Shown here: in pieces, positions 1 through 64,000 of the stretch
Numbering within the stretch: the first letter of the stretch is position 1
Layout of the letters: each line of letters opens with the position of its first letter
Origin: a virus
DNA: 64,000 bases
Virus record (IMG/VR): IMGVR_UViG_3300034072_002191
Coordinates: 1-64,000 of that record
Strand: one strand, 5' to 3'
Translations under genes and position numbers: made by a program
The notes under the pieces: generated by a model
The model's input: the letters and a program-made list of their open reading frames with translations, nothing else
Databases searched by the model: none
What the model was told of the DNA's origin: nothing

Positions 1-345
1 TCAGCGCAATTTCGCCGACAGCAGCGCGTCGAGCATGGCGGTCCAGTCTCCTTCCACCTCGGCAAGCACGCCTCGCAGGACATCGGCAGTCTCGCCGTCG
101 GCCTCACGACCGATACCATTGAACCTTGCCATCAAGGCTGAATTCTCGAGCTCGTCGATCCGCTTTCTAAGCGTGGGGATGCCAGAGGCTGCCACCATTT
201 CCTCACTCGGCTGCCGGATGGCCTCGACCACCGCCCGCACCTCGGGCAGGTAATCCATCCACAGCGGCTTGCCGTCCATGGTCGCGCCCGGCGGGTTGTT
301 GTCGAGCTCGCAGAGCGCGCGGGCAGCGCGTTCGAGGGGGCTCAT
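1..345 (-). CDS. Phage hypothetical protein (ERAARALC family); homologue at 53340-53504
   Basis: ORF coupled to the upstream gene; N-terminus aligns with the 54-aa ORF at 53340. Confidence 0.7.
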   Translation of the reverse strand: MSPLERAARALCELDNNPPGATMDGKPLWMDYLPEVRAVVEAIRQPSEEMVAASGIPTLRKRIDELENSALMARFNGIGREADGETADVLRGVLAEVEGDWTAMLDALLSAKLR

Positions 346-803
346 AGCTGGCGGCCCACTGCAAAGCCGCCCGCGCGGATCAGCGCGGCGAGCGCCTCGA
401 CGGCCGGCTTGCCTTGGGCGACGATCACGTTCGGTACGCGCGCCGTCTGCGCCGCGATGCGATCGCTGTGGAAACGCTTCACCTCGATGAACACGTCCGA
501 GTCGGGCAGGTAGAAGTCGAGCGCGTGCTGGTGCCCAGGCTGCCCCTCGCGTGTGAAGGAGACCCCCGCGTCGAGGAGCGCATCCTCGATCAGCCGCTCC
601 ATTGGATCACGTGCGGTCGCCGTCGGCCGGTCGTCGGACGCGGCGCGCAGCGCGCGAACAGCCGCAGCCGTCCGGACGCCGATAGGGGCTATGCCGCGCT
701 CCATCTGCCCGATGAAGTCTCGGCTTAGGTCTACTGCCTCCGCTAGTTGCGCCTGTGTCATACCGAGAGCCTTCCGCCTCAGTTTCAGTTCTTCGCCGTT
801 CAT
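342..803 (-). CDS. XRE-type HTH fused to a PD-(D/E)XK (Vsr/DUF559-like) nuclease domain
   Basis: LGMTQAQLAEAV...IGQMERG HTH; ME...LDFYLP...FIEVK nuclease-like motif. Confidence 0.7.
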   Translation of the reverse strand: MNGEELKLRRKALGMTQAQLAEAVDLSRDFIGQMERGIAPIGVRTAAAVRALRAASDDRPTATARDPMERLIEDALLDAGVSFTREGQPGHQHALDFYLPDSDVFIEVKRFHSDRIAAQTARVPNVIVAQGKPAVEALAALIRAGGFAVGRQL

Positions 804-849
804 TGGATGACCCGGTGGGGAGAAGGTTTGGACCCTTCCCCCCGATAGT

Positions 850-939
850 TCATCCGATCTTGATGTCGATCTTAAGTGAGAGGTGGAACTTCACTTTTAC
901 CGACTTCAGTTTTTGGATGAACCAGCCTAAGATTTCCAT
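850..939 (-). CDS. 29-aa basic/hydrophobic micropeptide MEILGWFIQKLKSVKVKFHLSLKIDIKIG
   Basis: GGAGA RBS; flanked by hairpins at 956-981 and 817-843; not in the ORF track. Confidence 0.55.
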   Translation of the reverse strand: MEILGWFIQKLKSVKVKFHLSLKIDIKIG

Positions 940-955
940 CCTAGTCTCCGGTTCA

Positions 956-1015
956 ACCGGGCCGAGCCATTTCGGCCCGGTGATTTTGTTTTAGCATATT
1001 TCCGGATCGCTGCAA
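956..1015 (-). promoter_or_regulatory. Putative sigma70 promoter (TTGCAG-N16-TAAAAC) and 10-bp-stem leader hairpin
   Basis: -35 at 1010-1015, -10 at 988-993; ACCGGGCCGA/TCGGCCCGGT stem at 956-981. Confidence 0.45.
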
Positions 1016-1541
1016 GTGAAATACGCAGTAAGTGCGTAAAATAATCACGCACCAGCCGATTTTGGCTCAACGTGGATGGCGTGCGTCTGGATCGGTTCGC
1101 CTGTGTGCGTGGCCGGTGACCATTCTTCGGTCACCCAATGGGCGATCTCGCGCACAAGGAATCTCGTCGCACTAAAGTCCTCCGGATTTGGCCTGACGGA
1201 TCCGCGAGCCAAAGGGATTCGCTGACTGCCAAGAGGTTTGGCATGGCGACCGAACAACGTTCGGCAGTGGCAGTCCTGTTAGGCCTTTATGGGTTCACCT
1301 CGCTGGCCAGGACCCTGCTCGAGCAGCGCATCGAACCCTACCAAGCCTGCGGGCATGAAGGCAGTGATTGCGAGAATTGTATTTTTTGCACGAAAGAGAT
1401 AACTTGCAATAAACTGGAAAGTACCCTATTGCTCATTCGATTGCCGGGGTGATTCAGGAGGGGGATATTCATAGCGAAACGGCGGAGCGTATAGCACGCA
1501 TCATCGAACCCATTGCTTGGCCAGCATTTCAGGAGGAAGCG

Positions 1542-1664
1542 ATGGCCCAGACCACTGACAATCCGAAGACTGTGCTCTATATCGCCCTGATGCTGGGAGC
1601 TATTCCCGTGTTAGTGGCGCTCGTCTTCGTAATTGTTGCGATCGTGCCGGGCCTTGCTTTCTGA
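1542..1664 (+). CDS. 40-aa single-TM membrane micro-protein
   Basis: AGGAGG RBS; hydrophobic stretch VLYIALMLGAIPVLVALVFVIVAIV. Confidence 0.6.
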   Translation: MAQTTDNPKTVLYIALMLGAIPVLVALVFVIVAIVPGLAF

Positions 1665-1774
1665 TGCCGGGCGCTGACCAGACCACCTTGTTCGCGTTAG
1701 GCGTGAGCTTGGCAGGAGTGGCCGTTACCGTGATGGGCGTGATCCGCCACATCTGCACTAAGGGAGGGCTGTGA
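1664..1774 (+). CDS. 36-aa single-TM micro-protein
   Basis: TGATG overlap with the previous ORF; LFALGVSLAGVAVTVMGVI. Confidence 0.45.
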   Translation: MPGADQTTLFALGVSLAGVAVTVMGVIRHICTKGGL

Positions 1775-1776
1775 CC

Positions 1777-1884
1777 ATGGGCGCGATGACGTTGCTTGTC
1801 ATAGAGTTGATCGGAGCCATCGTGGTCATGACGATCATAGTGTTGGGTGTCGCAGTGACATCGAGGCCCGACCGCGAGCCATAA
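1777..1884 (+). CDS. 35-aa single-TM micro-protein
   Basis: GGGAGG RBS; LLVIELIGAIVVMTIIVLGVAV. Confidence 0.5.
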   Translation: MGAMTLLVIELIGAIVVMTIIVLGVAVTSRPDREP

Positions 1885-2204
1885 TTGCAATTATTTGCAT
1901 AGCCAGGATATCTGCCTGCCGAGCACAAAGCTCGCCTCATAGACAAACCCCATCGACATTTCCCCCACAGCCGTCGGCCACCCGCCCTTTTTGCCGACAG
2001 CATCAGTTCATAGCGCCTTAATCATGATCTGAAAATTACAGTCGCTGGGCAAATATGACGCGCCGGCGCAGACTTTGTCTCATTTGTGCACAGCCTCGCC
2101 GGGCCACTCGACACGCGCCAGCCGGCAGTCATGCGCCCTTTGACATCTCCTCCCCCGTGCCGCATCCATCCGCGCCATTCGCCCGGTGAGTTCGTCGTTG
2201 GCGC

Positions 2205-3473
2205 TCAATCCTCGTCTCCTGGCTTGCTGCTGCCCACGACGCGCGCGATGTGTTCGCGGCGCGCGCGCGCGATCCGGAGAGCCTTCTCCCGGTTGGCCTT
2301 GTCGTAGATCTTCGTCGTCTTGATCTCGGAGTGGCCGGAGACGGCGCGGATATCGACCTCGCCAGAATCGCCCAGCTCGGTCAGGCCGCCGTGCCGGAAG
2401 CTGGTGAACCGCAGGTCCTTCGGAAGCCCGGCCTTGATGCGGATCCGCTTGTGCAGCTTCTGCATGTAGTCGATGCCGTATGCCTTGCCGGTTCGCTCAT
2501 CCAGGACGATCATCCCGCCGGCGGCGCCCTCGACGCGCGGCGTGCGCGCCAGCTCCGCCTCTAGCTCTGGGTACAGCGCGACGGCATCCTCGCCGGTGCC
2601 GTCGACCAGCGGCAGCGTGATCCGCTTATTCGTCTTCGACTGGATGACGGCGATCTGCTCACCCGGGCGGTAGTCGTCCCAGAAGAAGCCCCGCACGACC
2701 TTCTTATCCGGGTCCTCGAACCCGAACACGTCCGTCACGCGCTGGCAGGTCTCGAAACACAGCGCCGCGGCAGTCGCCATCGACTGGCGACCCATGGCGC
2801 GCGCGGTCTCGCGATAGAGGTCGTATTCCTCGCGCGTCGCCGCCCGGTTGCCCTTGCCGACGCCGGTGCTGATCTTGATGCCCATGCCCTTGAAGGGGTT
2901 CACCTTCACCCCGGTGTGCTTCGAATAGCCCGGCCGGCTCGCGTGGCTCCATACCAGTCGACAGACCTGCATCATGTAGGAGCCCTGGCGCTCCCCGTGC
3001 TTGGCCATGGCGCGCTGATAGAGCTTGTCGGCGGCCGGCCCGTCGACCGCGCCCGCCTGGCGCTGGCCGAACGTGCCGGTCTTCATCGACATTTCCTCGA
3101 CGTACCGCATGGCGCGCTCGTAGCCGATGCGCGTCTGGTGGCGCTTCTCGGTGAACCGCTCCTGTTTACGGTACCAGGCGAACAGCCACGCGATCGTGCC
3201 GTGCGGGATTTCCGCCTTGTCGCCCAGGCGCCATGACGCGAACGCCTCGTTCAGCACGCGGGCGCGGACGATCACCTCGGCGAGATCGGTGCCGAGCGGC
3301 GTGCTTGCGACCGGGCACGTCTTGCCCTCGCGCAGCGCCTTGCGCCGCACCTTTTCGTCGGGAGAGGTGGCGAGCTTCGGATCGGCCCAGGCGGGCCGGC
3401 ACCAGAAATAGGCCTTCTGGCCGCCGGCGAGCCGCCGCACGTTCACATATGCCGGCAGGCGCTCACTCGCCAT
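2205..3473 (-). CDS. int: Phage integrase (tyrosine recombinase)
   Basis: QRVTDV (R), SKT (K), SFRH, SGH, IYD (Y) catalytic pattern. Confidence 0.9.
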   Translation of the reverse strand: MASERLPAYVNVRRLAGGQKAYFWCRPAWADPKLATSPDEKVRRKALREGKTCPVASTPLGTDLAEVIVRARVLNEAFASWRLGDKAEIPHGTIAWLFAWYRKQERFTEKRHQTRIGYERAMRYVEEMSMKTGTFGQRQAGAVDGPAADKLYQRAMAKHGERQGSYMMQVCRLVWSHASRPGYSKHTGVKVNPFKGMGIKISTGVGKGNRAATREEYDLYRETARAMGRQSMATAAALCFETCQRVTDVFGFEDPDKKVVRGFFWDDYRPGEQIAVIQSKTNKRITLPLVDGTGEDAVALYPELEAELARTPRVEGAAGGMIVLDERTGKAYGIDYMQKLHKRIRIKAGLPKDLRFTSFRHGGLTELGDSGEVDIRAVSGHSEIKTTKIYDKANREKALRIARARREHIARVVGSSKPGDED

Positions 3474-3723
3474 CGCCGAAGTCCATGTCGTCGGTGACGT
3501 CGCCGAACAGCCGTCGGATCGCCTCGTCCAGCTGCGCGCGCTCGGTGATCTTCGAGCCGTTGCGGCCGCGCGCGCGGAAGCGCACCGTGCCCTCGGTCTC
3601 CCACTGGCGCATCTGCGCCTCCGACACGCTGGTATAGGCGAGCGCCATCTCGCGCGTCATCGCGGCCGGCCAGAAGGGGATCGTGCCGTCGAGTTTCTCA
3701 GCGGCGCCCATTGTCGGCTCCAT
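3463..3723 (-). CDS. Excisionase-like small DNA-binding protein
   Basis: WPAAMTREMALAYTSVSE HTH-like segment; overlaps the int start. Confidence 0.7.
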   Translation of the reverse strand: MEPTMGAAEKLDGTIPFWPAAMTREMALAYTSVSEAQMRQWETEGTVRFRARGRNGSKITERAQLDEAIRRLFGDVTDDMDFGDGE

Positions 3724-3797
3724 CGTTCGGGATTGGCGCCGGGCATTTGCTCGCGGGCGCGCCTGTGGTCGCGCTGGCCCGCGTTTCTGCCGACGTG

Positions 3798-4472
3798 TTA
3801 TACGGGGCGGGGGGACAAGGCATGAAAGACCTCGACTGGGATCAGGAAGCGGGTTTGTCGCGAAAGGTGATCAGCGATGGCTGGCCGTTCCCGATGGGCG
3901 AGGATGTAGTCCAAGGGACGCTCGAGGAGATGGTGCGCCGCTACCTCGAATTTTCCGACGACGAGCGATCCGCGATGAGCATCACGATCGACGGCGGTTT
4001 CCATCTGGACGGCCTTGAGGTCGAGTTTCTCGCCAAGCGCTGGCGCCGAGAGCGGCCAGCTGCCGGCAACTGAGCCGCAGGCAGGCATGCGGTACCGCCG
4101 CCAGTACCGGTCCCACCGCGTGGCGGCGCCGGCGGCCAGCACCGCGCATGAAAGGTCTCGGCCGTCCGGCAGGTGGCAGCGCGCGACGATGCGGCTGTAG
4201 CTGGGCTCCAGGGCGATGCAAGTCAGCCGCTTGCCCAGCACCAGCGCGGAAACCGTCCGCTGGCTGGCCCGGGCGGCGCGATCGTCGCAGATGTACCCGG
4301 CGCGGCCGTCGCGGCATGGCGTGGCGGATTCGAAGTCGGGCGCCTGGATGCCGGCAATGCGGACCTTCGGCCCCTCGGCGCACCAGAGCGGCCCGTCGCC
4401 GTCGTGGACGCGGGTGACGGTGCAGGTGAAGGCGGAGCCGGACAGGGCGGCGGCGAGGATGAAGCTGATCAT
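3798..4472 (-). CDS. Thermonuclease (SNase-like) with signal peptide; C-terminus reads through the antisense gene
   Basis: VHDGD...VRIAGIQAPD...SYSRIVARC...DLSCAVL motif; ATGA coupling at 4469-4472. Confidence 0.8.
   Translation of the reverse strand: MISFILAAALSGSAFTCTVTRVHDGDGPLWCAEGPKVRIAGIQAPDFESATPCRDGRAGYICDDRAARASQRTVSALVLGKRLTCIALEPSYSRIVARCHLPDGRDLSCAVLAAGAATRWDRYWRRYRMPACGSVAGSWPLSAPALGEKLDLKAVQMETAVDRDAHRGSLVVGKFEVAAHHLLERPLDYILAHRERPAIADHLSRQTRFLIPVEVFHALSPRPV
3822..4073 (+). CDS. Hypothetical protein (moron, opposite strand)
   Basis: ATG after GGGACAAGG; acidic, protein-like composition. Confidence 0.6.
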   Translation: MKDLDWDQEAGLSRKVISDGWPFPMGEDVVQGTLEEMVRRYLEFSDDERSAMSITIDGGFHLDGLEVEFLAKRWRRERPAAGN

Positions 4473-4726
4473 GCTTTGTTCCCTACCATGCCGCGCGACG
4501 CCTTCCACTCTTCGAAGGCCCGCGCGTGCTTGGCGCAGAGATCTTTGCCCGGCTGGGGCGATGTGGAGCAGCGCTCGCAGATCGGCGCGTCGCAGGTGCC
4601 GCTGCGTTTGTTCGGGACCTTCCAGTCGCAGAGCAGCGGAGCGCGGCGGCCGCATTTGCACCGGCGCGTCTGAGTGCAGACGATCGCCGAGCCGCCGCCA
4701 GGCATCGTGACGTGCTGGCAGGTCAT
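4469..4726 (-). CDS. Cys-rich putative zinc-binding phage protein
   Basis: CKCG...LLCDW...CDAPICERC...DLCAKH. Confidence 0.7.
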   Translation of the reverse strand: MTCQHVTMPGGGSAIVCTQTRRCKCGRRAPLLCDWKVPNKRSGTCDAPICERCSTSPQPGKDLCAKHARAFEEWKASRGMVGNKA

Positions 4727-4864
4727 GTCAGCATCCTCAGCATTGAAATCGCCGCAGAAGGTCGGGGTGCGGGTGTAGCGGTGGTGCATCGGACGGCCCT
4801 TTCGATGAGGGCCTCCCATTTACACCAGCCGCGAACGCTCTGGGATTTGCGGGTTTCAGCTGCC

Positions 4865-7495
4865 TCATGCCGCCACCTGCTCGGGCTCGACCGTCGCTGC
4901 TTCGGCCGGGAACTGCGCTCGCACCAGCGCCGCGGCGATCGGCGGGCAGACGCTGTTGCCGCACTTGGCGACCTGGGCCGTCTTGGTGATCGGCCGCCCA
5001 TCGGCGTCGCGGTCGATGATGTACTCGTGCCGAACTTCAAGCTCGACGGATAAACTGCCCGTCGACGTTCGCGAGAGAGTGGACGAAGCGATGGCATCGA
5101 CCACAAAGCAGGACAAGGTTTGCAAGGTCGAGACGCAGTTCTGGGAACGCGGTCCATCCTGCGATGTGGTGGACTTCGAAACCCCGATCTCGGTAACGGT
5201 GACGCTCTCCGCAACGACGGCAGGTTGCGTCGTCTCGCCGCCAAATAGCGAGACAGGCCTGCCCCCACTCGGCGCTGGAGTGAAAGCGCTGGCGCTCGGT
5301 CGTGCGAAACGGATCGGTTCGATTGCGCTGGCGAAGAAGTCTGGCGCAAGCGTTTGAGCAGCAGACGCGATCCCGGTAGGCAGGGGAACGGAGACGATCG
5401 GTTCCACAGACTGGACATCGCTGGACGATCTTCCGGGACTGCGAAGCTGAAGAACCTGAAGCCCTAAGTCGATCAGCGCATGCACGGCTGCACGTTCGCT
5501 TTGGCCGTCGGGTTGCGACCCGCTCGAATTTGACCCCGCAGACGTCGCACGGGTGGTGCTCTCGGGCGCAGGTTCTTGGTCGTCCACCGCTCGGATTGTG
5601 GGGCCGTGCCATGTCTCCACCTTAAAGGAACGTTTCCAGAACGGGAAGCCCTGGGCGGAGAACAGCTCGCGCGGGGTAAGCATCCGCATGCCAATGTCGA
5701 CGATGGCGTATTCCTCACCGCCGATCGTCACCGTCACCACGCCATAGCGATCCTTGGTGGTGACCGTATGGAGGGGCTCGCCGAGCTGCGGATCCTGGTC
5801 GGTGCCGTAGTACTTCAGCAGGAAGGCCCGCACCTCCGCCATGTGCGTGCCGCTGGCGCAGATCGTATGCAGCGGCTCGTCCGCGCCAACGCCGCACGAT
5901 TCGAAGTGGCTGTCCTCTCCGCCGCGCAGCTTCACCAGGTTGGAGGTGACGATGCGCTGCTGGCTACCGGAGGCGGTGGCTGTCGAAAGCGGCTGGTCGG
6001 CCGCCCGCCCGGCGAGGCGATCGTTGTTCGGCCCGCCGTTCGCCTGCTCCAGGTGCGCCACAACCACAGAATGTTTCGCGTTACCCTCGATCGTCTGGAT
6101 CGGCTCGCTGGGTTCGGTCGGCGCGTTGCCGGTGGCGAACTTCTGCAGCAGTGCGGCCACGGCGTGATGCTTGATCCCGCCAGCGACGACGGTCCCCAGC
6201 GGCTTCTCGACGTCCATCGCGCGCGGCGCCTGACCCTCGCGCTCGCCGTTCCCAACGTGCACCAGATGAGCGGCGACGGCGGCAAACTCGTTGCTCGCTG
6301 GCTGGGTGCCCAGCGGCTCGTTGGCTGAGTGCGTGCGGTCCCTACCATCATCGCCGTGGGCAACGCGGACCAGATGCGCCGCGCAGATCGTGTTGTGGTC
6401 CCCATCGGAAGCGGTGACGGTGTGGAGCGGATCCTCCATCGATCGGCTCCCGCCGCCTTGCTGGGCATAGCTGGCGAACGGCGCGAGCGCTGCTTCAACC
6501 ACCCCCAGCGGCGCGGCACCCCCCGGGCGCTTCACGAAGCTGTTCGCCGTCACCGTGTGCAGCGGCTCGCCGACATCGTGCCCGACCTGCCCGGTGCGGA
6601 ACTTGGTGATGTGCGGCACGACGACGGCATGCTCGCCGCGGTTCGCGCCGGTGACGGTTGCCATGGGCTGATCGACCCCCGCGCCGCGCGCGCCGGGCTG
6701 GCGATGGGTCAGCGGGACGATGAACGGCGCCGGGTTGTTGACGACGAACTTCATGATCCCGTGCGCGATGCGCCGCAGGGTCTTCTCAGCCAGCGGCTTC
6801 TTCCGATCGAAGATAGACGGGCAGGGGATCGACCAGTCGATGATGTCCGCTGCGGTACGCCAGGGCTGCCGCTTGCCGCTCAGCACCTCGGGCGAGCCGG
6901 GCTTGCCGTGCGTCGGCTCCGGCCAGGCGATCGGCAGCCCGTCGCGGCGCGCGATCATGAAGAATCGCTTCCGGATCGTCGGCGCGCCATAGTCGCAGGC
7001 GCGCAGCTCGCGGAACTGCAGCTTGTATCCCGCCCGGCGTAGCGATCTGCACCACTTCTCGAACGTCTCGCCAGCGCGCTCCTTGATCGGCTTCCCCTCG
7101 TCGTCGAGCGGCCCCCAGGTCCGGAACTCTTCGACGTTCTCCAGCAGGATCACGTCCGGCGCGACACGCTCCGCCCACAGCACCACCACCCAGGCGAGAT
7201 CCCGGATCGACTTCTCCCGCGGCTTGCCGCCCTTCGCCTTGCTGAAATGCTTACAGTCGGGCGAGAACCACGCGAGCTGGACATGCCGCCCGTGCACGAC
7301 GTCGCGCGGGTCGACCTGCCAGATATTGTTGCGAATGTGGTGCGTGCCCGGGTGGTTCACCTCGTGCATGCGGATCGCTTCCTCGTCGTGATTGATGGCG
7401 ATGTCGACGGCCCGGCCGAGCGCGGCCTCGATGCCGGTCGAGGCGCCGCCGCCGCCGGCGAAGTTGTCAACGATAAGGGGGAGGTGGGTACCCAC
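4865..7495 (-). CDS. Orphan C5-cytosine DNA methyltransferase with an in-frame insertion
   Basis: Motif I FAGGGG, IV SPDC, VI LENV, VIII TIRKRFF, IX RELFSAQGFP, X CGNSV. Confidence 0.95.
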   Translation of the reverse strand: MGTHLPLIVDNFAGGGGASTGIEAALGRAVDIAINHDEEAIRMHEVNHPGTHHIRNNIWQVDPRDVVHGRHVQLAWFSPDCKHFSKAKGGKPREKSIRDLAWVVVLWAERVAPDVILLENVEEFRTWGPLDDEGKPIKERAGETFEKWCRSLRRAGYKLQFRELRACDYGAPTIRKRFFMIARRDGLPIAWPEPTHGKPGSPEVLSGKRQPWRTAADIIDWSIPCPSIFDRKKPLAEKTLRRIAHGIMKFVVNNPAPFIVPLTHRQPGARGAGVDQPMATVTGANRGEHAVVVPHITKFRTGQVGHDVGEPLHTVTANSFVKRPGGAAPLGVVEAALAPFASYAQQGGGSRSMEDPLHTVTASDGDHNTICAAHLVRVAHGDDGRDRTHSANEPLGTQPASNEFAAVAAHLVHVGNGEREGQAPRAMDVEKPLGTVVAGGIKHHAVAALLQKFATGNAPTEPSEPIQTIEGNAKHSVVVAHLEQANGGPNNDRLAGRAADQPLSTATASGSQQRIVTSNLVKLRGGEDSHFESCGVGADEPLHTICASGTHMAEVRAFLLKYYGTDQDPQLGEPLHTVTTKDRYGVVTVTIGGEEYAIVDIGMRMLTPRELFSAQGFPFWKRSFKVETWHGPTIRAVDDQEPAPESTTRATSAGSNSSGSQPDGQSERAAVHALIDLGLQVLQLRSPGRSSSDVQSVEPIVSVPLPTGIASAAQTLAPDFFASAIEPIRFARPSASAFTPAPSGGRPVSLFGGETTQPAVVAESVTVTEIGVSKSTTSQDGPRSQNCVSTLQTLSCFVVDAIASSTLSRTSTGSLSVELEVRHEYIIDRDADGRPITKTAQVAKCGNSVCPPIAAALVRAQFPAEAATVEPEQVAA
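5030..5641 (-). mobile_element. Putative homing element inserted in-frame in the MTase gene (about 612 bp; boundaries +/- a few codons)
   Basis: Separates GFP from HEYIID; contains a complete HNH ORF in another frame. Confidence 0.8.
5037..5612 (-). CDS. HNH endonuclease with Cys-rich zinc motifs, nested in an alternative frame of the MTase
   Basis: CRRCG...EVHHI...NLVLLCGRCH; CSRAC and CSNAC repeats; RBS AAGGTGGAG before the ATG. Confidence 0.9.
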   Translation of the reverse strand: MARPHNPSGGRPRTCAREHHPCDVCGVKFERVATRRPKRTCSRACADRLRASGSSASQSRKIVQRCPVCGTDRLRSPAYRDRVCCSNACARLLRQRNRTDPFRTTERQRFHSSAEWGQACLAIWRRDDATCRRCGERHRYRDRGFEVHHIAGWTAFPELRLDLANLVLLCGRCHRFVHSLANVDGQFIRRA

Positions 7496-7523
7496 GCGGG
7501 TCTCCTACGAATGGGGTGGTGGG

Positions 7524-7703
7524 TTAGCGCGGACGGCCATCACGGCAGGGCGCGCACCAGCCGCGCACGAGGCGCGGACTGTCGTCGCCGCAATTCTCGC
7601 ACTCGCCCGGCACGCCAACCGGAATCGGCTGCCGTGCCGCGCGCAGGCTGCGCTCAAGGTGCTACTCGTTAAGCTCGTTCGCCTGGTCGATCGTATCGGC
7701 CAT
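7524..7703 (-). pseudogene. TraR/DksA C4 zinc-finger gene with an internal TAG
   Basis: MADTIDQANELNE*HLERSLRAARQPIPVGVPGECENCG...WCAPCRDG; stop at 7662-7664. Confidence 0.75.
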
Positions 7704-7915
7704 CAGCGGTTCTCCGGGAATGGTAGGGTGCTCCGGCCGGCCTCCGCGGCCGGAGCGAGGGTGCGCGCTTGTGCGCTGCTTGCGACCTCGAGGGGGTGTG
7801 CGGAGGCCACCTCGGGGGAATGGGGCTGGTACGCCGCGAGGACGCACCGAAAAAGCATGCTGGCGAGCAGCAGAGCGCCTAGCCCTAAGACGCTGCCGGA
7901 AAACGAAATCCGCAT
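7703..7915 (-). CDS. Hypothetical protein with an N-terminal hydrophobic segment
   Basis: TGATG coupling at both ends. Confidence 0.5.
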   Translation of the reverse strand: MRISFSGSVLGLGALLLASMLFRCVLAAYQPHSPEVASAHPLEVASSAQARTLAPAAEAGRSTLPFPENR

Positions 7916-8550
7916 CAGTCTTCCTTTCGGTCGAGCAGGTGGCGGTTGAGGTAGTGCGGCTCGTGCGCCCAGCCGTTGCGCAGGACGATCTTCACGTCGC
8001 CGTTCGGCGCGATCACGCGCAGGCGATTGTCCTTGGTGACGGACAGCACCGGGCAATCGAACTGAAACACCGGTGGTGCGTCGCCGCGGGACCACACCAT
8101 CTCGCGGTGCGTCGCCTCGCGGAAGACCGTCACGAAGAAGCCGTGGGTGTCGGGGTCGATGCCCTTCCGCTTCATCTCCGCGACCTGGGCGCGCGTGAAC
8201 CGGTCGTCGGGGGTGTTGCCCCAGCCGATCCACGGGCTCCAGCCCGATGGCGAGATCACGACATGATCGGGCTGCCGAGGAAATCGGGCAGCCTCAGTCG
8301 CCCGATCTTCTGCATCCAAGCGAACAAGAGCCGCTTGCAGGGCGGCCATCATTTCAGCTTTGACGCCCTCAACTTCTGCGAGGCGATCACCATAGACCGA
8401 GGGCTGAAAGGTCCATGTTTCGAGATGCCGGTAGCGCTCTCGAACCATGCTTGCGGTGTCCAGGCTGTCGACGCGGCCGTGCGCCTTCATGCTGGCGATG
8501 ACCTTGTCGACGGTCTCGGCGAGATATTGCTCGGTGACCTCGATCGTCAC
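7915..8550 (-). CDS. Phage hypothetical protein
   Basis: GTGA-coupled start MTIEVTEQ. Confidence 0.6.
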   Translation of the reverse strand: MTIEVTEQYLAETVDKVIASMKAHGRVDSLDTASMVRERYRHLETWTFQPSVYGDRLAEVEGVKAEMMAALQAALVRLDAEDRATEAARFPRQPDHVVISPSGWSPWIGWGNTPDDRFTRAQVAEMKRKGIDPDTHGFFVTVFREATHREMVWSRGDAPPVFQFDCPVLSVTKDNRLRVIAPNGDVKIVLRNGWAHEPHYLNRHLLDRKED

Positions 8551-8696
8551 AGCTGCCACCAGCGGCGCCGGGGGCGCTCCTGCGAGTGCTCGACCTTGAA
8601 CGGCTCGCGCCGATCTGCGGCGATCCAGACGGCGCCCCAGTGCTTGGTGGCGTCCGGGCGCTCGCTGGCGCGGAGGCGGGCGGGGGTGGGCCTCAC
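8547..8696 (-). CDS. 49-aa hypothetical protein
   Basis: GTGA overlaps at both ends. Confidence 0.45.
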   Translation of the reverse strand: MRPTPARLRASERPDATKHWGAVWIAADRREPFKVEHSQERPRRRWWQL

Positions 8697-8935
8697 TGCG
8701 CACCGCCTTCCGTGCTTGAACCGATGGCACGGGCGTTGCCGGCGAGCAGCTTGGCTCCATTCAGGTAGATCCGAACGCCGTTGAAGATCTGCTTCGCCAG
8801 CATCGAGCGCGCAATCGCATCGTTGGTGCTGATCTTGCCCTCGCGGAGCGCCTGAAGGTCGCCGATCAGTCCGTCGATGACTTGCGGCAAGCCAAGCTGC
8901 TCCGACACGGGAGCGCTTTCGTAATCACGCTGCAT
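8693..8935 (-). CDS. Phage hypothetical protein
   Basis: Coupled in the early-left operon. Confidence 0.6.
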   Translation of the reverse strand: MQRDYESAPVSEQLGLPQVIDGLIGDLQALREGKISTNDAIARSMLAKQIFNGVRIYLNGAKLLAGNARAIGSSTEGGAQ

Positions 8936-9179
8936 GCTTGGTCTCCCACTGCATGCGCGCGGCGGCGCAGTGCAGATATTCGGCGACAGCAAACCCGCGC
9001 ATTACCTCGCGCCGGTCGCGGAAAGAGCCGCCAGTCGGGGTGCCGTGGCCCTCGCGATAATTGCGCTCGCAGCTGAAGCAGATAGGCGCCAGCGGGGTAT
9101 CGCGACCTCGGCCGTACCACCGCATGTCGACCACGCGCTCGCAGAGCTTGCACTGGAAGTCGGGGAGGTGGCCGATCAT
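8925..9179 (-). CDS. CxxC zinc-binding hypothetical protein
   Basis: CKLC...CFSC; ATGA coupling. Confidence 0.6.
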   Translation of the reverse strand: MIGHLPDFQCKLCERVVDMRWYGRGRDTPLAPICFSCERNYREGHGTPTGGSFRDRREVMRGFAVAEYLHCAAARMQWETKHAA

Positions 9180-9442
9180 GCCGCCACCGCCATGAGCTCG
9201 GCGTCGAGCGCCATGTTGATCAGCTCGAACAGCACCGGGCCGGTCATGCCCAGCCGCGAGGCGCGGAGGTAGATGCCGTCGAGGAGGGGCTCGACCTGGG
9301 CGCCGACCTGCGCGCGGCGCTGATCCGACAGCTGCATCCGCACGAGCGGGGCGGTGATCTCGCGGATCTCCAGCACGACCGGGCGGAAGTCGTCGACCGC
9401 CTGCAGGACGTCTGGATCGTTGAGTGAGGGATGCTGTTGCAT
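9176..9442 (-). CDS. First gene of the PL operon, hypothetical
   Basis: GGAG RBS, immediately downstream of OL. Confidence 0.6.
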   Translation of the reverse strand: MQQHPSLNDPDVLQAVDDFRPVVLEIREITAPLVRMQLSDQRRAQVGAQVEPLLDGIYLRASRLGMTGPVLFELINMALDAELMAVAA

Positions 9443-9485
9443 CAGTAACTCCAAGCGGCACGCCGCCGCCATGGAGCTACTATCC

Positions 9486-9520
9486 GCTATGTTTTGTAGC
9501 GAGTCAACATAAAATGTAGC
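9486..9520. promoter_or_regulatory. OL operators / PL
   Basis: GCTATGTTTTGTAGC (9486-9500) and CAACATAAAATGTAGC (9505-9520) match the OR sites. Confidence 0.75.
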
Positions 9521-9533
9521 GCTACACGTTCAG

Positions 9534-9923
9534 CTAATCGTCGTAATATACGGAATCAACGCCATCCCAGTCGATCCCCTGCCTGAACTCGGGCTTGCGT
9601 GACGGCGGAAGTTCCGGTCGCTCACCGTCGAAAGCAAGTCGCACGAGAGCGCCATAGGGTGTGGCGGCTTGGAAGATCACCGCCATCTCGCGACCGTTGC
9701 GGATCATGCCGCCAACCAAGGGCGCGCGCTCAGCGGTGAGGTAGCCGATCTGGATGCCCCTCACGCTATAGACCGCGACTGCATGGGGATCGGCTGGATT
9801 GTTGGGCTCCGAGCGCAGCTCGGCCGGCTCGCCAGGCACACACATAGCGATTTCGAAGCGGCGCGTGGGGCCCCGCTTGTTGGGATGGTCGGCGCCGACT
9901 ACGGCGAGGGAGAGCGAATGCAC
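9534..9923 (-). CDS. HIRAN domain protein
   Basis: EPNNPADPHAVAV...IGYL motif. Confidence 0.85.
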   Translation of the reverse strand: MHSLSLAVVGADHPNKRGPTRRFEIAMCVPGEPAELRSEPNNPADPHAVAVYSVRGIQIGYLTAERAPLVGGMIRNGREMAVIFQAATPYGALVRLAFDGERPELPPSRKPEFRQGIDWDGVDSVYYDD

Positions 9924-9934
9924 AAGAGCGGCAA

Positions 9935-10357
9935 CTACTGAAATAGTCTAGCTTGTAAAGACCCAGTTAGGTAGTCATTGCCTTCAACAATAAGATGGGC
10001 CTCAAGTCGTCCCGGCTCACTAAAAGGTATGTTCCGCATTTCGATCTTGACATTTACTGTCGCCATAAGGTTGCCCTCGGACTTAGCCTCAGCAATCGCC
10101 TCGGCCAACATCGAGCTGTCAATTTCATTATCTGCTAGGCGAGTGCCATTCTGAGTCAATATGTACGTTGCCAATTTTGGGGGGGGCTCGTTCACATCCA
10201 GTGTGATCCGAGTTAAGATGACTATCTTATCAATTCCTCCCGGGAATATAGGTACTCCTATGTTGTCGGGAAGAAGCCCCACGATTGTCTGACTTCCTGA
10301 AATTTCTTCACGAACGTCGTTGCAAAACATTGTTATGGCTGCAAATCGTTGTATCAT
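9935..10357 (-). CDS. DUF6941-like beta-rich protein, third gene of a TA-like operon
   Basis: FCNDVREEISGSQTIVG N-terminal motif; low GC; ATGA coupled to the HTH gene. Confidence 0.65.
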   Translation of the reverse strand: MIQRFAAITMFCNDVREEISGSQTIVGLLPDNIGVPIFPGGIDKIVILTRITLDVNEPPPKLATYILTQNGTRLADNEIDSSMLAEAIAEAKSEGNLMATVNVKIEMRNIPFSEPGRLEAHLIVEGNDYLTGSLQARLFQ

Positions 10358-10725
10358 CTTGCTAGATCCACAACAATGTTCCTTTGTGAATAATCCGCAG
10401 TTCGAGCTGAAGTCGACGTGGAAACGCTCACACCAACGTGCTCGACGGGGAAATTCTGTCCTTCCTCTCTGCTCGGCCGCACAAGCTCAAACGATGGCTC
10501 ATATCCGAGAGCCCAAGCCAGTTCAGCTATACGGCCAAGAGTTAGGTCTTTGTTGCCACGAAGCTCGCGACTTATGACAGAACGGTGCACGCCTAATGCT
10601 GAGGCGATTTTAGACTGAGAGCAGTCCGGGTTGTCCGCCAGACCCTTCTGGAGCCGCCTGCGCACCTGCCCGATGAACCGGGCCGCTGCTCGCCGGCTAG
10701 GGGTAAGAGTAAGCTGAAACGACAT
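10354..10725 (-). CDS. HigA-like HTH antitoxin with a C-terminal extension
   Basis: SQSKIASALGVHRSVISRELRGNKDLTLGRIAELAWALG. Confidence 0.75.
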   Translation of the reverse strand: MSFQLTLTPSRRAAARFIGQVRRRLQKGLADNPDCSQSKIASALGVHRSVISRELRGNKDLTLGRIAELAWALGYEPSFELVRPSREEGQNFPVEHVGVSVSTSTSARTADYSQRNIVVDLAR

Positions 10726-11191
10726 TTTGCGGGTCATCCCCTGGGATAAACGTGGGTGAGTCATGTTTGAGTTGCGACCGCTCCCGCACCGCTTGATCCC
10801 GGTAGCCGTTATAAAGTTTGAACTCCTTCACGCGGCTAGCGAGATCGGCATCCGTGCAGATAAAGCAATCTTTTCTATGGAAGTAGCCAAACAGTCTAAC
10901 ATCGGCAGTTTTGAGCTCCCAGATGCCGGCAGAGATGTGCCGTATGGGATTCAACTGTCGTTGGTAAAAGAGGTGCTCGCCAGAGCAAAATGCTTGCAGC
11001 AAATCATAGAGCTGCTCCTCGGGAGATGCCTCGATATTCCAACTTGATGAGCAATCTGGCAATTCATTCTGCAGCCATTTGACAGCCCTCGGCACAAAAA
11101 AAATACGTCTCTCTTCGAAGCGCCCGCGAGGCAGGGCGGGGTCGTATTTTTCGATTCGACCGGCCCGGGACAGATCTAAGAGTGTTGCCAT
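10697..11191 (-). CDS. RelE/HigB/Gp49-like toxin (putative)
   Basis: IRHISAGIWELKTADVRLFGYF motif; directly upstream of and overlapping the HTH gene. Confidence 0.65.
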   Translation of the reverse strand: MATLLDLSRAGRIEKYDPALPRGRFEERRIFFVPRAVKWLQNELPDCSSSWNIEASPEEQLYDLLQAFCSGEHLFYQRQLNPIRHISAGIWELKTADVRLFGYFHRKDCFICTDADLASRVKEFKLYNGYRDQAVRERSQLKHDSPTFIPGDDPQNVVSAYSYP

Positions 11192-11253
11192 TTAAGTCAA
11201 CACCTCTCCCAAATCGTTAACGCTCGCCAGCGGATTCGGCTGCACCCTGCGGA

Positions 11254-11940
11254 TCAAAGCCCCCTCGCAAACCAGACAGCGCGCCCTTCAATGCGCAGGT
11301 CCTCTGCATCGACTTCCTGGTCTGGCACCGCCGGATTGTCCGACACCACGAGCACTCGTCCCTTCCCGATTGCCCGAAGCCGCTTGAGCCCCGAAGCTCC
11401 GTAGACCGAGATCCAGTAGATCGCGTCCTGCTTGGCGAGCGCCCTATCGGTCGTGTCGATCATAATCGTGTCGCCCCAATTCAGGGTCGGGTACATGCTG
11501 TCACCGATGCCAGTCACCAGCTTCAGGCGGTGATAGGGTGCACGGGTGATCAGGCGCACGAATGACGGGTCGAAGCGCACCGGCTCAGCTTCGACATAAT
11601 CGTCGATCAGTGTTCCAGGACCCATCGAGAGCGACAGGTCCAGCCGCTGCAGCTCGACCGTGCCGTCGTCGGCTGTCGCCGGCACAGCTGGAGGCACGTC
11701 CGCGACTTCAACGGTGGAAGTGGGAAGGGGGCCGCCCTCTAAGAGCCACTCCGCGCTTACACCGAGCCTCTTGGCGAACTGGGCAGCAAGCCTTGCGAAG
11801 CCGTTCTGCCCATTCTCATAGGCGCGATAGGTGGTGGCATTCACACCTACAGCTCGCGCAAAATCCGCCTTATCTGGGAATCCCGCGCGCTGACGCGCCC
11901 ATGCAAGCCGCTCGTGCGGGAAATCTAATCCATCGGGCAT
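11254..11940 (-). CDS. cI: CI-like repressor (HTH + S24 peptidase)
   Basis: HTH N-terminus; GDSMYP serine and LKRL lysine motifs; divergent from cro. Confidence 0.92.
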   Translation of the reverse strand: MPDGLDFPHERLAWARQRAGFPDKADFARAVGVNATTYRAYENGQNGFARLAAQFAKRLGVSAEWLLEGGPLPTSTVEVADVPPAVPATADDGTVELQRLDLSLSMGPGTLIDDYVEAEPVRFDPSFVRLITRAPYHRLKLVTGIGDSMYPTLNWGDTIMIDTTDRALAKQDAIYWISVYGASGLKRLRAIGKGRVLVVSDNPAVPDQEVDAEDLRIEGRAVWFARGL

Positions 11941-11964
11941 GAGGCATCCGTCGCACGCAACGGC

Positions 11965-12004
11965 GCTACAAATCATGTTGCTATGTAGCGCTATGTTTGG
12001 TAGC
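11965..12004. promoter_or_regulatory. OR operators
   Basis: GCTACAAATCATGTTG (11965-11980) and GCTATGTTTGGTAGC (11990-12004). Confidence 0.75.
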
Positions 12005-12015
12005 GCGGTGAGGCT

Positions 12016-12255
12016 ATGGATCATATCGCCACAATCAAAGCGCTTGGCGGAGCCAAGGCTCTTGCGGATGCGCTCCGGTCCCGCGGCGTAACGGTCGCTG
12101 ATGTGACTGTCCGGTCTTGGTCGCTCAGCGGCCGGGTCATTCCAGCCAAGTACTGGGCGCACATCGCCGCTATTGGCACCGAGCGCGGACACAAAGTGTC
12201 CTTTGAGGCGCTAGCTGCCGCGGCGGCCGTGCGTGACGAAGCCGAGGCCGCATGA
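12016..12255 (+). CDS. cro: Cro-like repressor
   Basis: IKALGGAKALADAL...TVRSW...IPAKYW; divergent from cI. Confidence 0.85.
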   Translation: MDHIATIKALGGAKALADALRSRGVTVADVTVRSWSLSGRVIPAKYWAHIAAIGTERGHKVSFEALAAAAAVRDEAEAA

Positions 12256-12506
12256 TCACGCTCGACCATGACAGCGCCGCGCGCGCCCGGCTCGCCGCTT
12301 CCTGCGCCCGCTGCGGCGTGGGCGGCTGGCACCCGGAAGTCGCTCAATGTGCTGAACCCGATTGCGGCCTGAGCGCCGCCGACGAAATCACCCCGCTTGG
12401 CGCAGTGTGCGCGCCGGGAGCGGGCGCGGAGCTTTCCTGCACCCCCCTGGGCTCCGCACCCGCTGTTTCCGATTCCCCAGTTCATGCTCCGGAGATTGCA
12501 CGTTGA
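12252..12506 (+). CDS. Hypothetical protein
   Basis: ATGA-coupled to cro. Confidence 0.45.
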   Translation: MITLDHDSAARARLAASCARCGVGGWHPEVAQCAEPDCGLSAADEITPLGAVCAPGAGAELSCTPLGSAPAVSDSPVHAPEIAR

Positions 12507-12979
12507 GCCCCCCGCAGATCCACGGCCGATATCAGACCGTAACGGCATCTTTGCTCCTCAAGACGATCGGCGACAGCCTCGACGATATCCGTCGGCAGGA
12601 TGGTGCAACCGATCAGGATCTTGGCCGCGTGCTCGGGCGGTCGAAGGATTCGGCGGAGCGCTACCGCAAGGGTGAAGGCGAGATGGGGGCGCTGTCCTTT
12701 CTCCACGCCTGCAAGGCTTGGGATGGCCGCTTCGCCAATCCCGTCTTCAACCTGCTCGGCTTCAAACTGGTCGAGATCCAAAGCGGCGCCGGTACCGATC
12801 GCGCGGGCTTCACGGCCCTGGCGAACCTGCTCGCCGCGATTGCCGAGGCGCTGGAAGACGACAACATCGTCGACGACATCGAACTGGCGGCCATGGCTGC
12901 CGAGGTCGAGAACGCCGGCAAGCATATCGACCGCCTGCGCGAGCGGCTGCGCCCGCGCCTGATTTCGAACCGAGGATAA
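12503..12979 (+). CDS. CII-like phage regulatory protein
   Basis: Position after cro; HTH-like DLGRVLGRSKDSAERY; TTG start with GGAGA RBS. Confidence 0.6.
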   Translation: MSPPQIHGRYQTVTASLLLKTIGDSLDDIRRQDGATDQDLGRVLGRSKDSAERYRKGEGEMGALSFLHACKAWDGRFANPVFNLLGFKLVEIQSGAGTDRAGFTALANLLAAIAEALEDDNIVDDIELAAMAAEVENAGKHIDRLRERLRPRLISNRG

Positions 12980-13012
12980 CGCGCCGGCGCGGCCCGGCTG
13001 AAGGAGTGCACC

Positions 13013-13279
13013 ATGATCGCCACGAATGGCGCGGCGGCTGCGCAGGCAGCTTCCGCGAGCGCATCTCTGCGCGCTGAAGCCGGGGCAGGGGAGCGATACC
13101 CGTTCCTGTCCCACCGCACCGTCGCCGAGGTCTGGGCAGACTGCGGCCCGCTGCCGTGCGTCGATGGCGTCTGGCGGATGGAGCCGGAGCAAATCTCGTC
13201 CGTGCGCCACGAGATCGACGGGTTCGTGTTCATCCCCATCGCCGCGCGCGTCGGCGCCGCCGAGGTGGCCGATGCCTGA
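13013..13279 (+). CDS. Hypothetical protein
   Basis: AGGAG RBS. Confidence 0.5.
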   Translation: MIATNGAAAAQAASASASLRAEAGAGERYPFLSHRTVAEVWADCGPLPCVDGVWRMEPEQISSVRHEIDGFVFIPIAARVGAAEVADA

Positions 13280-13808
13280 GCTGATCTGCCGCGACTGCCC
13301 GGCCCCGATCTCCCGCCAGTCGAAGACCGGCCGCTGCAAGGTATGTTCCGCCCGGCACCTCAATGCCTCGCCCGAGCTGACGGCGAAGCGGCTGGCGGGG
13401 ATCGAGCGCTATTATGCCCAGCCTGGTGTGCGCGAGCGCCACGCGGCCCGGTTCGCCGACTACAATCGCAACATCCCCGCCGAGCACCGCGAAATGCGGC
13501 GCCAGCACGGTCTGCGCCAGGCGCGCGAGGTGCTCGCGCGGCCGGATGTGCTCGCACGCTCGAACAGCCCGGAGGCGAAGCGCAAGGCCGGTGCGGCCCG
13601 CACCGAGCGCCTTCTCGGCTGGTGCCCGCCGGAGCTGCGCGATCAGTACCGCCAGTTGTGCGCAAGCCAGCGACTGAGCGCGGCCGAGGCGCGCCGCATC
13701 ATTGAGGCGGAAATCCCGGGCGCCGCCGAGCACGGCAAGCGGGTCGTCGCCAACCACATCCTGCAGGGCCAGCTCCGCCACGAGCGCCAGCAGCGGGACG
13801 CTTACTGA
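13272..13808 (+). CDS. Basic CxxC-containing phage protein
   Basis: CRDC...CKVC N-terminus. Confidence 0.6.
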   Translation: MPELICRDCPAPISRQSKTGRCKVCSARHLNASPELTAKRLAGIERYYAQPGVRERHAARFADYNRNIPAEHREMRRQHGLRQAREVLARPDVLARSNSPEAKRKAGAARTERLLGWCPPELRDQYRQLCASQRLSAAEARRIIEAEIPGAAEHGKRVVANHILQGQLRHERQQRDAY

Positions 13809-14023
13809 TGCCCCGTGCCGCGATCTTCGAAGCAGCTCGCCGCCTGTCGGCCTGGCTGCGCCGCGCCCGGCTCTCCCGCGACCTCGACCGCGCGCTCGCC
13901 GAGCGCCGCCGCGACCGTGCCGCGCGCCAGGCCGCAGCCCGCAAGGGCGAGGCCACCAAGCTCCGCAACCGCTTCCAAGCTCTCAAGCCCGTGAAAGGAG
14001 ACCACCGTGAAAACCATGCCTGA
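13808..14023 (+). CDS. Arg-rich hypothetical protein
   Basis: TGATG coupling. Confidence 0.5.
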   Translation: MPRAAIFEAARRLSAWLRRARLSRDLDRALAERRRDRAARQAAARKGEATKLRNRFQALKPVKGDHRENHA

Positions 14024-14420
14024 ACGAGGAACGGCACTCCCGCCGATCCCGCCTGCCGATGGCGGCCGCATGCCGCCCGCCGCCAACACCTTCGGGGAGT
14101 TCGTCCGCTTCCTCGAAGACGGTCACTTCGATGCGGAGATGACCGAGGTGCTGAAGAGCCTCGCCGGGGAGATGGCGAATGCCGCCATCGACAGTGGCGG
14201 CAAGTCCAAGGGCAAGCTGACGCTGACCTTCGACTTCGGTCTCGAAGGGCGCGTTTTCAGCATCGCCGCGAAGCACAAGGTCGACCTGCCGGTCGCCAAG
14301 CGTCCGAAGTCGGTCATGTGGACCACCGAGGACATGCGCTTCACCCCCAGCAATCCCGCCCAGGGCCACCTGTTCGGCGTCCGCGAAGTCGGCGGCGCCG
14401 GCGGCTTCCGCGACGCCTGA
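14007..14420 (+). CDS. Conserved phage protein of the type found upstream of DUF2303
   Basis: KGKLTLTFDF...KVDLP...FTPSNPAQGHLF. Confidence 0.75.
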   Translation: MKTMPERGTALPPIPPADGGRMPPAANTFGEFVRFLEDGHFDAEMTEVLKSLAGEMANAAIDSGGKSKGKLTLTFDFGLEGRVFSIAAKHKVDLPVAKRPKSVMWTTEDMRFTPSNPAQGHLFGVREVGGAGGFRDA

Positions 14421-14440
14421 TCTCCAGAGAGGAAACACCA

Positions 14441-15372
14441 ATGGATTATCCCACCACCTCGGGCGGCGAGCTCGTTCAGCAGGTCCGCAGCCTCGTCGAG
14501 GACTATGTCCAGGCGGAAGTCGTGCCGGTCACCGATCCCGCGACCGGCGTAGAAGCGCTGTTCGTCCGGTCCGGCAACGGCGTCCGACCGATCGATCCCA
14601 AGGACTTCGAGCCGTACCGCGACGCGCCGCGCTTCCGGCACGGTATTGCAACCATGCTGTCGCTCGACAGCCTGATCGAGCACGTCAACCGGTTCAAGGA
14701 TGGGGATTCGGTCGTCTTTGCGAACGACGATCGCAAGAACCCGTCGCTCACCGCGTGCTCGACTATCACCGCACCGGCGCGGACGGCGATCCCCGCTTCG
14801 GCAAACATCGTTCGACCTTTGCCTTCCCGCTCTCCGATGAGTGGCAGGCGTGGGCCGAGGCGAACGACGAGAAGATGACCATGGCCGAGTTCGCGGCCTT
14901 CCTCGAGAACCGCATCATCGACGTGCTGTACCTGATCCCCGGCGAGGATACGCTTCCCGAAGATCTGCAGCGGCTGGTCGACACGCTCGGCGGTCCGGAG
15001 ACGATCGCCACGCCGAACAAGCTGATGGAGCTCGCCCGCGGCCTTCAGGTGCACGACGAGGCGATCGTGCAGGAGGCGGTGAACCTGTCGACCGGCGAAG
15101 GCGTGGTGCGCTTCCAGGCACGCCACACCGACGAGAATGGCGCTCCGCTCCGGGTCCCGTCGCTGTTCCTGATCGCCATCCCGGTGTTCCGCAATGGTCC
15201 GCTGTACCGGCTCGCTGCCCGGCTCCGCTATCGCGCGGCCGGCGGGCGCCTGACCTTCTGGTTCGAGCTGTGGCGCACCGATCGCACCTTCGATCACGCT
15301 TTCAGCGAGTCGATCGAGCGCGTCCGGGCTGAGACGGAGCTGCCCGTTCTGGTCGGCAAGCCGGAAGCCTGA
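14441..15372 (+). pseudogene. DUF2303 (YfdQ-like) gene with a 1-nt frameshift near 14755
   Basis: ...NPSLTA and VLDYH... are in different frames at ACCGCGTGCTC. Confidence 0.75.
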
Positions 15373-15431
15373 ACACGATAGCACCGCCGGGTTCGCTCGG
15401 CGGCGCACCGCCACGCGCACGAGTATCCAGA

Positions 15432-15785
15432 TTGATGATCGTAGAGCTTCCCTGGCCGCCCCGCATCCTCAGCCCCAACGGGCGCGGGCACCACATGTCC
15501 GTTCACAAGGCGAAGAAGAAGGCGAAGCGCGTTGGCGGGGAAGCTGTCATTGCGGCTGGCCGCCCGCGCTTCCCGAAGGACGCGCCGCTCGCCGTAACGC
15601 TGACCTTCCACCCGCCGCGCGGCGCCCCCGACGAGGATAACGCAATCGCCAGCCTCAAGGCGTACCTCGACGGCATCGCCGGGGCGCTGGGCGTCGATGA
15701 TAAGCTGTTCCGCCTGCAGCGGCCGATCATGGCCGAGCGGGTGAAGGGCGGCCGCGTGCTCGTCTCGATCGAGATCGCCCAATGA
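15432..15785 (+). CDS. RusA-like Holliday junction resolvase
   Basis: LPWPP-LSPN; DEDNAIASLKAYLDGIA...VDD. Confidence 0.85.
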   Translation: MMIVELPWPPRILSPNGRGHHMSVHKAKKKAKRVGGEAVIAAGRPRFPKDAPLAVTLTFHPPRGAPDEDNAIASLKAYLDGIAGALGVDDKLFRLQRPIMAERVKGGRVLVSIEIAQ

Positions 15786-16444
15786 GCGCAGGCCTGCTCG
15801 CCCGGCTGATCGCCGCCGGCACGCCCGCCGACTTGGTCGGTGAGGTGGCGATGGCGCTCGCTACCGCGCGGGCTGAGGCTGACGCTCTGGCTGCCCGGCG
15901 GGAGCGCGATGCCGCCCGCCAGCAGAACCGCCGGGACCGGCTGCGCGGGGAGAGCGCGTCACGTGACGTCACGCCATGTCACGTGATGTCGCGTGACATC
16001 GCGGACGAAAACCCCTCCCCCGATAAAAGCCCCCCAGACCCCCAAAAATTAACCCCCACCCCGCACACACACGAGGGACCCGCGCCCGATGCGCCCGCGA
16101 CGCCCCGAGCCTGGGCTTGCCCGGCCGGCGTGGACCCGGACCACTGGCGGGACTTCCGTGCCAACCGCCGCAAGAAGCGGCTCACCGACACCGAGACGGC
16201 CTACGCAGCCCAGCTGCGGCTGCTGGCCCGCTTCGCCACCGCCGAGTGGCCGCCCGGGCGGCTCGTCGAGAAGGCAGCCGAAAAGGGCTGGGGCACGATC
16301 GTCGATCCATCCGAATACGAGGACCAAAGCAATGGGCACCGACCAGGAAGCCACCGCCAACACCGCGCTCGCACCGGCAGCAACGGGTTTCTCGATGCCG
16401 TCCTTGACGCCGAGCGCAAGGACCGTTTTGGCCCGCGCCACTGA
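15782..16444 (+). CDS. Phage replication initiator (O-like)
   Basis: Position; internal iterons; C-terminal WRDFRANR...KGWG domain. Confidence 0.7.
   Translation: MSAGLLARLIAAGTPADLVGEVAMALATARAEADALAARRERDAARQQNRRDRLRGESASRDVTPCHVMSRDIADENPSPDKSPPDPQKLTPTPHTHEGPAPDAPATPRAWACPAGVDPDHWRDFRANRRKKRLTDTETAYAAQLRLLARFATAEWPPGRLVEKAAEKGWGTIVDPSEYEDQSNGHRPGSHRQHRARTGSNGFLDAVLDAERKDRFGPRH
15958..16062. repeat. Putative replication origin: 10-bp tandem iterons (GTCACGTGAC consensus, about 5 copies) followed by A/C tracts
   Basis: gtcacgtgac gtcacgccat gtcacgtgat gtcgcgtgac atcgcggac inside the initiator gene. Confidence 0.65.
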
Positions 16445-16964
16445 GGCCGATGCGGTGTTCAGCACCGCCGACCTCGCGCTGATCGAGCCTATCGCCAAGG
16501 CGGTCGCTCCGCACCGGGCAGCCGACGAGCGCACGATCCGCCAGTCGGTGGGCGCGCTATCTGCCGCCATGCCCGCACAGGCGACGAACGAGATCGCCGG
16601 GCGCCTCAAGCTGAACGCCTATGTGTCCGCGTTGGGTGGCTGCGACGAGGCCGCGCTTGCCTATGCCTGCCGCCGCTGCCTGAAGGAACTCGATTGGTTC
16701 CCGACGGTGCGCCAGATCGAGGAGCGGCTGAAGGCCTACGTCAGCCCCGAGCAGCATGCGATCAATGTCGCCCGGTACATCCTCCGGAACGGGAAGCGCG
16801 AGACGGTGGAGGAGGCATGTGGGCCGGTCACTGACGAGCAGGTCCGGCGGATGAGCGCCGAGCTGCGCCGGATGGGGCTGGGGCTAGGGTACATCACTCA
16901 GGAGCAGCTGGATCGCGTCACGGCGGCCGAAAGGGCGGTGGCGCCGGAGCAGCACGCGGCGTGA
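16395..16964 (+). CDS. Replication accessory protein (helicase loader/inhibitor-like)
   Basis: ACRRCLKELDWFPTVRQI motif; follows the initiator; start uncertain. Confidence 0.6.
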   Translation: MPSLTPSARTVLARATEADAVFSTADLALIEPIAKAVAPHRAADERTIRQSVGALSAAMPAQATNEIAGRLKLNAYVSALGGCDEAALAYACRRCLKELDWFPTVRQIEERLKAYVSPEQHAINVARYILRNGKRETVEEACGPVTDEQVRRMSAELRRMGLGLGYITQEQLDRVTAAERAVAPEQHAA

Positions 16965-17701
16965 AGGCAGAACAAAGCGTGATTCGAGCGCGGGTTGGGA
17001 GTATCGGGGTGGTTGAGATGAGCGGGAACATGGGCACGGCTGGCACCTGGTGCATTCTGCGGACTAGCGGCGGACGCACGGTGCCGTTGGCGCGATCGCT
17101 GGCCGCTGCCGGGTTCGATGTCTGGACGCCGGTCCGCACGATCCGCCGCCCGGCGCCGGGGCAGGGGCGTCGCCTGGTGATGGGCCAGCGGCGCAAGCTG
17201 ATCGACGTGGATCTGGCTATCTTGCCGGGCTTCGTGTTTGCTCGGGCAGATCAGCTCCATGATCTGGTGCGGGCAGCAGGCGCAGAGCCGAGCCCGCACC
17301 CCAGCTTCTCGGTGTTCCATCAAGCTGGCCGTGTTCCGCTCGTGCGGGATACCAGCATCATCGGCCTACGAGCAGCGGAGGAAGACGCGCGCGAGCTGCG
17401 ACGCGCCGAGATGGAGGCCGAGACGCGGGAGGAGGCGCGCCGTGCGCGTGCCGATCGCATGCGCACCGAGAGCAATCGGCGCAAGATGCTGCGTCGTGTG
17501 ACGAAGGAGCTGCCCAGCGCAACCGAGGTGATGGTCGAGGGGATGCCAGCCTTCGATGGCCTGATCGGCGTTGTGGTGGAAGGCCGCGGCGCCACTGCTG
17601 TCGTCGAGTTCGGCGGTTCGTTGCGCATCGAAATCGAGGCTTGGCAGCTGACGCCCACGCTGCTACAAAACGGGAACACTCAGCAGGGTGTTGCCGCTTG
17701 A
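16961..17701 (+). CDS. NusG/RfaH-like antitermination protein in the Q position
   Basis: WCILRT...GFDVWTP...ILPGFVFAR NGN domain; KOW-like FDGLIGVV. Confidence 0.8.
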   Translation: MKAEQSVIRARVGSIGVVEMSGNMGTAGTWCILRTSGGRTVPLARSLAAAGFDVWTPVRTIRRPAPGQGRRLVMGQRRKLIDVDLAILPGFVFARADQLHDLVRAAGAEPSPHPSFSVFHQAGRVPLVRDTSIIGLRAAEEDARELRRAEMEAETREEARRARADRMRTESNRRKMLRRVTKELPSATEVMVEGMPAFDGLIGVVVEGRGATAVVEFGGSLRIEIEAWQLTPTLLQNGNTQQGVAA

Positions 17702-17707
17702 GCGGCC

Positions 17708-17759
17708 TCGGGTGAAGCGTGACACGTGAAGCCGGAGTCTTTGACACAACTCCCCGGAG
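17708..17759. repeat. Target duplication and Mu right end with transposase-binding repeats
   Basis: TCGGG|TGAAGCG; TGACAC-N6-CCGGAG at 17720-17737 and 17742-17759. Confidence 0.9.
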
Positions 17760-17817
17760 CATTCCAACGTCCGCTTAGAAGCGCCCGAGCCGCCGTTGAG
17801 CAGCTCCATAGCCGCCC

Positions 17818-18612
17818 CTAGAACGCCGCCGCTTCGTCCGCGCCCCAATCCTCGATCCGCAGTTCCCAACGGGTGCGCCCTTTGCTGGCGCGCTCATATT
17901 CTCGGGCCTGGCGAAAGATGCCGTAGTGAACCCGGCGCCGAAGGCCGGCAGTCCTGTCGGGGTCCTCCACCACCAGTAGCGGCCTGCTCTCGCCACGATC
18001 CAGCGAGATCTCGAATAGCGTGTCGACCTCGTCGTCGGTCAGGTCGCCAAGCGTCCAGGCCCACGAGCTTTTCCGCACGCCCTCGACAACCGCGAACCCG
18101 CCATCGGGAAGCGAGGTGACGGAGCCGGTGTCGATCGCGCGCCGTCCGCTGCCCCATTCGTGCCCCCAGCTCGGGGTGAAGGAGCGACCGACCATGAGGA
18201 CGCCTGCAGATAGCGCGGGCGAGCCGGCAGGCTGCGCCACGGTGAGCCTGACATACCGAACGCTCGCCGTGGTCGCGTCGCCGAACCAGAGGGCGTGGCT
18301 TAGCGCTGGGAAGCGGCCGGCGACGTCAGGCACCCGAAGCGCGGTCGAGCTGGCGATGGAGACGCTGGTATAGTCGGTCGTGCCCCCTGTGATCGTCCAG
18401 GTCGCGGCAGCGGCCGCCGGTTGAAGGTAGCCAAGGAAGATCGTGTTGATCGTCCGAACCTGGCCGAGATCGAGATCGAGCGTCACGGCGCCAGTCGCTG
18501 TGTCCATCCACACTTCTCGTGGATCTGGCGTCAGGAGGTTCGCCACGCCCGACCCTCGCGAGGTTGCGACGGCAGCGATCGGCATCGGCTGCAGGATCAA
18601 AAGGTTCTTCAT
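17818..18612 (-). CDS. Tail tip/minor tail protein
   Basis: Last gene of the structural operon; coupled. Confidence 0.65.
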   Translation of the reverse strand: MKNLLILQPMPIAAVATSRGSGVANLLTPDPREVWMDTATGAVTLDLDLGQVRTINTIFLGYLQPAAAAATWTITGGTTDYTSVSIASSTALRVPDVAGRFPALSHALWFGDATTASVRYVRLTVAQPAGSPALSAGVLMVGRSFTPSWGHEWGSGRRAIDTGSVTSLPDGGFAVVEGVRKSSWAWTLGDLTDDEVDTLFEISLDRGESRPLLVVEDPDRTAGLRRRVHYGIFRQAREYERASKGRTRWELRIEDWGADEAAAF

Positions 18613-18977
18613 GCCGCCAGCTTCCTTAGAACGGTGACCGTGGAAAGGCCGGTCGCCAAGTTGTCGGCCGCACCGAGCACGAACACGTCGACGCCATTGT
18701 CGTAGCCCAGGCGGCCGATCTGGAGCGTGATCACCTGGCCGCGATAAGCCTGCCAGCGGCCTTTCAGGATATGCTCATCCATCACTAAGGGACCGCTCAA
18801 GAACGCGAGCTGGCGGGCAGCTTCGGTTGCAGCGGCGGACTTGAAGGCGATGCTCGATGCGCGCTCCACCGTGAGTGCGTCTGCGCCCCAAAGCGCGGCG
18901 CGGGTGGTGTCCTCTGCCACCACCCACAGCTCCTCCGATTGAAGCCATTGCGCAAACAGGGGATCGACCGAAGCCAT
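18609..18977 (-). CDS. Minor tail protein
   Basis: Operon context; GRLGYDNG. Confidence 0.6.
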   Translation of the reverse strand: MASVDPLFAQWLQSEELWVVAEDTTRAALWGADALTVERASSIAFKSAAATEAARQLAFLSGPLVMDEHILKGRWQAYRGQVITLQIGRLGYDNGVDVFVLGAADNLATGLSTVTVLRKLAA

Positions 18978-18980
18978 CGG

Positions 18981-19235
18981 TTAGCGGTTCGCTTCGGTTT
19001 CGAGGTTGTACATCACGCTGAGGACGGAGCTAAGCTGAACAAGCAGCGGGCTCATCGGCGCCTCGGTGGCGACGCCCGACATGGCCCGCCCGAGCGCGGT
19101 CTTGGTGGCCGCATATGCGTCGCTGCCGATAGCATCGAGCACCGCCTGCTTCCAGGCCGGCACCGGCGTCGGCGCGGGTTGGGGAATCGGAAACGGATCG
19201 ATGGAGCCGTTCGGCACCTCATTCTCTTCGGCCAT
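18981..19235 (-). CDS. Hypothetical (tail-associated)
   Basis: RBS and context. Confidence 0.55.
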   Translation of the reverse strand: MAEENEVPNGSIDPFPIPQPAPTPVPAWKQAVLDAIGSDAYAATKTALGRAMSGVATEAPMSPLLVQLSSVLSVMYNLETEANR

Positions 19236-19274
19236 TCTACTCTATCCTTTCAGACGTTGATCATCGGTACGCAG

Positions 19275-19970
19275 TTACATGCCAGTCAGGTCGACCAGCC
19301 AAAATCGCCATTGCTTGTAGACCTGCTGCCCCGGTTCACCCGTGGTCGGGCCGCTCATGACATCGCGGTTCACCGACTTGACGCCGGCATTCGCAGCGTC
19401 GGTGTATCCGCCGAAAATATATGTCCGATAGCGTCCGTTGCCGAGATCGGAGACGAAGAAGCCACGGTCTGCCAGAAGCACGCCGTACTTCTTACCGCCT
19501 GGGACCGGCTGCAGGTTGTCGATCGAAGCCAAGTTCGAATAGCCGGGCGGCAAGATGGCGAGCGGGCGGCGGATATCGTCGAAGATCAGTTTCCCGGCCG
19601 CGTCGAAGCACTCGAACGTCGCCTCGCTAGATCTGTCCCCCGGGTGCCTCCCGAAGAGGTACAGATCGCAGCTACCAGCCTTGAGCCCGACAAACCGCAG
19701 GGTGTTGGCGCTCGACGCGATCGCCGTGGCGCACTTGTCCCCGGTGATGACGACGATCGGCGCCTCGGCCAAGCCCAGGCCGCCAACCTCCACCCATTCA
19801 ATCGGCTGCTGCGTCGTCGTGTTCAGGAAGGGCGGCGAAGTTGAGGACGTGGTGGAAATCGTCGTGCCGGCGTTCGGGCCGACCGAGACCTTCTTCAGGA
19901 AGACATAGGGGGATTGGTCGACGCTGAACATCAGCCGCCCCGCGCCGTCCCACACATCAAGGTAGCTCAT
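19275..19970 (-). CDS. Tail tip accessory protein
   Basis: Repeated 'WDGAGRLMF / FDAAGKLIFD' motif typical of genes after DUF1983-type tips. Confidence 0.65.
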   Translation of the reverse strand: MSYLDVWDGAGRLMFSVDQSPYVFLKKVSVGPNAGTTISTTSSTSPPFLNTTTQQPIEWVEVGGLGLAEAPIVVITGDKCATAIASSANTLRFVGLKAGSCDLYLFGRHPGDRSSEATFECFDAAGKLIFDDIRRPLAILPPGYSNLASIDNLQPVPGGKKYGVLLADRGFFVSDLGNGRYRTYIFGGYTDAANAGVKSVNRDVMSGPTTGEPGQQVYKQWRFWLVDLTGM

Positions 19971-20263
19971 ATGTACCCGTACTCCAGGATCACCGGCTGA
20001 CGGCTGTCGATGTATGGAGACGGATCGGGCACCCACGACAGGGTGTTGCCCGACAGCGTAAACTTCGGCTGATAGCTGGTCGCCACGGCATTCGAATTGT
20101 TCACGAAGTAGACGGGCGAATAGGTCGCCCACTCCGCGACGGTGATGCTGCCGGCGTCATTCGGGCCGATATTCACCCGCCCGATGAACTTCATGTTGAA
20201 GACGGAAGCGTCGATCACCAACGCCCCGTCCTTGTTCCACACCTGAAAGCCGCCATCGGTCAT
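19967..20263 (-). CDS. Tail tip accessory protein
   Basis: GFQVWNKDGALVIDAS. Confidence 0.65.
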   Translation of the reverse strand: MTDGGFQVWNKDGALVIDASVFNMKFIGRVNIGPNDAGSITVAEWATYSPVYFVNNSNAVATSYQPKFTLSGNTLSWVPDPSPYIDSRQPVILEYGYI

Positions 20264-23200
20264 GATGGCGGCCCCATCCGGACGCGCATGACGTTGTTCG
20301 CATCATAAACCCGCCAGTTGCCGCCGCTGTATTCGGTGCGGTAGCCCCCGGAGGGAGACTCGAAGGTCACCTGGTCGGCACGGAAGCGCAGGCTGCTGAA
20401 ACTGCCGTTGTTCGCCAGCTTGATCCCGGCGATCCGGCCATTCGCGTCGATATTCAGCACCCACTGGCCGAAGACCTGCGCGACATTGTTGTTCAGGGTG
20501 GTGATCGCCGTCTGTTGCGAGCTGATCGTCACGCCCTGCGTCGAAACCGTGCTACTGAGCGATGCGTATTGCTGGCTCACCGTCGAAAGCGCCTGATACG
20601 TTTGGTAGATGCTGGCTTCAGACGAATAGGGCGTGACCGAGGTCCCGCGCTCCAATTTGATCTGACGAACTGCAGCCCCACTTGTGCCGAGGTTAGGCGC
20701 GCTCGTCATATTTGCAGCGACGAACCGCACGCGGCACCAAGCGGTGCCGGCCGGGGATGTCGCATACATGGCGAGATTCTGCCGGTTCACTCCTGGAGTG
20801 TTCCAAAAGGAAGGCTGCGTCACATTCGGCCCCCAGCTGTGGCCCAGCTCGTTGATCTGGTCGGATGCCGAATAGAAGATCAGTTCGAACCGGCAGTAAG
20901 CATTCGCCGATGCGTTCCAGACGTTCGCGTCCCCCGAGAGAACAAGTACCGCGTTCTGCTCCATTGGGATCAAGCCGCTGTCGAGGATAACGATACGCTC
21001 CCCGTCAGCGGTGGCGTTCCCCGAGCCCCAGAAGAAGTAGGAGCCCCAGGAGTCGCGAGCCGTACCCCATCCGCCGACCACATCGTGCCAGCCTTGTGTG
21101 TAACCGGCCTCCCCGCTTCCGTTTGGCGCGAGGTTAGGGTTACCCGCGACCAAGCGCTGCGTGATCTGGGCGACATTGCCCTGGAGCGTGCTGGTTGCCG
21201 ACTGCAGGGAAGAGATGCTCGACCCTTGCGTGGTCATCTGAGATTGCATGGTCACGCGCTGGCCATCCAGCGTGGAGATCGCCTGATACGATTGCGTTAG
21301 CGAAACCTCATTGGAATAGACGGTGGGTACTGGACTGCGTTCGAACTTCGCCTGGCGGACCGCGGCGCCGCTCTGCCCGTCGTTGGTCATGTTGCCGAAG
21401 ATGATCCGGCAGCGCGCCCACATTGCTTGGGTGTGGTTCGGCGACACGCCCGACACCGCCAGGTTCTTGCGATTCTGCCCCGGCGAATTGCCGAACCACA
21501 GGCCCTGCACCGCAGGCCCGCCGTACACAGGGCCGATCTGCTGCGTCATGCCGGCGTCGGCAAAGAAATACACCTCAAGCCGCGCATAGGAGTTGCCCGC
21601 CGCGTTGTAGGCGCTCGCGTCGATCGTGAAGGTAAACGGCAAGCCGGGATCGAACAGAACCGGGTTGTGGTACAGCACCACCGCCCGCTCACCGGAAGTC
21701 TGGGCTCCCGAGCCGTTCCACTGCGCATAGCTTCCCCAGACGTTGCCGGAGATGATCGACCAGGCGCCGATCTCCTGCGACCAAGCCCGCAGGCCGTCCT
21801 CAAAGCCGCCGTTGCCCAGCAGGTTGGGGCTCCCCGCCACCAAGCGGGTCTGCACCGTCGCCATGTCGCCCTGTAGGTTGGACGTGGCCGTCTGAAGCGA
21901 GGAGATCGAGGTCGATTGCGTGCCCAGGGTGGTGCTGAGCTGCGCCACCTGTTCGTTCGCCGTCGTGATCGCGGTGAAGGCTTGCGCGACGGACGCCTCG
22001 TTCGTGTAGGGCGTAGCTGCGGCGCCAAGCTCCAGCTTCACCAGTTGGACGGCCACCTGCCCCGAACTGGGCAGGTTCTGGCCAATGATCCGCACGCGAG
22101 CATTGACGGCACCCGCCGGCGCGGTCCCGGTCACCACGGAGCCGAGGCGATTGCCTGCATCCGCAAAGCCGAGCGGGGCGTTGCGAACCGGCCCGGTCGA
22201 GCCGGAGAGGACATTGCCCGAGGCATCGTACCAGAGAATATCGGCATACATCGACGCCCCGGCTCCGGTAACGCGCCCGCGATAGGAGAGCGTATATTGC
22301 CGGCCGACTGAAACCGGCACGAAGTCGCTGACGATGAACGCCGTGGCAGGCGGATTATTACAAAAGGCGGAGCGGCCCTCGGCGTCGGCCGTAGCTACGC
22401 CCCAGGTCCCTGCGCCGGCGCCCCAGTTGGCGAGGCCGTTTTCGAACCCGCCGTTCTTCACCAGGTTCATGTTTCCGGCTTGGACGGTCTGTGTGAACGT
22501 CGCGAGGTTACCCGCCGTCGTAGAGGCCTGGCTGGTGACGTTCGAGATCTGCGTCCCGTAGGTGGTCAGCAGCTGCCCCTGAGACGTGTTGATGCCCTCG
22601 GCCGAGGTGATCCGCTGCGTCAGATCCGGAATGCTGGTCGTAACCAGGCCGCTCACGCTCCCCTGGAGCTGAGATATGAGGCCCTGGGCTGTAGCAATGT
22701 CCCGCTGCGCCTGGGAGATCGAGGCTTCAAGGGCAGCCCTGGCGGCGGCGACCTGGTCGCGCACCGGTACCACGTTCCCCGATGTGTCCTTCAGCGCATT
22801 GAGGGCCGTGTTGGCCGAGCCCTGCGCGGTGTCGGCGGTGCCCTTCGCGGTATCCGCAGTGGACTGGGCCTGCACCACCGCCGCTTGCAAGTTCACGACG
22901 GTCGAGCCGTCGCCGAACACAACGTCGGTCGCCAGCACGATCCCGGCCAAGGCATCGCGGGTCATGACATGCTGGTTGCGCCGATAGCCAAGCCGACGGC
23001 GCGAGACGGGACGGAAGGTCGCCTTGCGGGTCACATCTACGCTGCGCGCCCGCACCACGGGCGTCCCCCATGCCCATTCGCGCAGAATGATCCCGCCGGC
23101 ATCTAGCACCCACATCAGCGACACATCGCTCAGCAGCGCGTCGAGAGCGGCGGCAGCCGTCCCATTCTCATCCGCCGCGACCCAGCCCACTTCGGCCGGC

Positions 23201-24090
23201 CGGGCCGCGACCGCCGCCGCCACTGTGCCGGCGGCGAAGGGAATGGCGGACACGGTCGCGGCGATGCGTTCGGCAATTGCCGGCGCCGTCTCGACATAGG
23301 TCGCGCCAATCTCGCCCTTGATGTCAGCGCAGAGCGAGCCGGCCGGCTGGGTCCACCACTTCACACAGGCGATCGAGGGGCACACGACGCCGCCGCCCTG
23401 CGGCGCCACTGCCGCCTGAAGCGCCGCCCAGGTGGCCGCGATCGACCCTTGCCAGGCCAGCAGCGTCAGGGTGGCGGCATTGGCCCCCTTGTCTCGCACG
23501 GCCGAAAACTCGGCCCACTGGCGCGAGGGGTCACCAAAGCAATAGATCTGCCGCGCTGCATCGATGCACTCGCCTTCCAAGTTCCACACCCGGCCCCATG
23601 CGCGCCGCTTGATCTTCCCCTGCCACTCCACCGGTCCCTCGATGCCGCCGGTGCCCGCGAACCGCGAGGTAAGGATCGGCTTCTTCAGGTCTGCCGCCGG
23701 GTCGGAAAGGCTCAGTGTCAGCACGCCGTCGTCTGTGCTGACGTCGATCACCTTGCCCGAGGTGATCTCCGCTGGGCTTGGCGCTTCGCCGAAGCGAACG
23801 GTCATCGCCGCGTCCAGCCAGTGTAGGCCGGCGAGCTCCGCCAGCGCGGCCGAGCTGCTTGGCGCCCAGCGTACGGTCATCGCCTGGGGCACGCTGCCGC
23901 CGCCCAGATCCTTGCCGTCGAACTCGGTGGAGCTGACGATCGTCGGCAGGCCGGCCAGGCCGCGCCGCCAATGCTGCCCCAGATAGAAAGAGGGCTCGGA
24001 GCCGCCGGCGCCGGAGAGCCGCGTCGTCACCACCGCACCCGTCGTGGCCGATCGCGGGCTGGCTTCGATCAGGATAAGGGGGGCGGCCAT
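20260..24090 (-). CDS. Tail tip/central fibre protein with three carbohydrate-binding-like modules and a DUF1983-like C-terminus
   Basis: NLVKNGGFE / NLLGNGGFE / NLAPNGSGE repeats with coiled-coil linkers; DANGRIAGI...FRADQV. Confidence 0.8.
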   Translation of the reverse strand: MAAPLILIEASPRSATTGAVVTTRLSGAGGSEPSFYLGQHWRRGLAGLPTIVSSTEFDGKDLGGGSVPQAMTVRWAPSSSAALAELAGLHWLDAAMTVRFGEAPSPAEITSGKVIDVSTDDGVLTLSLSDPAADLKKPILTSRFAGTGGIEGPVEWQGKIKRRAWGRVWNLEGECIDAARQIYCFGDPSRQWAEFSAVRDKGANAATLTLLAWQGSIAATWAALQAAVAPQGGGVVCPSIACVKWWTQPAGSLCADIKGEIGATYVETAPAIAERIAATVSAIPFAAGTVAAAVAARPAEVGWVAADENGTAAAALDALLSDVSLMWVLDAGGIILREWAWGTPVVRARSVDVTRKATFRPVSRRRLGYRRNQHVMTRDALAGIVLATDVVFGDGSTVVNLQAAVVQAQSTADTAKGTADTAQGSANTALNALKDTSGNVVPVRDQVAAARAALEASISQAQRDIATAQGLISQLQGSVSGLVTTSIPDLTQRITSAEGINTSQGQLLTTYGTQISNVTSQASTTAGNLATFTQTVQAGNMNLVKNGGFENGLANWGAGAGTWGVATADAEGRSAFCNNPPATAFIVSDFVPVSVGRQYTLSYRGRVTGAGASMYADILWYDASGNVLSGSTGPVRNAPLGFADAGNRLGSVVTGTAPAGAVNARVRIIGQNLPSSGQVAVQLVKLELGAAATPYTNEASVAQAFTAITTANEQVAQLSTTLGTQSTSISSLQTATSNLQGDMATVQTRLVAGSPNLLGNGGFEDGLRAWSQEIGAWSIISGNVWGSYAQWNGSGAQTSGERAVVLYHNPVLFDPGLPFTFTIDASAYNAAGNSYARLEVYFFADAGMTQQIGPVYGGPAVQGLWFGNSPGQNRKNLAVSGVSPNHTQAMWARCRIIFGNMTNDGQSGAAVRQAKFERSPVPTVYSNEVSLTQSYQAISTLDGQRVTMQSQMTTQGSSISSLQSATSTLQGNVAQITQRLVAGNPNLAPNGSGEAGYTQGWHDVVGGWGTARDSWGSYFFWGSGNATADGERIVILDSGLIPMEQNAVLVLSGDANVWNASANAYCRFELIFYSASDQINELGHSWGPNVTQPSFWNTPGVNRQNLAMYATSPAGTAWCRVRFVAANMTSAPNLGTSGAAVRQIKLERGTSVTPYSSEASIYQTYQALSTVSQQYASLSSTVSTQGVTISSQQTAITTLNNNVAQVFGQWVLNIDANGRIAGIKLANNGSFSSLRFRADQVTFESPSGGYRTEYSGGNWRVYDANNVMRVRMGPPS

Positions 24091-27000
24091 CAGCTCGTCC
24101 TCGCCAGTTGGAGCAACCGCGCCACGTCACTGTCGGACACGCTCTTCCCCAGCAAATCGACGGCCTTCTTCAGCGTCGCCAGGATCTGCTCGTTCTGGGC
24201 GATGACCTTCGCGTTCTGGTCGTTGTTCTCGTCCAGGGCGGCATTGGTGGCGGTAAGCGCGGGATCGCTCGCACGCTGTTGCGCGGCGCTGACATCGGCA
24301 TTGACCTTGGCGATCGCGGCACGGGCCTGGTCGACGATCGCCGCGCGGTCGACCGCAAACCCGCCGGTCGTGCCATAGACTTCCTTCGATACCGAATTGA
24401 GCTGCTCGTACAGCGACGCGAGCTTGTCGCCTGCGCCATCGACGCCCGCCTGGACGTCGGCCTGTGCCTTTGTGATCGAATCGAGCAGGGCCGTGCGTCG
24501 ATCGACGGCCGAGCCCTCGAACATCGATCCGGAGGTCAGTTCGTCGACCAGGCGTTTCAGGGAACCGACCTGCTGATCCATCAACTTGTCGGTAAGCGCT
24601 ACCCGCTCCTTGGCATTCGCCGCCTCCACCTGGACGATGTCGAAGCCATATTCCCGCGCGATGCGCAGCCGATCCGCGGCTTCCTTCTCGAAGGCCTTGA
24701 ACGACTTGGTCAACTGGCCCGAAACGCCGCCCAGCAGATCCTCGACATTGCTGACCTTCAGCGCCTCCTGCATTGCCTTGTCGATGTCGCTGGACGATCC
24801 CAGCGCCTTCTGGACCGCGCCTGACAGCCCCTTGATCGCACCATCGGAAATCGCGTTTGCGATGGCCGCTCGAACTGCGCCATCGGCATCGTTGTTGTCG
24901 AACTTCAGGACGCCGTCGCGGTCGCCATATTTCCCGCCGACGCTGGTGCCGCCCGAGGGATCGACCCGGTAGCTGTCCTTGTACTTGTTGATGCTGACCG
25001 CAAAGCTGCCGACGTCGGCGCCGAGCGTGCTGGCGATCTTGCTGAGCGCGCCCTGGACGCTACCGGCGAGGTTGCCGAGATCCGTCTTCACCTCGGCCGA
25101 GTTGCCGCTGACGTTGGCCTTCTGATCGACGCTGGTGATCTGCGCCGACCCGCGCGGCGTCGACTTGAAGAGGTTGCCGACCAGGCCGCCAAGCACGGAA
25201 CCGATGATGTCGCCGCCGGGGATCGGGATGAAGCTGCCGATGGCGCCGCCGATCTGGGCACCGGTGCCGCTCATCTTGATGCCGAGGGCGTTCCCGAGGC
25301 CGGCCACCATCGAGCCCGTCGCGGCGCCGGACAGACCCTTGCCGATGTTCTCGCCGGCGAACTTGCCGATCGAGCCGCCGATATTCTTGGCCGTTTCCTT
25401 GTTCGTGAAGATGCTGGCGATCGACGTGGCGATGCCCCCGGTCGCCTTCGCGATCAGGGAGTCCGGGGTCATGGCCTCCTTGCGCTTGCCGGTGACGACG
25501 ATCTCGGGATTGAGGTTGGCAGCAATAGCGTCGCCGATCTTGGTCCCGATCTGGACCGTCCCGGCGCCGCCGGCACTGGAACTGACTGCGCCGGCGGCCG
25601 ACGATGCGGACCGCGCCAGGCTGTCCAGCGCCTGCGTCGTGCGACCGGTGGACGCGGTGACCTGGTCGACGGATGCCGCCATCCGAGCCGATGCGTCCTT
25701 GATGACGCTGGTCCCGTTCGCCTGATCCTTCAGGTCGCGGAACATGTCGCCGAATAGATCCTCGAAGAGCTTCTGGCCCTTCAGCGTGGCGAAGGCATCG
25801 AGCAGCTTGCCGGGTGTCTTGATGAACTGCCCGAGGTCGCCCCGTACCCACGCCTGGGTGGCCTCCCGGACCGCGCCCTCGACCGAGGAAACAGCGTCGA
25901 CATAGATCTGGGTTTTCTGGCGAAGAACGTCCACCTCGCGCTGTTCCGCGCGGAGAGCTTGGACCGACGCTAGGATTGCTTCTTTCTGATCCTCACGCAG
26001 GGGGCGCAGGTTCTTCTCCAGCGAATAGACCGTCCGGAGCGCCTCGGCCTGGTCGGTCTGGCCCCGTGCCTGGAGCTGGAGGATTGCGAGGGACTGCTGC
26101 TGCCCGATGATGAAGTCATTGTATGGCCGAACCAGGCCGGCTTCGATTTTGCCCTTCGCCTCGTCGAGCCGCTTTCCGAATGCGTCGAAGTCGGCCTGAT
26201 CGATCAAGCCGGCGGAGAGCATCCCTTTCTTCTTGCCGAGGATGCCATCCAGCGCCCCAATCGCCTTGGCAGCCTTGTCGGCGAGAGTCTCCGGTGCTGC
26301 GAAAGCCTCCTCGATCGAACGCAGCAGGCCCGTCTCCACGGTCTGCTTTGCATCCTTGGCACTGACAATCAGGGCCTCGAAGTTCGGCGGCTTTTTCCGG
26401 CTGAGATCGTCGATCAGGTCATCGAGCTGGCGGACGGCCTTGTCTGCTTGCTGCACCGCCGGCGGCGTCTGGCTGAACGCTTCCGTGATCGAGGCGATGC
26501 GATCGGCGGTATCGCGGCCGAACTCGTCGAGCGATGCCGTGGACTTCGGCTTCTTCGGCTTCGTCGTTTTGTACGGCTTCAGCGGATCGGCAACCCCTTT
26601 GCCGTCGACAGCGTCCCGCGCCATCCGCGCCGCAGCCTGGTCGTTCAGCGCTTGGGGAAGCGTGAACAATTCTTGCTTCAACGCGATGATCTGCTCGGTC
26701 GTGTAGCCGGCCAGCTTGCCCGCCTGAGCCATGCTGTCGACACGCTGACGGATTGCCGTGGCATCCATCTTGCCGGTGAGAACTTCATCCCGAAGCGCAC
26801 GAAGCGGCGCGGTCTCCTGCGAGATCGCGGCCTGCTGGCGCGTGCTGCCGGAGCCGCCGCCATAGCTGGCGCCGGGATTATCGGCGAGGTAGCCGCCGAT
26901 CGTGGTAAGCAGGCCAGGCTTGCCGAGGCCGCCGATCCTATCCCTGGCTGCCTTCTCATCCTGCTGCCCCTTCAGCAGCATAGCCTCGGCCTGCAGGCGG

Positions 27001-27902
27001 ATCGTCTCCCGCAGCTCGGCATTGTGGCTTTTGAACTTGCCGGTGTTGAGATCGATGACCTTGCCGAGCAGGGACTGGGCGTTGCCGAAGGCATCCGCCG
27101 CCTTCGCAGCCTTCTCCAGGTTGTCCTGTAGCTCAGCAGCCTCGTTCTTCGTGTCGAGCAGCTTGGTGACGAACGGCCCGAGGATCATCGTAGCGCTGAG
27201 GATTACGGCACCCCAGGGCGAGCCGAGGAACTGCGCCGTCTTACCGATAGCGCCACCGACACCCATCTGTTCGACGGCGAGCGCAGTCTGCCCTGCCTGC
27301 ACGGAAAAGGCGCGCAGCACGCTTTCGGCCGTGAAACCGGACATCGAGATCATCAAGCCCATGTCCTGGAACTGCTGGCCCAGCATGCGCGCGCCCAGCG
27401 CCTGTTCGCCCATGCTGCGGACATTGGTGCCGCCGGCGCGCTCGACCCGCTGCTGCGCCTCGACGACGCCAAGCTTGGCGGCTGCCAGACTCCCTTCGGC
27501 CGATGCGAGCGCGCGCGCGGCCGCCTGCTGTTCGCTGGCGCTGGCGGTCGTGGCCTGGGCGGCGCGTTCCTGCGCCTGCGCCCAGGCGATCGCCGCGGCT
27601 TCCAGCTTCTTCTCTGCGATCGTGAGCTGTTGCGACTCGCGGCTCAGGCCCGAGACCGTCCCGGTGAGCTGCTGGACGGTGAGGCCTGCGCGCTCCAGCT
27701 CCGCAGCCACGGTATCGGCTGCGGAGCTGGTCTTGCGCAGTTCGTTGCCGAGAGCCTCGGTCGCGGTTTCGGCGACAGCCTCAGCCGCGCCGAGATCCTT
27801 CGCCGCGCCCGAGGTCTTGTTGAGGTCGCTTGTAAGGTCGCTCAGCGCCTTCTGAGCGCCCTCGGTGTCACCGGTGATGATCAGGCCGGTCCGCAATGTC
27901 AT
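24090..27902 (-). CDS. Tape measure protein
   Basis: 1270 aa, Ala-rich helical; follows the chaperone pair. Confidence 0.9.
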   Translation of the reverse strand: MTLRTGLIITGDTEGAQKALSDLTSDLNKTSGAAKDLGAAEAVAETATEALGNELRKTSSAADTVAAELERAGLTVQQLTGTVSGLSRESQQLTIAEKKLEAAAIAWAQAQERAAQATTASASEQQAAARALASAEGSLAAAKLGVVEAQQRVERAGGTNVRSMGEQALGARMLGQQFQDMGLMISMSGFTAESVLRAFSVQAGQTALAVEQMGVGGAIGKTAQFLGSPWGAVILSATMILGPFVTKLLDTKNEAAELQDNLEKAAKAADAFGNAQSLLGKVIDLNTGKFKSHNAELRETIRLQAEAMLLKGQQDEKAARDRIGGLGKPGLLTTIGGYLADNPGASYGGGSGSTRQQAAISQETAPLRALRDEVLTGKMDATAIRQRVDSMAQAGKLAGYTTEQIIALKQELFTLPQALNDQAAARMARDAVDGKGVADPLKPYKTTKPKKPKSTASLDEFGRDTADRIASITEAFSQTPPAVQQADKAVRQLDDLIDDLSRKKPPNFEALIVSAKDAKQTVETGLLRSIEEAFAAPETLADKAAKAIGALDGILGKKKGMLSAGLIDQADFDAFGKRLDEAKGKIEAGLVRPYNDFIIGQQQSLAILQLQARGQTDQAEALRTVYSLEKNLRPLREDQKEAILASVQALRAEQREVDVLRQKTQIYVDAVSSVEGAVREATQAWVRGDLGQFIKTPGKLLDAFATLKGQKLFEDLFGDMFRDLKDQANGTSVIKDASARMAASVDQVTASTGRTTQALDSLARSASSAAGAVSSSAGGAGTVQIGTKIGDAIAANLNPEIVVTGKRKEAMTPDSLIAKATGGIATSIASIFTNKETAKNIGGSIGKFAGENIGKGLSGAATGSMVAGLGNALGIKMSGTGAQIGGAIGSFIPIPGGDIIGSVLGGLVGNLFKSTPRGSAQITSVDQKANVSGNSAEVKTDLGNLAGSVQGALSKIASTLGADVGSFAVSINKYKDSYRVDPSGGTSVGGKYGDRDGVLKFDNNDADGAVRAAIANAISDGAIKGLSGAVQKALGSSSDIDKAMQEALKVSNVEDLLGGVSGQLTKSFKAFEKEAADRLRIAREYGFDIVQVEAANAKERVALTDKLMDQQVGSLKRLVDELTSGSMFEGSAVDRRTALLDSITKAQADVQAGVDGAGDKLASLYEQLNSVSKEVYGTTGGFAVDRAAIVDQARAAIAKVNADVSAAQQRASDPALTATNAALDENNDQNAKVIAQNEQILATLKKAVDLLGKSVSDSDVARLLQLARTS

Positions 27903-27909
27903 GGCCTGG

Positions 27910-28281
27910 TTACCCCTTCACGCCGTTCAGCGCGTCACGAGCAGCGCGCTCCATGATCTGAATGCCCGCCCAAAGGCGGGGTGTGACCGTGATCCCCGAT
28001 CCATCGAGACCTGCGCGCGCGGCCGAATAGTCGAGCCCCATCCAGTAGATCGTGCCGTCAAGGCCGCGTGCGATCGCGCGCCATTGGGTGGAGACGGAGA
28101 AGAACGCCAAGGCGATGTCCCAATTCCGCCGCCACACCTCGAACTTGCCTCCCGCCTGCGCGGCGCCCTCGATGCGCAACGCCAGTTCTTCGAGGCCGTC
28201 TCGCCGCGCGTCGGCGGCAGCCTCGCTATAGTCCGCCGCGCCACCCGTCGCCCAGGTCCGCGCGGCTTCCTTCAGTTTCCC
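27910..28281 (-). CDS. DUF1799-like tail chaperone extension (-1 frameshift product)
   Basis: Open from the slippery site; TQWR...GLDYSA...IQIMERAA. Confidence 0.8.
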   Translation of the reverse strand, partial: GKLKEAARTWATGGAADYSEAAADARRDGLEELALRIEGAAQAGGKFEVWRRNWDIALAFFSVSTQWRAIARGLDGTIYWMGLDYSAARAGLDGSGITVTPRLWAGIQIMERAARDALNGVKG

Positions 28282-28601
28282 TCCGCCGCCATGTTGACGG
28301 CGTCGAAATAACCGCGCGTAATTGCTCGCCGCGCCCAGGGCAGGCGGATTACCTGGTCCCGGACCTTGTCCGAATAGAGCACCGGCTGCTGCTTATCGTC
28401 GACCAGGTCGTCGAGGCTGGCGACGATGCGGCGCAGGAAGTCTGTCGAGCCTGTCACCGTATCGAGATCGAAGGTCTCGAACTCCTCGCCATCGACGATG
28501 CGATAGGTGACCTTGAAGGACTGCTTCTCGTGCCCGCCGTCGATCGGCGTCATCGCGGTGACGGTGTGGGTGAAGGTGGGTTCGTTGGTGACGACGAACA
28601 T
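28272..28601 (-). CDS. Tail assembly chaperone
   Basis: Ends ...AEGN* over G GGA AAC. Confidence 0.8.
   Translation of the reverse strand: MFVVTNEPTFTHTVTAMTPIDGGHEKQSFKVTYRIVDGEEFETFDLDTVTGSTDFLRRIVASLDDLVDDKQQPVLYSDKVRDQVIRLPWARRAITRGYFDAVNMAAEGN
28275..28281 (-). promoter_or_regulatory. Programmed -1 frameshift heptamer GGGAAAC
   Basis: X XXY YYZ just before the stop; -1 frame continues KLKEAARTW into the 27910 ORF. Confidence 0.85.
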
Positions 28602-28627
28602 GCTGCTGAACCTTTCTCTGCGAAACT

Positions 28628-29563
28628 TTAGGTGAGGGAGATCGACCACTGGTCGTTGCCCGCCGCGCTGGGCAGCGGCACGAAGGTCAGCGGCCATTCG
28701 ACCACGCCCTGCTGATTATCGAGCCCGCTGGGTCGCTGCTGGACGGCACGCGGCAGCGAGATCGCCACGCGGCGGCCGGCGACGGTTCCATGCGAAAGCG
28801 CGATCGCCTGGCGGGGCTTCGGCGAGATCGACATCTGATAGGGGTTGTACGTCGCCATCGGCACGGCCTCGACCGTCACCGACGCGGTCTCGCTACGGTC
28901 GACGATGGCGATTTCCTCGCGACCGACCAGCATGCGCGGCTGCACATCATTGCCCAGGTTCAGGCCGAACTGCCGCAGCACGAACGAGACGCCTCCGATC
29001 GTGAACGTAGGCGTGTTCGTCTTGCTCGCAACCTGCGGCTCCTGGAAGCTGCTCAGGTCAATGGCTGGGGCGGCCTGATCGCTCGGGATGGTGAAAAGAC
29101 CCGTCAGGGTCACCCGCACGCCGGGGACGCCCTGCGCCGTCACGGTCAGTTCGCCGGTGCCCCGGCAGCCCGTCATCACGTAGCGCGTGGGGCCGACGAA
29201 GAAATAGATCGAGCCGGACTCGTGGTTGGCGCTGACCGGCGAATAGGTGACGCTCGTGGTGGCCACGATCACCTCGGCGACGCCAAGCATTCGCATCAGC
29301 ATCGACCAGCCTGGCGCCGTGCCAGCCGTGCCCGAACCGACCAGCTCGAAGGTCCCGGTCAGCACGGCGCGCAGGCCGGCCGCAATCGTGTCCTGGGCGC
29401 CCATGTACGGCAGCTCGATGTTGCGGGAGACGTCGTCGCCCTCCATCGGCTGGAACGACACGTCGGTCAGCAGCACCGCGTTCGCGGCGACCGGCGCCGC
29501 ATCGGTGCCGTAGGTCGTTTCCTTTTTGACCAGGATCGTCTTCGACTTCCAGAAGATCGGCAT
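28628..29563 (-). CDS. Major tail tube protein
   Basis: ETTYGTDA N-terminus; position; no sheath gene present. Confidence 0.8.
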   Translation of the reverse strand: MPIFWKSKTILVKKETTYGTDAAPVAANAVLLTDVSFQPMEGDDVSRNIELPYMGAQDTIAAGLRAVLTGTFELVGSGTAGTAPGWSMLMRMLGVAEVIVATTSVTYSPVSANHESGSIYFFVGPTRYVMTGCRGTGELTVTAQGVPGVRVTLTGLFTIPSDQAAPAIDLSSFQEPQVASKTNTPTFTIGGVSFVLRQFGLNLGNDVQPRMLVGREEIAIVDRSETASVTVEAVPMATYNPYQMSISPKPRQAIALSHGTVAGRRVAISLPRAVQQRPSGLDNQQGVVEWPLTFVPLPSAAGNDQWSISLT

Positions 29564-29565
29564 GG

Positions 29566-29766
29566 TCAGTCCTCCACTTTGGTGAGTTCACCCGTCGCGG
29601 GATCGCGCAGGTATCGGCCGCCCTCACTCGGGGTGGTCGCGGCCGGTGCCGGTGTGTCGGGCTCGGCCTGGGGCTCCGCTGCCGCCGGCGGCGTATCGTC
29701 CACCGGCCGCTCAGCCGGGGTGGACGCCTCAGCAACGCCTTCGGCGGTGCTCACAACCTTCTTCAT
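29566..29766 (-). CDS. Small hypothetical protein
   Basis: GGRYLRDPATGEL motif. Confidence 0.55.
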   Translation of the reverse strand: MKKVVSTAEGVAEASTPAERPVDDTPPAAAEPQAEPDTPAPAATTPSEGGRYLRDPATGELTKVED

Positions 29767-30197
29767 CGTGCGATCCTCAATTGGTCATCCAGGACAAAAT
29801 CGAGCTGATAGGTCGCGGCACCGCCGGCCAGGCTCACCAGCTCGCCCCGCGCGAGCCGATAGACACCGGGCACGTCGGCCGGCCCCCAGCCTGCGACCGC
29901 GCCGATCACGCCCTCGATCAGCCGCTCCAGTTCATCCTCGACGGCTTCGCCCAGCGGGTCGGCGGCCGAGCGAACGACCAGGACGACGCCGAGGAACCGG
30001 TCGACGCTCTGGCGATACAGGCCCGTTGCCGCGTCGGCCGCGCCGCCGCGCAGCCCGAGCGTCAGCAGGAACGCCGCCGGCGTGAACTGCGGCAGCGCAT
30101 TGCGCGCCATCGCGTCGGAGAGTTGCGTGGTGGTGCCGATGCGGCCCGCCAGCGCAGGGCACGCGGCAGCAATCCGCGCTTTCACAGCCTCGCTCAA
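29763..30197 (-). CDS. Tail terminator (gp37-like)
   Basis: Position after gp36; PAAFL...GWGP. Confidence 0.7.
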   Translation of the reverse strand: MSEAVKARIAAACPALAGRIGTTTQLSDAMARNALPQFTPAAFLLTLGLRGGAADAATGLYRQSVDRFLGVVLVVRSAADPLGEAVEDELERLIEGVIGAVAGWGPADVPGVYRLARGELVSLAGGAATYQLDFVLDDQLRIAR

Positions 30198-30622
30198 ATG
30201 AACCCCCGTAGATTGTCCGGCGTCAGCTCGCGCGCGCGGTCGACGAACTGGACGCCGCTCGTGCCGGCGCTGCCGGGCTCGATGCCCACGACGCTCAACC
30301 GCAGCTTGCCGTCCGCGATGTCGCGCAGTGCCCGCTGCGCACCGTCAAAATCCTTCTCGATCTTCGGATCGGGCGCGAACGGGTGCAGCTTGTAGATCGC
30401 GATCGCCAGCGCCAGGTCGCGGACCAGGTCCGGCACATCGGAGAGCGGCAACTGGTACCGGCCGGCCAGGTACCCATCGATTACGGCGCCGGCATCGCGG
30501 ATAGCACCCGCGATGATCGTCGCATCGATCTGACCGGTCGGCGGTGTGGCGCGGTCGGTCAGCTGCAGCAGCAGCCGTGCGCCGAACCGATCCACCAGTT
30601 GCTGCTGGGTGATGTACGGCAT
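30194..30622 (-). CDS. Mu gp36-like (DUF1320) head-tail protein
   Basis: MPYITQQQLVDRFG...IDGYLAGRYQLPL. Confidence 0.9.
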   Translation of the reverse strand: MPYITQQQLVDRFGARLLLQLTDRATPPTGQIDATIIAGAIRDAGAVIDGYLAGRYQLPLSDVPDLVRDLALAIAIYKLHPFAPDPKIEKDFDGAQRALRDIADGKLRLSVVGIEPGSAGTSGVQFVDRARELTPDNLRGFI

Positions 30623-30624
30623 GG

Positions 30625-30876
30625 TCAGGCGTCGCCTTCCTCGCGATGGCAGGCGAGTTCTGGATCGGCCTCGATCGCCAGGATCTCGTCTTCGCTGAGG
30701 TCGGCGATTGCGATCCGCTCGGGAGTAGGACCGAACGGTCGACCCGCCCGGCGGCGACCCTTTGCGGGACCGACGACCACCAGGAAGCCGGTTTCGGCGC
30801 GCGCGTCGTCGCTCGCCGAAGGATCGGTCGCGGGAGTCTCACCCGCGACCTGCGTTGCCCTTCTCGATGCGGCCAT
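30625..30876 (-). CDS. HI1506-like small protein
   Basis: GRRRAGRPF...IEADPEL. Confidence 0.7.
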   Translation of the reverse strand: MAASRRATQVAGETPATDPSASDDARAETGFLVVVGPAKGRRRAGRPFGPTPERIAIADLSEDEILAIEADPELACHREEGDA

Positions 30877-30890
30877 CGTCCGATCCTCCG

Positions 30891-31787
30891 TCAGGCCAGC
30901 CACGGAGTGACGAGCAGCTCCGCCGAACCCGCCCAGGGGTTGGACTCGCCACCGTTCACCAGCGCGGACGCGAGGATCTTCTTGCCGGCGCTTTCCAGGG
31001 TCGGCGGAACGACCAGCAGGTTCGGCACGATGCCGAGCGGCTTGCCATGATCGCCCTTCATGCCCATCAGTGCGGCGCGAGCGATTTCATAGTTGGCCGG
31101 GGTCAGCGGCTGCTTCGAGCCCCAGGCGAACTGCCAGAAGCCGAACCCGACATTGGCCCGCGCATCGGCACCGTAGATGAACTCGTTATTGTCGAAGACG
31201 TTGTCGTCCTTCTCGTCATCCTTCGTGACGAATTTGAAGTCCTTGCGCTTCTGCAGGATGATCGGCTTCAGCGCGCGGCTCGCGTCGATCAGGAACCAGG
31301 GCGTGCCGGTGCCGCCGTCCGTATTGGCGATCGACAGGACCGTGCTGCCATCGGCATCGATCACGGGATGGTCGATGTCGAAATAGAACTGCCCGTCATA
31401 GCAGTTCGTCGTGAAGCCCTGCTTGAGCAGGCCGAACGCCAGCTCGTCCCAGGTGCCGCCGGCGGAGAGCCCCATTTCCTCGAACATCGGCGCGTAGACG
31501 CCGATATTGTCGGTCTCGATGTCGTCGCGATCGACGGCGATGGTGAGTTCCCAGCGCTTTTCCTTGATCGCATAGTCGCCCTGCGAAAGGTTCTGGATCG
31601 CGCGCGGACCGAGCCACTCGCGGACCTTCGGGATCTTGCCGAGCCAGCCGTACTTCTGCTCCTTGGTGGAACTCGGCACGGTGGTGGTGATCGCGCCGTA
31701 CTGGCTTTTCGCCTGCGTCAGGCCCTGCTTGTAGGCGGTCGAGAAACCGGTGCGGACGGCCGCCAGGTTCGCTGCATTGATGATCAT
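30891..31787 (-). CDS. Mu gpT-like major capsid protein
   Basis: YGWLG...REWLG; CYDGQFYFDIDHP; GFGFWQ. Confidence 0.95.
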   Translation of the reverse strand: MIINAANLAAVRTGFSTAYKQGLTQAKSQYGAITTTVPSSTKEQKYGWLGKIPKVREWLGPRAIQNLSQGDYAIKEKRWELTIAVDRDDIETDNIGVYAPMFEEMGLSAGGTWDELAFGLLKQGFTTNCYDGQFYFDIDHPVIDADGSTVLSIANTDGGTGTPWFLIDASRALKPIILQKRKDFKFVTKDDEKDDNVFDNNEFIYGADARANVGFGFWQFAWGSKQPLTPANYEIARAALMGMKGDHGKPLGIVPNLLVVPPTLESAGKKILASALVNGGESNPWAGSAELLVTPWLA

Positions 31788-31799
31788 TGAACTGTCCCC

Positions 31800-32201
31800 T
31801 TAGAACTCGACCCAGACGCCCTGGGCGTCCACGCCCCGGCAGATGCCGGCAACGCTGCGGGTGTTGGTGCCGTTGGTCTTGGCGACCGTCTGATCGTCCA
31901 CGACGAAGACCTGCTTGCCGTAGTCGGCCCAGCTGATCGCATCGGCCGAGGCGCTGTTCGCGTAGCGGAACACGCCGCGACGGACCCGGACCGTGACCGC
32001 GCCATCGGCGCCGGTGTTGATCTTCTGCTCCTCGGCGCGGCCGAGCGCGATAAGGGTCGTCGAAACCGCGCCGGGCACCGCCACGGTGCCGTTGAGGCAC
32101 ACCAGCGCGCCGGCGAAGATCGTGGTTGCGCCCTTCACCGGAACCTCCAGCAGGGTGCCCTGCTGGCGCGGCGTGTTGCGATCGGAGATCAGGGCTACCA
32201 T
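31800..32201 (-). CDS. Capsid decoration/cement protein
   Basis: DRNTP...VDDQTVA...GVWV. Confidence 0.75.
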   Translation of the reverse strand: MVALISDRNTPRQQGTLLEVPVKGATTIFAGALVCLNGTVAVPGAVSTTLIALGRAEEQKINTGADGAVTVRVRRGVFRYANSASADAISWADYGKQVFVVDDQTVAKTNGTNTRSVAGICRGVDAQGVWVEF

Positions 32202-33256
32202 CAGAGCACCTCCGTCCGGCCCGCCTGAGCAGCGAGCGTCTTTTTGTAGGCTTCGGGATCGAGGCCCATCAGCGCGATGACGGCCTGGTCGGCTTCGCCG
32301 AGGGCGCCGTCTTCACGCGGCTTCGGCGCATCGCTCAGGCGCGTGCCGTGCAGCACGGGGAGTGCGCCGATCAGCGCCTCTGTTCCGGCCGGGTCCGCCA
32401 TGTGCAGCGACACATAGCGATCCCGCATCGGCTTCACGCCGACATGACCGGCGCGGATGGCGCCGTCGACAAAGCTCTCCGCCGCCGCACGGGTTCCGGC
32501 CTCGCGCAGCTCGTTGAGCTGGCTCGCAACGGTCGCCAGTTCGCCCTGGAGAGCGAGGATCGTGGAGCTTTCGTCACGGCCGGCGCGCGCCTTGACGCCA
32601 GCGAGCACCGCCGCCGGCGTTGCCGTCTCGGCGAGGCCGACCGCCAGCGCGATCGGCGCAAGCGCCGACTGCAAGGCGGTTTCGGTATTGCCATCGCCCA
32701 TGCGGGCCTTCAGCGCTGCGGCGATGTCCGCATCGCTGGCATTGCCGTCGAGCCCCAAAAGCTCGATCAGCATTACCTTCCAGTCCATGTCCGTCTGTCC
32801 TTCCGAGTGAAGTGAAGCCATCCCGACGAGGTTCGGGGTGTTGATGAGGCTGGCGCGCAGGATGCGGTCGACCACGCCGTTGCGGGCGTGGAGGATCGCC
32901 GGCGAAACACCGCGATAGGCCTTGTCCTCGATCAGCTTGCGGCCCTCGCCGGTCCATTCGACCCGGCCCCAGATCCCGCCCTCGCGCGCCTGCAGCTCGA
33001 CGATCCAGCCCCGTGCCGGGGCAGACCCACCCTTCGGGGCCAGCAGATCGGTCGCATGGTTTTCGTCCAGGACCAGCTTCTCGCCAGCCGGGAGCGATGC
33101 CGACATCAGGGCAGCGGGATCGGTAACCCGATACGGACCGCGCCCGTCATGGGTGCGGATCTCGCCGGCCGGCAGCAACTGAATCCATTCGGGCGCCCCA
33201 TCGGCTTCGAGCGCGATGGGCGACGCGGAACAGAGGGCGAGGCGGGGCTTGTTCAT
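32201..33256 (-). CDS. Mu gpI protease with a probable internal scaffold (Z) start at 32788
   Basis: WIQLLPAG, DENH, PARGW, YRGVSP, LINTPN; internal RBS GAAGGA before MDWK. Confidence 0.9.
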   Translation of the reverse strand: MNKPRLALCSASPIALEADGAPEWIQLLPAGEIRTHDGRGPYRVTDPAALMSASLPAGEKLVLDENHATDLLAPKGGSAPARGWIVELQAREGGIWGRVEWTGEGRKLIEDKAYRGVSPAILHARNGVVDRILRASLINTPNLVGMASLHSEGQTDMDWKVMLIELLGLDGNASDADIAAALKARMGDGNTETALQSALAPIALAVGLAETATPAAVLAGVKARAGRDESSTILALQGELATVASQLNELREAGTRAAAESFVDGAIRAGHVGVKPMRDRYVSLHMADPAGTEALIGALPVLHGTRLSDAPKPREDGALGEADQAVIALMGLDPEAYKKTLAAQAGRTEVL

Positions 33257-33292
33257 GCCGACCGTGATGCCCGCTGCACACGTGCGCAAACA

Positions 33293-33310
33293 TGCCCGCG
33301 AAGGCGGGCA
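33293..33310 (-). promoter_or_regulatory. Putative Mor/C activator dyad of the head late promoter
   Basis: TGCCCGC-N4-GCGGGCA; same 18-bp layout as 41711-41728. Confidence 0.55.
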
Positions 33311-33409
33311 ATGGAGGTCGGAAGATGTCGGGGGCGCGCGGATGTTGCCATTGCCAGCGCGGGAAATCAAACGTGCCGAGATCGGAAGTCGATCCCAGAA
33401 GGACCGGCG

Positions 33410-33901
33410 TTATCCCTTTACGATCGTCTCCAGGTGTTCGTCGACGATGTCGAGGATGTTGCGCTCGTCCACGTCGGAGATCCCCAGCCAGACACGTGCA
33501 GGGATGTTGCCCCAAGGGATAGGCCGACCATGACGGTCTGCGCCGAACTGCCCCTTCGCCGCACCTTCCTGCATGACGCCGGAATATTCGAGATTGGAGC
33601 CGATCTCGACGGCGGCCCGATCGGCGGACATGACAATCTCGTTGGAGAGGCGCCGCGACGGACCGGTCAACGGCTTCGTCAGGTTCCCTTCACCCAGGCG
33701 GCGATACCGCTCGATCGTGGACGGGCGCTTCGCCGCCCAGGCGGTGCCGTCCGGTGCAATACCAGCGCGAAAGCGCCCCTTGGTCGCCTCGATCATGTAC
33801 TCGCCCACGTCCCGGTGAAGGGGGGTAAGGTCAGCAAGCCCCTCCTGAGCGGATCGCAGTGCCTCGACGATGGGGGTTCCGTTGAAGATGATCCGAAGCA
33901 C
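33410..33901 (-). CDS. Mu gpG-like virion morphogenesis protein
   Basis: RF...PDGTAW; IGSNLEYS; IPARVWLG. Confidence 0.9.
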   Translation of the reverse strand: MLRIIFNGTPIVEALRSAQEGLADLTPLHRDVGEYMIEATKGRFRAGIAPDGTAWAAKRPSTIERYRRLGEGNLTKPLTGPSRRLSNEIVMSADRAAVEIGSNLEYSGVMQEGAAKGQFGADRHGRPIPWGNIPARVWLGISDVDERNILDIVDEHLETIVKG

Positions 33902-33977
33902 TGCTATCTTTCCTTGTACTGGCCGCATCCACCCGCCGGCAGATACCCGGTGTCGTTCTGGACGTTTGGGGAGGCGG

Positions 33978-35225
33978 TCAGCCCCTCTTCCCCGTGCGGA
34001 TCGAGAAGCTCAGCAGCGTCAGCGTCCGGCGCCGGCGCCAGAACTCCCACCGGGTTACGAACTCCTCGCCATCGATCGACGTCGCCAGCTCGAACACCGG
34101 CACCTTGTGCCGATCGGATTGGCCCACATAGCGCGGCGTCGCGTCGGCCACGCGCGGCAGCATGGCGAAGTCGGCCGGCGTCACCGCGCGCTGCCCGCGC
34201 CGGGTCTCGACGGCAGCGTCGCCGTGCTGCGCGCGAATATGCTCCAGCTCCGAGGGCGACAGGGATAGATCGAAGCCGGCGGCGTCGAGCTTCTCCCGCG
34301 CGATCGCGTCGACCTGGTCGCTGGTAAGCAACCCCAGCGTCCGGCCTGGTTCGATGGGCTTGCCCGCCCAGCTCCGCTGCGCATATCGGCGCAGATCATC
34401 CGCCACGCTCGGTAGCGATCGATAGGAGTCCGCCAAGGCGTCGCGCTGCGCCTCCGGTACCGCGTCCATGAACCCCTTCGCGATGCGATAGTCCCAGCTG
34501 CCGATCTTGGAGGCCATGGCTTGCACAGTCGGCGAGGCGGTTGCGCCTGGGGCGTACCCCCAGCCCTTGGAGACGCCGACTTGCGCGCCCGTCTTTGGAT
34601 CGGTGCGGTCCCAGCCCGCCGGCAGCCTCTTGGCGGGATCGCCGCCGAGGCGGACCGCTGCGCGCTCGCTACGCGCGCCGGTGACGTAGCAGGTGCATCC
34701 CCAGCCCGAGGGCGGGTAATGCTGGATCCAGAACGCATGGGAAGGCGGCAGGACCAGGCCGTCCCACGAGAGGTGGATGATCCGCGGTTCCTTGGCGTTG
34801 CCGTGCCGGTACACCCAGAAGGCAAAGTCGCCCTCGGTCAGCTGGGCGTGCCGGCCGGCCGCATAGCTGGTTGCCGCATTGGTGCGGTAGATCGTCCGCG
34901 TACGCCAGGCGCGGCCGGCGGCTGTGTCTTCACCCGTCCAGCCATGCCAGCCGTTCCGCTCGACGATCGACCGGAAGTCGTCGCGAAATGCGCCCAGGCT
35001 CTTTCCCTCGGCGATCGCGCGGTCGACTGCCGCCGCCAGGTCGGAAAGGAGGTCGGCCTTCATGGCACCCGCGACCATGAAGGCATGGTCATGCGCCTCG
35101 TGCTTCAGGTCATCCCAGCGCCGTGTCGGGACCTGGTTGCCCAGCTTGCGCCGGAAGAACGCGATCTGTTGGCTGAAGGGCTTCCGAAAGGCACCTGAGA
35201 GGCTGCTTGGATGCCCCTCAGGCAC
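33978..35225 (-). CDS. MuF (gp30) head morphogenesis protein with a C-terminal nuclease-like (PBECR-type) extension
   Basis: AFMVAG...TIYRTN...YPPSGWGCTC; C-terminal EHIRAQHG...RGQRAVTPADF. Confidence 0.85.
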   Translation of the reverse strand: MPEGHPSSLSGAFRKPFSQQIAFFRRKLGNQVPTRRWDDLKHEAHDHAFMVAGAMKADLLSDLAAAVDRAIAEGKSLGAFRDDFRSIVERNGWHGWTGEDTAAGRAWRTRTIYRTNAATSYAAGRHAQLTEGDFAFWVYRHGNAKEPRIIHLSWDGLVLPPSHAFWIQHYPPSGWGCTCYVTGARSERAAVRLGGDPAKRLPAGWDRTDPKTGAQVGVSKGWGYAPGATASPTVQAMASKIGSWDYRIAKGFMDAVPEAQRDALADSYRSLPSVADDLRRYAQRSWAGKPIEPGRTLGLLTSDQVDAIAREKLDAAGFDLSLSPSELEHIRAQHGDAAVETRRGQRAVTPADFAMLPRVADATPRYVGQSDRHKVPVFELATSIDGEEFVTRWEFWRRRRTLTLLSFSIRTGKRG

Positions 35226-36789
35226 TTTCCGCCTCCAGGTCCGACCGCCCGGCCGCGTGGGCGGCCATCATGCCCTGAGCGAGGGTCACAGCGATCTTCG
35301 ACGTGTCGAGGTCGGGAAACGCGGCCAGCAGCATCGCCTTCAGCTCGTCTAGCGTACTGGCCGCTTCCAGCATCGCCTCGATCGTGCCTAGCAGGCCACC
35401 CATGTCGGCCGAAGTATCCTCGACCAGCTTATCCCCGATCGCATCACCGGGGAACGGCACCTGATCGGCACGCGCCCGCACGCCCTGCAACGCGAGCTGC
35501 GGCGGCAGCGCGGGCGCCGGTGCCATGGCAGTCGCCGCGCTGGTGAGGATGCGGGCGCCCTCCGCCGGCTCGGCGAAACCCAGCTTGTCGCGGACCTGGG
35601 CTTCCTCGATCCGAACGCCCAGTGGCACCACATCCTTCAGCACGCGCGCCAGGCGCTCCAGGTCCTCAGGCTCCGCGCGCTCAATCTTGACCTTGGGATA
35701 GCGGGGCTGCCGGCCATGTTCGAGATCGACCCAAGGTCGGATGAGGCAGCGATTGAGCGCGCTGGCCGTCGCCTTCGCGTCGGCTTTCTCGATATCCTCC
35801 GCAACCGACTTGTGGACCTTCGCCTGGCCCGAACCCAGACCGCCAGCCTGCGCGTCGGTGGTGTTGGTCTGCCCGAGGACCGCCTTCGAGATCTGCCGAT
35901 CGAGCCAGTCGGCGCGACGCTCGTACAAGTCGGAACCCGCGCCGACGTTCGCGCTCTCGATGAACTCGATCATCATCCCCTCGGGAATGATGGCAGCGCA
36001 ATCGCCGGCGATGTTGGCGACGGCACGGAAGAGCGTGGCCTTGTCCTCTCGCGTGGCGCCCGGGTGGAACTTGCCCACGCGGACAGGCTGGCCGAACGTC
36101 TGCGCGAAGATCGCCCAGTCGCGCTGGGTGAAGGCCTTGAACATCCATGCCCACGCCGCGACACGCGCGATCCCGGACCGCGCGGGAAGACCGCTCTTTG
36201 CTTTGATCGAAAGGTGGATGAACTTGAACGGATCCAACGGTTCATCGGGGCCGTTGCCATCGATCCCGCCCCGAAGCATCGGCGTGCGGCCGTCCGCCTG
36301 GGCGAACGTGAAGAACCGGGGATCACGCCACTCCAGGCGATCCGGTCGCCACTGGCCTTCGCTCGTGTCCCAAATGATCTCTGTGAAGCTCATGCCCTTG
36401 CCGATCGCGTCGAGCATGTCGAACAGTTCGTCCGCCAGCTCGTCCCGCGTCAGCCAGTCGCGCACCATATCGGCGATCTGGACGTCGTGCGCGTCGTCGC
36501 TCGCCGCCTCAACGGTGATGTCGAGCTGAGCCACGGATCGCTTGCGCGTTCCGAGCACACCCAGATAGTGCAGGTCGCGTTCCTCGATCTGCTCGGCCAG
36601 TTCGAAGTAGCGCATCGGATCGCCCTGGTCCGCTTCCCGCAGGATATTCGCCAGACGAACGGGTGTCAGGCCGTCGCCCGGATAGCCGCCATAGGGTGAA
36701 CGGACGCCAGCAAGCGTCGGCCCGGCAACCTCGCGCGTCAGCACCTCGCGGCGAAGCGGCCGGCCGTGCAGATCCACCAAACCCGTCAT
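35218..36789 (-). CDS. Portal protein (Mu gp29/DUF935)
   Basis: EERDLH; FGQPVRVGKF; ISKAVLGQT. Confidence 0.95.
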   Translation of the reverse strand: MTGLVDLHGRPLRREVLTREVAGPTLAGVRSPYGGYPGDGLTPVRLANILREADQGDPMRYFELAEQIEERDLHYLGVLGTRKRSVAQLDITVEAASDDAHDVQIADMVRDWLTRDELADELFDMLDAIGKGMSFTEIIWDTSEGQWRPDRLEWRDPRFFTFAQADGRTPMLRGGIDGNGPDEPLDPFKFIHLSIKAKSGLPARSGIARVAAWAWMFKAFTQRDWAIFAQTFGQPVRVGKFHPGATREDKATLFRAVANIAGDCAAIIPEGMMIEFIESANVGAGSDLYERRADWLDRQISKAVLGQTNTTDAQAGGLGSGQAKVHKSVAEDIEKADAKATASALNRCLIRPWVDLEHGRQPRYPKVKIERAEPEDLERLARVLKDVVPLGVRIEEAQVRDKLGFAEPAEGARILTSAATAMAPAPALPPQLALQGVRARADQVPFPGDAIGDKLVEDTSADMGGLLGTIEAMLEAASTLDELKAMLLAAFPDLDTSKIAVTLAQGMMAAHAAGRSDLEAESA

Positions 36790-36943
36790 GCCGTCCGATC
36801 CCTCACGATGAAATTGTCGATTAAGAGGCCTGAGAGGCCACTGAGAGGGGCGCCGACCCCATTCTGCGCATCGAGGTGCGTCAAGCGCCCCCACGGGCCT
36901 CCTAGGGCCTCAAATTCGAAGACGCGTTTGGAGGCTCCTGCCA

Positions 36944-38704
36944 TCAGATCGCCCCGCGCAGCCGCATGCCCATCGGCGAGCGCCACCAGTTGGAGTTCTG
37001 CTCGTCGTCATCGCCGTCATCGCGGCCAGGGGCCGGCACGGCCTCGTAGCCGTAGGCGACCGCTGCCTGGCGCGAGGCGTACCAGGCCAGCATGCCGCCG
37101 ATCGCCGTGTCGCCGTGACGGGGGAACCCGTCGCCACCCTTGAAGCGGAAGTCGTCAGGCACCTTGATGATGCCACCGACATATTGAAGCGCCTGGTGAT
37201 CGAGCACCACGTCCGCATCGGCCGCGACGACGATCGTCTTTTCGCCGAACGCGTTGACATAGGGCACCGCGTTCTGCCGGTACCATTCCTGGCTTAGCTT
37301 CACCTGGCTGACGCGAGCTCCGAAACCGGAGACGAAGCCCGAAGGGGACGCGTAGCCGATCGCGCATACCTCGGCGAGATAGGCGCCGTTGCCCGTGGCA
37401 TCGAACGCCGCGTGGCCCAGCCGGGGCAACCGCCGGAGGATGTAGAAGGCAACGTCCCGCTGGGTCTCGAACGGCACGTTGCGCAGCTCCACGATCAGCT
37501 TCTGCCGCCGGACCAGGTCCTGCCCATATTCGGTGATGATCGGCCCGGAGGTGTCACCCGACCGCGCGAAGTCCCAGCCGAGATCATGCCGCCGATCCTG
37601 GTCAAGCCGATCCAGGACCGGCTTCACCTGCTCGACCAGGAAGCGATCGGTTACCGCCTTGCGCGCCTCAGGCCCCAGCTCGGCGAAGTCGCTGCCCAGC
37701 GTCCAGCGGATCACCGGCACGTCGCGGCTGGTGACGGACTCGATCACGACCTGGCTCAGCGCCGACCCTTCAGCGTCGGCCGGGATCGCATCCAGTTCCT
37801 GCGCCATCTGCGCCCTGCGCAGGCCATAGGCGCCCCGGATCTTGGCTTCCCATTCCCGCTCAGCCTCGGTCGAATATTCCATGCCGCGCAGCAGGCACAC
37901 CCGGCGGAACAGGCCGTTCTTCACCGCCGCATCGAACGGGATGAAGTGGAGGCTGAAGGGCACCTTGCCCGCCTTGGCCTCGTTGATCAGCTCATTGAAC
38001 GGGTTGAGCTTGCCATTGTGGGTGGAGATCACCCGGATGCGCCCGCCCCAGATCAGCAGCGCGTTCACCGCGTCGAGCACCGCGCGGACGTTCGCGTGGA
38101 ACGCCGCTTCGTCGATCACGACGACGCCCTGGAGGCCGCGGATATTCTCCGGCCGTGACGAAAGCGCCTCGACGCGGAAGCCGCTGGCGAACCGGACGCG
38201 ATAGGCGGAGATCTGGCGCGAGCTTCCGTCTTCGAGCTGGTCTTCGAACAGGAACTCCTCGACCTGGCCGAGCTGGCCCGCGACCACCTTCGCGAAGTGG
38301 GCGACATAGCCGATGAACTCGCGGCCCTTGTCCTTCGTGTCGCCGATATAGAAGACGTTGTCGCCGCCGGCCGACCGCGACGCCGCTGCGATCAGCGTAT
38401 CGTCCAGCGCCTCGGCATAGGTGATCCCGGTACGGCGGCCCTTCTCGCCCAGCTTCAGCGGGGACTGGTCTTCCAGCCACGCCTTCTGGTGATCCATCAG
38501 GATGCCGTCGGCGAGCGGATCGTGGTCGGCGGGGATCTCGGCGCCGCGCGGCAGCTCGACCGGCAGCTCCGCCGGATTGCGGGCGAGGACCGGCGGCCGT
38601 TCGACGGTCCCGCCGGCGAGCGCGACGCCGGCGGCGGCTGTGGTGACGACATTCGCGACGCGCTTCAGCAGAGACGGCGCGTCCCGGCCTGCGTCCGACG
38701 TCAT
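36944..38704 (-). CDS. Terminase large subunit (Mu gp28-like)
   Basis: EKGRRTGIT Walker A; VIDEAAF Walker B; GWDFAR; HGDTA. Confidence 0.95.
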   Translation of the reverse strand: MTSDAGRDAPSLLKRVANVVTTAAAGVALAGGTVERPPVLARNPAELPVELPRGAEIPADHDPLADGILMDHQKAWLEDQSPLKLGEKGRRTGITYAEALDDTLIAAASRSAGGDNVFYIGDTKDKGREFIGYVAHFAKVVAGQLGQVEEFLFEDQLEDGSSRQISAYRVRFASGFRVEALSSRPENIRGLQGVVVIDEAAFHANVRAVLDAVNALLIWGGRIRVISTHNGKLNPFNELINEAKAGKVPFSLHFIPFDAAVKNGLFRRVCLLRGMEYSTEAEREWEAKIRGAYGLRRAQMAQELDAIPADAEGSALSQVVIESVTSRDVPVIRWTLGSDFAELGPEARKAVTDRFLVEQVKPVLDRLDQDRRHDLGWDFARSGDTSGPIITEYGQDLVRRQKLIVELRNVPFETQRDVAFYILRRLPRLGHAAFDATGNGAYLAEVCAIGYASPSGFVSGFGARVSQVKLSQEWYRQNAVPYVNAFGEKTIVVAADADVVLDHQALQYVGGIIKVPDDFRFKGGDGFPRHGDTAIGGMLAWYASRQAAVAYGYEAVPAPGRDDGDDDEQNSNWWRSPMGMRLRGAI

Positions 38705-39294
38705 GTCCGCAACCCCAGCACGTCGCGCCGGATCTGCGCGATCGAGTCGGCGCTAAGGCCTGCCTCGCGCATCTGCTTCTCGGCCTTGCCGACTTCCTCG
38801 GCCGCCGCCTCCAGCTGGCTGTTGACGCGTTCTTCCAGCTCGCGGCGATGGCCGGCCGACGTCTTCTGTGCCGCGACGATCGAATTGAGCGAGCGCGACA
38901 GCTCCAGGATTTCTTTCGACTTCAGCTCGCCGCCTTCGACCCGCTCATAGATGCTGGCCTTCAGGATCTCGGCGATCGCGACGGTCACGTCGTCAGCGTC
39001 CCCGGTGCCGAGGCTCGCGACCAGGTCGTTCGTGACGGTGCGCAGCTCGTCCAGCCGGCGAAACTGGATCGTCTTGCGAATTGACCAGCGGTTGAACGCC
39101 GAACGGCTGACCGGCTCGATTCCACGCGACGCCAGGCGCGCGTTGAACTGATCGAGGATCAGGTTCTGGGGCAGGCTCCGCTGGCGCAGCGCCTCCAGCG
39201 CCCAGACGATGTCTTCCTCGGCCGCCTCCGGCAGCATGTCCAAGGTAGAGAGCCTACCACGACCCTCGCGCCGATCGGCGCCGGCGCCAGGCAC
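38701..39294 (-). CDS. Terminase small subunit (DUF3486/gp27-like)
   Basis: GRLSTLDMLP...SRSAFNR...GLSAD. Confidence 0.85.
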   Translation of the reverse strand: MPGAGADRREGRGRLSTLDMLPEAAEEDIVWALEALRQRSLPQNLILDQFNARLASRGIEPVSRSAFNRWSIRKTIQFRRLDELRTVTNDLVASLGTGDADDVTVAIAEILKASIYERVEGGELKSKEILELSRSLNSIVAAQKTSAGHRRELEERVNSQLEAAAEEVGKAEKQMREAGLSADSIAQIRRDVLGLRT

Positions 39295-39297
39295 CGC

Positions 39298-39594
39298 TCA
39301 GTCCTCGTCCGAGGGACGCGTCACGCCCTCGATCACCGCGCGGCGATCGACATGGTCGCGGCCCAGCTTGGTCAACGCTGCCACCATCACGGTCCCGGCC
39401 TCGGTGATCCGCACAGCGCCCAGCTCGTCGAGCAGGCGCAGCTGCGTGCGGACCCAGTCGCGCGTGCGGCGGAAACCGAACGCATCGAGCACGTGCATCA
39501 ACACGGCTTCATTGAGGCGGCCGTCGATCTGGCTCGCCAGTTCCTTCAGCATGCACAGCCGGGCATCGGCCGCATAGCTATCGGCGTAGTTCAC
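39298..39594 (-). CDS. Mu gp26-like winged-helix protein
   Basis: ARL...RDWVRTQL...LT..GRDHV...GVTRPS. Confidence 0.8.
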   Translation of the reverse strand: MNYADSYAADARLCMLKELASQIDGRLNEAVLMHVLDAFGFRRTRDWVRTQLRLLDELGAVRITEAGTVMVAALTKLGRDHVDRRAVIEGVTRPSDED

Positions 39595-39917
39595 GCTTTC
39601 GCTCCCAACAGATGATCCTCGATGCGACGCATGGTCCTGGTCACGCTGCTCAGCTCCGATTCGAGCGTCTTGAGTTTCCCGTTCATGTCGCTGAGTTGCA
39701 GGCGCAGGCCGTTGACGTCCTCCTTGCTGGGCAGGTGCTTCAGCTCGGCCTCGATCGAGAGGATGCGACGATCATGCTCGTCGATTGCCTCGTCCTGCGC
39801 CTGCTGTTTGGCGGCCAGCGCGGCGCCGCCCTTGCTCATCCAGACCCACACCGTGTTCGCGATCGACAACAGCAACGACAGGGCGGTCAGCCCTGTGATC
39901 AACCATTCAAACTTCAC
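39591..39917 (-). CDS. DUF2730 membrane-anchored coiled-coil protein
   Basis: N-terminal TM; IEAELKHLP. Confidence 0.8.
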   Translation of the reverse strand: MKFEWLITGLTALSLLLSIANTVWVWMSKGGAALAAKQQAQDEAIDEHDRRILSIEAELKHLPSKEDVNGLRLQLSDMNGKLKTLESELSSVTRTMRRIEDHLLGAKA

Positions 39918-40132
39918 CGGCTCCCCCTCCGCTCAATCGCTTCCTGGCAACGGATGCAGCGCGTCGCGGACGGCAGTGCCGCGCGCCGTGCCGCCCCAAT
40001 CTCTCCGCCACATCCGTGGCATGTGACATCGCCCGGTTCGTCCAGGCCTGCCCGGATGCGGGCGATTGTGCTGTCCGTCTGACGGGCGAAGGTCGCCTCG
40101 GCCGCCGCGACGATCGCGTCGTCATCTTCCAT
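39914..40132 (-). CDS. TraR/DksA C4 zinc-finger protein
   Basis: CHGCG.EI..ARR.ALP....CIRCQ. Confidence 0.9.
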   Translation of the reverse strand: MEDDDAIVAAAEATFARQTDSTIARIRAGLDEPGDVTCHGCGGEIGAARRAALPSATRCIRCQEAIERRGSR

Positions 40133-40460
40133 CGGGCGGTCCTCCGTCGCGCACTAGGACGGACCAGTCACCGACATATTCGACGGCCGACCGGCACTCG
40201 TGCCAGGCACCGCGCGCCTGGACGATGTAGCGGGCGACCATGGTCTCGCGCGCGATCACCGTGTCGAGCAACACCACCAGGCGCCCGTCCGGAAGCGCGA
40301 ACGGCGCCAGCGGCGAGAGGGCGGGCGCAGCTGGGAAGCGATCTGGGCACGGCGCGAGCCGCGCAGCGTCCGGCGTGACTGCGGCCAGGCGTGGCGCCTG
40401 CCTAGTGCAACTCGGCGAACAGAACATCGAGAGGGCTAGCACCATTGTCCGCAGCCGCAT
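40122..40460 (-). CDS. o-spanin-like lipoprotein
   Basis: Signal with Cys, Pro-rich; overlaps the i-spanin. Confidence 0.6.
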   Translation of the reverse strand: MRLRTMVLALSMFCSPSCTRQAPRLAAVTPDAARLAPCPDRFPAAPALSPLAPFALPDGRLVVLLDTVIARETMVARYIVQARGAWHECRSAVEYVGDWSVLVRDGGPPDGR

Positions 40461-40746
40461 CGGCTTTCTCCTGAAGGTCCCGTTGGTCATTGCCGAAGTC
40501 ACGATCGCGCCGATCCTTGGCGGCGCCGGCCGCACGATCGGCGGCTAGGGTGGTGTTGAGCACCGCAACGTCCCCGGCCGAGCGATCGGCAGCGACGACG
40601 CGCCGGTCATGGCGCGACAGCCAAACACCGAGCACGATCCACAGCACCACGACGATCACGCCGGTCAGCACGATCTCCGCGATGATGCGGCGGCAGTTCT
40701 CCGGGACACCGATCGTGCCCAGCAGGCGAACGATGGGGCCGATCAT
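40402..40746 (-). CDS. i-spanin-like protein
   Basis: N-terminal TM plus helical tail; follows the holin. Confidence 0.65.
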   Translation of the reverse strand: MIGPIVRLLGTIGVPENCRRIIAEIVLTGVIVVVLWIVLGVWLSRHDRRVVAADRSAGDVAVLNTTLAADRAAGAAKDRRDRDFGNDQRDLQEKADAAADNGASPLDVLFAELH

Positions 40747-41000
40747 ACCGGCGCACTCCCGGTGTCACCCGCTTCGCGCTGCTTTCGATCGCTCCGGTTG
40801 CGCGCATAGATCGCGCCGGTGGTGGCGGTCAGCATGGTCGCCCAGGCGCCGGCAAAGGCCATCTCGCGAAAGGCGCCGCTACGCACATAGTCGGCGATCG
40901 ACAGACCGAGGAACGTCAGTCCGCCCAGCAGCGCGAGCACCCGCACGATGTCGAGATACTCGTTGCGACCTCCGTACAGCAGATCCTTCAGCGCCTTCAC
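40743..41000 (-). CDS. Holin-like two-TM protein
   Basis: Two hydrophobic segments, charged C-terminus, next to the endolysin. Confidence 0.6.
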   Translation of the reverse strand: MKALKDLLYGGRNEYLDIVRVLALLGGLTFLGLSIADYVRSGAFREMAFAGAWATMLTATTGAIYARNRSDRKQREAGDTGSAPV

Positions 41001-41614
41001 AGGATCAGCGCCCGCATCGCCGCATAGCGGGTCTGGCGATCGTCCCAGCCGTTTGGCGGCCGGCTGGCGCGCGGATTGCCCCGGTTCACGCCGTTCGAGA
41101 CCGCGAGCAGATCATCCTTGTCCGCCCAGACCGCTAGGCTCTGCTCGTCCCAATAGGAACAGAAGGCCAGCAGGCCGAGGGACCAGTATTCGAGCAACTC
41201 CGGATGCGCTTCCAGGTCGATGCCGAGCTTTCGGCCGAAGTGGCGGTAATTGCCCCGCCCGGTGACGCCGCCGACGCCGCGCCCCAGATACCGGAAGCCG
41301 TCGCCCTTCTGGTCGTTGCCTAGATCAGCGCGCCCCTCATAGCCGATCTGGGCGGGCGTCGGCCCCCAGATCTCGCGGGCATATCGGAAGCCGCCGCATT
41401 CGTGCGCGCACTGGGCCATGAAGTGCGCCAGGCGGAGACCGGAATCGAGGATGCCATAGGTGCGGAAGTGGATATTGGCGGCGAGCCCCAGTTCGGCCGC
41501 GACCGCCGGCGCGGCGCCCGCGCGTGCGAATAGCGCGGTCAGCGTGTCGCGCCCGATAATACCGTCCTGGCCGACGCCAAGGCGCTTCTGCAGCTGTTGT
41601 GCGTTTAGATCCAC
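40997..41614 (-). CDS. Endolysin, GH19 family, with a short peptidoglycan-binding N-terminus
   Basis: AHFMAQCAHECGGF; GDGFRYLGRG; VNRG...NGWDDR. Confidence 0.9.
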   Translation of the reverse strand: MDLNAQQLQKRLGVGQDGIIGRDTLTALFARAGAAPAVAAELGLAANIHFRTYGILDSGLRLAHFMAQCAHECGGFRYAREIWGPTPAQIGYEGRADLGNDQKGDGFRYLGRGVGGVTGRGNYRHFGRKLGIDLEAHPELLEYWSLGLLAFCSYWDEQSLAVWADKDDLLAVSNGVNRGNPRASRPPNGWDDRQTRYAAMRALIL

Positions 41615-41710
41615 GAGCCTGCCCTGAAGTGAGTGAAGGCGGGGTAAACTCGACTGGAACGCGTCCCCCGCCCGAGGCCTGAAACTGCGCGGAAGTGGCG
41701 GTAGATTGCA

Positions 41711-41728
41711 TGCCATCGGACGATGGCA
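41711..41728 (-). promoter_or_regulatory. Putative Mor/C activator dyad of the lysis late promoter
   Basis: TGCCATCG-N2-CGATGGCA between mor and the endolysin. Confidence 0.55.
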
Positions 41729-41761
41729 AGAAGTCAATGCCATCAGGGGCGGGAAGGAAAA

Positions 41762-42118
41762 TTAGAAGAGCGAAAGCTGCGCTGAACCCTTTGCAGGCGG
41801 GTCAGCCATGCGTGCGAAAAGCTTGTCGATACCTGTCTCAACCATCCCGAGTTTCCGCGCGATCTGCGCGTTGCTCAGGCCGAGAGCCCGATAATGACGA
41901 GCCCGCTCGTTTCGAGCAAGAGGAACGCGGATCGTGGCGGGCGAATAGCGCCGCGACAGGAGGTCGGCGGCTTCTCGACCGATCGCCTGGACGATCTCAT
42001 GGTCGGCGGGGATGGTGGTCGGTACGTAGAGCCGGGTACCCCCGAACGCCTGCGCCAGCGCGACGAAGCCATCTTCGCCGAGCAGTGCCTTCAGGTCGTT
42101 CGAGAGTTCTCCGATCAT
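41762..42118 (-). CDS. Mor/C family transcription activator
   Basis: FGGTRLYVP; C-terminal HTH. Confidence 0.9.
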   Translation of the reverse strand: MIGELSNDLKALLGEDGFVALAQAFGGTRLYVPTTIPADHEIVQAIGREAADLLSRRYSPATIRVPLARNERARHYRALGLSNAQIARKLGMVETGIDKLFARMADPPAKGSAQLSLF

Positions 42119-42384
42119 CCGTTGCTCCGCGCCAGCGGGGCAAGGGCATGGAACCGGGCGGTGACGGTCAACCGGTCATCGGGGATCACCGTCGTGACCG
42201 TCTGGCGACGCACGATGAACGCGTTGCCCTCCGATCGGATTGCATAGTCCGTGACGCCCAATGTCATCGCTGCACCATGGGCGCGCGCGAATGATGCCTG
42301 CAGCTCGTCGCGCAGTTGCTCGACGTCGAGCCCGGCCGCGTGCTCCAGGAAGCGCAGAAGCGCATTGTCAGAAACGCGGATCAT
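42115..42384 (-). CDS. Phage hypothetical protein
   Basis: VSDNALLRFLE motif; coupled. Confidence 0.7.
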   Translation of the reverse strand: MIRVSDNALLRFLEHAAGLDVEQLRDELQASFARAHGAAMTLGVTDYAIRSEGNAFIVRRQTVTTVIPDDRLTVTARFHALAPLARSNG

Positions 42385-43055
42385 TTCCCCTCCAGTTCCA
42401 GCGGACGCAGCGACGCGCCGACGCCGCCATGAAGCTGAGCGGCGCGCCCGCTGCTGACGCCGTTCCAGTAATCATTGCCCGCGCGCAGGCCGCTGGCCTT
42501 GGCTTCGCGCACGTCCACGGCGATCAGGTCAGAGTGATGGGTCACCATGTACTGCTCGATCAGCGGATCTTTCTCGCGATCGGGGACGAGAGCCTTCATC
42601 TTGGTCAGGACAGCTGCCGCGTAGCCTTCGCAGAACACGTCCGCGCGGGCGCGCTTGCGCCCCGGCCGGCAACGACGAAGCGCCGTGGAGATATACTCTG
42701 CCCGCGCCTTGCGTAGCTGCCGAAACAGCACGGCGAAGGCATAGCTGGCGACCTCGGGAGCCGCGCCCCGGCCGACATATCGGCGATCGAGCTGGTCGTC
42801 GATGAACACCTCGACGCCGAAGGCGCGACGCACAGCCGCGCAGAGAAAGCTTTCCCACTTGCTCGGCCGCTGGGTCCGCGAGCCACGCGCGGCAGCCTCC
42901 TCGATCTCCGCCAGTTCCACGTCGGCCGAGGTGACGCCGTATTCATCCATGATCTTCCGCGCCGCATCCAGCGCGGCCGCAGCCTCGTGCTCATTGGCGC
43001 TCTTCGCGAGCGCCAGGCACTTCCGGAGCCGGGCCATCATCGCCTTGGGGATCAT
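42381..43055 (-). CDS. DUF2786-domain protein
   Basis: LRKCLALAKSANEHEAAAAL. Confidence 0.85.
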   Translation of the reverse strand: MIPKAMMARLRKCLALAKSANEHEAAAALDAARKIMDEYGVTSADVELAEIEEAAARGSRTQRPSKWESFLCAAVRRAFGVEVFIDDQLDRRYVGRGAAPEVASYAFAVLFRQLRKARAEYISTALRRCRPGRKRARADVFCEGYAAAVLTKMKALVPDREKDPLIEQYMVTHHSDLIAVDVREAKASGLRAGNDYWNGVSSGRAAQLHGGVGASLRPLELEGK

Positions 43056-43255
43056 GGCCGCGTCGCCCAGGCGGGGGGATTGGCGGCCGGTGCCGGCACG
43101 CCGGGCGCGGGCGCAAGCGGCAGCGCCGTCGTGCAGCCCGCGCATTCGGCGGAGCTGCGGCCGACGATCCAGTTCGTGCCGCCACAGCCGGGGCAGTGGT
43201 CGCCGGAATGATAGAGGGGCCGGTAGCCCCGTAATGTCGGAAGCATGTGATACAT
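43052..43255 (-). CDS. Small zinc-ribbon protein
   Basis: CPGCG...WIVGR..AECAGC. Confidence 0.7.
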   Translation of the reverse strand: MYHMLPTLRGYRPLYHSGDHCPGCGGTNWIVGRSSAECAGCTTALPLAPAPGVPAPAANPPAWATRP

Positions 43256-44010
43256 CACCGTTTCCCTTCCTTGGTGGCGCGGAGCACGCGGCCGAACTCG
43301 CGCGCGACGATGTCCAGCTCGCTCGCCGTGGCGAACAGAAGCTCGATCTCCATGCCGGTGAACTCGTGGGCCGCGCGGTTCACGTCCCATTCGGGCGGAC
43401 ATGCGCCGCAGTCCCAGAGCTTACCCATCAGCGCCTCGATCAGGCGGCGCTTCAACACGATCACGCGGGCCTCGGGCTTCACGCCGTCGAGCGTCTGGCT
43501 CCAGCCGTTACGCTCGGCCATCGCCTTCAGCGCCTCGATCAGGCGATAAGCGAGGCCCTGGTTGGCCCACTGCAATCGCTGGCAGCCCAGCTGGCGGCGG
43601 GCGAACGCCTCAAGCGCCGGCTCGGACGGATCGTCAATGGCGCCGAGGGCGTGCAGCGACAGCCACAGCGCACGCGCCTTCACCGCCGTCTTATGGTCCG
43701 CCGGCTTCGGCTTGCTGCGCCCCGCCGGTTGGGCTGGCTTCCAGCCGCGCGCCTTGAACCGCTCGATCACCTTGACCAGGTCGCCCTCGGTGCAGTCGGT
43801 GCAACTGGCGACGCCGGCGACGTCGAGCAGGATGGCGCGATAGTCGTCGTCGCTCAGCGCCAGATCCTTTTTGGCGATGTGAACCATCGCGATCATCCGA
43901 CGCTTCGCCGGGCTGGCCGACCGGACTTGGGCCGCAGCCGGCTTGCGGCCGGGCATCGAGCCCACGCCGGAGAACCGCCCACTGCCGAAAATGCGCGCCG
44001 CCGACTTCAC
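43255..44010 (-). CDS. gemA: GemA/gp16 (DUF1018) protein
   Basis: HIAKKDLALSDDDYR...ARALW...IEALKAM; start uncertain. Confidence 0.85.
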   Translation of the reverse strand: MKSAARIFGSGRFSGVGSMPGRKPAAAQVRSASPAKRRMIAMVHIAKKDLALSDDDYRAILLDVAGVASCTDCTEGDLVKVIERFKARGWKPAQPAGRSKPKPADHKTAVKARALWLSLHALGAIDDPSEPALEAFARRQLGCQRLQWANQGLAYRLIEALKAMAERNGWSQTLDGVKPEARVIVLKRRLIEALMGKLWDCGACPPEWDVNRAAHEFTGMEIELLFATASELDIVAREFGRVLRATKEGKR

Positions 44011-44417
44011 AGGACGCTCCCCGTGAAGTGCGCGACGACCATGTCGCACAAGGCGAGAAAGGAGGGATCGCGCTGCCGCATGGCCTGCGCCTTAGCGACG
44101 GCATATCCGATGGTGGCGTGATCGCGGTCATCGAACGCCGGCGTGATCTGGCCAGTCGTTTTGCCTGCCCAGCGGTAGGCGAGCCAAATGGCGGCGAAGC
44201 GGGCGCGCACTGCACCTTTGGAGTGCGTCCGGCCGATCATCGCCTCGCGGCTGACGCCGGTCTCGTATGACACGCGGTCGATGATCTGGGACACGGTCGG
44301 AACCGCGTGGATCACCGTCGTATCCGGCTCGGAGATCGCCGCGCGGATGCGCGCGGCCGTCACTTCGTCTAGCTCGCCCTGGAGCACGACGAAGCGGACC
44401 TTCACCGGCGCGTTCAT
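44007..44417 (-). CDS. DnaA C-terminal-like HTH protein
   Basis: VRARFAAIWL...DRDHATI.YAV. Confidence 0.8.
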   Translation of the reverse strand: MNAPVKVRFVVLQGELDEVTAARIRAAISEPDTTVIHAVPTVSQIIDRVSYETGVSREAMIGRTHSKGAVRARFAAIWLAYRWAGKTTGQITPAFDDRDHATIGYAVAKAQAMRQRDPSFLALCDMVVAHFTGSVL

Positions 44418-45385
44418 GCTGCCCTCCGGCGTGCATCGCTCGTGCGGCTGTCGATCGCTTGGCGAACATGCCGTTCGTCGAGCACGGATTCGGTCGCGAT
44501 CGCCGCCATGTTCGCGCTTTCGAGCACCTGGCGGATTTCGCGGAGGCCGCCATGGGCGGGCGAGAGCCCGATGCCCAACAGCGTGCGGATCATGTCCGGA
44601 TCGTCGATGTTGTTCGCATCGAGGAACGCACGGATGTCCTCTTCGAGCGGCACGTTCTGGATATGGAAATGGGCGATCCGGCTGTTGAGACGCGCATAGG
44701 CGTGGCGTTTCACGCCGCCCCGGATGCGCTCGACCAGCTCCTCATTGCCCAGCCAGCACACGCCGAGGCCGGTGCTGTCGTGCCAACCGCGGATCGTCTC
44801 CATGGAGTCGAGATCGAGGTGATTGGCCTCATCGACGATCAGCAGCACGCGCCGATGGCGAACGAACTCCTCGACCTGGGCGGACCGCTGGGCGACCCAG
44901 CCATTTGGGCTGGCCAGGCCCATGGCGCGCATCACGCGGGCGATCATGGCGCTGGGCGTGCGGTCGGTCTTGTTCAGCTCGACATAATAGACGCTGTCGC
45001 CCATCGCGGCCTTGTAATGGAGCGCGGCCTTCGTCTTGCCGGTGCCCGGCCCGAGCGCCGCAGCCGTCATGCGGCCCCCGTGCGCCCATTCCATCAAGAA
45101 CAGCAGCCGGTCGGCCGTCTTCGTCTCGATGAAGGAAACTTCGTTGAGGGCCAGTTCGGCGCGCGCCTCCTGGCTCTCGACCAGCTGCTTGAACGCGAAG
45201 ATCGCCTTGGCGACATTCTCGCGGTTGCCCTGGAAGCTCGGCGTTGCCCAGGACGAGACGCTGCCCGACGGCTTGTTCATGCGCTTCGCGAGCGCTGTCC
45301 AGCTCAGCGCGTTCTTCTCACGGTAGGCGCGCAGCCATTCGAGCATGTCCTCGAAACTGAGCTTGATGTTTGCAGGGTCGTTCAT
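44414..45385 (-). CDS. MuB-like AAA+ ATPase
   Basis: GPGTGKT Walker A; LIVDEANHL Walker B; follows MuA. Confidence 0.92.
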   Translation of the reverse strand: MNDPANIKLSFEDMLEWLRAYREKNALSWTALAKRMNKPSGSVSSWATPSFQGNRENVAKAIFAFKQLVESQEARAELALNEVSFIETKTADRLLFLMEWAHGGRMTAAALGPGTGKTKAALHYKAAMGDSVYYVELNKTDRTPSAMIARVMRAMGLASPNGWVAQRSAQVEEFVRHRRVLLIVDEANHLDLDSMETIRGWHDSTGLGVCWLGNEELVERIRGGVKRHAYARLNSRIAHFHIQNVPLEEDIRAFLDANNIDDPDMIRTLLGIGLSPAHGGLREIRQVLESANMAAIATESVLDERHVRQAIDSRTSDARRRAA

Positions 45386-45470
45386 GGTAGGTGCGTTCCT
45401 TGGGTGTTGTGGGGCTTCTGCCCCCGTGCCGGCCGCGTGCGAGGTTCCAGCTCGCGCGCGGCCAATTCCT

Positions 45471-47450
45471 TCATCCCTTCACGACGCGGAGACGGCGGGC
45501 GCCGGCTACCATCTGGTCGAGCGCTGCCCCGCGAGAGGCCTCTGAGACGTTGCTGGGAACCGCCTGAGCGGTGTGCTTGAGAGCTGCCGCCGTCTGGCCG
45601 CGCGAACGGACAGGGCGGATGGCGCCGGGCGATGGCAGCACCTCGACGGGCGTTGTCGCCGCTTGCAGCGCGGCCACCTGGTCGGCTTCGAGCAGGTCCA
45701 GCGCACGCTCCTGGTCCTTGACGGCGCGGCGGTGATCCTTCTCCAGCTTGGCGCGGCGCTTGGCCGCTGCCACGTCGAGAAAGCCGGTCGCTTCGATCAC
45801 GGGCGCCGAGCAAAGATAGCGGCCAGTGCGATCGTAGACGTGAAGCGGCGCCAGCAGATCGTCCGGATCGAACCGCACGGTCACCTTGTCACCTGCGATG
45901 CGGCCGAGCGCCTCGGTCCAGTAGCGGTTGCCGAACAGGTTGATCGCACCGGTCTTGCGATCGGTCGGCCGATCGTCGGCGGTCAGCAGCGCGAGCCGGC
46001 GCTGTTCCTCGGTCGCCTTGCGCACCGGGGACAGCGCATAGCTCTCGGCGAAGACATCGTCGAAGCTCCGGCCCGTATCGCGCGCCATCTCGGTCCGCCG
46101 ACCTGGTCGCGAGTTGTGCGCAGCGAACGCGGCCTCAACAACTTCCTTGAAGCGTTCGAGCGGGATAGCCCGCGACCCATAATTCTCCGGCTTCGCGTCG
46201 GGGCGGTTGCCCGTGTAGGCGCCTTCGAAGGCCGGATGCTTGGCGATCGCGTCGCAGAAGTCGCGGAACATGCGCTCGATCGGCTTCGACTGGCCGCGAT
46301 AGGGCTTGGCCCAATGCGTCTGCACGCCCAGCTGGGTGAGAATGCCCAGCGGCTCCTCGTCCCGGATCTTGAAGCGGAAGCGGGAGGTGGCGCCGCCAGT
46401 GATCCATTTGCTCGCGAAAGCACGGCCGTTGTCCAGCAGGATGCCGTCTGGAATTCCGTACCGCTCCAGCAGATGGGCGAGCGCCAGGCGCGTCTCGATT
46501 GCGCTCTCGGTCCGCCCGATCGACCATGCCAGGAACTTGCGGCTGAAAATGTCCTGGATGGCCACCATCATCGGGCGCGCGATCGTGCCGTCTGGCCACT
46601 CGACGAACACGTCCCAGCGATGGCCGTCGATGTTCACCAGTTCCATGGCGCGGAGGCCGGCGACGCTGCGCTGCTGCGCCGGTAGCATCCGCCGCAGCGC
46701 TTCATCCCCCTCGCGCCGCGCCACAACGACGCGCGGGTCGACCTCGCGGTCGAACTTCCGGCGCAGCGTCCGCTCGATCGGGAGCGCGATTCCGCGCGGT
46801 TGGCAAAAGTCCCGAAGCACGCGCTGATAGCAGCTTGAAAAGCTCGGCTTGGACGGGCGCAGATAGTCCGAGAGCAGCAACTGCCAGGCGCCTTCGTCGA
46901 CCTCCACTTCCTTGCCGCCGCCGCCGCGCCGCCGCGCCAGGTGGGGCAGCCGATCGGCCGCCGGAACACCGGCGACCAGCTCGCGCCACTGCCACAGCGT
47001 GGAGGGCGACTTGCCTTCGCGCTTGCCGATCGCGGCGATCGCGGCCGATGCGGTCATCCCGGCCTGTTCGAGCAGCGAAACCGCGTCCAGGATGCGCAGC
47101 CGCTCGGCCGCCTCCGCGCGGACATCGTCCGTCTGTCCCTCGAACCAGCGCCATAGCGAGGCGGCGGCCGATTCCGGCTGGGGGCTGGTATGCGCTACCG
47201 CCGAAACGCCCATGGCGATGATCGCCGACCGAGCCGCGATCGGGAGGACCGAGACGTGGTATTCTAGGCCACCGCCACGGGCGCCCACGCGCGGCCTGGC
47301 GAGCGGCGTGCCGTCGTCAGCCTGGCGCAGCGCCCAGCACTCTTCGACGGCACGCTCGTGGACCTTGCGCTTGGCGCGCGACAGCCCAGGCAGCGCCAGC
47401 TCCGCCAGCTCTGCCGCCGTGAACCACTCTTTTCCCCCACCCAATTTCAC
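45471..47450 (-). CDS. MuA-like DDE transposase
   Basis: EWFTAAEL N-terminal HTH; NIDGH, LDNGRAF, KPIER catalytic motifs; RFDP C-terminus. Confidence 0.97.
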   Translation of the reverse strand: MKLGGGKEWFTAAELAELALPGLSRAKRKVHERAVEECWALRQADDGTPLARPRVGARGGGLEYHVSVLPIAARSAIIAMGVSAVAHTSPQPESAAASLWRWFEGQTDDVRAEAAERLRILDAVSLLEQAGMTASAAIAAIGKREGKSPSTLWQWRELVAGVPAADRLPHLARRRGGGGKEVEVDEGAWQLLLSDYLRPSKPSFSSCYQRVLRDFCQPRGIALPIERTLRRKFDREVDPRVVVARREGDEALRRMLPAQQRSVAGLRAMELVNIDGHRWDVFVEWPDGTIARPMMVAIQDIFSRKFLAWSIGRTESAIETRLALAHLLERYGIPDGILLDNGRAFASKWITGGATSRFRFKIRDEEPLGILTQLGVQTHWAKPYRGQSKPIERMFRDFCDAIAKHPAFEGAYTGNRPDAKPENYGSRAIPLERFKEVVEAAFAAHNSRPGRRTEMARDTGRSFDDVFAESYALSPVRKATEEQRRLALLTADDRPTDRKTGAINLFGNRYWTEALGRIAGDKVTVRFDPDDLLAPLHVYDRTGRYLCSAPVIEATGFLDVAAAKRRAKLEKDHRRAVKDQERALDLLEADQVAALQAATTPVEVLPSPGAIRPVRSRGQTAAALKHTAQAVPSNVSEASRGAALDQMVAGARRLRVVKG

Positions 47451-47452
47451 GT

Positions 47453-47920
47453 TCAGTTCCTCCCGGTGGAGATCACGGGCGCGGCGCCAGCGAGGGCACG
47501 GCGTCGCCGCTTCAGCTCTTCCATTTGTCGGTCGATCTGGCCGAGTTCGGCCGTCAGGATTTCTTCCCCGACCAGCAGTGCGGCGCCGATGCGCCGGGTC
47601 AGCCGGTCGAGCAGGTCATGGCGTTCGGTGACGGCGGTCAGCGCCAGCAGCCGCGCGAACGAAATGGCGTGGTTCTCCCGCGCCTCGGACGCATAGGCAT
47701 CCAGCATTGCCTTCGAGACGTCGTCGTCGAGCAGCTCCGAAACCGCGCCGGCGAGCGCGAACCGCGAGCGGGTGTCTTCCTTGAGCATCACCGCGACGGT
47801 GGCCGCGATCTCGCGGTCCAGACCCGCCAGCGCGGACGCGGTCTTCGCCGGCTGCGGCACCTCGAAGGTGAACGCGAACTGGCCAGGCGGTACGGAGGGG
47901 CGGCGCTTACCCATTGTCAC
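47453..47920 (-). CDS. Phage regulatory protein upstream of MuA
   Basis: VSKAMLDAYASEARENH motif. Confidence 0.75.
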   Translation of the reverse strand: MTMGKRRPSVPPGQFAFTFEVPQPAKTASALAGLDREIAATVAVMLKEDTRSRFALAGAVSELLDDDVSKAMLDAYASEARENHAISFARLLALTAVTERHDLLDRLTRRIGAALLVGEEILTAELGQIDRQMEELKRRRRALAGAAPVISTGRN

Positions 47921-48674
47921 CCTTCAGCCGGCGCCGAAGCGTCTTTTCAGATGGGAGGTTTGGGTAGCGTTCCAGCAGCCACTGATAGGCACGGCGGAAG
48001 GACGGGTTGCCTGCGCCGCGCAGATAGCCTTGCAGCGCCTCTAGCGCTTCGCTTTCAACATGCGCTCGTTTGCCTCCACCCTTGTATCGCGGACACAGTT
48101 GCTGGGCACGGTCATTGACCCCCAAACCGGCAACACGGCTGAACCAACTGGAGATGCTGCGGCCGGAAACCTTATGGTTGCTCGCGACCAAACCGATAGC
48201 CGCTCCCTTCGGGATGCCCGTGCTGACCAGTTGTTCGACCTCCGCGAGGATGCCTGCGCGGCGGCGTGCGATGAACTCGAAGGGAGTCGGCGTCTGCCAA
48301 GGGCTGGATCCGCGAACGGCATCCGCGTTGTGCTCGTGCATAATGGCGCGTAGGCACGCATCCCGGTATTTCCGGCTCGCCCAGGGCGGGCAGCGCGGCA
48401 CGAGCCCAGCAGCGTAGACTTGGTCGGCGAACGACGGATCGTAGACTTTCAGCAGGTATGAGGTCCGACCGAGCCGAACTGCCTCTACCCATTCATGTGC
48501 GGGGATCTTCCAAAGAAAGCGCTGGGCGAACTGCTTGCGCTTCTCAGACTCACCAATTCGTTGGTCGAAGTGAGACATTGCGACAGAGCGACACCAGCGC
48601 AAAGATGCGATCTCGCGCGTCTCTCGCTCGATCATCGCATTTGCGAGGACGATGCTAGATTGGCGACCGCTCAT
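47907..48674 (-). CDS. Protein with a C-terminal copy of the MuA end-binding (I-beta/gamma) domain and no catalytic core
   Basis: Aligns by eye with about residues 110-230 of the adjacent transposase. Confidence 0.75.
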   Translation of the reverse strand: MSGRQSSIVLANAMIERETREIASLRWCRSVAMSHFDQRIGESEKRKQFAQRFLWKIPAHEWVEAVRLGRTSYLLKVYDPSFADQVYAAGLVPRCPPWASRKYRDACLRAIMHEHNADAVRGSSPWQTPTPFEFIARRRAGILAEVEQLVSTGIPKGAAIGLVASNHKVSGRSISSWFSRVAGLGVNDRAQQLCPRYKGGGKRAHVESEALEALQGYLRGAGNPSFRRAYQWLLERYPNLPSEKTLRRRLKGDNG

Positions 48675-48943
48675 GCCATTGCTCCTGCGTTGGCGTCGCG
48701 GCCGGCCTCCTCGGCCGCGACTGGGGGCAGTTGGACGTCGCCGGTGGTGCGACCCGAGGCGGCGACAGAGGCGTCCAGGGGGATCGGGTGCGTGGCAGCG
48801 AGCTGCGCCACGGAACGGTGATCAAGAAACGGATAGGAGCCGTCCCGCGCGCGGGCAGGCCGGCCGGCACCTTCCAGGAAGGCGACCAGGCGCTCGACGC
48901 GCGCGGGGGTCAGATCGGTTGGGGCGCCGCGAAGATTGCTCAT
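48671..48943 (-). CDS. Hypothetical protein
   Basis: ATGA coupling. Confidence 0.5.
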   Translation of the reverse strand: MSNLRGAPTDLTPARVERLVAFLEGAGRPARARDGSYPFLDHRSVAQLAATHPIPLDASVAASGRTTGDVQLPPVAAEEAGRDANAGAMA

Positions 48944-49236
48944 GCGTCGGTCCCTTCGTCACGCTCGCCCAGCAGCGCGCAGGTGCGCGCATAGGCTTCG
49001 GTTGCAGACCGCTCAGCGCGCCGGCCGGCGGCGATGCGGTCGAGAAACTCGGTCTCCGGCGCCGTGACGGCGACCACCCGCCCGCGCAGCGCTTCGATGC
49101 GCTGCTGGCGATCGCGGATGCGGTCCAACGACAGGTTCGTCCGGGCACGTTCCATCGACGTGCGGTCCTGGACGGCACGCTGGAACACGAGGCGGCACTG
49201 CCGCAGGCGCTCGGCCTCGGACACCTGGCGGGCCAT
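48940..49236 (-). CDS. Hypothetical protein
   Basis: Coupled at both ends. Confidence 0.55.
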   Translation of the reverse strand: MARQVSEAERLRQCRLVFQRAVQDRTSMERARTNLSLDRIRDRQQRIEALRGRVVAVTAPETEFLDRIAAGRRAERSATEAYARTCALLGERDEGTDA

Positions 49237-49688
49237 CACTGCGCACCACCCAGCGGCTGCTGGTGGCTGCAGCCTACGTCGCCGCGAACGCCGCAACGGG
49301 GGCAGGGCTCGCGGGACGCCGCGTAGCGCGGGCCGCCGAGATCGACGACCAGGCCGAGCGCCCCGGCATCGGCGAACCGCCGGCCGCCAAGCGCTTTCAC
49401 ATAGGCGTCGGACGCGCTCGCGGCGGCCTTTTCCCAAGCATCGGGGAAATAGTCGTGGTTCGCCACGCGCGCGCCGCCAGCGCGGGCGCGGGCATCGCGG
49501 CGCTGGCGATCCTTCTTCCAGGCGTCGATCGCGCCGCGCAGCCGCGCCAGCGTCGTCGGCTTCGGCGAATCGGCCAGCCGCATGCTTTGAATGGTCGACA
49601 TCGGGAAGCCGGTGACGCGGCAGAACTCCGCCAGCTTCGCTTGGTCACGCGCCAGCAGCGCGTCGAGGTGCGACAGCAGCGCGCTCAC
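49236..49688 (-). CDS. HTH plus CPRCG zinc-ribbon hypothetical protein
   Basis: LAEFCRVTG...; REPCPRCGVRGDVGC. Confidence 0.6.
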   Translation of the reverse strand: MSALLSHLDALLARDQAKLAEFCRVTGFPMSTIQSMRLADSPKPTTLARLRGAIDAWKKDRQRRDARARAGGARVANHDYFPDAWEKAAASASDAYVKALGGRRFADAGALGLVVDLGGPRYAASREPCPRCGVRGDVGCSHQQPLGGAQ

Positions 49689-50206
49689 CGCCGCGTCTCC
49701 GCTTCGTCCTTGGCCTGCCCGAATGCTTCCTGGTACCGGAGCGCATCGTCATGATCTTCGGTCATGCAGGCGATGCGATGGGTCTGCTGCAGGAGCTGCT
49801 GGGTTGCGGGACTGATCTTCGTCCAGTGGTTCCAGCAGAAGGCGTGCCCTCGCCGAACGGGAACATCGCATCCGACCGCCGCGCATGGCGTCGACCCGCC
49901 GCCGCGCGGACGGTGCGCGGGCCTGAGAAGTGCGCCGGGCGTCACGCCGCGCCGGGCCAGTTCGGCGCGCAGCAGCTCGGTATCGACGGTCAGCAGGTCG
50001 ACCGTGTCGCCCGCCAGCTCGATCCCGCGATCGCGGTTGGGCAACCGCCGGACCTTGCCGGCGCGTTCGAGCTGATCGACGTAGCGGTGCGCGTTGGCCT
50101 TCGTCGTCTCGAACCGCGCGCCGATCTCCTGATAGGTCGGCGCGAAGCCAGCGCACGTGATGCGGTCGCGGATGAAGTCGAGCACTTCCACCTGGCGCGG
50201 GGTCAT
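49685..50206 (-). CDS. LexA DNA-binding-domain protein lacking the peptidase, with a C-terminal Cys/His motif
   Basis: MTPRQ...GFAPTYQEI...RRLPNRDRGIE; CAAVGC...FCWNHW. Confidence 0.8.
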   Translation of the reverse strand: MTPRQVEVLDFIRDRITCAGFAPTYQEIGARFETTKANAHRYVDQLERAGKVRRLPNRDRGIELAGDTVDLLTVDTELLRAELARRGVTPGALLRPAHRPRGGGSTPCAAVGCDVPVRRGHAFCWNHWTKISPATQQLLQQTHRIACMTEDHDDALRYQEAFGQAKDEAETRR

Positions 50207-50418
50207 TGCAGCATCCCCCAGACGAGGACGCTCCAGGGCACGACGTTGGCCGCGATCAGCATCGCCAGGAACAGCCAGTCGCCACACCGCATAGTGGGCA
50301 AGCCGGCGGGGAGAATGTACGCGCCGGTGCATTCGAACGCGCTGCAGTTCGGGCAGCCTCCAAAGTCCGCTTCCAGGGTGAACTGGCGGCAGCGCGGGCA
50401 GATCTCAGCGTTGCTCAT
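50203..50418 (-). CDS. Small zinc-ribbon plus TM protein
   Basis: CPRC..CPNC and hydrophobic C-terminus. Confidence 0.5.
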   Translation of the reverse strand: MSNAEICPRCRQFTLEADFGGCPNCSAFECTGAYILPAGLPTMRCGDWLFLAMLIAANVVPWSVLVWGMLQ

Positions 50419-51404
50419 TGGTCGATTGCTCCTGATCCACGGCGCATCGGCGCCAGCAGCTTCTGGGCTTCGGTCGGCAGTAGGGCGTGGAAGTCCGGGG
50501 ACTGGAGCAGGCCCAGCCGCTCGCGAGCATCCATGCGGGAGAGGGTGCCGATGATCGTCGCGAACCGCTTCGCGCGCGGATCGCCAACCGGTCGGTTGGT
50601 GCCGCGCACCAGCTGGAGCGCGTCGGAGACGGACTTCGCGGCGTTGCCATAGCCGTGATCGATCATCCGACTGGCAACACGCTCTTGCTCGTCCCGTGGC
50701 AACTTGGTGAGCTGGCGCAGCTGAGCCGCATTTCTCAGCACCGGATGCCGGGCCTCGCGGAACAGGGCGATCACCGATGGGGCGAGCCCGCGATAGAGAG
50801 CCAGATCATTCCGGATCGTGCGGTCCGAGAAGCCCAGTTCCGCGCCCACTTCACGCGACCAGCCATAGACGTTGGAAATTGTTTCCAACGTCCGCTCTGC
50901 TTCCGCTTTCACGGCGCGCGGGACCGAAAGCTCGCGGTGCTCCACGTCCTTGATGCCGGCCTGAGATCGCTTGAGCATCACCAGCTCGGCGATGAACGCG
51001 GCGCGGTCGATGGGGTCGAGATCTCGACGCCACAGATTTTCGGTGACCTCGCGCATGCGGCGATGGGCACGGGACCCTGAAACTTCACGAGCCTCGATTA
51101 GCTCGATCCCGGCCAGCTCGGCGCCGGCATGCCGATGCGCGCCTGCTACCAGGAGCCACCCAGGCTGGCCTTTCTCGCGGCAGATCTCGATCGGCGTCTG
51201 CTGGCCTTCGCGCGCCATGATGTTGCCGAGTGCCTCAGCCCACACGGGGTCGATTGGCCGCAGTCGCTCACCTCGGCGGATTTCCGAGACGGGAACCAGA
51301 AGGATCTCGCCGGCAATAGCAGGGAGTATTTCAGCGTCGGCAGCTGGGACGATGTCGTTCTGGACAGTCTGGACCGAAAGATCGGTGGCGGATGCAGTGT
51401 TCAT
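50415..51404 (-). CDS. ParB N-terminal-domain protein
   Basis: GQQTPIEI...LVAGAHR...ENLWRRDL. Confidence 0.88.
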   Translation of the reverse strand: MNTASATDLSVQTVQNDIVPAADAEILPAIAGEILLVPVSEIRRGERLRPIDPVWAEALGNIMAREGQQTPIEICREKGQPGWLLVAGAHRHAGAELAGIELIEAREVSGSRAHRRMREVTENLWRRDLDPIDRAAFIAELVMLKRSQAGIKDVEHRELSVPRAVKAEAERTLETISNVYGWSREVGAELGFSDRTIRNDLALYRGLAPSVIALFREARHPVLRNAAQLRQLTKLPRDEQERVASRMIDHGYGNAAKSVSDALQLVRGTNRPVGDPRAKRFATIIGTLSRMDARERLGLLQSPDFHALLPTEAQKLLAPMRRGSGAIDQ

Positions 51405-51769
51405 GCTCCGACACCCCGCGTCTGATCCAGGTGCTTCCAGATTCGGCCAAGCGCGCTGCGCGAAGGGGCACGTTCCGGCCCGAACTCGGCCGAAATGACC
51501 CCTACCGCTTGCTCCAAAGGCATCTGCCGATGGAGGCGAATGACCATCTCCCGGACAGGTAAGTCCGACCAAACCTTCGGATAGCGTTGAGACCGGAGTT
51601 CGCCGTCCTGGCGGCAGAGTCGGAAGACCGGCGGCGAGTAGGTAACCGCGATCGCATAGCCACGGCTTTCCACGACAGTTTGCGTGGCAAGGAGGCGCTC
51701 AAGCTGAGCGATGCGGCGATCCAGCGCTTCCCAGCGCGCGGCGTCTGAGCTGTTCGAGGCCATGTTCAA
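51401..51769 (-). CDS. Hypothetical HTH-like protein
   Basis: APSRSALGRIW; coupled to ner. Confidence 0.6.
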   Translation of the reverse strand: MNMASNSSDAARWEALDRRIAQLERLLATQTVVESRGYAIAVTYSPPVFRLCRQDGELRSQRYPKVWSDLPVREMVIRLHRQMPLEQAVGVISAEFGPERAPSRSALGRIWKHLDQTRGVGA

Positions 51770-52014
51770 CGCCCGCCAGCATTTAGACGATGCGGGCGAC
51801 GACGCTTTTCGCTACCGTCCAACTTCATGGAATCGGCCTCATCCTGGAGAACCTCTTCGATCGCTTCGCGCACGCGGCGGCTCGTTCGCCCGCGAAAGAG
51901 ATCGCTCACGCCCGTCTTCGGCAGGCCCTTCGCTTCGATGAAGGCAGCGACAGTCCGGTACCGTTTCCTCAGCACCGCCTTCACGTCCTCCGGATGGGTC
52001 CGGTCCAACATCAT
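51766..52014 (-). CDS. ner: Ner-like repressor
   Basis: HPEDVKAVLRKRY; divergent from the repressor. Confidence 0.85.
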   Translation of the reverse strand: MMLDRTHPEDVKAVLRKRYRTVAAFIEAKGLPKTGVSDLFRGRTSRRVREAIEEVLQDEADSMKLDGSEKRRRPHRLNAGGR

Positions 52015-52035
52015 GGGTCAACCTTCCAACTCTTT

Positions 52036-52094
52036 GTCCCTATTTGTTGGACCATGCCCCATTATATTGGGCCTGCCAACCCATAATTGTGGAC
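52036..52094. promoter_or_regulatory. Three 17-bp operator-like dyads between ner and the repressor
   Basis: GTCCCTATTTGTTGGAC (52036), GCCCCATTATATTGGGC (52056), AACCCATAATTGTGGAC (52078). Confidence 0.65.
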
Positions 52095-52101
52095 CTGCCG
52101 C

Positions 52102-52806
52102 ATGATCGAGGGTGCGCCGCAGCGATTGCGCGAGGAGAGGGAGCGCCTTGGGCTGAACCAGCGAGATGCGGCAGCACTCGGATCAGTCAGCAAAAACACA
52201 CAGTTAGCTTATGAGAGTGGGTCCTCTCCGATTCCGCTTAGCTATCTGGGTCTGATCGGCCTGAAGGGATTCGACGTCAGCTACATCGTCCTTGGCGTGC
52301 CGGCGGCAGATAGCCCGCGCCGACAGCTGCACGACGAAATGAGGGCTTCATTGGCGCGGTCAACAGCGCCGGCTACGGCTGCGCCGCGTGCCGATGATCT
52401 TGATTTGGTTGAGGTCCACGAAATTGACCTCGCCTATGGTCTGGGCGGCACCTTTTCCGATTTGCCGGTAGAAACCCAGGTGCTTCATTTCCCCCGGACC
52501 TGGCTTGAGACAATTACGAAGACGCCGCCTTCGCAGCTGACCTTTGCGCATGGCCGGGGCGACTCCATGATGCCAACCATGATGGATGGCGACATTGTGC
52601 TCATCGACCGCTCACAGCGCACCGTACGAGAACAGGACGCAATATGGGCGTTCACAGTCGGAGACATCGCAATGATCAAGCGACTTCGTATCCGCAGCGA
52701 AACGGTTCACATTCTGTCCGACAATGATCGGGTTCCGCCCGACGAAGCGCATCCCGAAGAGGTTAACGTCGTCGGGCGTGTAGTTTTCATTGGCCGCCGG
52801 ATCTGA
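52102..52806 (+). CDS. Repressor of the Mu-like phage (XRE HTH + S24 peptidase)
   Basis: RLREERERLGLNQ; GDSMMPT; IKRL. Confidence 0.92.
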   Translation: MIEGAPQRLREERERLGLNQRDAAALGSVSKNTQLAYESGSSPIPLSYLGLIGLKGFDVSYIVLGVPAADSPRRQLHDEMRASLARSTAPATAAPRADDLDLVEVHEIDLAYGLGGTFSDLPVETQVLHFPRTWLETITKTPPSQLTFAHGRGDSMMPTMMDGDIVLIDRSQRTVREQDAIWAFTVGDIAMIKRLRIRSETVHILSDNDRVPPDEAHPEEVNVVGRVVFIGRRI

Positions 52807-52816
52807 GGGAACGATA

Positions 52817-53320
52817 ATGCTGTTGCTTGGGCTCACCGCCATGGTCCTCGGCCAGACAGGACCGGTCGTCGTGCGACGTAAAGATCCGATAACCGACCAG
52901 GCAGCAGTTGTCGCCGCGTGGGAAGCCAATGGCTCGGCGATAGCTGTTGGCTGCACTCCAGCCACGAACACCATTAGGGTGATCTATATGGCTGAGCGGC
53001 ACTATTTCGGGCGCACTGGCCTTCTTACAAGCGCGTGGGGACTTACGTATCGCTTCGATGAAAGCGAGCCGGTTTCCCAAGATTGGTTGCATGATGACCA
53101 CACTGCCGAAATGTCCGGAAGTGGCCGGATCGCTCCATTCATCGACAAGCTAGCAACGTCGAAGCGTCTTGTGATCAGGGCAAAAGAGAACTTCGGGCGC
53201 GGCGACTCATTCGACGCCATATTCGATTTGGGAGATGCGCTTCCTGCGTTGAAGGAGGTTCTTCGTGAGTGCCGTACGAACAAGATCGTGGGGAAGCTAA
53301 CTGTTAAATTTGGGCTTTAG
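52817..53320 (+). CDS. Exported hypothetical protein, probably co-transcribed with the repressor
   Basis: Short hydrophobic N-terminus; DPITD and YRFD motifs; lower GC. Confidence 0.7.
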   Translation: MLLLGLTAMVLGQTGPVVVRRKDPITDQAAVVAAWEANGSAIAVGCTPATNTIRVIYMAERHYFGRTGLLTSAWGLTYRFDESEPVSQDWLHDDHTAEMSGSGRIAPFIDKLATSKRLVIRAKENFGRGDSFDAIFDLGDALPALKEVLRECRTNKIVGKLTVKFGL

Positions 53321-53339
53321 TTAGAAGGCAGTAATTCCG

Positions 53340-53504
53340 ATGGACGTCGACAAGGCCATAGAAGCCGCAGCTCGCGCGCTATGCCGATTAGCCGGCAACC
53401 CGGAGAACACCCGCTTCGAAGGTAAGCCGATGTGGCAGAGCTACATCCCGGAAGCGACCGCCGCGATCACGGCCGCTCTGCCCTTCATCCAGGGCCACAA
53501 CTAG
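53340..53504 (+). CDS. 54-aa protein homologous to the ORF at 1-345
   Basis: EAAARALCRLAGNPENTRFEGKPMWQSYIPEA; not in the ORF track. Confidence 0.7.
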   Translation: MDVDKAIEAAARALCRLAGNPENTRFEGKPMWQSYIPEATAAITAALPFIQGHN

Positions 53505-53505
53505 C

Positions 53506-53619
53506 GTGGCTCGCTCGGTCCTCGGTCGGCTTGAGGCCAGCATCATGGGCGCCCTGGTGATCGCCGCGATGATCGGCACGATCGTTGGGGCGGTTCGGAT
53601 GCTTAGCCTGGTGCGATAG
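53506..53619 (+). CDS. 37-aa single-TM micro-protein
   Basis: GTG one nt after the previous stop; IMGALVIAAMIGTIVGAV. Confidence 0.4.
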   Translation: MARSVLGRLEASIMGALVIAAMIGTIVGAVRMLSLVR

Positions 53620-53710
53620 GGGTCCCACTTCAGCGAATCCGCATATGTTGGAAGGCATCACCGAAAGTGGCAGATTTCCGTGATTTCTGCGCCTCAGACA
53701 GCAAAGACGC

Positions 53711-53738
53711 AAAGTGGGACCCGTTGAGGTCCCACTTT
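53711..53738. repeat. Perfect 11-bp inverted repeat AAAGTGGGACC/GGTCCCACTTT; extra half-site at 53621-53630
   Basis: Direct reading. Confidence 0.8.
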
Positions 53739-54009
53739 CGCGCTCGCGTAAATTGTTGCGGCGTGAGAGAATTGCCCTCAGACACTCCTAAGAGGACGCA
53801 TTTCCGCGTCTTAGAGGCCCTTGAGAGGCTGTTCAGCCGCCGGTCGCCGACTCTGACACATCCTGTCAAAGGGCTGTCTATTTCACGCGTGCGTTTTGAC
53901 AACGTCGCTCCCACCGATGCGCGCTAGCCCCTGTTGCAAACCCACGGATTTCCGCCATTTGTCCGCGAAAGATCGGGTAAGCGGGGCTAATCCCGGAATT
54001 CAACCTTCA

Positions 54010-54039
54010 CTCCAGCAGCAAGTGTCAACTCTCATCGGG
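54010..54039. repeat. Mu left end and target duplication
   Basis: Reverse complement TGAGAGTTGACAC-N6-CTGGAG; CA|TCGGG. Confidence 0.9.
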
Positions 54040-54119
54040 ACCTTCGATCTGGAGCACGGCTCTTGCGACTCCCGCCAGACTGACCGGCGCAGACCGCGCT
54101 CGGGCGGAAGTTTCAAGCT

Positions 54120-54476
54120 ATGAGCAAACGAAGATTGGCGGGCCTGCCTCCCAGGCTCGCCTCGCTGCCGTCCCGGCTCGCCACATTCGAGAGCGGCGAT
54201 CGCGGGCGGACGCAGGCCAGCCCTTGGCGGCAATGGTACAAGACGCCTCGCTGGCGTGCGACGCGCCTCCGGATCTTCGCTCGCGATGCCTATCGCTGCC
54301 AATGGCCAGGATGCGGGCGCATCGAACCCAACACCTCGCTCCTAGTTGCCGACCATCGTACGGCGCACCGCGGCGACGAACGTCTCTTCTGGGACGAGGG
54401 TAACATCCAGACGCTCTGCAAGCCCTGTCACGACGGCGCGAAGCAGCGCGCCGAGCAGCGCGGCCGCAGTCGCTGA
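54120..54476 (+). CDS. Packaging-associated HNH endonuclease
   Basis: DHRTAHRGD...NIQTLCKPCH; directly upstream of terS. Confidence 0.9.
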   Translation: MSKRRLAGLPPRLASLPSRLATFESGDRGRTQASPWRQWYKTPRWRATRLRIFARDAYRCQWPGCGRIEPNTSLLVADHRTAHRGDERLFWDEGNIQTLCKPCHDGAKQRAEQRGRSR

Positions 54477-54597
54477 CCCCACCCCCCGGTCAAAAGTCTG
54501 GCCGGGCGCCGCCGCACTGGACCGCTCCCGTCCCACGCGGAGAAAAAATCCCGGTGGAGCGGCTGGGGGTGCGAACTTTCGCCGGAGGTAGCCGCCG
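54477..54597. other. Probable cos region
   Basis: Intergenic position between HNH and terS, as in HK97-like phages; exact site not determined. Confidence 0.4.
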
Positions 54598-55158
54598 ATG
54601 GCGCAACGAAAATCGACTATCGACTGGGCGCGGATCGAACTTGAATACTTGGCGGGTGAAGATTCCATCCGCGAAATAGCTGACCGACACGAGATTTCCG
54701 ACACGGCTATTCGGAAGCGTGCGAAAGAGCATGGGTGGGTTCGCGAGGTTCGCAGTGCGAACCGGTGCGAACCTGCCCGCCAGCCGCCTCCGCCGCCCCG
54801 CTCGGACCCGGAGACGCCCCGCGATCCCGGCCAAATCGCAGACGATGGCCGCTCGCTCGTTGGGCGCATGCTGGACGAGCTGGACACAGTCACCAGCCGC
54901 CGCGGTGAGCTTGAAGACCTGATCATCGCTGCCACGGATGGCGACGACGACGACAGCCGGCGCGACGCGATGATGAAGGCGCTGAGCCTGGGCAACCGTG
55001 CGAACACGATGAAGACGCTCGCGCTCGCGCTGAAGACGTTAAACGAGGCTGCGGCGCCGCAAGGGAAGAAGGCCGCGCAGCAGGAGCGGGCCGCCGCGGT
55101 CGGGAGCGGCAGCCGCTTCCAAGGCCTTGGACCGCCGACACTGAAAGCGGTGAAGTAG
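54598..55158 (+). CDS. terS: Terminase small subunit
   Basis: DWARIELEY...SIREIA...[14 protein letters not shown]; GKKAAQ tail. Confidence 0.85.
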
Positions 55159-55159
55159 G

Positions 55160-56875
55160 GTGCTCACCTGGTCGACGGCGTGCCCGGACTGGAAGCGCCG
55201 GATCAAAGAGCGCCGGTCGTTGATCCCGTTTTCTCCGCTGTTTCCTGCCTCCGCAGAGGCGAAGATGGCGGTGTTCACGTCGCTCAAGATCGTCGACCTC
55301 GGGTACAACCCGGCAACCAACGATTATTGGACGATCGGCGAGAGCGCGGACGAGTGGCTGCTCGACTTCGTCGCCGCGATCTTCGGCGCATACGATCCCG
55401 AGACCGGGCAGCAGATGATCCGCGAGGGCTTCCTGCTGGTCTCGAAGAAGAACACGAAATCGACGATCGCCGCCGGCATCATGCTCACCGAGTTGATCTG
55501 CGGCTGGCGACCCTCGGACGAAAACCTGATCCTGGCGCCGACGATCGAGGTCGCCGGCAACAGCTTCAAGCCCGCGATGGATATGATCCGGGCAGACGAC
55601 GAGCTCGACGCGCTTCTGCATCCGCAGGAGCACATCCGGACCATCACGAACCGGAACAACAAATCGACGCTCAAGGTGGTTGCTGCCGACAGCGCGACGG
55701 TGTCGGGCAAGAAGGCAAGCCGGGTGCTGATCGACGAGCTTTGGCTGTTCGGGAAGAAGGCCACCGCCGACGCGATGTTCCGCGAGGCGACGGGCGGCCA
55801 GGTGGCGCGCCCGGAGGGGTACACGCTCTACCTGACGACACAGTCGGACGAGCCGCCGGCGGGGGTGTTCAAGGACAAGCTGGCCTATGCGCGCGATGTG
55901 CGCGACGGCCTGGTGCAGGACAACGAATTTCTCCCGGTGCTCTACGAGTTTCCGGAGGAGATGATCGAGGCGAAGGAGCACCTGCTCCCCGCCAATTTTT
56001 ACATCACCAACCCCAACCTGGGGCGTTCGGTCAGCCAGAAGTGGCTGGAGAGCCAGTTTCAGAAGGTCGAGAACGCCGAGGACGGCACCAAGCAGGTCTT
56101 CTATGCGAAGCACCTCAACGTCGAGATCGGAGTCGGCCTTCGGCATGATGCCTGGGCGGGGGCCCTCTATTGGGAGGCGGCGGCGGCGCCGCCGGAGATC
56201 TGGGACGGCTCGCTCGAGCATTTCGTCGCCATCTGCGAGGTGGCTGTGGCCGGCATAGACGGTGGAGGTCTCGACGACTTGCTCGGCCTGACGTTGCTCG
56301 GCCGCCACCGGCAGACCAAGGCCTGGCTTAGCTGGTCGCATGCCTGGGCCCAGCTCGACGTGTTCGAGCGCCGCAAGGATATCGTCAGCCGGCTGCAGGA
56401 CTTCATCGCCGAGGGATCGCTGACGAAGTGCGAGGACCCGACGCAGGATCTGGTCGAGCTAGCGAACATCCTGGAGCAGGTAAAGGATGCTGGGCTGTTC
56501 CCGGAGGAGTACGCGATCGGGCTCGACCCGGCTGGCGTGGCCGCGATCGTCGACGAGCTTATAGGGCGAGGCTTCACCGAAAAGCAGCTGCTCGCGATCT
56601 CGCAGGGCTTCCGCCTGTCGGCTGCGGTCTGGGGATCGGAGCGCAAGCTCAAGGACGGCACGCTGCTCCACGCCGTGCAGGAGCTGATGAACTGGTGTGT
56701 CGGCAACGCGAAGGCTGAGCAGCGCGGGAACGCGGTGCTGATCACCAAGCAGGTCGCCGGCAAGGCCAAGATCGACCCGCTGATCGCCCTGTTCAACGCC
56801 GTCATGCTGATGGCTCGCAATCCGGCGGCGGTGCCGCCGTCCGTCTACACGCGCCGCGGCATCATTCGGGTCTGA
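55160..56875 (+). CDS. terL: Terminase large subunit
   Basis: [29 protein letters not shown]. Confidence 0.95.
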
Positions 56876-56885
56876 AGGAGGGCGT

Positions 56886-58199
56886 ATGGGAGGCATGTCG
56901 CCCGACGATTATCGCCGCGCGGCCGGCTATCGCCGGTCCGAGGCGCAACGGGCGCCGGTGATGGTTGCTCGCACGGGTCCGGTCAGCGCAGCCCAGGTCA
57001 TGACCTTCGAAAGCCCCGAGCTGGTCGACTTTCTTCGCGGCGGTGCACCGTCGGCCAGCGGCACGCACGTCGACGAGCTGATGTCGCTGCGGAACAGCAC
57101 ATTCTTCCGCGCGGTGAACCTGATCGCCGCCTCGATCGGCATGCTGCCCACCTTTCTCATGCGTCGCACGGTCGACGCGCAGGGGCAGGAGCACATCCAG
57201 AAGGCCAAGGATCACCCGCTCTATCGGGTGCTGCACAAGCGGCCCAACACCTATCAGACGGCTTTCGAGTTCAAGAGCCACATGCAGCAGCTCGCGCTGC
57301 GCCATGGCAACGCCTATGCACTCATCATCCGGGGCCTGCGGGGGAAGGTGGTGCAGCTGGTGCCGCTGCCGCGCGGCGCCGTAACCCCAAAGCTCTCCAG
57401 CGACTGGGTGCTGACCTTCGAATATCGCCGCCCGACTGGTGGAACGGTGACCCTTCCGGCGAGCGACGTCTTCCACTTTCGCCACCCAATCACGCGCGAC
57501 GGCCTGACCGGCGTCAGCCTCGTCGACATGGCTCGCAATTCCATCGGGATCGCGGCCGATGCCGAGAAGGCGGCCGGCAAGCTGCTGAACGGCGGCGTCA
57601 TGGCGGGCGGGGCGCTGGAAACCGACAAAGGCCTGGGGGACGAGGCGATCGATCGCCTGAAGGCGAGCATGGCCGAGGACTATACGGGCACCGACAACGC
57701 CGGAACCTGGATGATCCTCGAAGAGGGCATGAAGGCCAAGCCGTTCATCGCCAGCGCGCGGGATGCCCAATACGACGAGCTGCGGAAGCGACAGGCGGAG
57801 GAGGTATCACGCTTCACCGGCGTGCCGCGCCCGCTTCTTATGTTCGACGAGACCAGCTGGGGCAGTGGCATCGAGCAGCTGGGGCTGTTCTTCGTGACCT
57901 ACTGCCTCATGCCGTGGTTCATCGCCTGGGAGCAGGCAATCGAGCGCTCGTGCTTCACCGATGCCGAGCAAGATGCCGAAGAGCTCTACGTCAAGTTCAA
58001 CGAGGGCGCGCTGCTGCGCGGCTCGCTCAAGGATCAGGCCGAGTTCTTCAAGGCAGCCCTGGGCCCGAACCAAGCCTATCGCTCGGTCAATGAGGTGCGG
58101 AGCGCCTTCGATCTCAACCCAAAGACAGGCGACGAGACCGGGCCCGACGCAATTCCGCAGCCAATCGCCGCCCCGCAACCGCAAGGGACCACCAAATGA
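56886..58199 (+). CDS. HK97-family portal protein
   Basis: PNTYQT; GNAYA; ILEEGM; FTGVP; NEVR. Confidence 0.95.
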   Translation: MGGMSPDDYRRAAGYRRSEAQRAPVMVARTGPVSAAQVMTFESPELVDFLRGGAPSASGTHVDELMSLRNSTFFRAVNLIAASIGMLPTFLMRRTVDAQGQEHIQKAKDHPLYRVLHKRPNTYQTAFEFKSHMQQLALRHGNAYALIIRGLRGKVVQLVPLPRGAVTPKLSSDWVLTFEYRRPTGGTVTLPASDVFHFRHPITRDGLTGVSLVDMARNSIGIAADAEKAAGKLLNGGVMAGGALETDKGLGDEAIDRLKASMAEDYTGTDNAGTWMILEEGMKAKPFIASARDAQYDELRKRQAEEVSRFTGVPRPLLMFDETSWGSGIEQLGLFFVTYCLMPWFIAWEQAIERSCFTDAEQDAEELYVKFNEGALLRGSLKDQAEFFKAALGPNQAYRSVNEVRSAFDLNPKTGDETGPDAIPQPIAAPQPQGTTK

Positions 58200-59185
58200 G
58201 CGAGCAGCCTCGCCCGCCCGGGCGACCGGACGCCATCAAGACGTTGGGCGGCAAGCCCCTGCCGGGCGCGAAGCCCGCTGCCGCGGTGCCGGGCCGGCCG
58301 CGCGCGATCATCGGCAACGTGCAGGGCCGCGAACGCCCTGGCGCGCTGCCGCTCCCCGCCGATCGCAAGGTGTCCGCCTTCTCGCCGGCGTCTGTGCTCG
58401 ATCGCTGGGGCGAGGATGCGGCTGGTATCCGCCCGGCCGCGCTCGAGCAGGGCGATTCGACGATCACTATGTTCGACGTGATCGGCGAAGACTGGTGGAC
58501 CGGCGGCGGCGTGACCGCGAAGAAGGTCGGCGCCCAGCTCCGGGCGATCGGCAATCGCCCAATCGAAGTGCAGATCAACAGCGGCGGCGGCGACATGTTC
58601 GAGGGCCTCGCGATCTACAACGTGCTTCGCGAGCATCCCGCCGAGGTGACGGTCAAGGTCATGGGCATGGCGGCTTCGGCCGCCTCCATCATCGCCATGG
58701 CTGGGGACCGCGTCGAGATCGGCGCCGCCAGCTTCATCATGATTCATAATTGCTGGGTCGTGGCGTCGGGCAACCGCCACGACATGGCCGAAGTCGCCGC
58801 CTATCTGGCGCCGTTCGACCAGGCCATGGCCGATGTCTACGCCCAGCGGACCGGCAAGACGGCCGCCGACGTCGCGAAGTGGATGGATGCCGAGACCTAC
58901 ATGTCGGGCAGCACCGCGATCGAGCGCGGATTCGCCGATGCTCTCCTCTCGGCTGACCAGATGAAGGTCGACGAGAAGGCCAAAGCTTCCGACCGCGAGG
59001 TGAACGAGGTTCGTGCACTCGAGATGACGCTGCTTGCCAGCGGCATGTCGCGCGCGCAGGCCCGCGCCCGCATCAAAGCACTCAAGGGCACGCCGGACGC
59101 TGCCCGCGAGCCCGCCGACACGCCTGGCGCTGGCGGCAATGACCTGCTCGGCCCGCTGGCCGGGCTCCTCAACAGCCTGAAGTAG
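58196..59185 (+). CDS. ClpP-like head maturation protease
   Basis: INSGGGD; GMAASAAS; MIHN; ETYM. Confidence 0.93.
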   Translation: MSEQPRPPGRPDAIKTLGGKPLPGAKPAAAVPGRPRAIIGNVQGRERPGALPLPADRKVSAFSPASVLDRWGEDAAGIRPAALEQGDSTITMFDVIGEDWWTGGGVTAKKVGAQLRAIGNRPIEVQINSGGGDMFEGLAIYNVLREHPAEVTVKVMGMAASAASIIAMAGDRVEIGAASFIMIHNCWVVASGNRHDMAEVAAYLAPFDQAMADVYAQRTGKTAADVAKWMDAETYMSGSTAIERGFADALLSADQMKVDEKAKASDREVNEVRALEMTLLASGMSRAQARARIKALKGTPDAAREPADTPGAGGNDLLGPLAGLLNSLK

Positions 59186-59201
59186 ACCAGGAGAAGCCCC
59201 C

Positions 59202-60596
59202 ATGAAGTTCAGCACCCGCACCGCCCTTGCGGCGGTGGCGACCGTCCTCGCGCATCCGTTCCGCGCGGCGGCAGCGCCCAAGCCCAGCCTGACCCTGAAG
59301 GCGCCGACGCTCGGCGACCTCGCCGCCGCCGGCAGCATCACGGTACCGCGCGCGATTGCGACCGCCCGCGTCCGCATGGATGCGAGCGACCCCAAGGCCT
59401 TGATCGAGCAGATCAACGCGGCGGTGAAGGAGATGCGCGACGTCAACGACCAGCGCCTGAGCAAGCTCGAAGCCAAGGTCGATCCGCTCGACGCGCAGCA
59501 GTTCGAGAAGATCAGCGCGACGGTCACGGACCTCGAAAGCGCGCTGAATGCCATCAACGCGAAGATTGCCTCTGCGGCGCTCGACGGCGCGGGGCGCAAT
59601 CAGCCGAAGGACCCGGAGTATTCCGACCGGTTCAACGCATGGTTCCGCGGCGGCAAGCACGAAGACGATCTGAAGGCGCTTCATCGTCCGGGCGGCGTCC
59701 GTGCCGCAATGACCGAAGGCTCGCAGGCCGATGGCGGCCTTACCACGCCGGTCGAGTGGGACCGCACCATCGAGGGGCGCCTGAAGCTGATCTCGCCGAT
59801 GCGCCAGAATGCCCAGGTGCAGGTGACGTCGCGCGCCGGCTTCACCAAGCTGTTCACCGACCGCCAGGTCGGCAGCGGCTGGGTCGGTGAGACCGCGGCG
59901 CGTCCGGCCACGTCCACGCCGCAGTTCACTGCGCTGACTTTCGGCAATGGCGAGATCTACGCCAACCCGGCCGCGTCCCAGACGCTGCTCGAGGACAGCG
60001 AGATCGATATCGAGGCTTGGCTCGCGGGCGAGGTCGAGACCGAGTTCGAGCGTCAGGAATCGATCGCCTTTCTCAGCGGCGACGGCGTGAACAAGCCCTA
60101 CGGCTTGCTCACCTATGTGACCGGCGGCGCCAATGCGGCGCGTCACCCCTGGGGCGACATCAAGCTCGCCGCCTCCGGCGCCGCGGCTGCGTTCACCTCG
60201 GACGCGATCATCGACCTGATCTACTCGCTGCCTGCGGCCTATTCGCAGGGCGCCAAGTTCTACACCAACCGCACGTCCCTTGCGGCCATGCGGAAGCTGA
60301 AGGACGGGCAGGGCAATTACCTGTGGCAGCCCACCTATGTCGCTGGCCAGCCGTCCACGCTCGCCGGCTACGGCGTGATCGACATGCCCGACATGCCGAA
60401 CGCCGCGGCGGGCAACGTCGCACTGCTGTTCGGTGACATGGCCCGGACCTACCTGATCATCGACCGGCGCGGCGTGATGATGCTGCGCGACCCGTACACC
60501 AACAAGCCGTTCGTCAGCTTCTACACCACGAAGCGCGTCGGCGGCGGCGTCCAGAACCCGGACGCGATGAAGGCGATGAAGATCGCCGCCAGCTGA
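59202..60596 (+). CDS. HK97-fold major capsid protein
   Basis: ADGGL..P; GWVGE; LKDGQGNYLWQP; FGDM; RVGG. Confidence 0.95.
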   Translation: MKFSTRTALAAVATVLAHPFRAAAAPKPSLTLKAPTLGDLAAAGSITVPRAIATARVRMDASDPKALIEQINAAVKEMRDVNDQRLSKLEAKVDPLDAQQFEKISATVTDLESALNAINAKIASAALDGAGRNQPKDPEYSDRFNAWFRGGKHEDDLKALHRPGGVRAAMTEGSQADGGLTTPVEWDRTIEGRLKLISPMRQNAQVQVTSRAGFTKLFTDRQVGSGWVGETAARPATSTPQFTALTFGNGEIYANPAASQTLLEDSEIDIEAWLAGEVETEFERQESIAFLSGDGVNKPYGLLTYVTGGANAARHPWGDIKLAASGAAAAFTSDAIIDLIYSLPAAYSQGAKFYTNRTSLAAMRKLKDGQGNYLWQPTYVAGQPSTLAGYGVIDMPDMPNAAAGNVALLFGDMARTYLIIDRRGVMMLRDPYTNKPFVSFYTTKRVGGGVQNPDAMKAMKIAAS

Positions 60597-60609
60597 TCGC
60601 TGACGATCT

Positions 60610-60633
60610 CCGGGCCGGCTTCGGCTGGCCCGG
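60610..60633 (+). terminator. cUUCGg-capped hairpin after the capsid gene (no clear U-tract)
   Basis: CCGGGCCGGC TTCG GCTGGCCCGG. Confidence 0.5.
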
Positions 60634-60685
60634 TTGATCGAAGCGGCGCCGCGTAGCGCCGTTTCGGTCAACCATGGAGGCCCCC

Positions 60686-60913
60686 ATGACCACGAAGAAC
60701 CCGACTGCTGCGGCGTCGACCGCGAAGACCACCGACACCGGCCGCTTCGGCGCCTCTGGCGCTCCTGGCGTCGACGTCGACCTCGATACCTCTCACCCGG
60801 CGCTCGATGCGGACCCGCGCGCGAACACCACCGCCGAGCAGAACCAGATCGACTTCAACGACCCGGCGAAAACCAGCCAGGAGGCTGTCGAGGATACGCT
60901 GAAGGCGAAGTGA
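60686..60913 (+). CDS. Hypothetical protein
   Basis: GGAGG RBS. Confidence 0.7.
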   Translation: MTTKNPTAAASTAKTTDTGRFGASGAPGVDVDLDTSHPALDADPRANTTAEQNQIDFNDPAKTSQEAVEDTLKAK

Positions 60914-60969
60914 CCACGGGCCGCGCCTCACCGCGCGGCCCAACCCCTGCACGACCATAGGAGGGCCCC

Positions 60970-61758
60970 TTGGCCGACAATGTCACCACCCCCGTTGCCG
61001 ACGGCAAGGTTCTTGCCTTCAAGGATATCGGCGGCATCCTGTTCGCCCTGAACCTGCTCGTGGACGCTGCCGGGCAGGATGTGATGGGTCTGGTAGCCGC
61101 CAGTCCCGCCGCCAACACCATGCTTGGGCGGTTGAAGGCGATCGCCGATCTGCTGACGTCGCAGAACGGCTATGTCGACGGGCTGGAAGGATTGCAGACG
61201 GCCGGCAACGCCACCCTGACCCAGATCGCGGGCTATCTGGACGGCGTCGAGGGGCTGCTCGCAGCCGCGACCCCGCCGGGCGAGAGCTACATCGGCCGCC
61301 TTGGCGGCGATGTGCTGACTGCGCCCGGTAGCACGCCGACGGTCAGCACCACCGCTTATGCCAGCGGCAATGTAGTCGGTAGTCTGATCACCTTCACCGG
61401 CGCCGCGCGCCTGGCGGCCGGTTCGGGCCTCATCCAGGCGGCAAGCGTGATGTCCAAGAGCGCGCAGACCGCAGCGCTCGATCTCCTGATCTTCTCCGCG
61501 AATCCGTCAGCATCCACGTTCACGGACAAGGCGGCCGTCGCGATCAATGCCGCCGACCTCGACAAGCTGGTCGGCGTGATCCACCTGACCGATTGGTCGG
61601 CGCTCGGCACTGCCTCGATTGCCCAGGCGGTCGGTGGCGGGCTTCCCTTCAAGCTGGCATCCGGCACCTCGATCTACGGCGTGCTGGTCGCGCGCGCGGC
61701 GATAACGCTGGCCTCGACGTCCGATCTCACGCCGTCGCTCCGGATCATTCCGGGCTGA
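60970..61758 (+). CDS. Putative head/neck fibre or decoration protein
   Basis: AGGAGG RBS; Ala/Gly/Thr-rich with a beta-rich C-terminus. Confidence 0.55.
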   Translation: MADNVTTPVADGKVLAFKDIGGILFALNLLVDAAGQDVMGLVAASPAANTMLGRLKAIADLLTSQNGYVDGLEGLQTAGNATLTQIAGYLDGVEGLLAAATPPGESYIGRLGGDVLTAPGSTPTVSTTAYASGNVVGSLITFTGAARLAAGSGLIQAASVMSKSAQTAALDLLIFSANPSASTFTDKAAVAINAADLDKLVGVIHLTDWSALGTASIAQAVGGGLPFKLASGTSIYGVLVARAAITLASTSDLTPSLRIIPG

Positions 61759-61771
61759 TCGGAGGCTCGCC

Positions 61772-62272
61772 ATGCTGACACAGCTCATTGCCCTTGGCCT
61801 GTTCGCCGCGCCGAGCGGTGGCACGGCGGAGAAGGGCGCGGTGATTGCCACGCCGGATCGCACCGCCAGCATGACGGTGGTGCAACCGAGCGCCTCCCGC
61901 GGCACGGCGCTGCCCCTCGGCGCGGCTGCATGGGCGCAGCAGTTCGATCCCGGCGACCACGCACCATACGCGATCGACTTCACCGAGCTGCTCGACGAGG
62001 ATGAAGGCATCGCCAAGATCGAGGCGGTCAAGGTTTCCTCGACCGCCGCACTGCTCGGCATCGGTGTCGATGCGGCATCCGGCTACCGGCCCATCATCGA
62101 CGCGGCCGGCAAGAAGATCCAGCTCTGGTTTCTGGTCGACCAGGCTTTCTGGGAATCCTCCTCGTTCGCGGCAGACGGCGTGCTCCTGCCGGTGTCCGTT
62201 CGCATCGTGACCGATGCCACCTCGCCCAAGCGCTATGAGCGCACGGCGATCTTGACGGTCCGGCAGCTGTGA
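61772..62272 (+). CDS. Fibre-adaptor-like virion protein
   Basis: FDPGDHAPYAIDF...YERT motif. Confidence 0.55.
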   Translation: MLTQLIALGLFAAPSGGTAEKGAVIATPDRTASMTVVQPSASRGTALPLGAAAWAQQFDPGDHAPYAIDFTELLDEDEGIAKIEAVKVSSTAALLGIGVDAASGYRPIIDAAGKKIQLWFLVDQAFWESSSFAADGVLLPVSVRIVTDATSPKRYERTAILTVRQL

Positions 62273-62490
62273 AGATCGAGAATGGCGACCGGGTGCGGCT
62301 GGAGATCGCTGGCGTGTTCGACGGCTGGGCCGGCCGCCAGGGCAATCGCGTCTCCTTCCTGCCCAACCGAACCGCGGCGCGGCCGGAGAGCGTCAAGGGG
62401 GGCATGCTCGACGGCAAGCCTGTGCGCCTGGCGACCAGCGTGGAGGGGGCCGGCCCGTTCTACACCGCGCGATTCGAGGCGATCGAATGA
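62269..62490 (+). CDS. Hypothetical protein
   Basis: Coupled at both ends. Confidence 0.5.
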   Translation: MKIENGDRVRLEIAGVFDGWAGRQGNRVSFLPNRTAARPESVKGGMLDGKPVRLATSVEGAGPFYTARFEAIE

Positions 62491-63116
62491 CCATCTCTGA
62501 AATGCGCGCACTGGTTGGGCTACCCGACAACGCCACCGACGCAGAGGTGGTCGCCGCCTATGCGGCGCTCACCGACGATGCACCGCAGCCCAGCCTGCCG
62601 CTGGTCGAGCCGCTCACCGTCGAGCAGGCGCGCATGCAGTGCCGGATCGACGACGACGTTGAGGATGCGCTCATCGCGCAGAAGATCCGCGCCGCGCGCG
62701 AATGGGTCGAGCGGCATACGGGTCGCATCCTCGCGCAGCGGACGCTGACGGCCGGGTTTTCCGGTTGGGGCAAGGCATTAACGATCTACCGCCGCCCTGT
62801 GGTCTCGATCGACGCTATCGCGTTCAACGGCGTCGACGGCGACGCGACCTTCACCGATTTCGGCACCGCGCTCGGCGTCTATCCGACCCGCATCGTGCCC
62901 GCCGCGCGCACGTGCTGGCCGCGGCTGCGGCCCGGCGGCGGCGTCACCGTCGCCTATACCGCGGGCTACGACGCCGGGAAGGTGCCGCTTCTCTATGTCG
63001 AGGCGATGCAGGTTCTCGTTGCCGGCATGATGACCGATCGGACAGGGGGGTACGAGCAGGCGATCGCCGCCGCCAAGAACATGCTCGAGCATGCTGCGCG
63101 GGCGACGCGCGTCTGA
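62487..63116 (+). CDS. Head-tail connector (HK97 gp6-like)
   Basis: EPLTVEQAR..CRID...AAREWVE..TGR; YTAGY. Confidence 0.88.
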   Translation: MTISEMRALVGLPDNATDAEVVAAYAALTDDAPQPSLPLVEPLTVEQARMQCRIDDDVEDALIAQKIRAAREWVERHTGRILAQRTLTAGFSGWGKALTIYRRPVVSIDAIAFNGVDGDATFTDFGTALGVYPTRIVPAARTCWPRLRPGGGVTVAYTAGYDAGKVPLLYVEAMQVLVAGMMTDRTGGYEQAIAAAKNMLEHAARATRV

Positions 63117-63496
63117 TGGCGATGATCCAGCCGGGGCGGCTGAACCGCCGGATCCAGATCGAGCGCCCAGTTGCCGACACCAGCCTCGACGGGGCGGGCT
63201 CCGGCACTTGGGCGGCGGTTGGCTTACCGGTGTGGGCCGAGGTGCAGGATGCGCTTCCGAGCCGCGGTGAGAAGGTCGCTGACGGCGTCAATATCTCCGC
63301 GCGTCCTGCGCGCATCCGCATGCGCTACCGCCGGGACATCACCAGCGACATGCGCTTCGTGCTGCTCCGGAAGGAAGGCGCCACCTACGTGGCGGATCGC
63401 ATCCTCCAGATCGTCTCCGGCCCGGCGGAGTTGGGCTTCCACGAAGGGCTGGAATTCATGGCCGAGGACTATCGCCCGGCCGGGAACCCTGCCTGA
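63116..63496 (+). CDS. Head closure/head-tail adaptor
   Basis: GRLNRRIQIE...VWAEV...IRMRYRRDI. Confidence 0.88.
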   Translation: MAMIQPGRLNRRIQIERPVADTSLDGAGSGTWAAVGLPVWAEVQDALPSRGEKVADGVNISARPARIRMRYRRDITSDMRFVLLRKEGATYVADRILQIVSGPAELGFHEGLEFMAEDYRPAGNPA

Positions 63497-64000
63497 TGGT
63501 GACGGTCCGCGGGCGTGACTACCTGCAGCGCTACATGGGCAAGCTGCCCCAGGAGATCGAGGCAAAACTGCTGCGAGGCGCTGGCCGAACTGGTGGGAAG
63601 GTCGTTGCGGACGACGCGCGCGACCGCGCGCTGTCGGAGGAGGTCCGCGATAACATCGTCGTGAAGGTATCCAACCGGGATGGCCGGATCGTTGTCAGGA
63701 TCACTGTTCGCCAGGGTTGGAGCTATTCGCTTGGCGTCTGGCAGGAATGGGGCACCGAACCGCACTTCATCAAGGTCGCCGAGGATCAGCGTCAGGGACG
63801 CAGCATCGGACGCATCAACAAGCTGGTGAAAGAGGAGTCGCTCGTGATCAACGGGCAGTTCGTCGGCGATACCGTGCACCACCCCGGCGCCCGCGAGGCG
63901 CCATTCCTCCGCCCAGCGCTGGACCTGCGCAGCGGCGACGCGATCGCCGCGGCACAGGCCTACATCAACAGCCGGATCGTCGGCGGAAAGATCGTGGGCG
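63496..64000 (+). CDS. HK97 gp10-like tail completion protein (truncated by the window)
   Basis: EWGT...PFLRPALD. Confidence 0.85.
   Translation, partial: MVTVRGRDYLQRYMGKLPQEIEAKLLRGAGRTGGKVVADDARDRALSEEVRDNIVVKVSNRDGRIVVRITVRQGWSYSLGVWQEWGTEPHFIKVAEDQRQGRSIGRINKLVKEESLVINGQFVGDTVHHPGAREAPFLRPALDLRSGDAIAAAQAYINSRIVGGKIVG

Follow-up and report, generated by a model that had tools for sequence, protein, structure and literature searches.

A probable HNH homing cassette nested out of frame in a stop-free C5 DNA methyltransferase gene

Introns and inteins, which splice themselves out, are thought to be what allows mobile endonuclease genes to persist within genes that are essential or useful. 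The locus described here points to another way, in which the gene stays in place. The window analysed is a stretch of 64,000 nucleotides of viral DNA (positions 1 to 64,000 of IMG/VR record IMGVR_UViG_3300034072_002191). It contains, on the minus strand, a methyltransferase (MTase) ORF of 876 aa that matches Pfam PF00145 (6.5e-23). The encoded protein reads ...RELFSAQGFP, continues with 204 codons rich in Ser, Ala, Val, Thr and Pro, and then resumes with HEYIIDRDADG...CGNSV. Motifs I, IV (PC), VI (ENV), VIII, IX and X follow in order in a single frame, as predicted for a C5 DNA methyltransferase, and alignments show motifs I (FAGGGG), IV (SPDC), VI (ENV), IX and X to be intact. The features of the locus are:

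4865..7495, minus strand: read-through C5 DNA methyltransferase ORF including the insert (PF00145; motifs intact in alignments)
5642..5686, minus strand: motif IX codons RMLTPRELFSAQGFP, the last of which, CCG (Pro), abuts the insert (contig joints)
5030..5641, minus strand: insertion cassette, net 612 bp (alignment with empty alleles; contigs that skip the cassette)
5613..5641, minus strand: 29-nt cassette leader, with a Shine-Dalgarno (SD)-like AAGGTGGAG at 5615-5623, a -10-like TAAGGT at 5619-5624 and a TAA at 5622-5624
5037..5612, minus strand: HNH endonuclease ORF, 191 aa (Pfam PF01844; AlphaFold2; PDB match)
4865..5029, minus strand: MTase C-terminal segment 3′ of the insert, frame unchanged, with motif X (GNSV) at 4949-4960 (alignment)

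A preliminary description of the locus had claimed that excising 5030-5641 restores the junction of motifs IX and X, and had proposed aligning homologues to find empty alleles. The alignment bears this claim out. The insert is absent from 119 of the 120 best MTase homologues, including one that is 91% identical. Homologues without it read GFP-x-D-YIID, and deletion of 5030-5641 in silico yields GFP-HE-YIID. Empty alleles have the DNA form ...CAGGGCTTCCCG-NNN-GAT-TAC... at the site, and metagenome contigs span it as GFP-(S/G)-D-Y. The joints fall at 5641, 5642 and 5643 in three contigs from other runs (X2, X5 and X6). The net insert between motifs IX (QGFP) and X (GNSV) is 612 bp (204 codons), with an exact 5′ edge (5641|5642) and a 3′ edge that is uncertain by about 6-9 nt. 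These boundaries were fixed with the contigs and with more distant empty alleles. In all, the cassette measures about 0.6 kb: 29 nt of leader, 576 nt of ORF and a few bases after it.

The ORF within the insert is offset by one base from the host frame, such that HNH codon position 1 coincides with MTase codon position 3. It matches PF01844 (2e-9) and has two N-terminal CxxC...CSxxC zinc ribbons followed by a C-terminal HNH core. Homologues are 26-60% identical, and all family-invariant Cys, His and Asn residues are retained, including those of the core, CxxC...HH...N...CxxH...H (C131, C134, H148, H149, N165, C170, C173, H174 and H178). The AlphaFold2 model has a pLDDT of 87.9, and its top PDB matches are HNH folds. 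The best match is 5H0M, the HNH of phage GVE2, and the structural neighbours include McrA and CBASS Cap5 nucleases. Differences at codon positions 1/2/3 number 45/35/91 for the pair WIN-L001 and 15/20/46 for L004-L006. The HNH frame carries protein-level selection, as indicated by the Pfam match, the pLDDT of 88 and the concentration of substitutions at third codon positions. A complete 191-aa HNH ORF with an SD-like ribosome-binding site, filling the insert, had been described at the outset, and the ORF and AAGGTGGAG are found as described. Nuclease activity and a role in homing are presumed. Placement in the homing-endonuclease class draws indirect support from the empty alleles, the conserved site and the signature of lateral transfer.

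About 90 related nested loci were found across several phyla, with HNH identity down to 35%; the lineage occurs in assemblies of Proteobacteria, Actinomycetota and Clostridia. The insertion always lies at one conserved-motif junction. Its occurrence is patchy, and the MTases most closely related to this one lack it. Between loci the HNHs share 40-68% identity, whereas BLASTP puts their MTase N-domains below 30% identity or does not detect the similarity at all (r=0.34). That the host methylases have diverged so much further than the HNHs indicates lateral spread. In tblastn searches of cultured phages with this HNH and that of an Actinomycetota relative, no close nested relatives were detected, and this HNH gave no mycobacteriophage match.

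We consider it probable that the insertion represents a mobile HNH homing cassette, free-standing and unspliced, in a prophage C5 MTase gene that is read through, with the HNH made separately. In the mechanism that we propose, the cassette occupies the motif IX codons (QGFP|xDY) and would not be spliced. With a length of 3n and no stops in the MTase frame, it would be read through by the ribosome, yielding a presumably active enzyme in which motifs IX and X are separated by a loop of 204 residues, most of it unstructured. The HNH would be translated from its own start codon (5612), here most likely via the SD-like AAGGTGGAG, and in most relatives probably from an internal TATAAT-like promoter that gives a leaderless mRNA. 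Where the nuclease meets an insert-free allele, it presumably cuts at the conserved junction of motifs IX and X, and recombinational repair would then copy the cassette in.

The HNH could also be something other than purely selfish, namely a working partner of the MTase (a restriction-like, methylation-aware or Vsr-like repair nuclease) that is nested for co-inheritance or co-expression. Its association with C5 MTases is strict and old, extending over the about 90 loci and down to 35% HNH identity, and McrA and Cap5 are among its structural neighbours. In the mycobacteriophages Dante, ShiLan and EleanorGeorge, free-standing HNH genes immediately precede MTase genes, and E. coli offers an analogue in that vsr, the gene of the repair nuclease Vsr, overlaps the 3′ end of dcm. 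However, the patchy distribution with empty nearest MTase relatives and the uncoupled divergence of HNH and host argue against a partnership, and the constant conserved-motif junction is what a homing target would predict. Moreover, among the relatives seen, none carries the HNH as a separate partner beside an MTase gene of this family. We therefore regard a partner role as unlikely.

Homing by a cassette that stays in place can be set against its removal by some form of splicing. No group I or II ribozyme core was seen to flank or overlap the ORF, an Rfam search giving no match at E<=1. Only 29 + 7 = 36 nt of the insert lie outside the HNH ORF, which leaves no room for an intron or intein. 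A Pfam search of the MTase frame detected no Hint domain, and the insert in the host frame starts with FWKR (Phe) and finishes with ...VRHE, not with the C/S/T...HN+C/S/T pattern. A true intein, with canonical C...VHN|C ends, is carried by the relative L002. The preliminary description, which had seen no intein and no evident intron, agrees with these results. We judge it very improbable that the insert is nevertheless removed, whether as an unrecognised intron, as an atypical intein or by translational bypassing, and that the open frame is incidental or temporary. Nothing positive points to removal; a novel splicing element would be compatible with the sequence alone, and in phage T4 one homing cassette travels with a ribosomal bypass element, which provides an analogue. 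Against it stand the blank Rfam result, the 36 nt, the missing Hint domain and the boundary residues, which differ from those of the L002 intein. Stop avoidance in about 90 lineages would also be pointless if the insert were spliced out.

The evidence for this stop avoidance comes from the window and its relatives. Across the insert the MTase frame has 0 stops, compared with 5.2 expected per 192 codons in the equivalent frame of 20 genes of this provirus, and 5 of 699 equally long windows from these genes (0.7%) are open in that frame. Over the HNH, the frame is open in all 26 viral and genomic loci and in 64 of 65 metagenome loci, including AT-rich relatives (GC 0.32-0.45) for which 2-5 stops are expected. 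The third frame is almost never open in related loci, and free-standing HNH relatives have the equivalent frame broken in 46 of 49 cases and open in 3. Motif X is in frame 3′ of the insert in 26/26 viral or genomic and 62/65 metagenome loci, and the equivalent of the C-terminal segment 4865..5029 is conserved in all filled relatives. An open MTase frame had been reported at the outset, with frequent breakage in relatives named as grounds for doubt; hardly any of the nested relatives show a break.

Codon choice contributes to this openness. Among codons with T at the second position, the share of NTR is 0.09-0.32 in the HNHs versus 0.26-0.56 in their hosts. In the window, the HNH uses CTT for 6 of 12 Leu and CTG for 2, and GTC for all 10 Val, while the MTase uses CTG for 26 of 40 Leu and GTG for 23 of 56 Val. 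The early remark that the HNH favours CTT over CTG for Leu is correct, and GTG is likewise avoided. When the HNH amino acids of the window alone are held fixed and synonymous codons are redrawn at host usage, P(open)=0.46, which indicates that much of the stop avoidance is already built into the HNH protein sequence. The codon-level signal is weak in one copy, and the decisive support for a selected open frame is the family, not this copy. Shuffling synonymous codons within the gene makes for a weak null, as NTR codons are scarce from the start in the pool that is shuffled; resampling at host usage and the genome baseline took its place.

Selection keeps stops out of the MTase frame, which is kept only stop-free and is probably read straight through. 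To judge from motif X, which is retained in frame, selection still acts on the host MTase gene. In principle, the frame could be kept open for some purpose other than MTase function. That the insertion simply inactivated the MTase, leaving a frame open by chance, is the least likely reading of all: GC-rich DNA is poor in stops and P(open) for this copy is 0.46 with the protein fixed, but so few provirus windows are open, the relatives are open too even when AT-rich, motif X is conserved downstream with all catalytic motifs intact, and no relatives with insert stops or frameshifts at a neutral rate were found. AlphaFold2 gives a pLDDT <50 for most of the read-through peptide, in keeping with the disordered loop first proposed, but not for the strands predicted at both ends and one helix (pLDDT 70-87), to which that label does not extend. 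The model suggests that viewing the peptide as an inert loop may be too simple. As a query, the peptide matched only two proteins.

A hidden HNH insertion with neither intron nor intein was first published in 2025 as the ShiLan domain (Arsenault, Gosselin & Gogarten 2025, PMC11855218), a hidden out-of-frame HNH in the DNA methylase gp65 of mycobacteriophage ShiLan (Gosselin et al. 2023, PMC9957025; PMC11855218). The preliminary description had named this precedent correctly and had placed the novelty in the host group and site, as the comparison confirms. Both loci have an insert of ~200 codons in a phage DNA methylase, with a host frame that is stop-free throughout and a host protein that resumes beyond it. 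Both inserts hold a complete zinc-ribbon nuclease of ~195 aa, in another frame on the same strand, that takes up nearly the whole insert. Signs of an intron or intein are lacking in each, the distribution is patchy with close homologues empty, and the inserts resemble one another more than their hosts do, the two divergences being uncoupled. The same gene can also hold an intein (ShiLan gp65; here the relative L002). The present lineage is a new, large one of this published ShiLan-type kind. It lies outside the ShiLan element proper, taken as a sequence family, as both Pfam families differ. ShiLan gp65 is an N6_N4 MTase (PF01555), the host here a C5 MTase (PF00145). The nuclease of ShiLan belongs to HNH_3 (PF13392) and has ribbons on either side of a central core, whereas the present one belongs to PF01844 and has two N-terminal ribbons. 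BLASTP of the two HNHs gives only a zinc-ribbon match (E=0.004). A conserved -10-like box and the multi-phylum range further set this lineage apart. The Pacc40 gp60 insertion (PMC11855218) shares an out-of-frame nuclease-like ORF inside a read-through methylase but differs, by its description, in methylase family and site; its HNH assignment is called less certain by its authors (PMC11855218).

With classical intron and intein homing endonucleases (I-HmuI, I-TevI and the L002 intein), the cassette shares the targeting of a conserved-gene motif, lateral spread and a filled allele that is presumed immune. Unlike them, it has no ribozyme or protein-splicing domain, and host function is preserved through dual coding and tolerance of the insert instead of its removal. 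Rickettsia palindromic elements are likewise selfish DNA inserted in frame inside ORFs and retained as a tolerated extra peptide, but they are short repeats of non-coding origin and encode no nuclease in a second frame. The comparative evidence is strong for a third route besides introns and inteins, which is to stay in, with a length of 3n and no stops in the host frame. This route is not a mycobacteriophage oddity but that of an old, widespread lineage at one junction of cytosine methyltransferases. The junction is a permissive insertion site that may be useful for engineering, and the about 90 dual-coding sequences are a natural set for studying the mutual constraint of overlapping frames. 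At such loci, gene callers are led to annotate a single long "methyltransferase" and to miss the nuclease.

How hidden genes are expressed was left as an open question in 2025, with leaderless initiation of the hidden HNH raised only as speculation (PMC11855218). The HNH start codon lies 29 nt from the Pro codon in 54 of 64 unique related loci, and most relatives have a TATAAT-like box 6 nt upstream of the start codon. This sigma-70 type of -10 box has the TATAAT consensus at all six positions, with T-7 in 54/54 and A-11 in 51/54. The GFP codons (GGA TTC CCN) supply a TTCCCN -35-like element at a spacing of 17 nt from it. The cassette may be a portable expression device in which host GFP codons and the cassette's -10 box form a composite promoter that gives a leaderless HNH mRNA from within the methylase, an idea that the motif pattern makes worth considering but that we hold only tentatively. 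If correct, it would explain how an out-of-frame gene is expressed without a Shine-Dalgarno sequence in several phyla, and would answer that question. Over 4700-7800 of the window, site prediction called nothing resembling a sigma-70 promoter or a terminator. Programmed frameshifting that would yield an MTase-HNH fusion was considered and rejected, as the TAA at 5622-5624 closes the HNH frame four codons before the ATG. A conserved Cys motif in the MTase frame of relatives, VCSDRQK, was also considered as a "zinc clasp" but rejected, being a by-product of the conserved HNH N-terminus, MLRPSK, in the overlapping frame.

The preliminary description placed an HNH nuclease ORF, in a shifted frame on the same strand, within an insert of an open C5 DNA methyltransferase (methylase) frame. 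This hidden HNH is confirmed, and its reading as a selfish insert that the methylase reads through is supported. The features are as follows.

4865-7495, minus strand: C5 DNA methyltransferase ORF, 876 aa (PF00145, 6.5e-23)
5037-5612, minus strand, as the methylase: HNH endonuclease ORF, 191 aa (PF01844, 2e-9)
4949-4960, minus strand: methylase motif X, within HEYIIDRDADGRPITKTAQVAKCGNSV

The methylase reads from RMLTPRELFSAQGFP (motif IX) through 204 Ser/Ala/Val/Thr/Pro-rich codons to HEYIIDRDADGRPITKTAQVAKCGNSV, and HNH codon position 1 is methylase codon position 3. Each gene occurs once in the whole 80.7-kb IMG/VR provirus record, with an integrase gene closely adjoining the locus. About seven (D/E)PL(H/G/S)T(V/I)TA repeats lie at 5700-6700 (methylase residues about 270-600, the target-recognition region; AlphaFold2 pLDDT below 50), and their number differs among methylase homologues of 580-800 aa.

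Insert-free homologues, which the insertion reading calls for, are abundant. Among the 120 best methylase homologues, the closest of which is 91% identical, 119 have the junction GFP-x-D-YIID and align over only ~70% of the query. The exception is P0027 (66% identical), in which a homologous insert occupies this site. Contigs from three other sequencing runs skip the insert, with joints at 5641-5643; their bridging sequence encodes GFP-S-D-Y-I-I-D-R-D-A and GFP-G-D-Y-V. The source run contains the filled allele with zero differences from the window. Empty-allele DNA reads CAG GGC TTC CCG NNN GAT TAC, and the window reads CCG/TTC TGG ... CGG CAC GAG/TAC, where slashes mark the insert edges. The empty-allele alignment and bridging contigs thus fix the 5' edge exactly and the 3' edge to within a few bases, for a net gain of 612 bp.

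Removal of the insert by splicing was also considered. No Rfam family match was found at E<=1, no Hint domain is present, and F...VRHE at the boundaries does not fit an intein, in agreement with the earlier view that neither an intein nor an evident intron is involved. The HNH ORF takes up all but 29 + 7 nt of the insert. Judged from its sequence, the insert is most likely not spliced. A TAA lying four codons ahead of the HNH ATG rules out a methylase-HNH fusion by frameshifting. A canonical intein does occur elsewhere in the family, where it sits at the motif IV catalytic Cys in L002:2150-3212 (FSPD[CFPAGT...IIVHN]CTYHSKARGG) and also in loci L003 and L026. There, intein and hidden HNH share one methyltransferase gene at separate sites; one gene thus holds two selfish elements that survive by different means, a combination also present in ShiLan gp65.

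The evidence points to protein-level selection on the HNH frame. HNH homologues are 26-60% identical, and all invariant Cys/His/Asn residues are present in the window HNH. Its predicted fold has a mean pLDDT of 87.9, and the top structural matches are all HNH nucleases, with 5H0M first. Differences between relatives are concentrated in third positions of HNH codons, equivalent to second positions of methylase codons (45/35/91 at HNH positions 1/2/3 for the window versus locus L001, and 15/20/46 for L004 versus L006). The read-through peptide thus shows no conservation at the protein level. The suggestion that this peptide is a disordered loop stands for most of residues 619-824, where the AlphaFold2 model of the full-length methylase falls below pLDDT 50, but not for strands 620-628 and 815-823 and helix 785-804, which reach 70-87 with an alignment holding only four insert-bearing sequences. 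Within residues 667-720 and 781-824, parts score 70-87 (strands 669-676, 681-685 and 700-704, and the same helix 785-804). The structured parts may be an artefact of the four-sequence alignment or nascent structure.

The methylase frame contains no stops across the window HNH. In the equivalent frame of 20 high-GC3 genes from the same provirus, 5.2 stops occur per 192 codons and 5 of 699 windows are open. HNH codons shun NTG and NTA (Val GTC 10/10; Leu CTT 6/12), in contrast to the methylase (Val GTG 23/56; Leu CTG 26/40), which bears out the reported use of CTT over CTG. However, when the HNH protein was fixed and host codon usage resampled, the window frame was open in 46% of trials, indicating that part of the adaptation resides in the amino-acid sequence. 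Stop avoidance, as first proposed, is therefore not decisive at the codon level for the single window copy; the family of loci is decisive. The methylase-equivalent frame is open across the HNH in 26/26 non-identical viral/genomic loci with a full-length homologue of at least 36% identity (length 370-1140 aa; per-locus probabilities of an open frame 0.001 to 0.46), and the third frame is broken in all 26. Among 65 further distinct metagenome loci, the methylase-equivalent frame is open in 64 and the other frame in 0, with motif X following in frame in 62. More distant free-standing HNH relatives are broken in this frame in 46 of 49 cases.

The window HNH is preceded by its own RBS-like sequence, AAGGTGGAG at 5615-5623, as described earlier. 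Across the family, 54 of 64 unique loci place an ATG or GTG precisely 29 nt past the Pro codon, and positions -12 to -7 from the start codon read T42 A51 T26 A32 A39 T54 (of 54). Exact TATAAT is present in 14 loci and TACAAT in another 6; this TATAAT-like box, 6 nt before the HNH start, often has TGn ahead (e.g., L017, L020, L013 and L088). Host GFP codons supply TT(C/T)CCN at 17-nt spacing upstream. The T at -13, -7 and -1 could be accounted for by a beta-strand with alternating hydrophobic residues in the methylase frame; the other positions could not. The Arg at -11 to -9 is always AGG/AGA, used by hosts for 0-15% of Arg codons, which argues for a nucleotide-level rather than a protein signal. 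With a -10 box that ends 6 nt before the start codon, transcription would begin near the A of ATG and the mRNA would be leaderless. We therefore propose tentatively, at somewhat under even odds, that in the relatives a composite promoter drives a leaderless HNH mRNA. The window hexamer is TAAGGT (29-nt stretch 5613-5641), and no sigma-70 site was called there or elsewhere in 4700-7800. The family hexamer and 29-nt spacing provide one new, testable lead on HNH expression.

As the preliminary description noted, an element of this kind has been published for mycobacteriophage ShiLan gp65 (PMC9957025; PMC11855218). Comparison with ShiLan (JN020143.1) shows that it combines an N6_N4 methylase host (PF01555) with an HNH_3 nuclease (PF13392), whereas the window pairs a C5 methyltransferase (PF00145) with PF01844. 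Likeness between the nucleases is confined to a zinc-ribbon stretch (E=0.004), and tblastn with the window HNH gave no mycobacteriophage matches. Because of these differences, the window element, which by comparison works like ShiLan, is placed outside that sequence family. Novelty in host group and insertion site holds; host superfamily, nuclease subfamily, site and host range all differ from those of ShiLan. A recently described kind thus gains a new lineage with unusually strong comparative support.

All nested loci have a C5 methyltransferase as host gene and share one insertion site, with (Q)GFP(D/E) on its upstream side and x(Y/W/F)...GN(S/A)(V/M) on its downstream side; hosts include Vannielia, Sphingomonas and Massilia, plus Actinomycetota and Clostridia MAGs. 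Inter-locus HNH identity is 40-68%, versus methylase N-domains below 30% identical or undetectable by BLASTP (r=0.34). For L015/L017 the values are 68% and 29%; for the window/L004, 53% and no N-domain match. None of the window's nearest methylase relatives carries the insert. Taken together, these features show the pattern of a cassette that would move between divergent genes by recognizing a conserved junction, and we infer that it homes.

At L033:3420-5441, an open 674-aa N6_N4 methyltransferase frame (PF01555, 7.7e-35) encloses a more distantly related HNH (C-terminal domain only), an instance of the same trick in another methylase family. A possible further hidden nuclease, this one in the cultured Escherichia phage BUCT618 (OM735461.1, 36950-37360), is a 29%-identical match to the window HNH under a "site-specific DNA-methyltransferase" annotation. 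In Pseudomonas phage Lana (NC_048166.1, 59874-62924), a homologous C5 methyltransferase matches a 679-aa query in two pieces over 3,050 bp, which suggests a ~1 kb insertion of unknown nature. Small free-standing HNH genes lie directly upstream of the methylase in mycobacteriophages Dante, ShiLan and EleanorGeorge (L094:2126-2491, L177:871-1227 and L095:698-1054, respectively), hinting at a recurrent HNH-methylase association beyond nesting.
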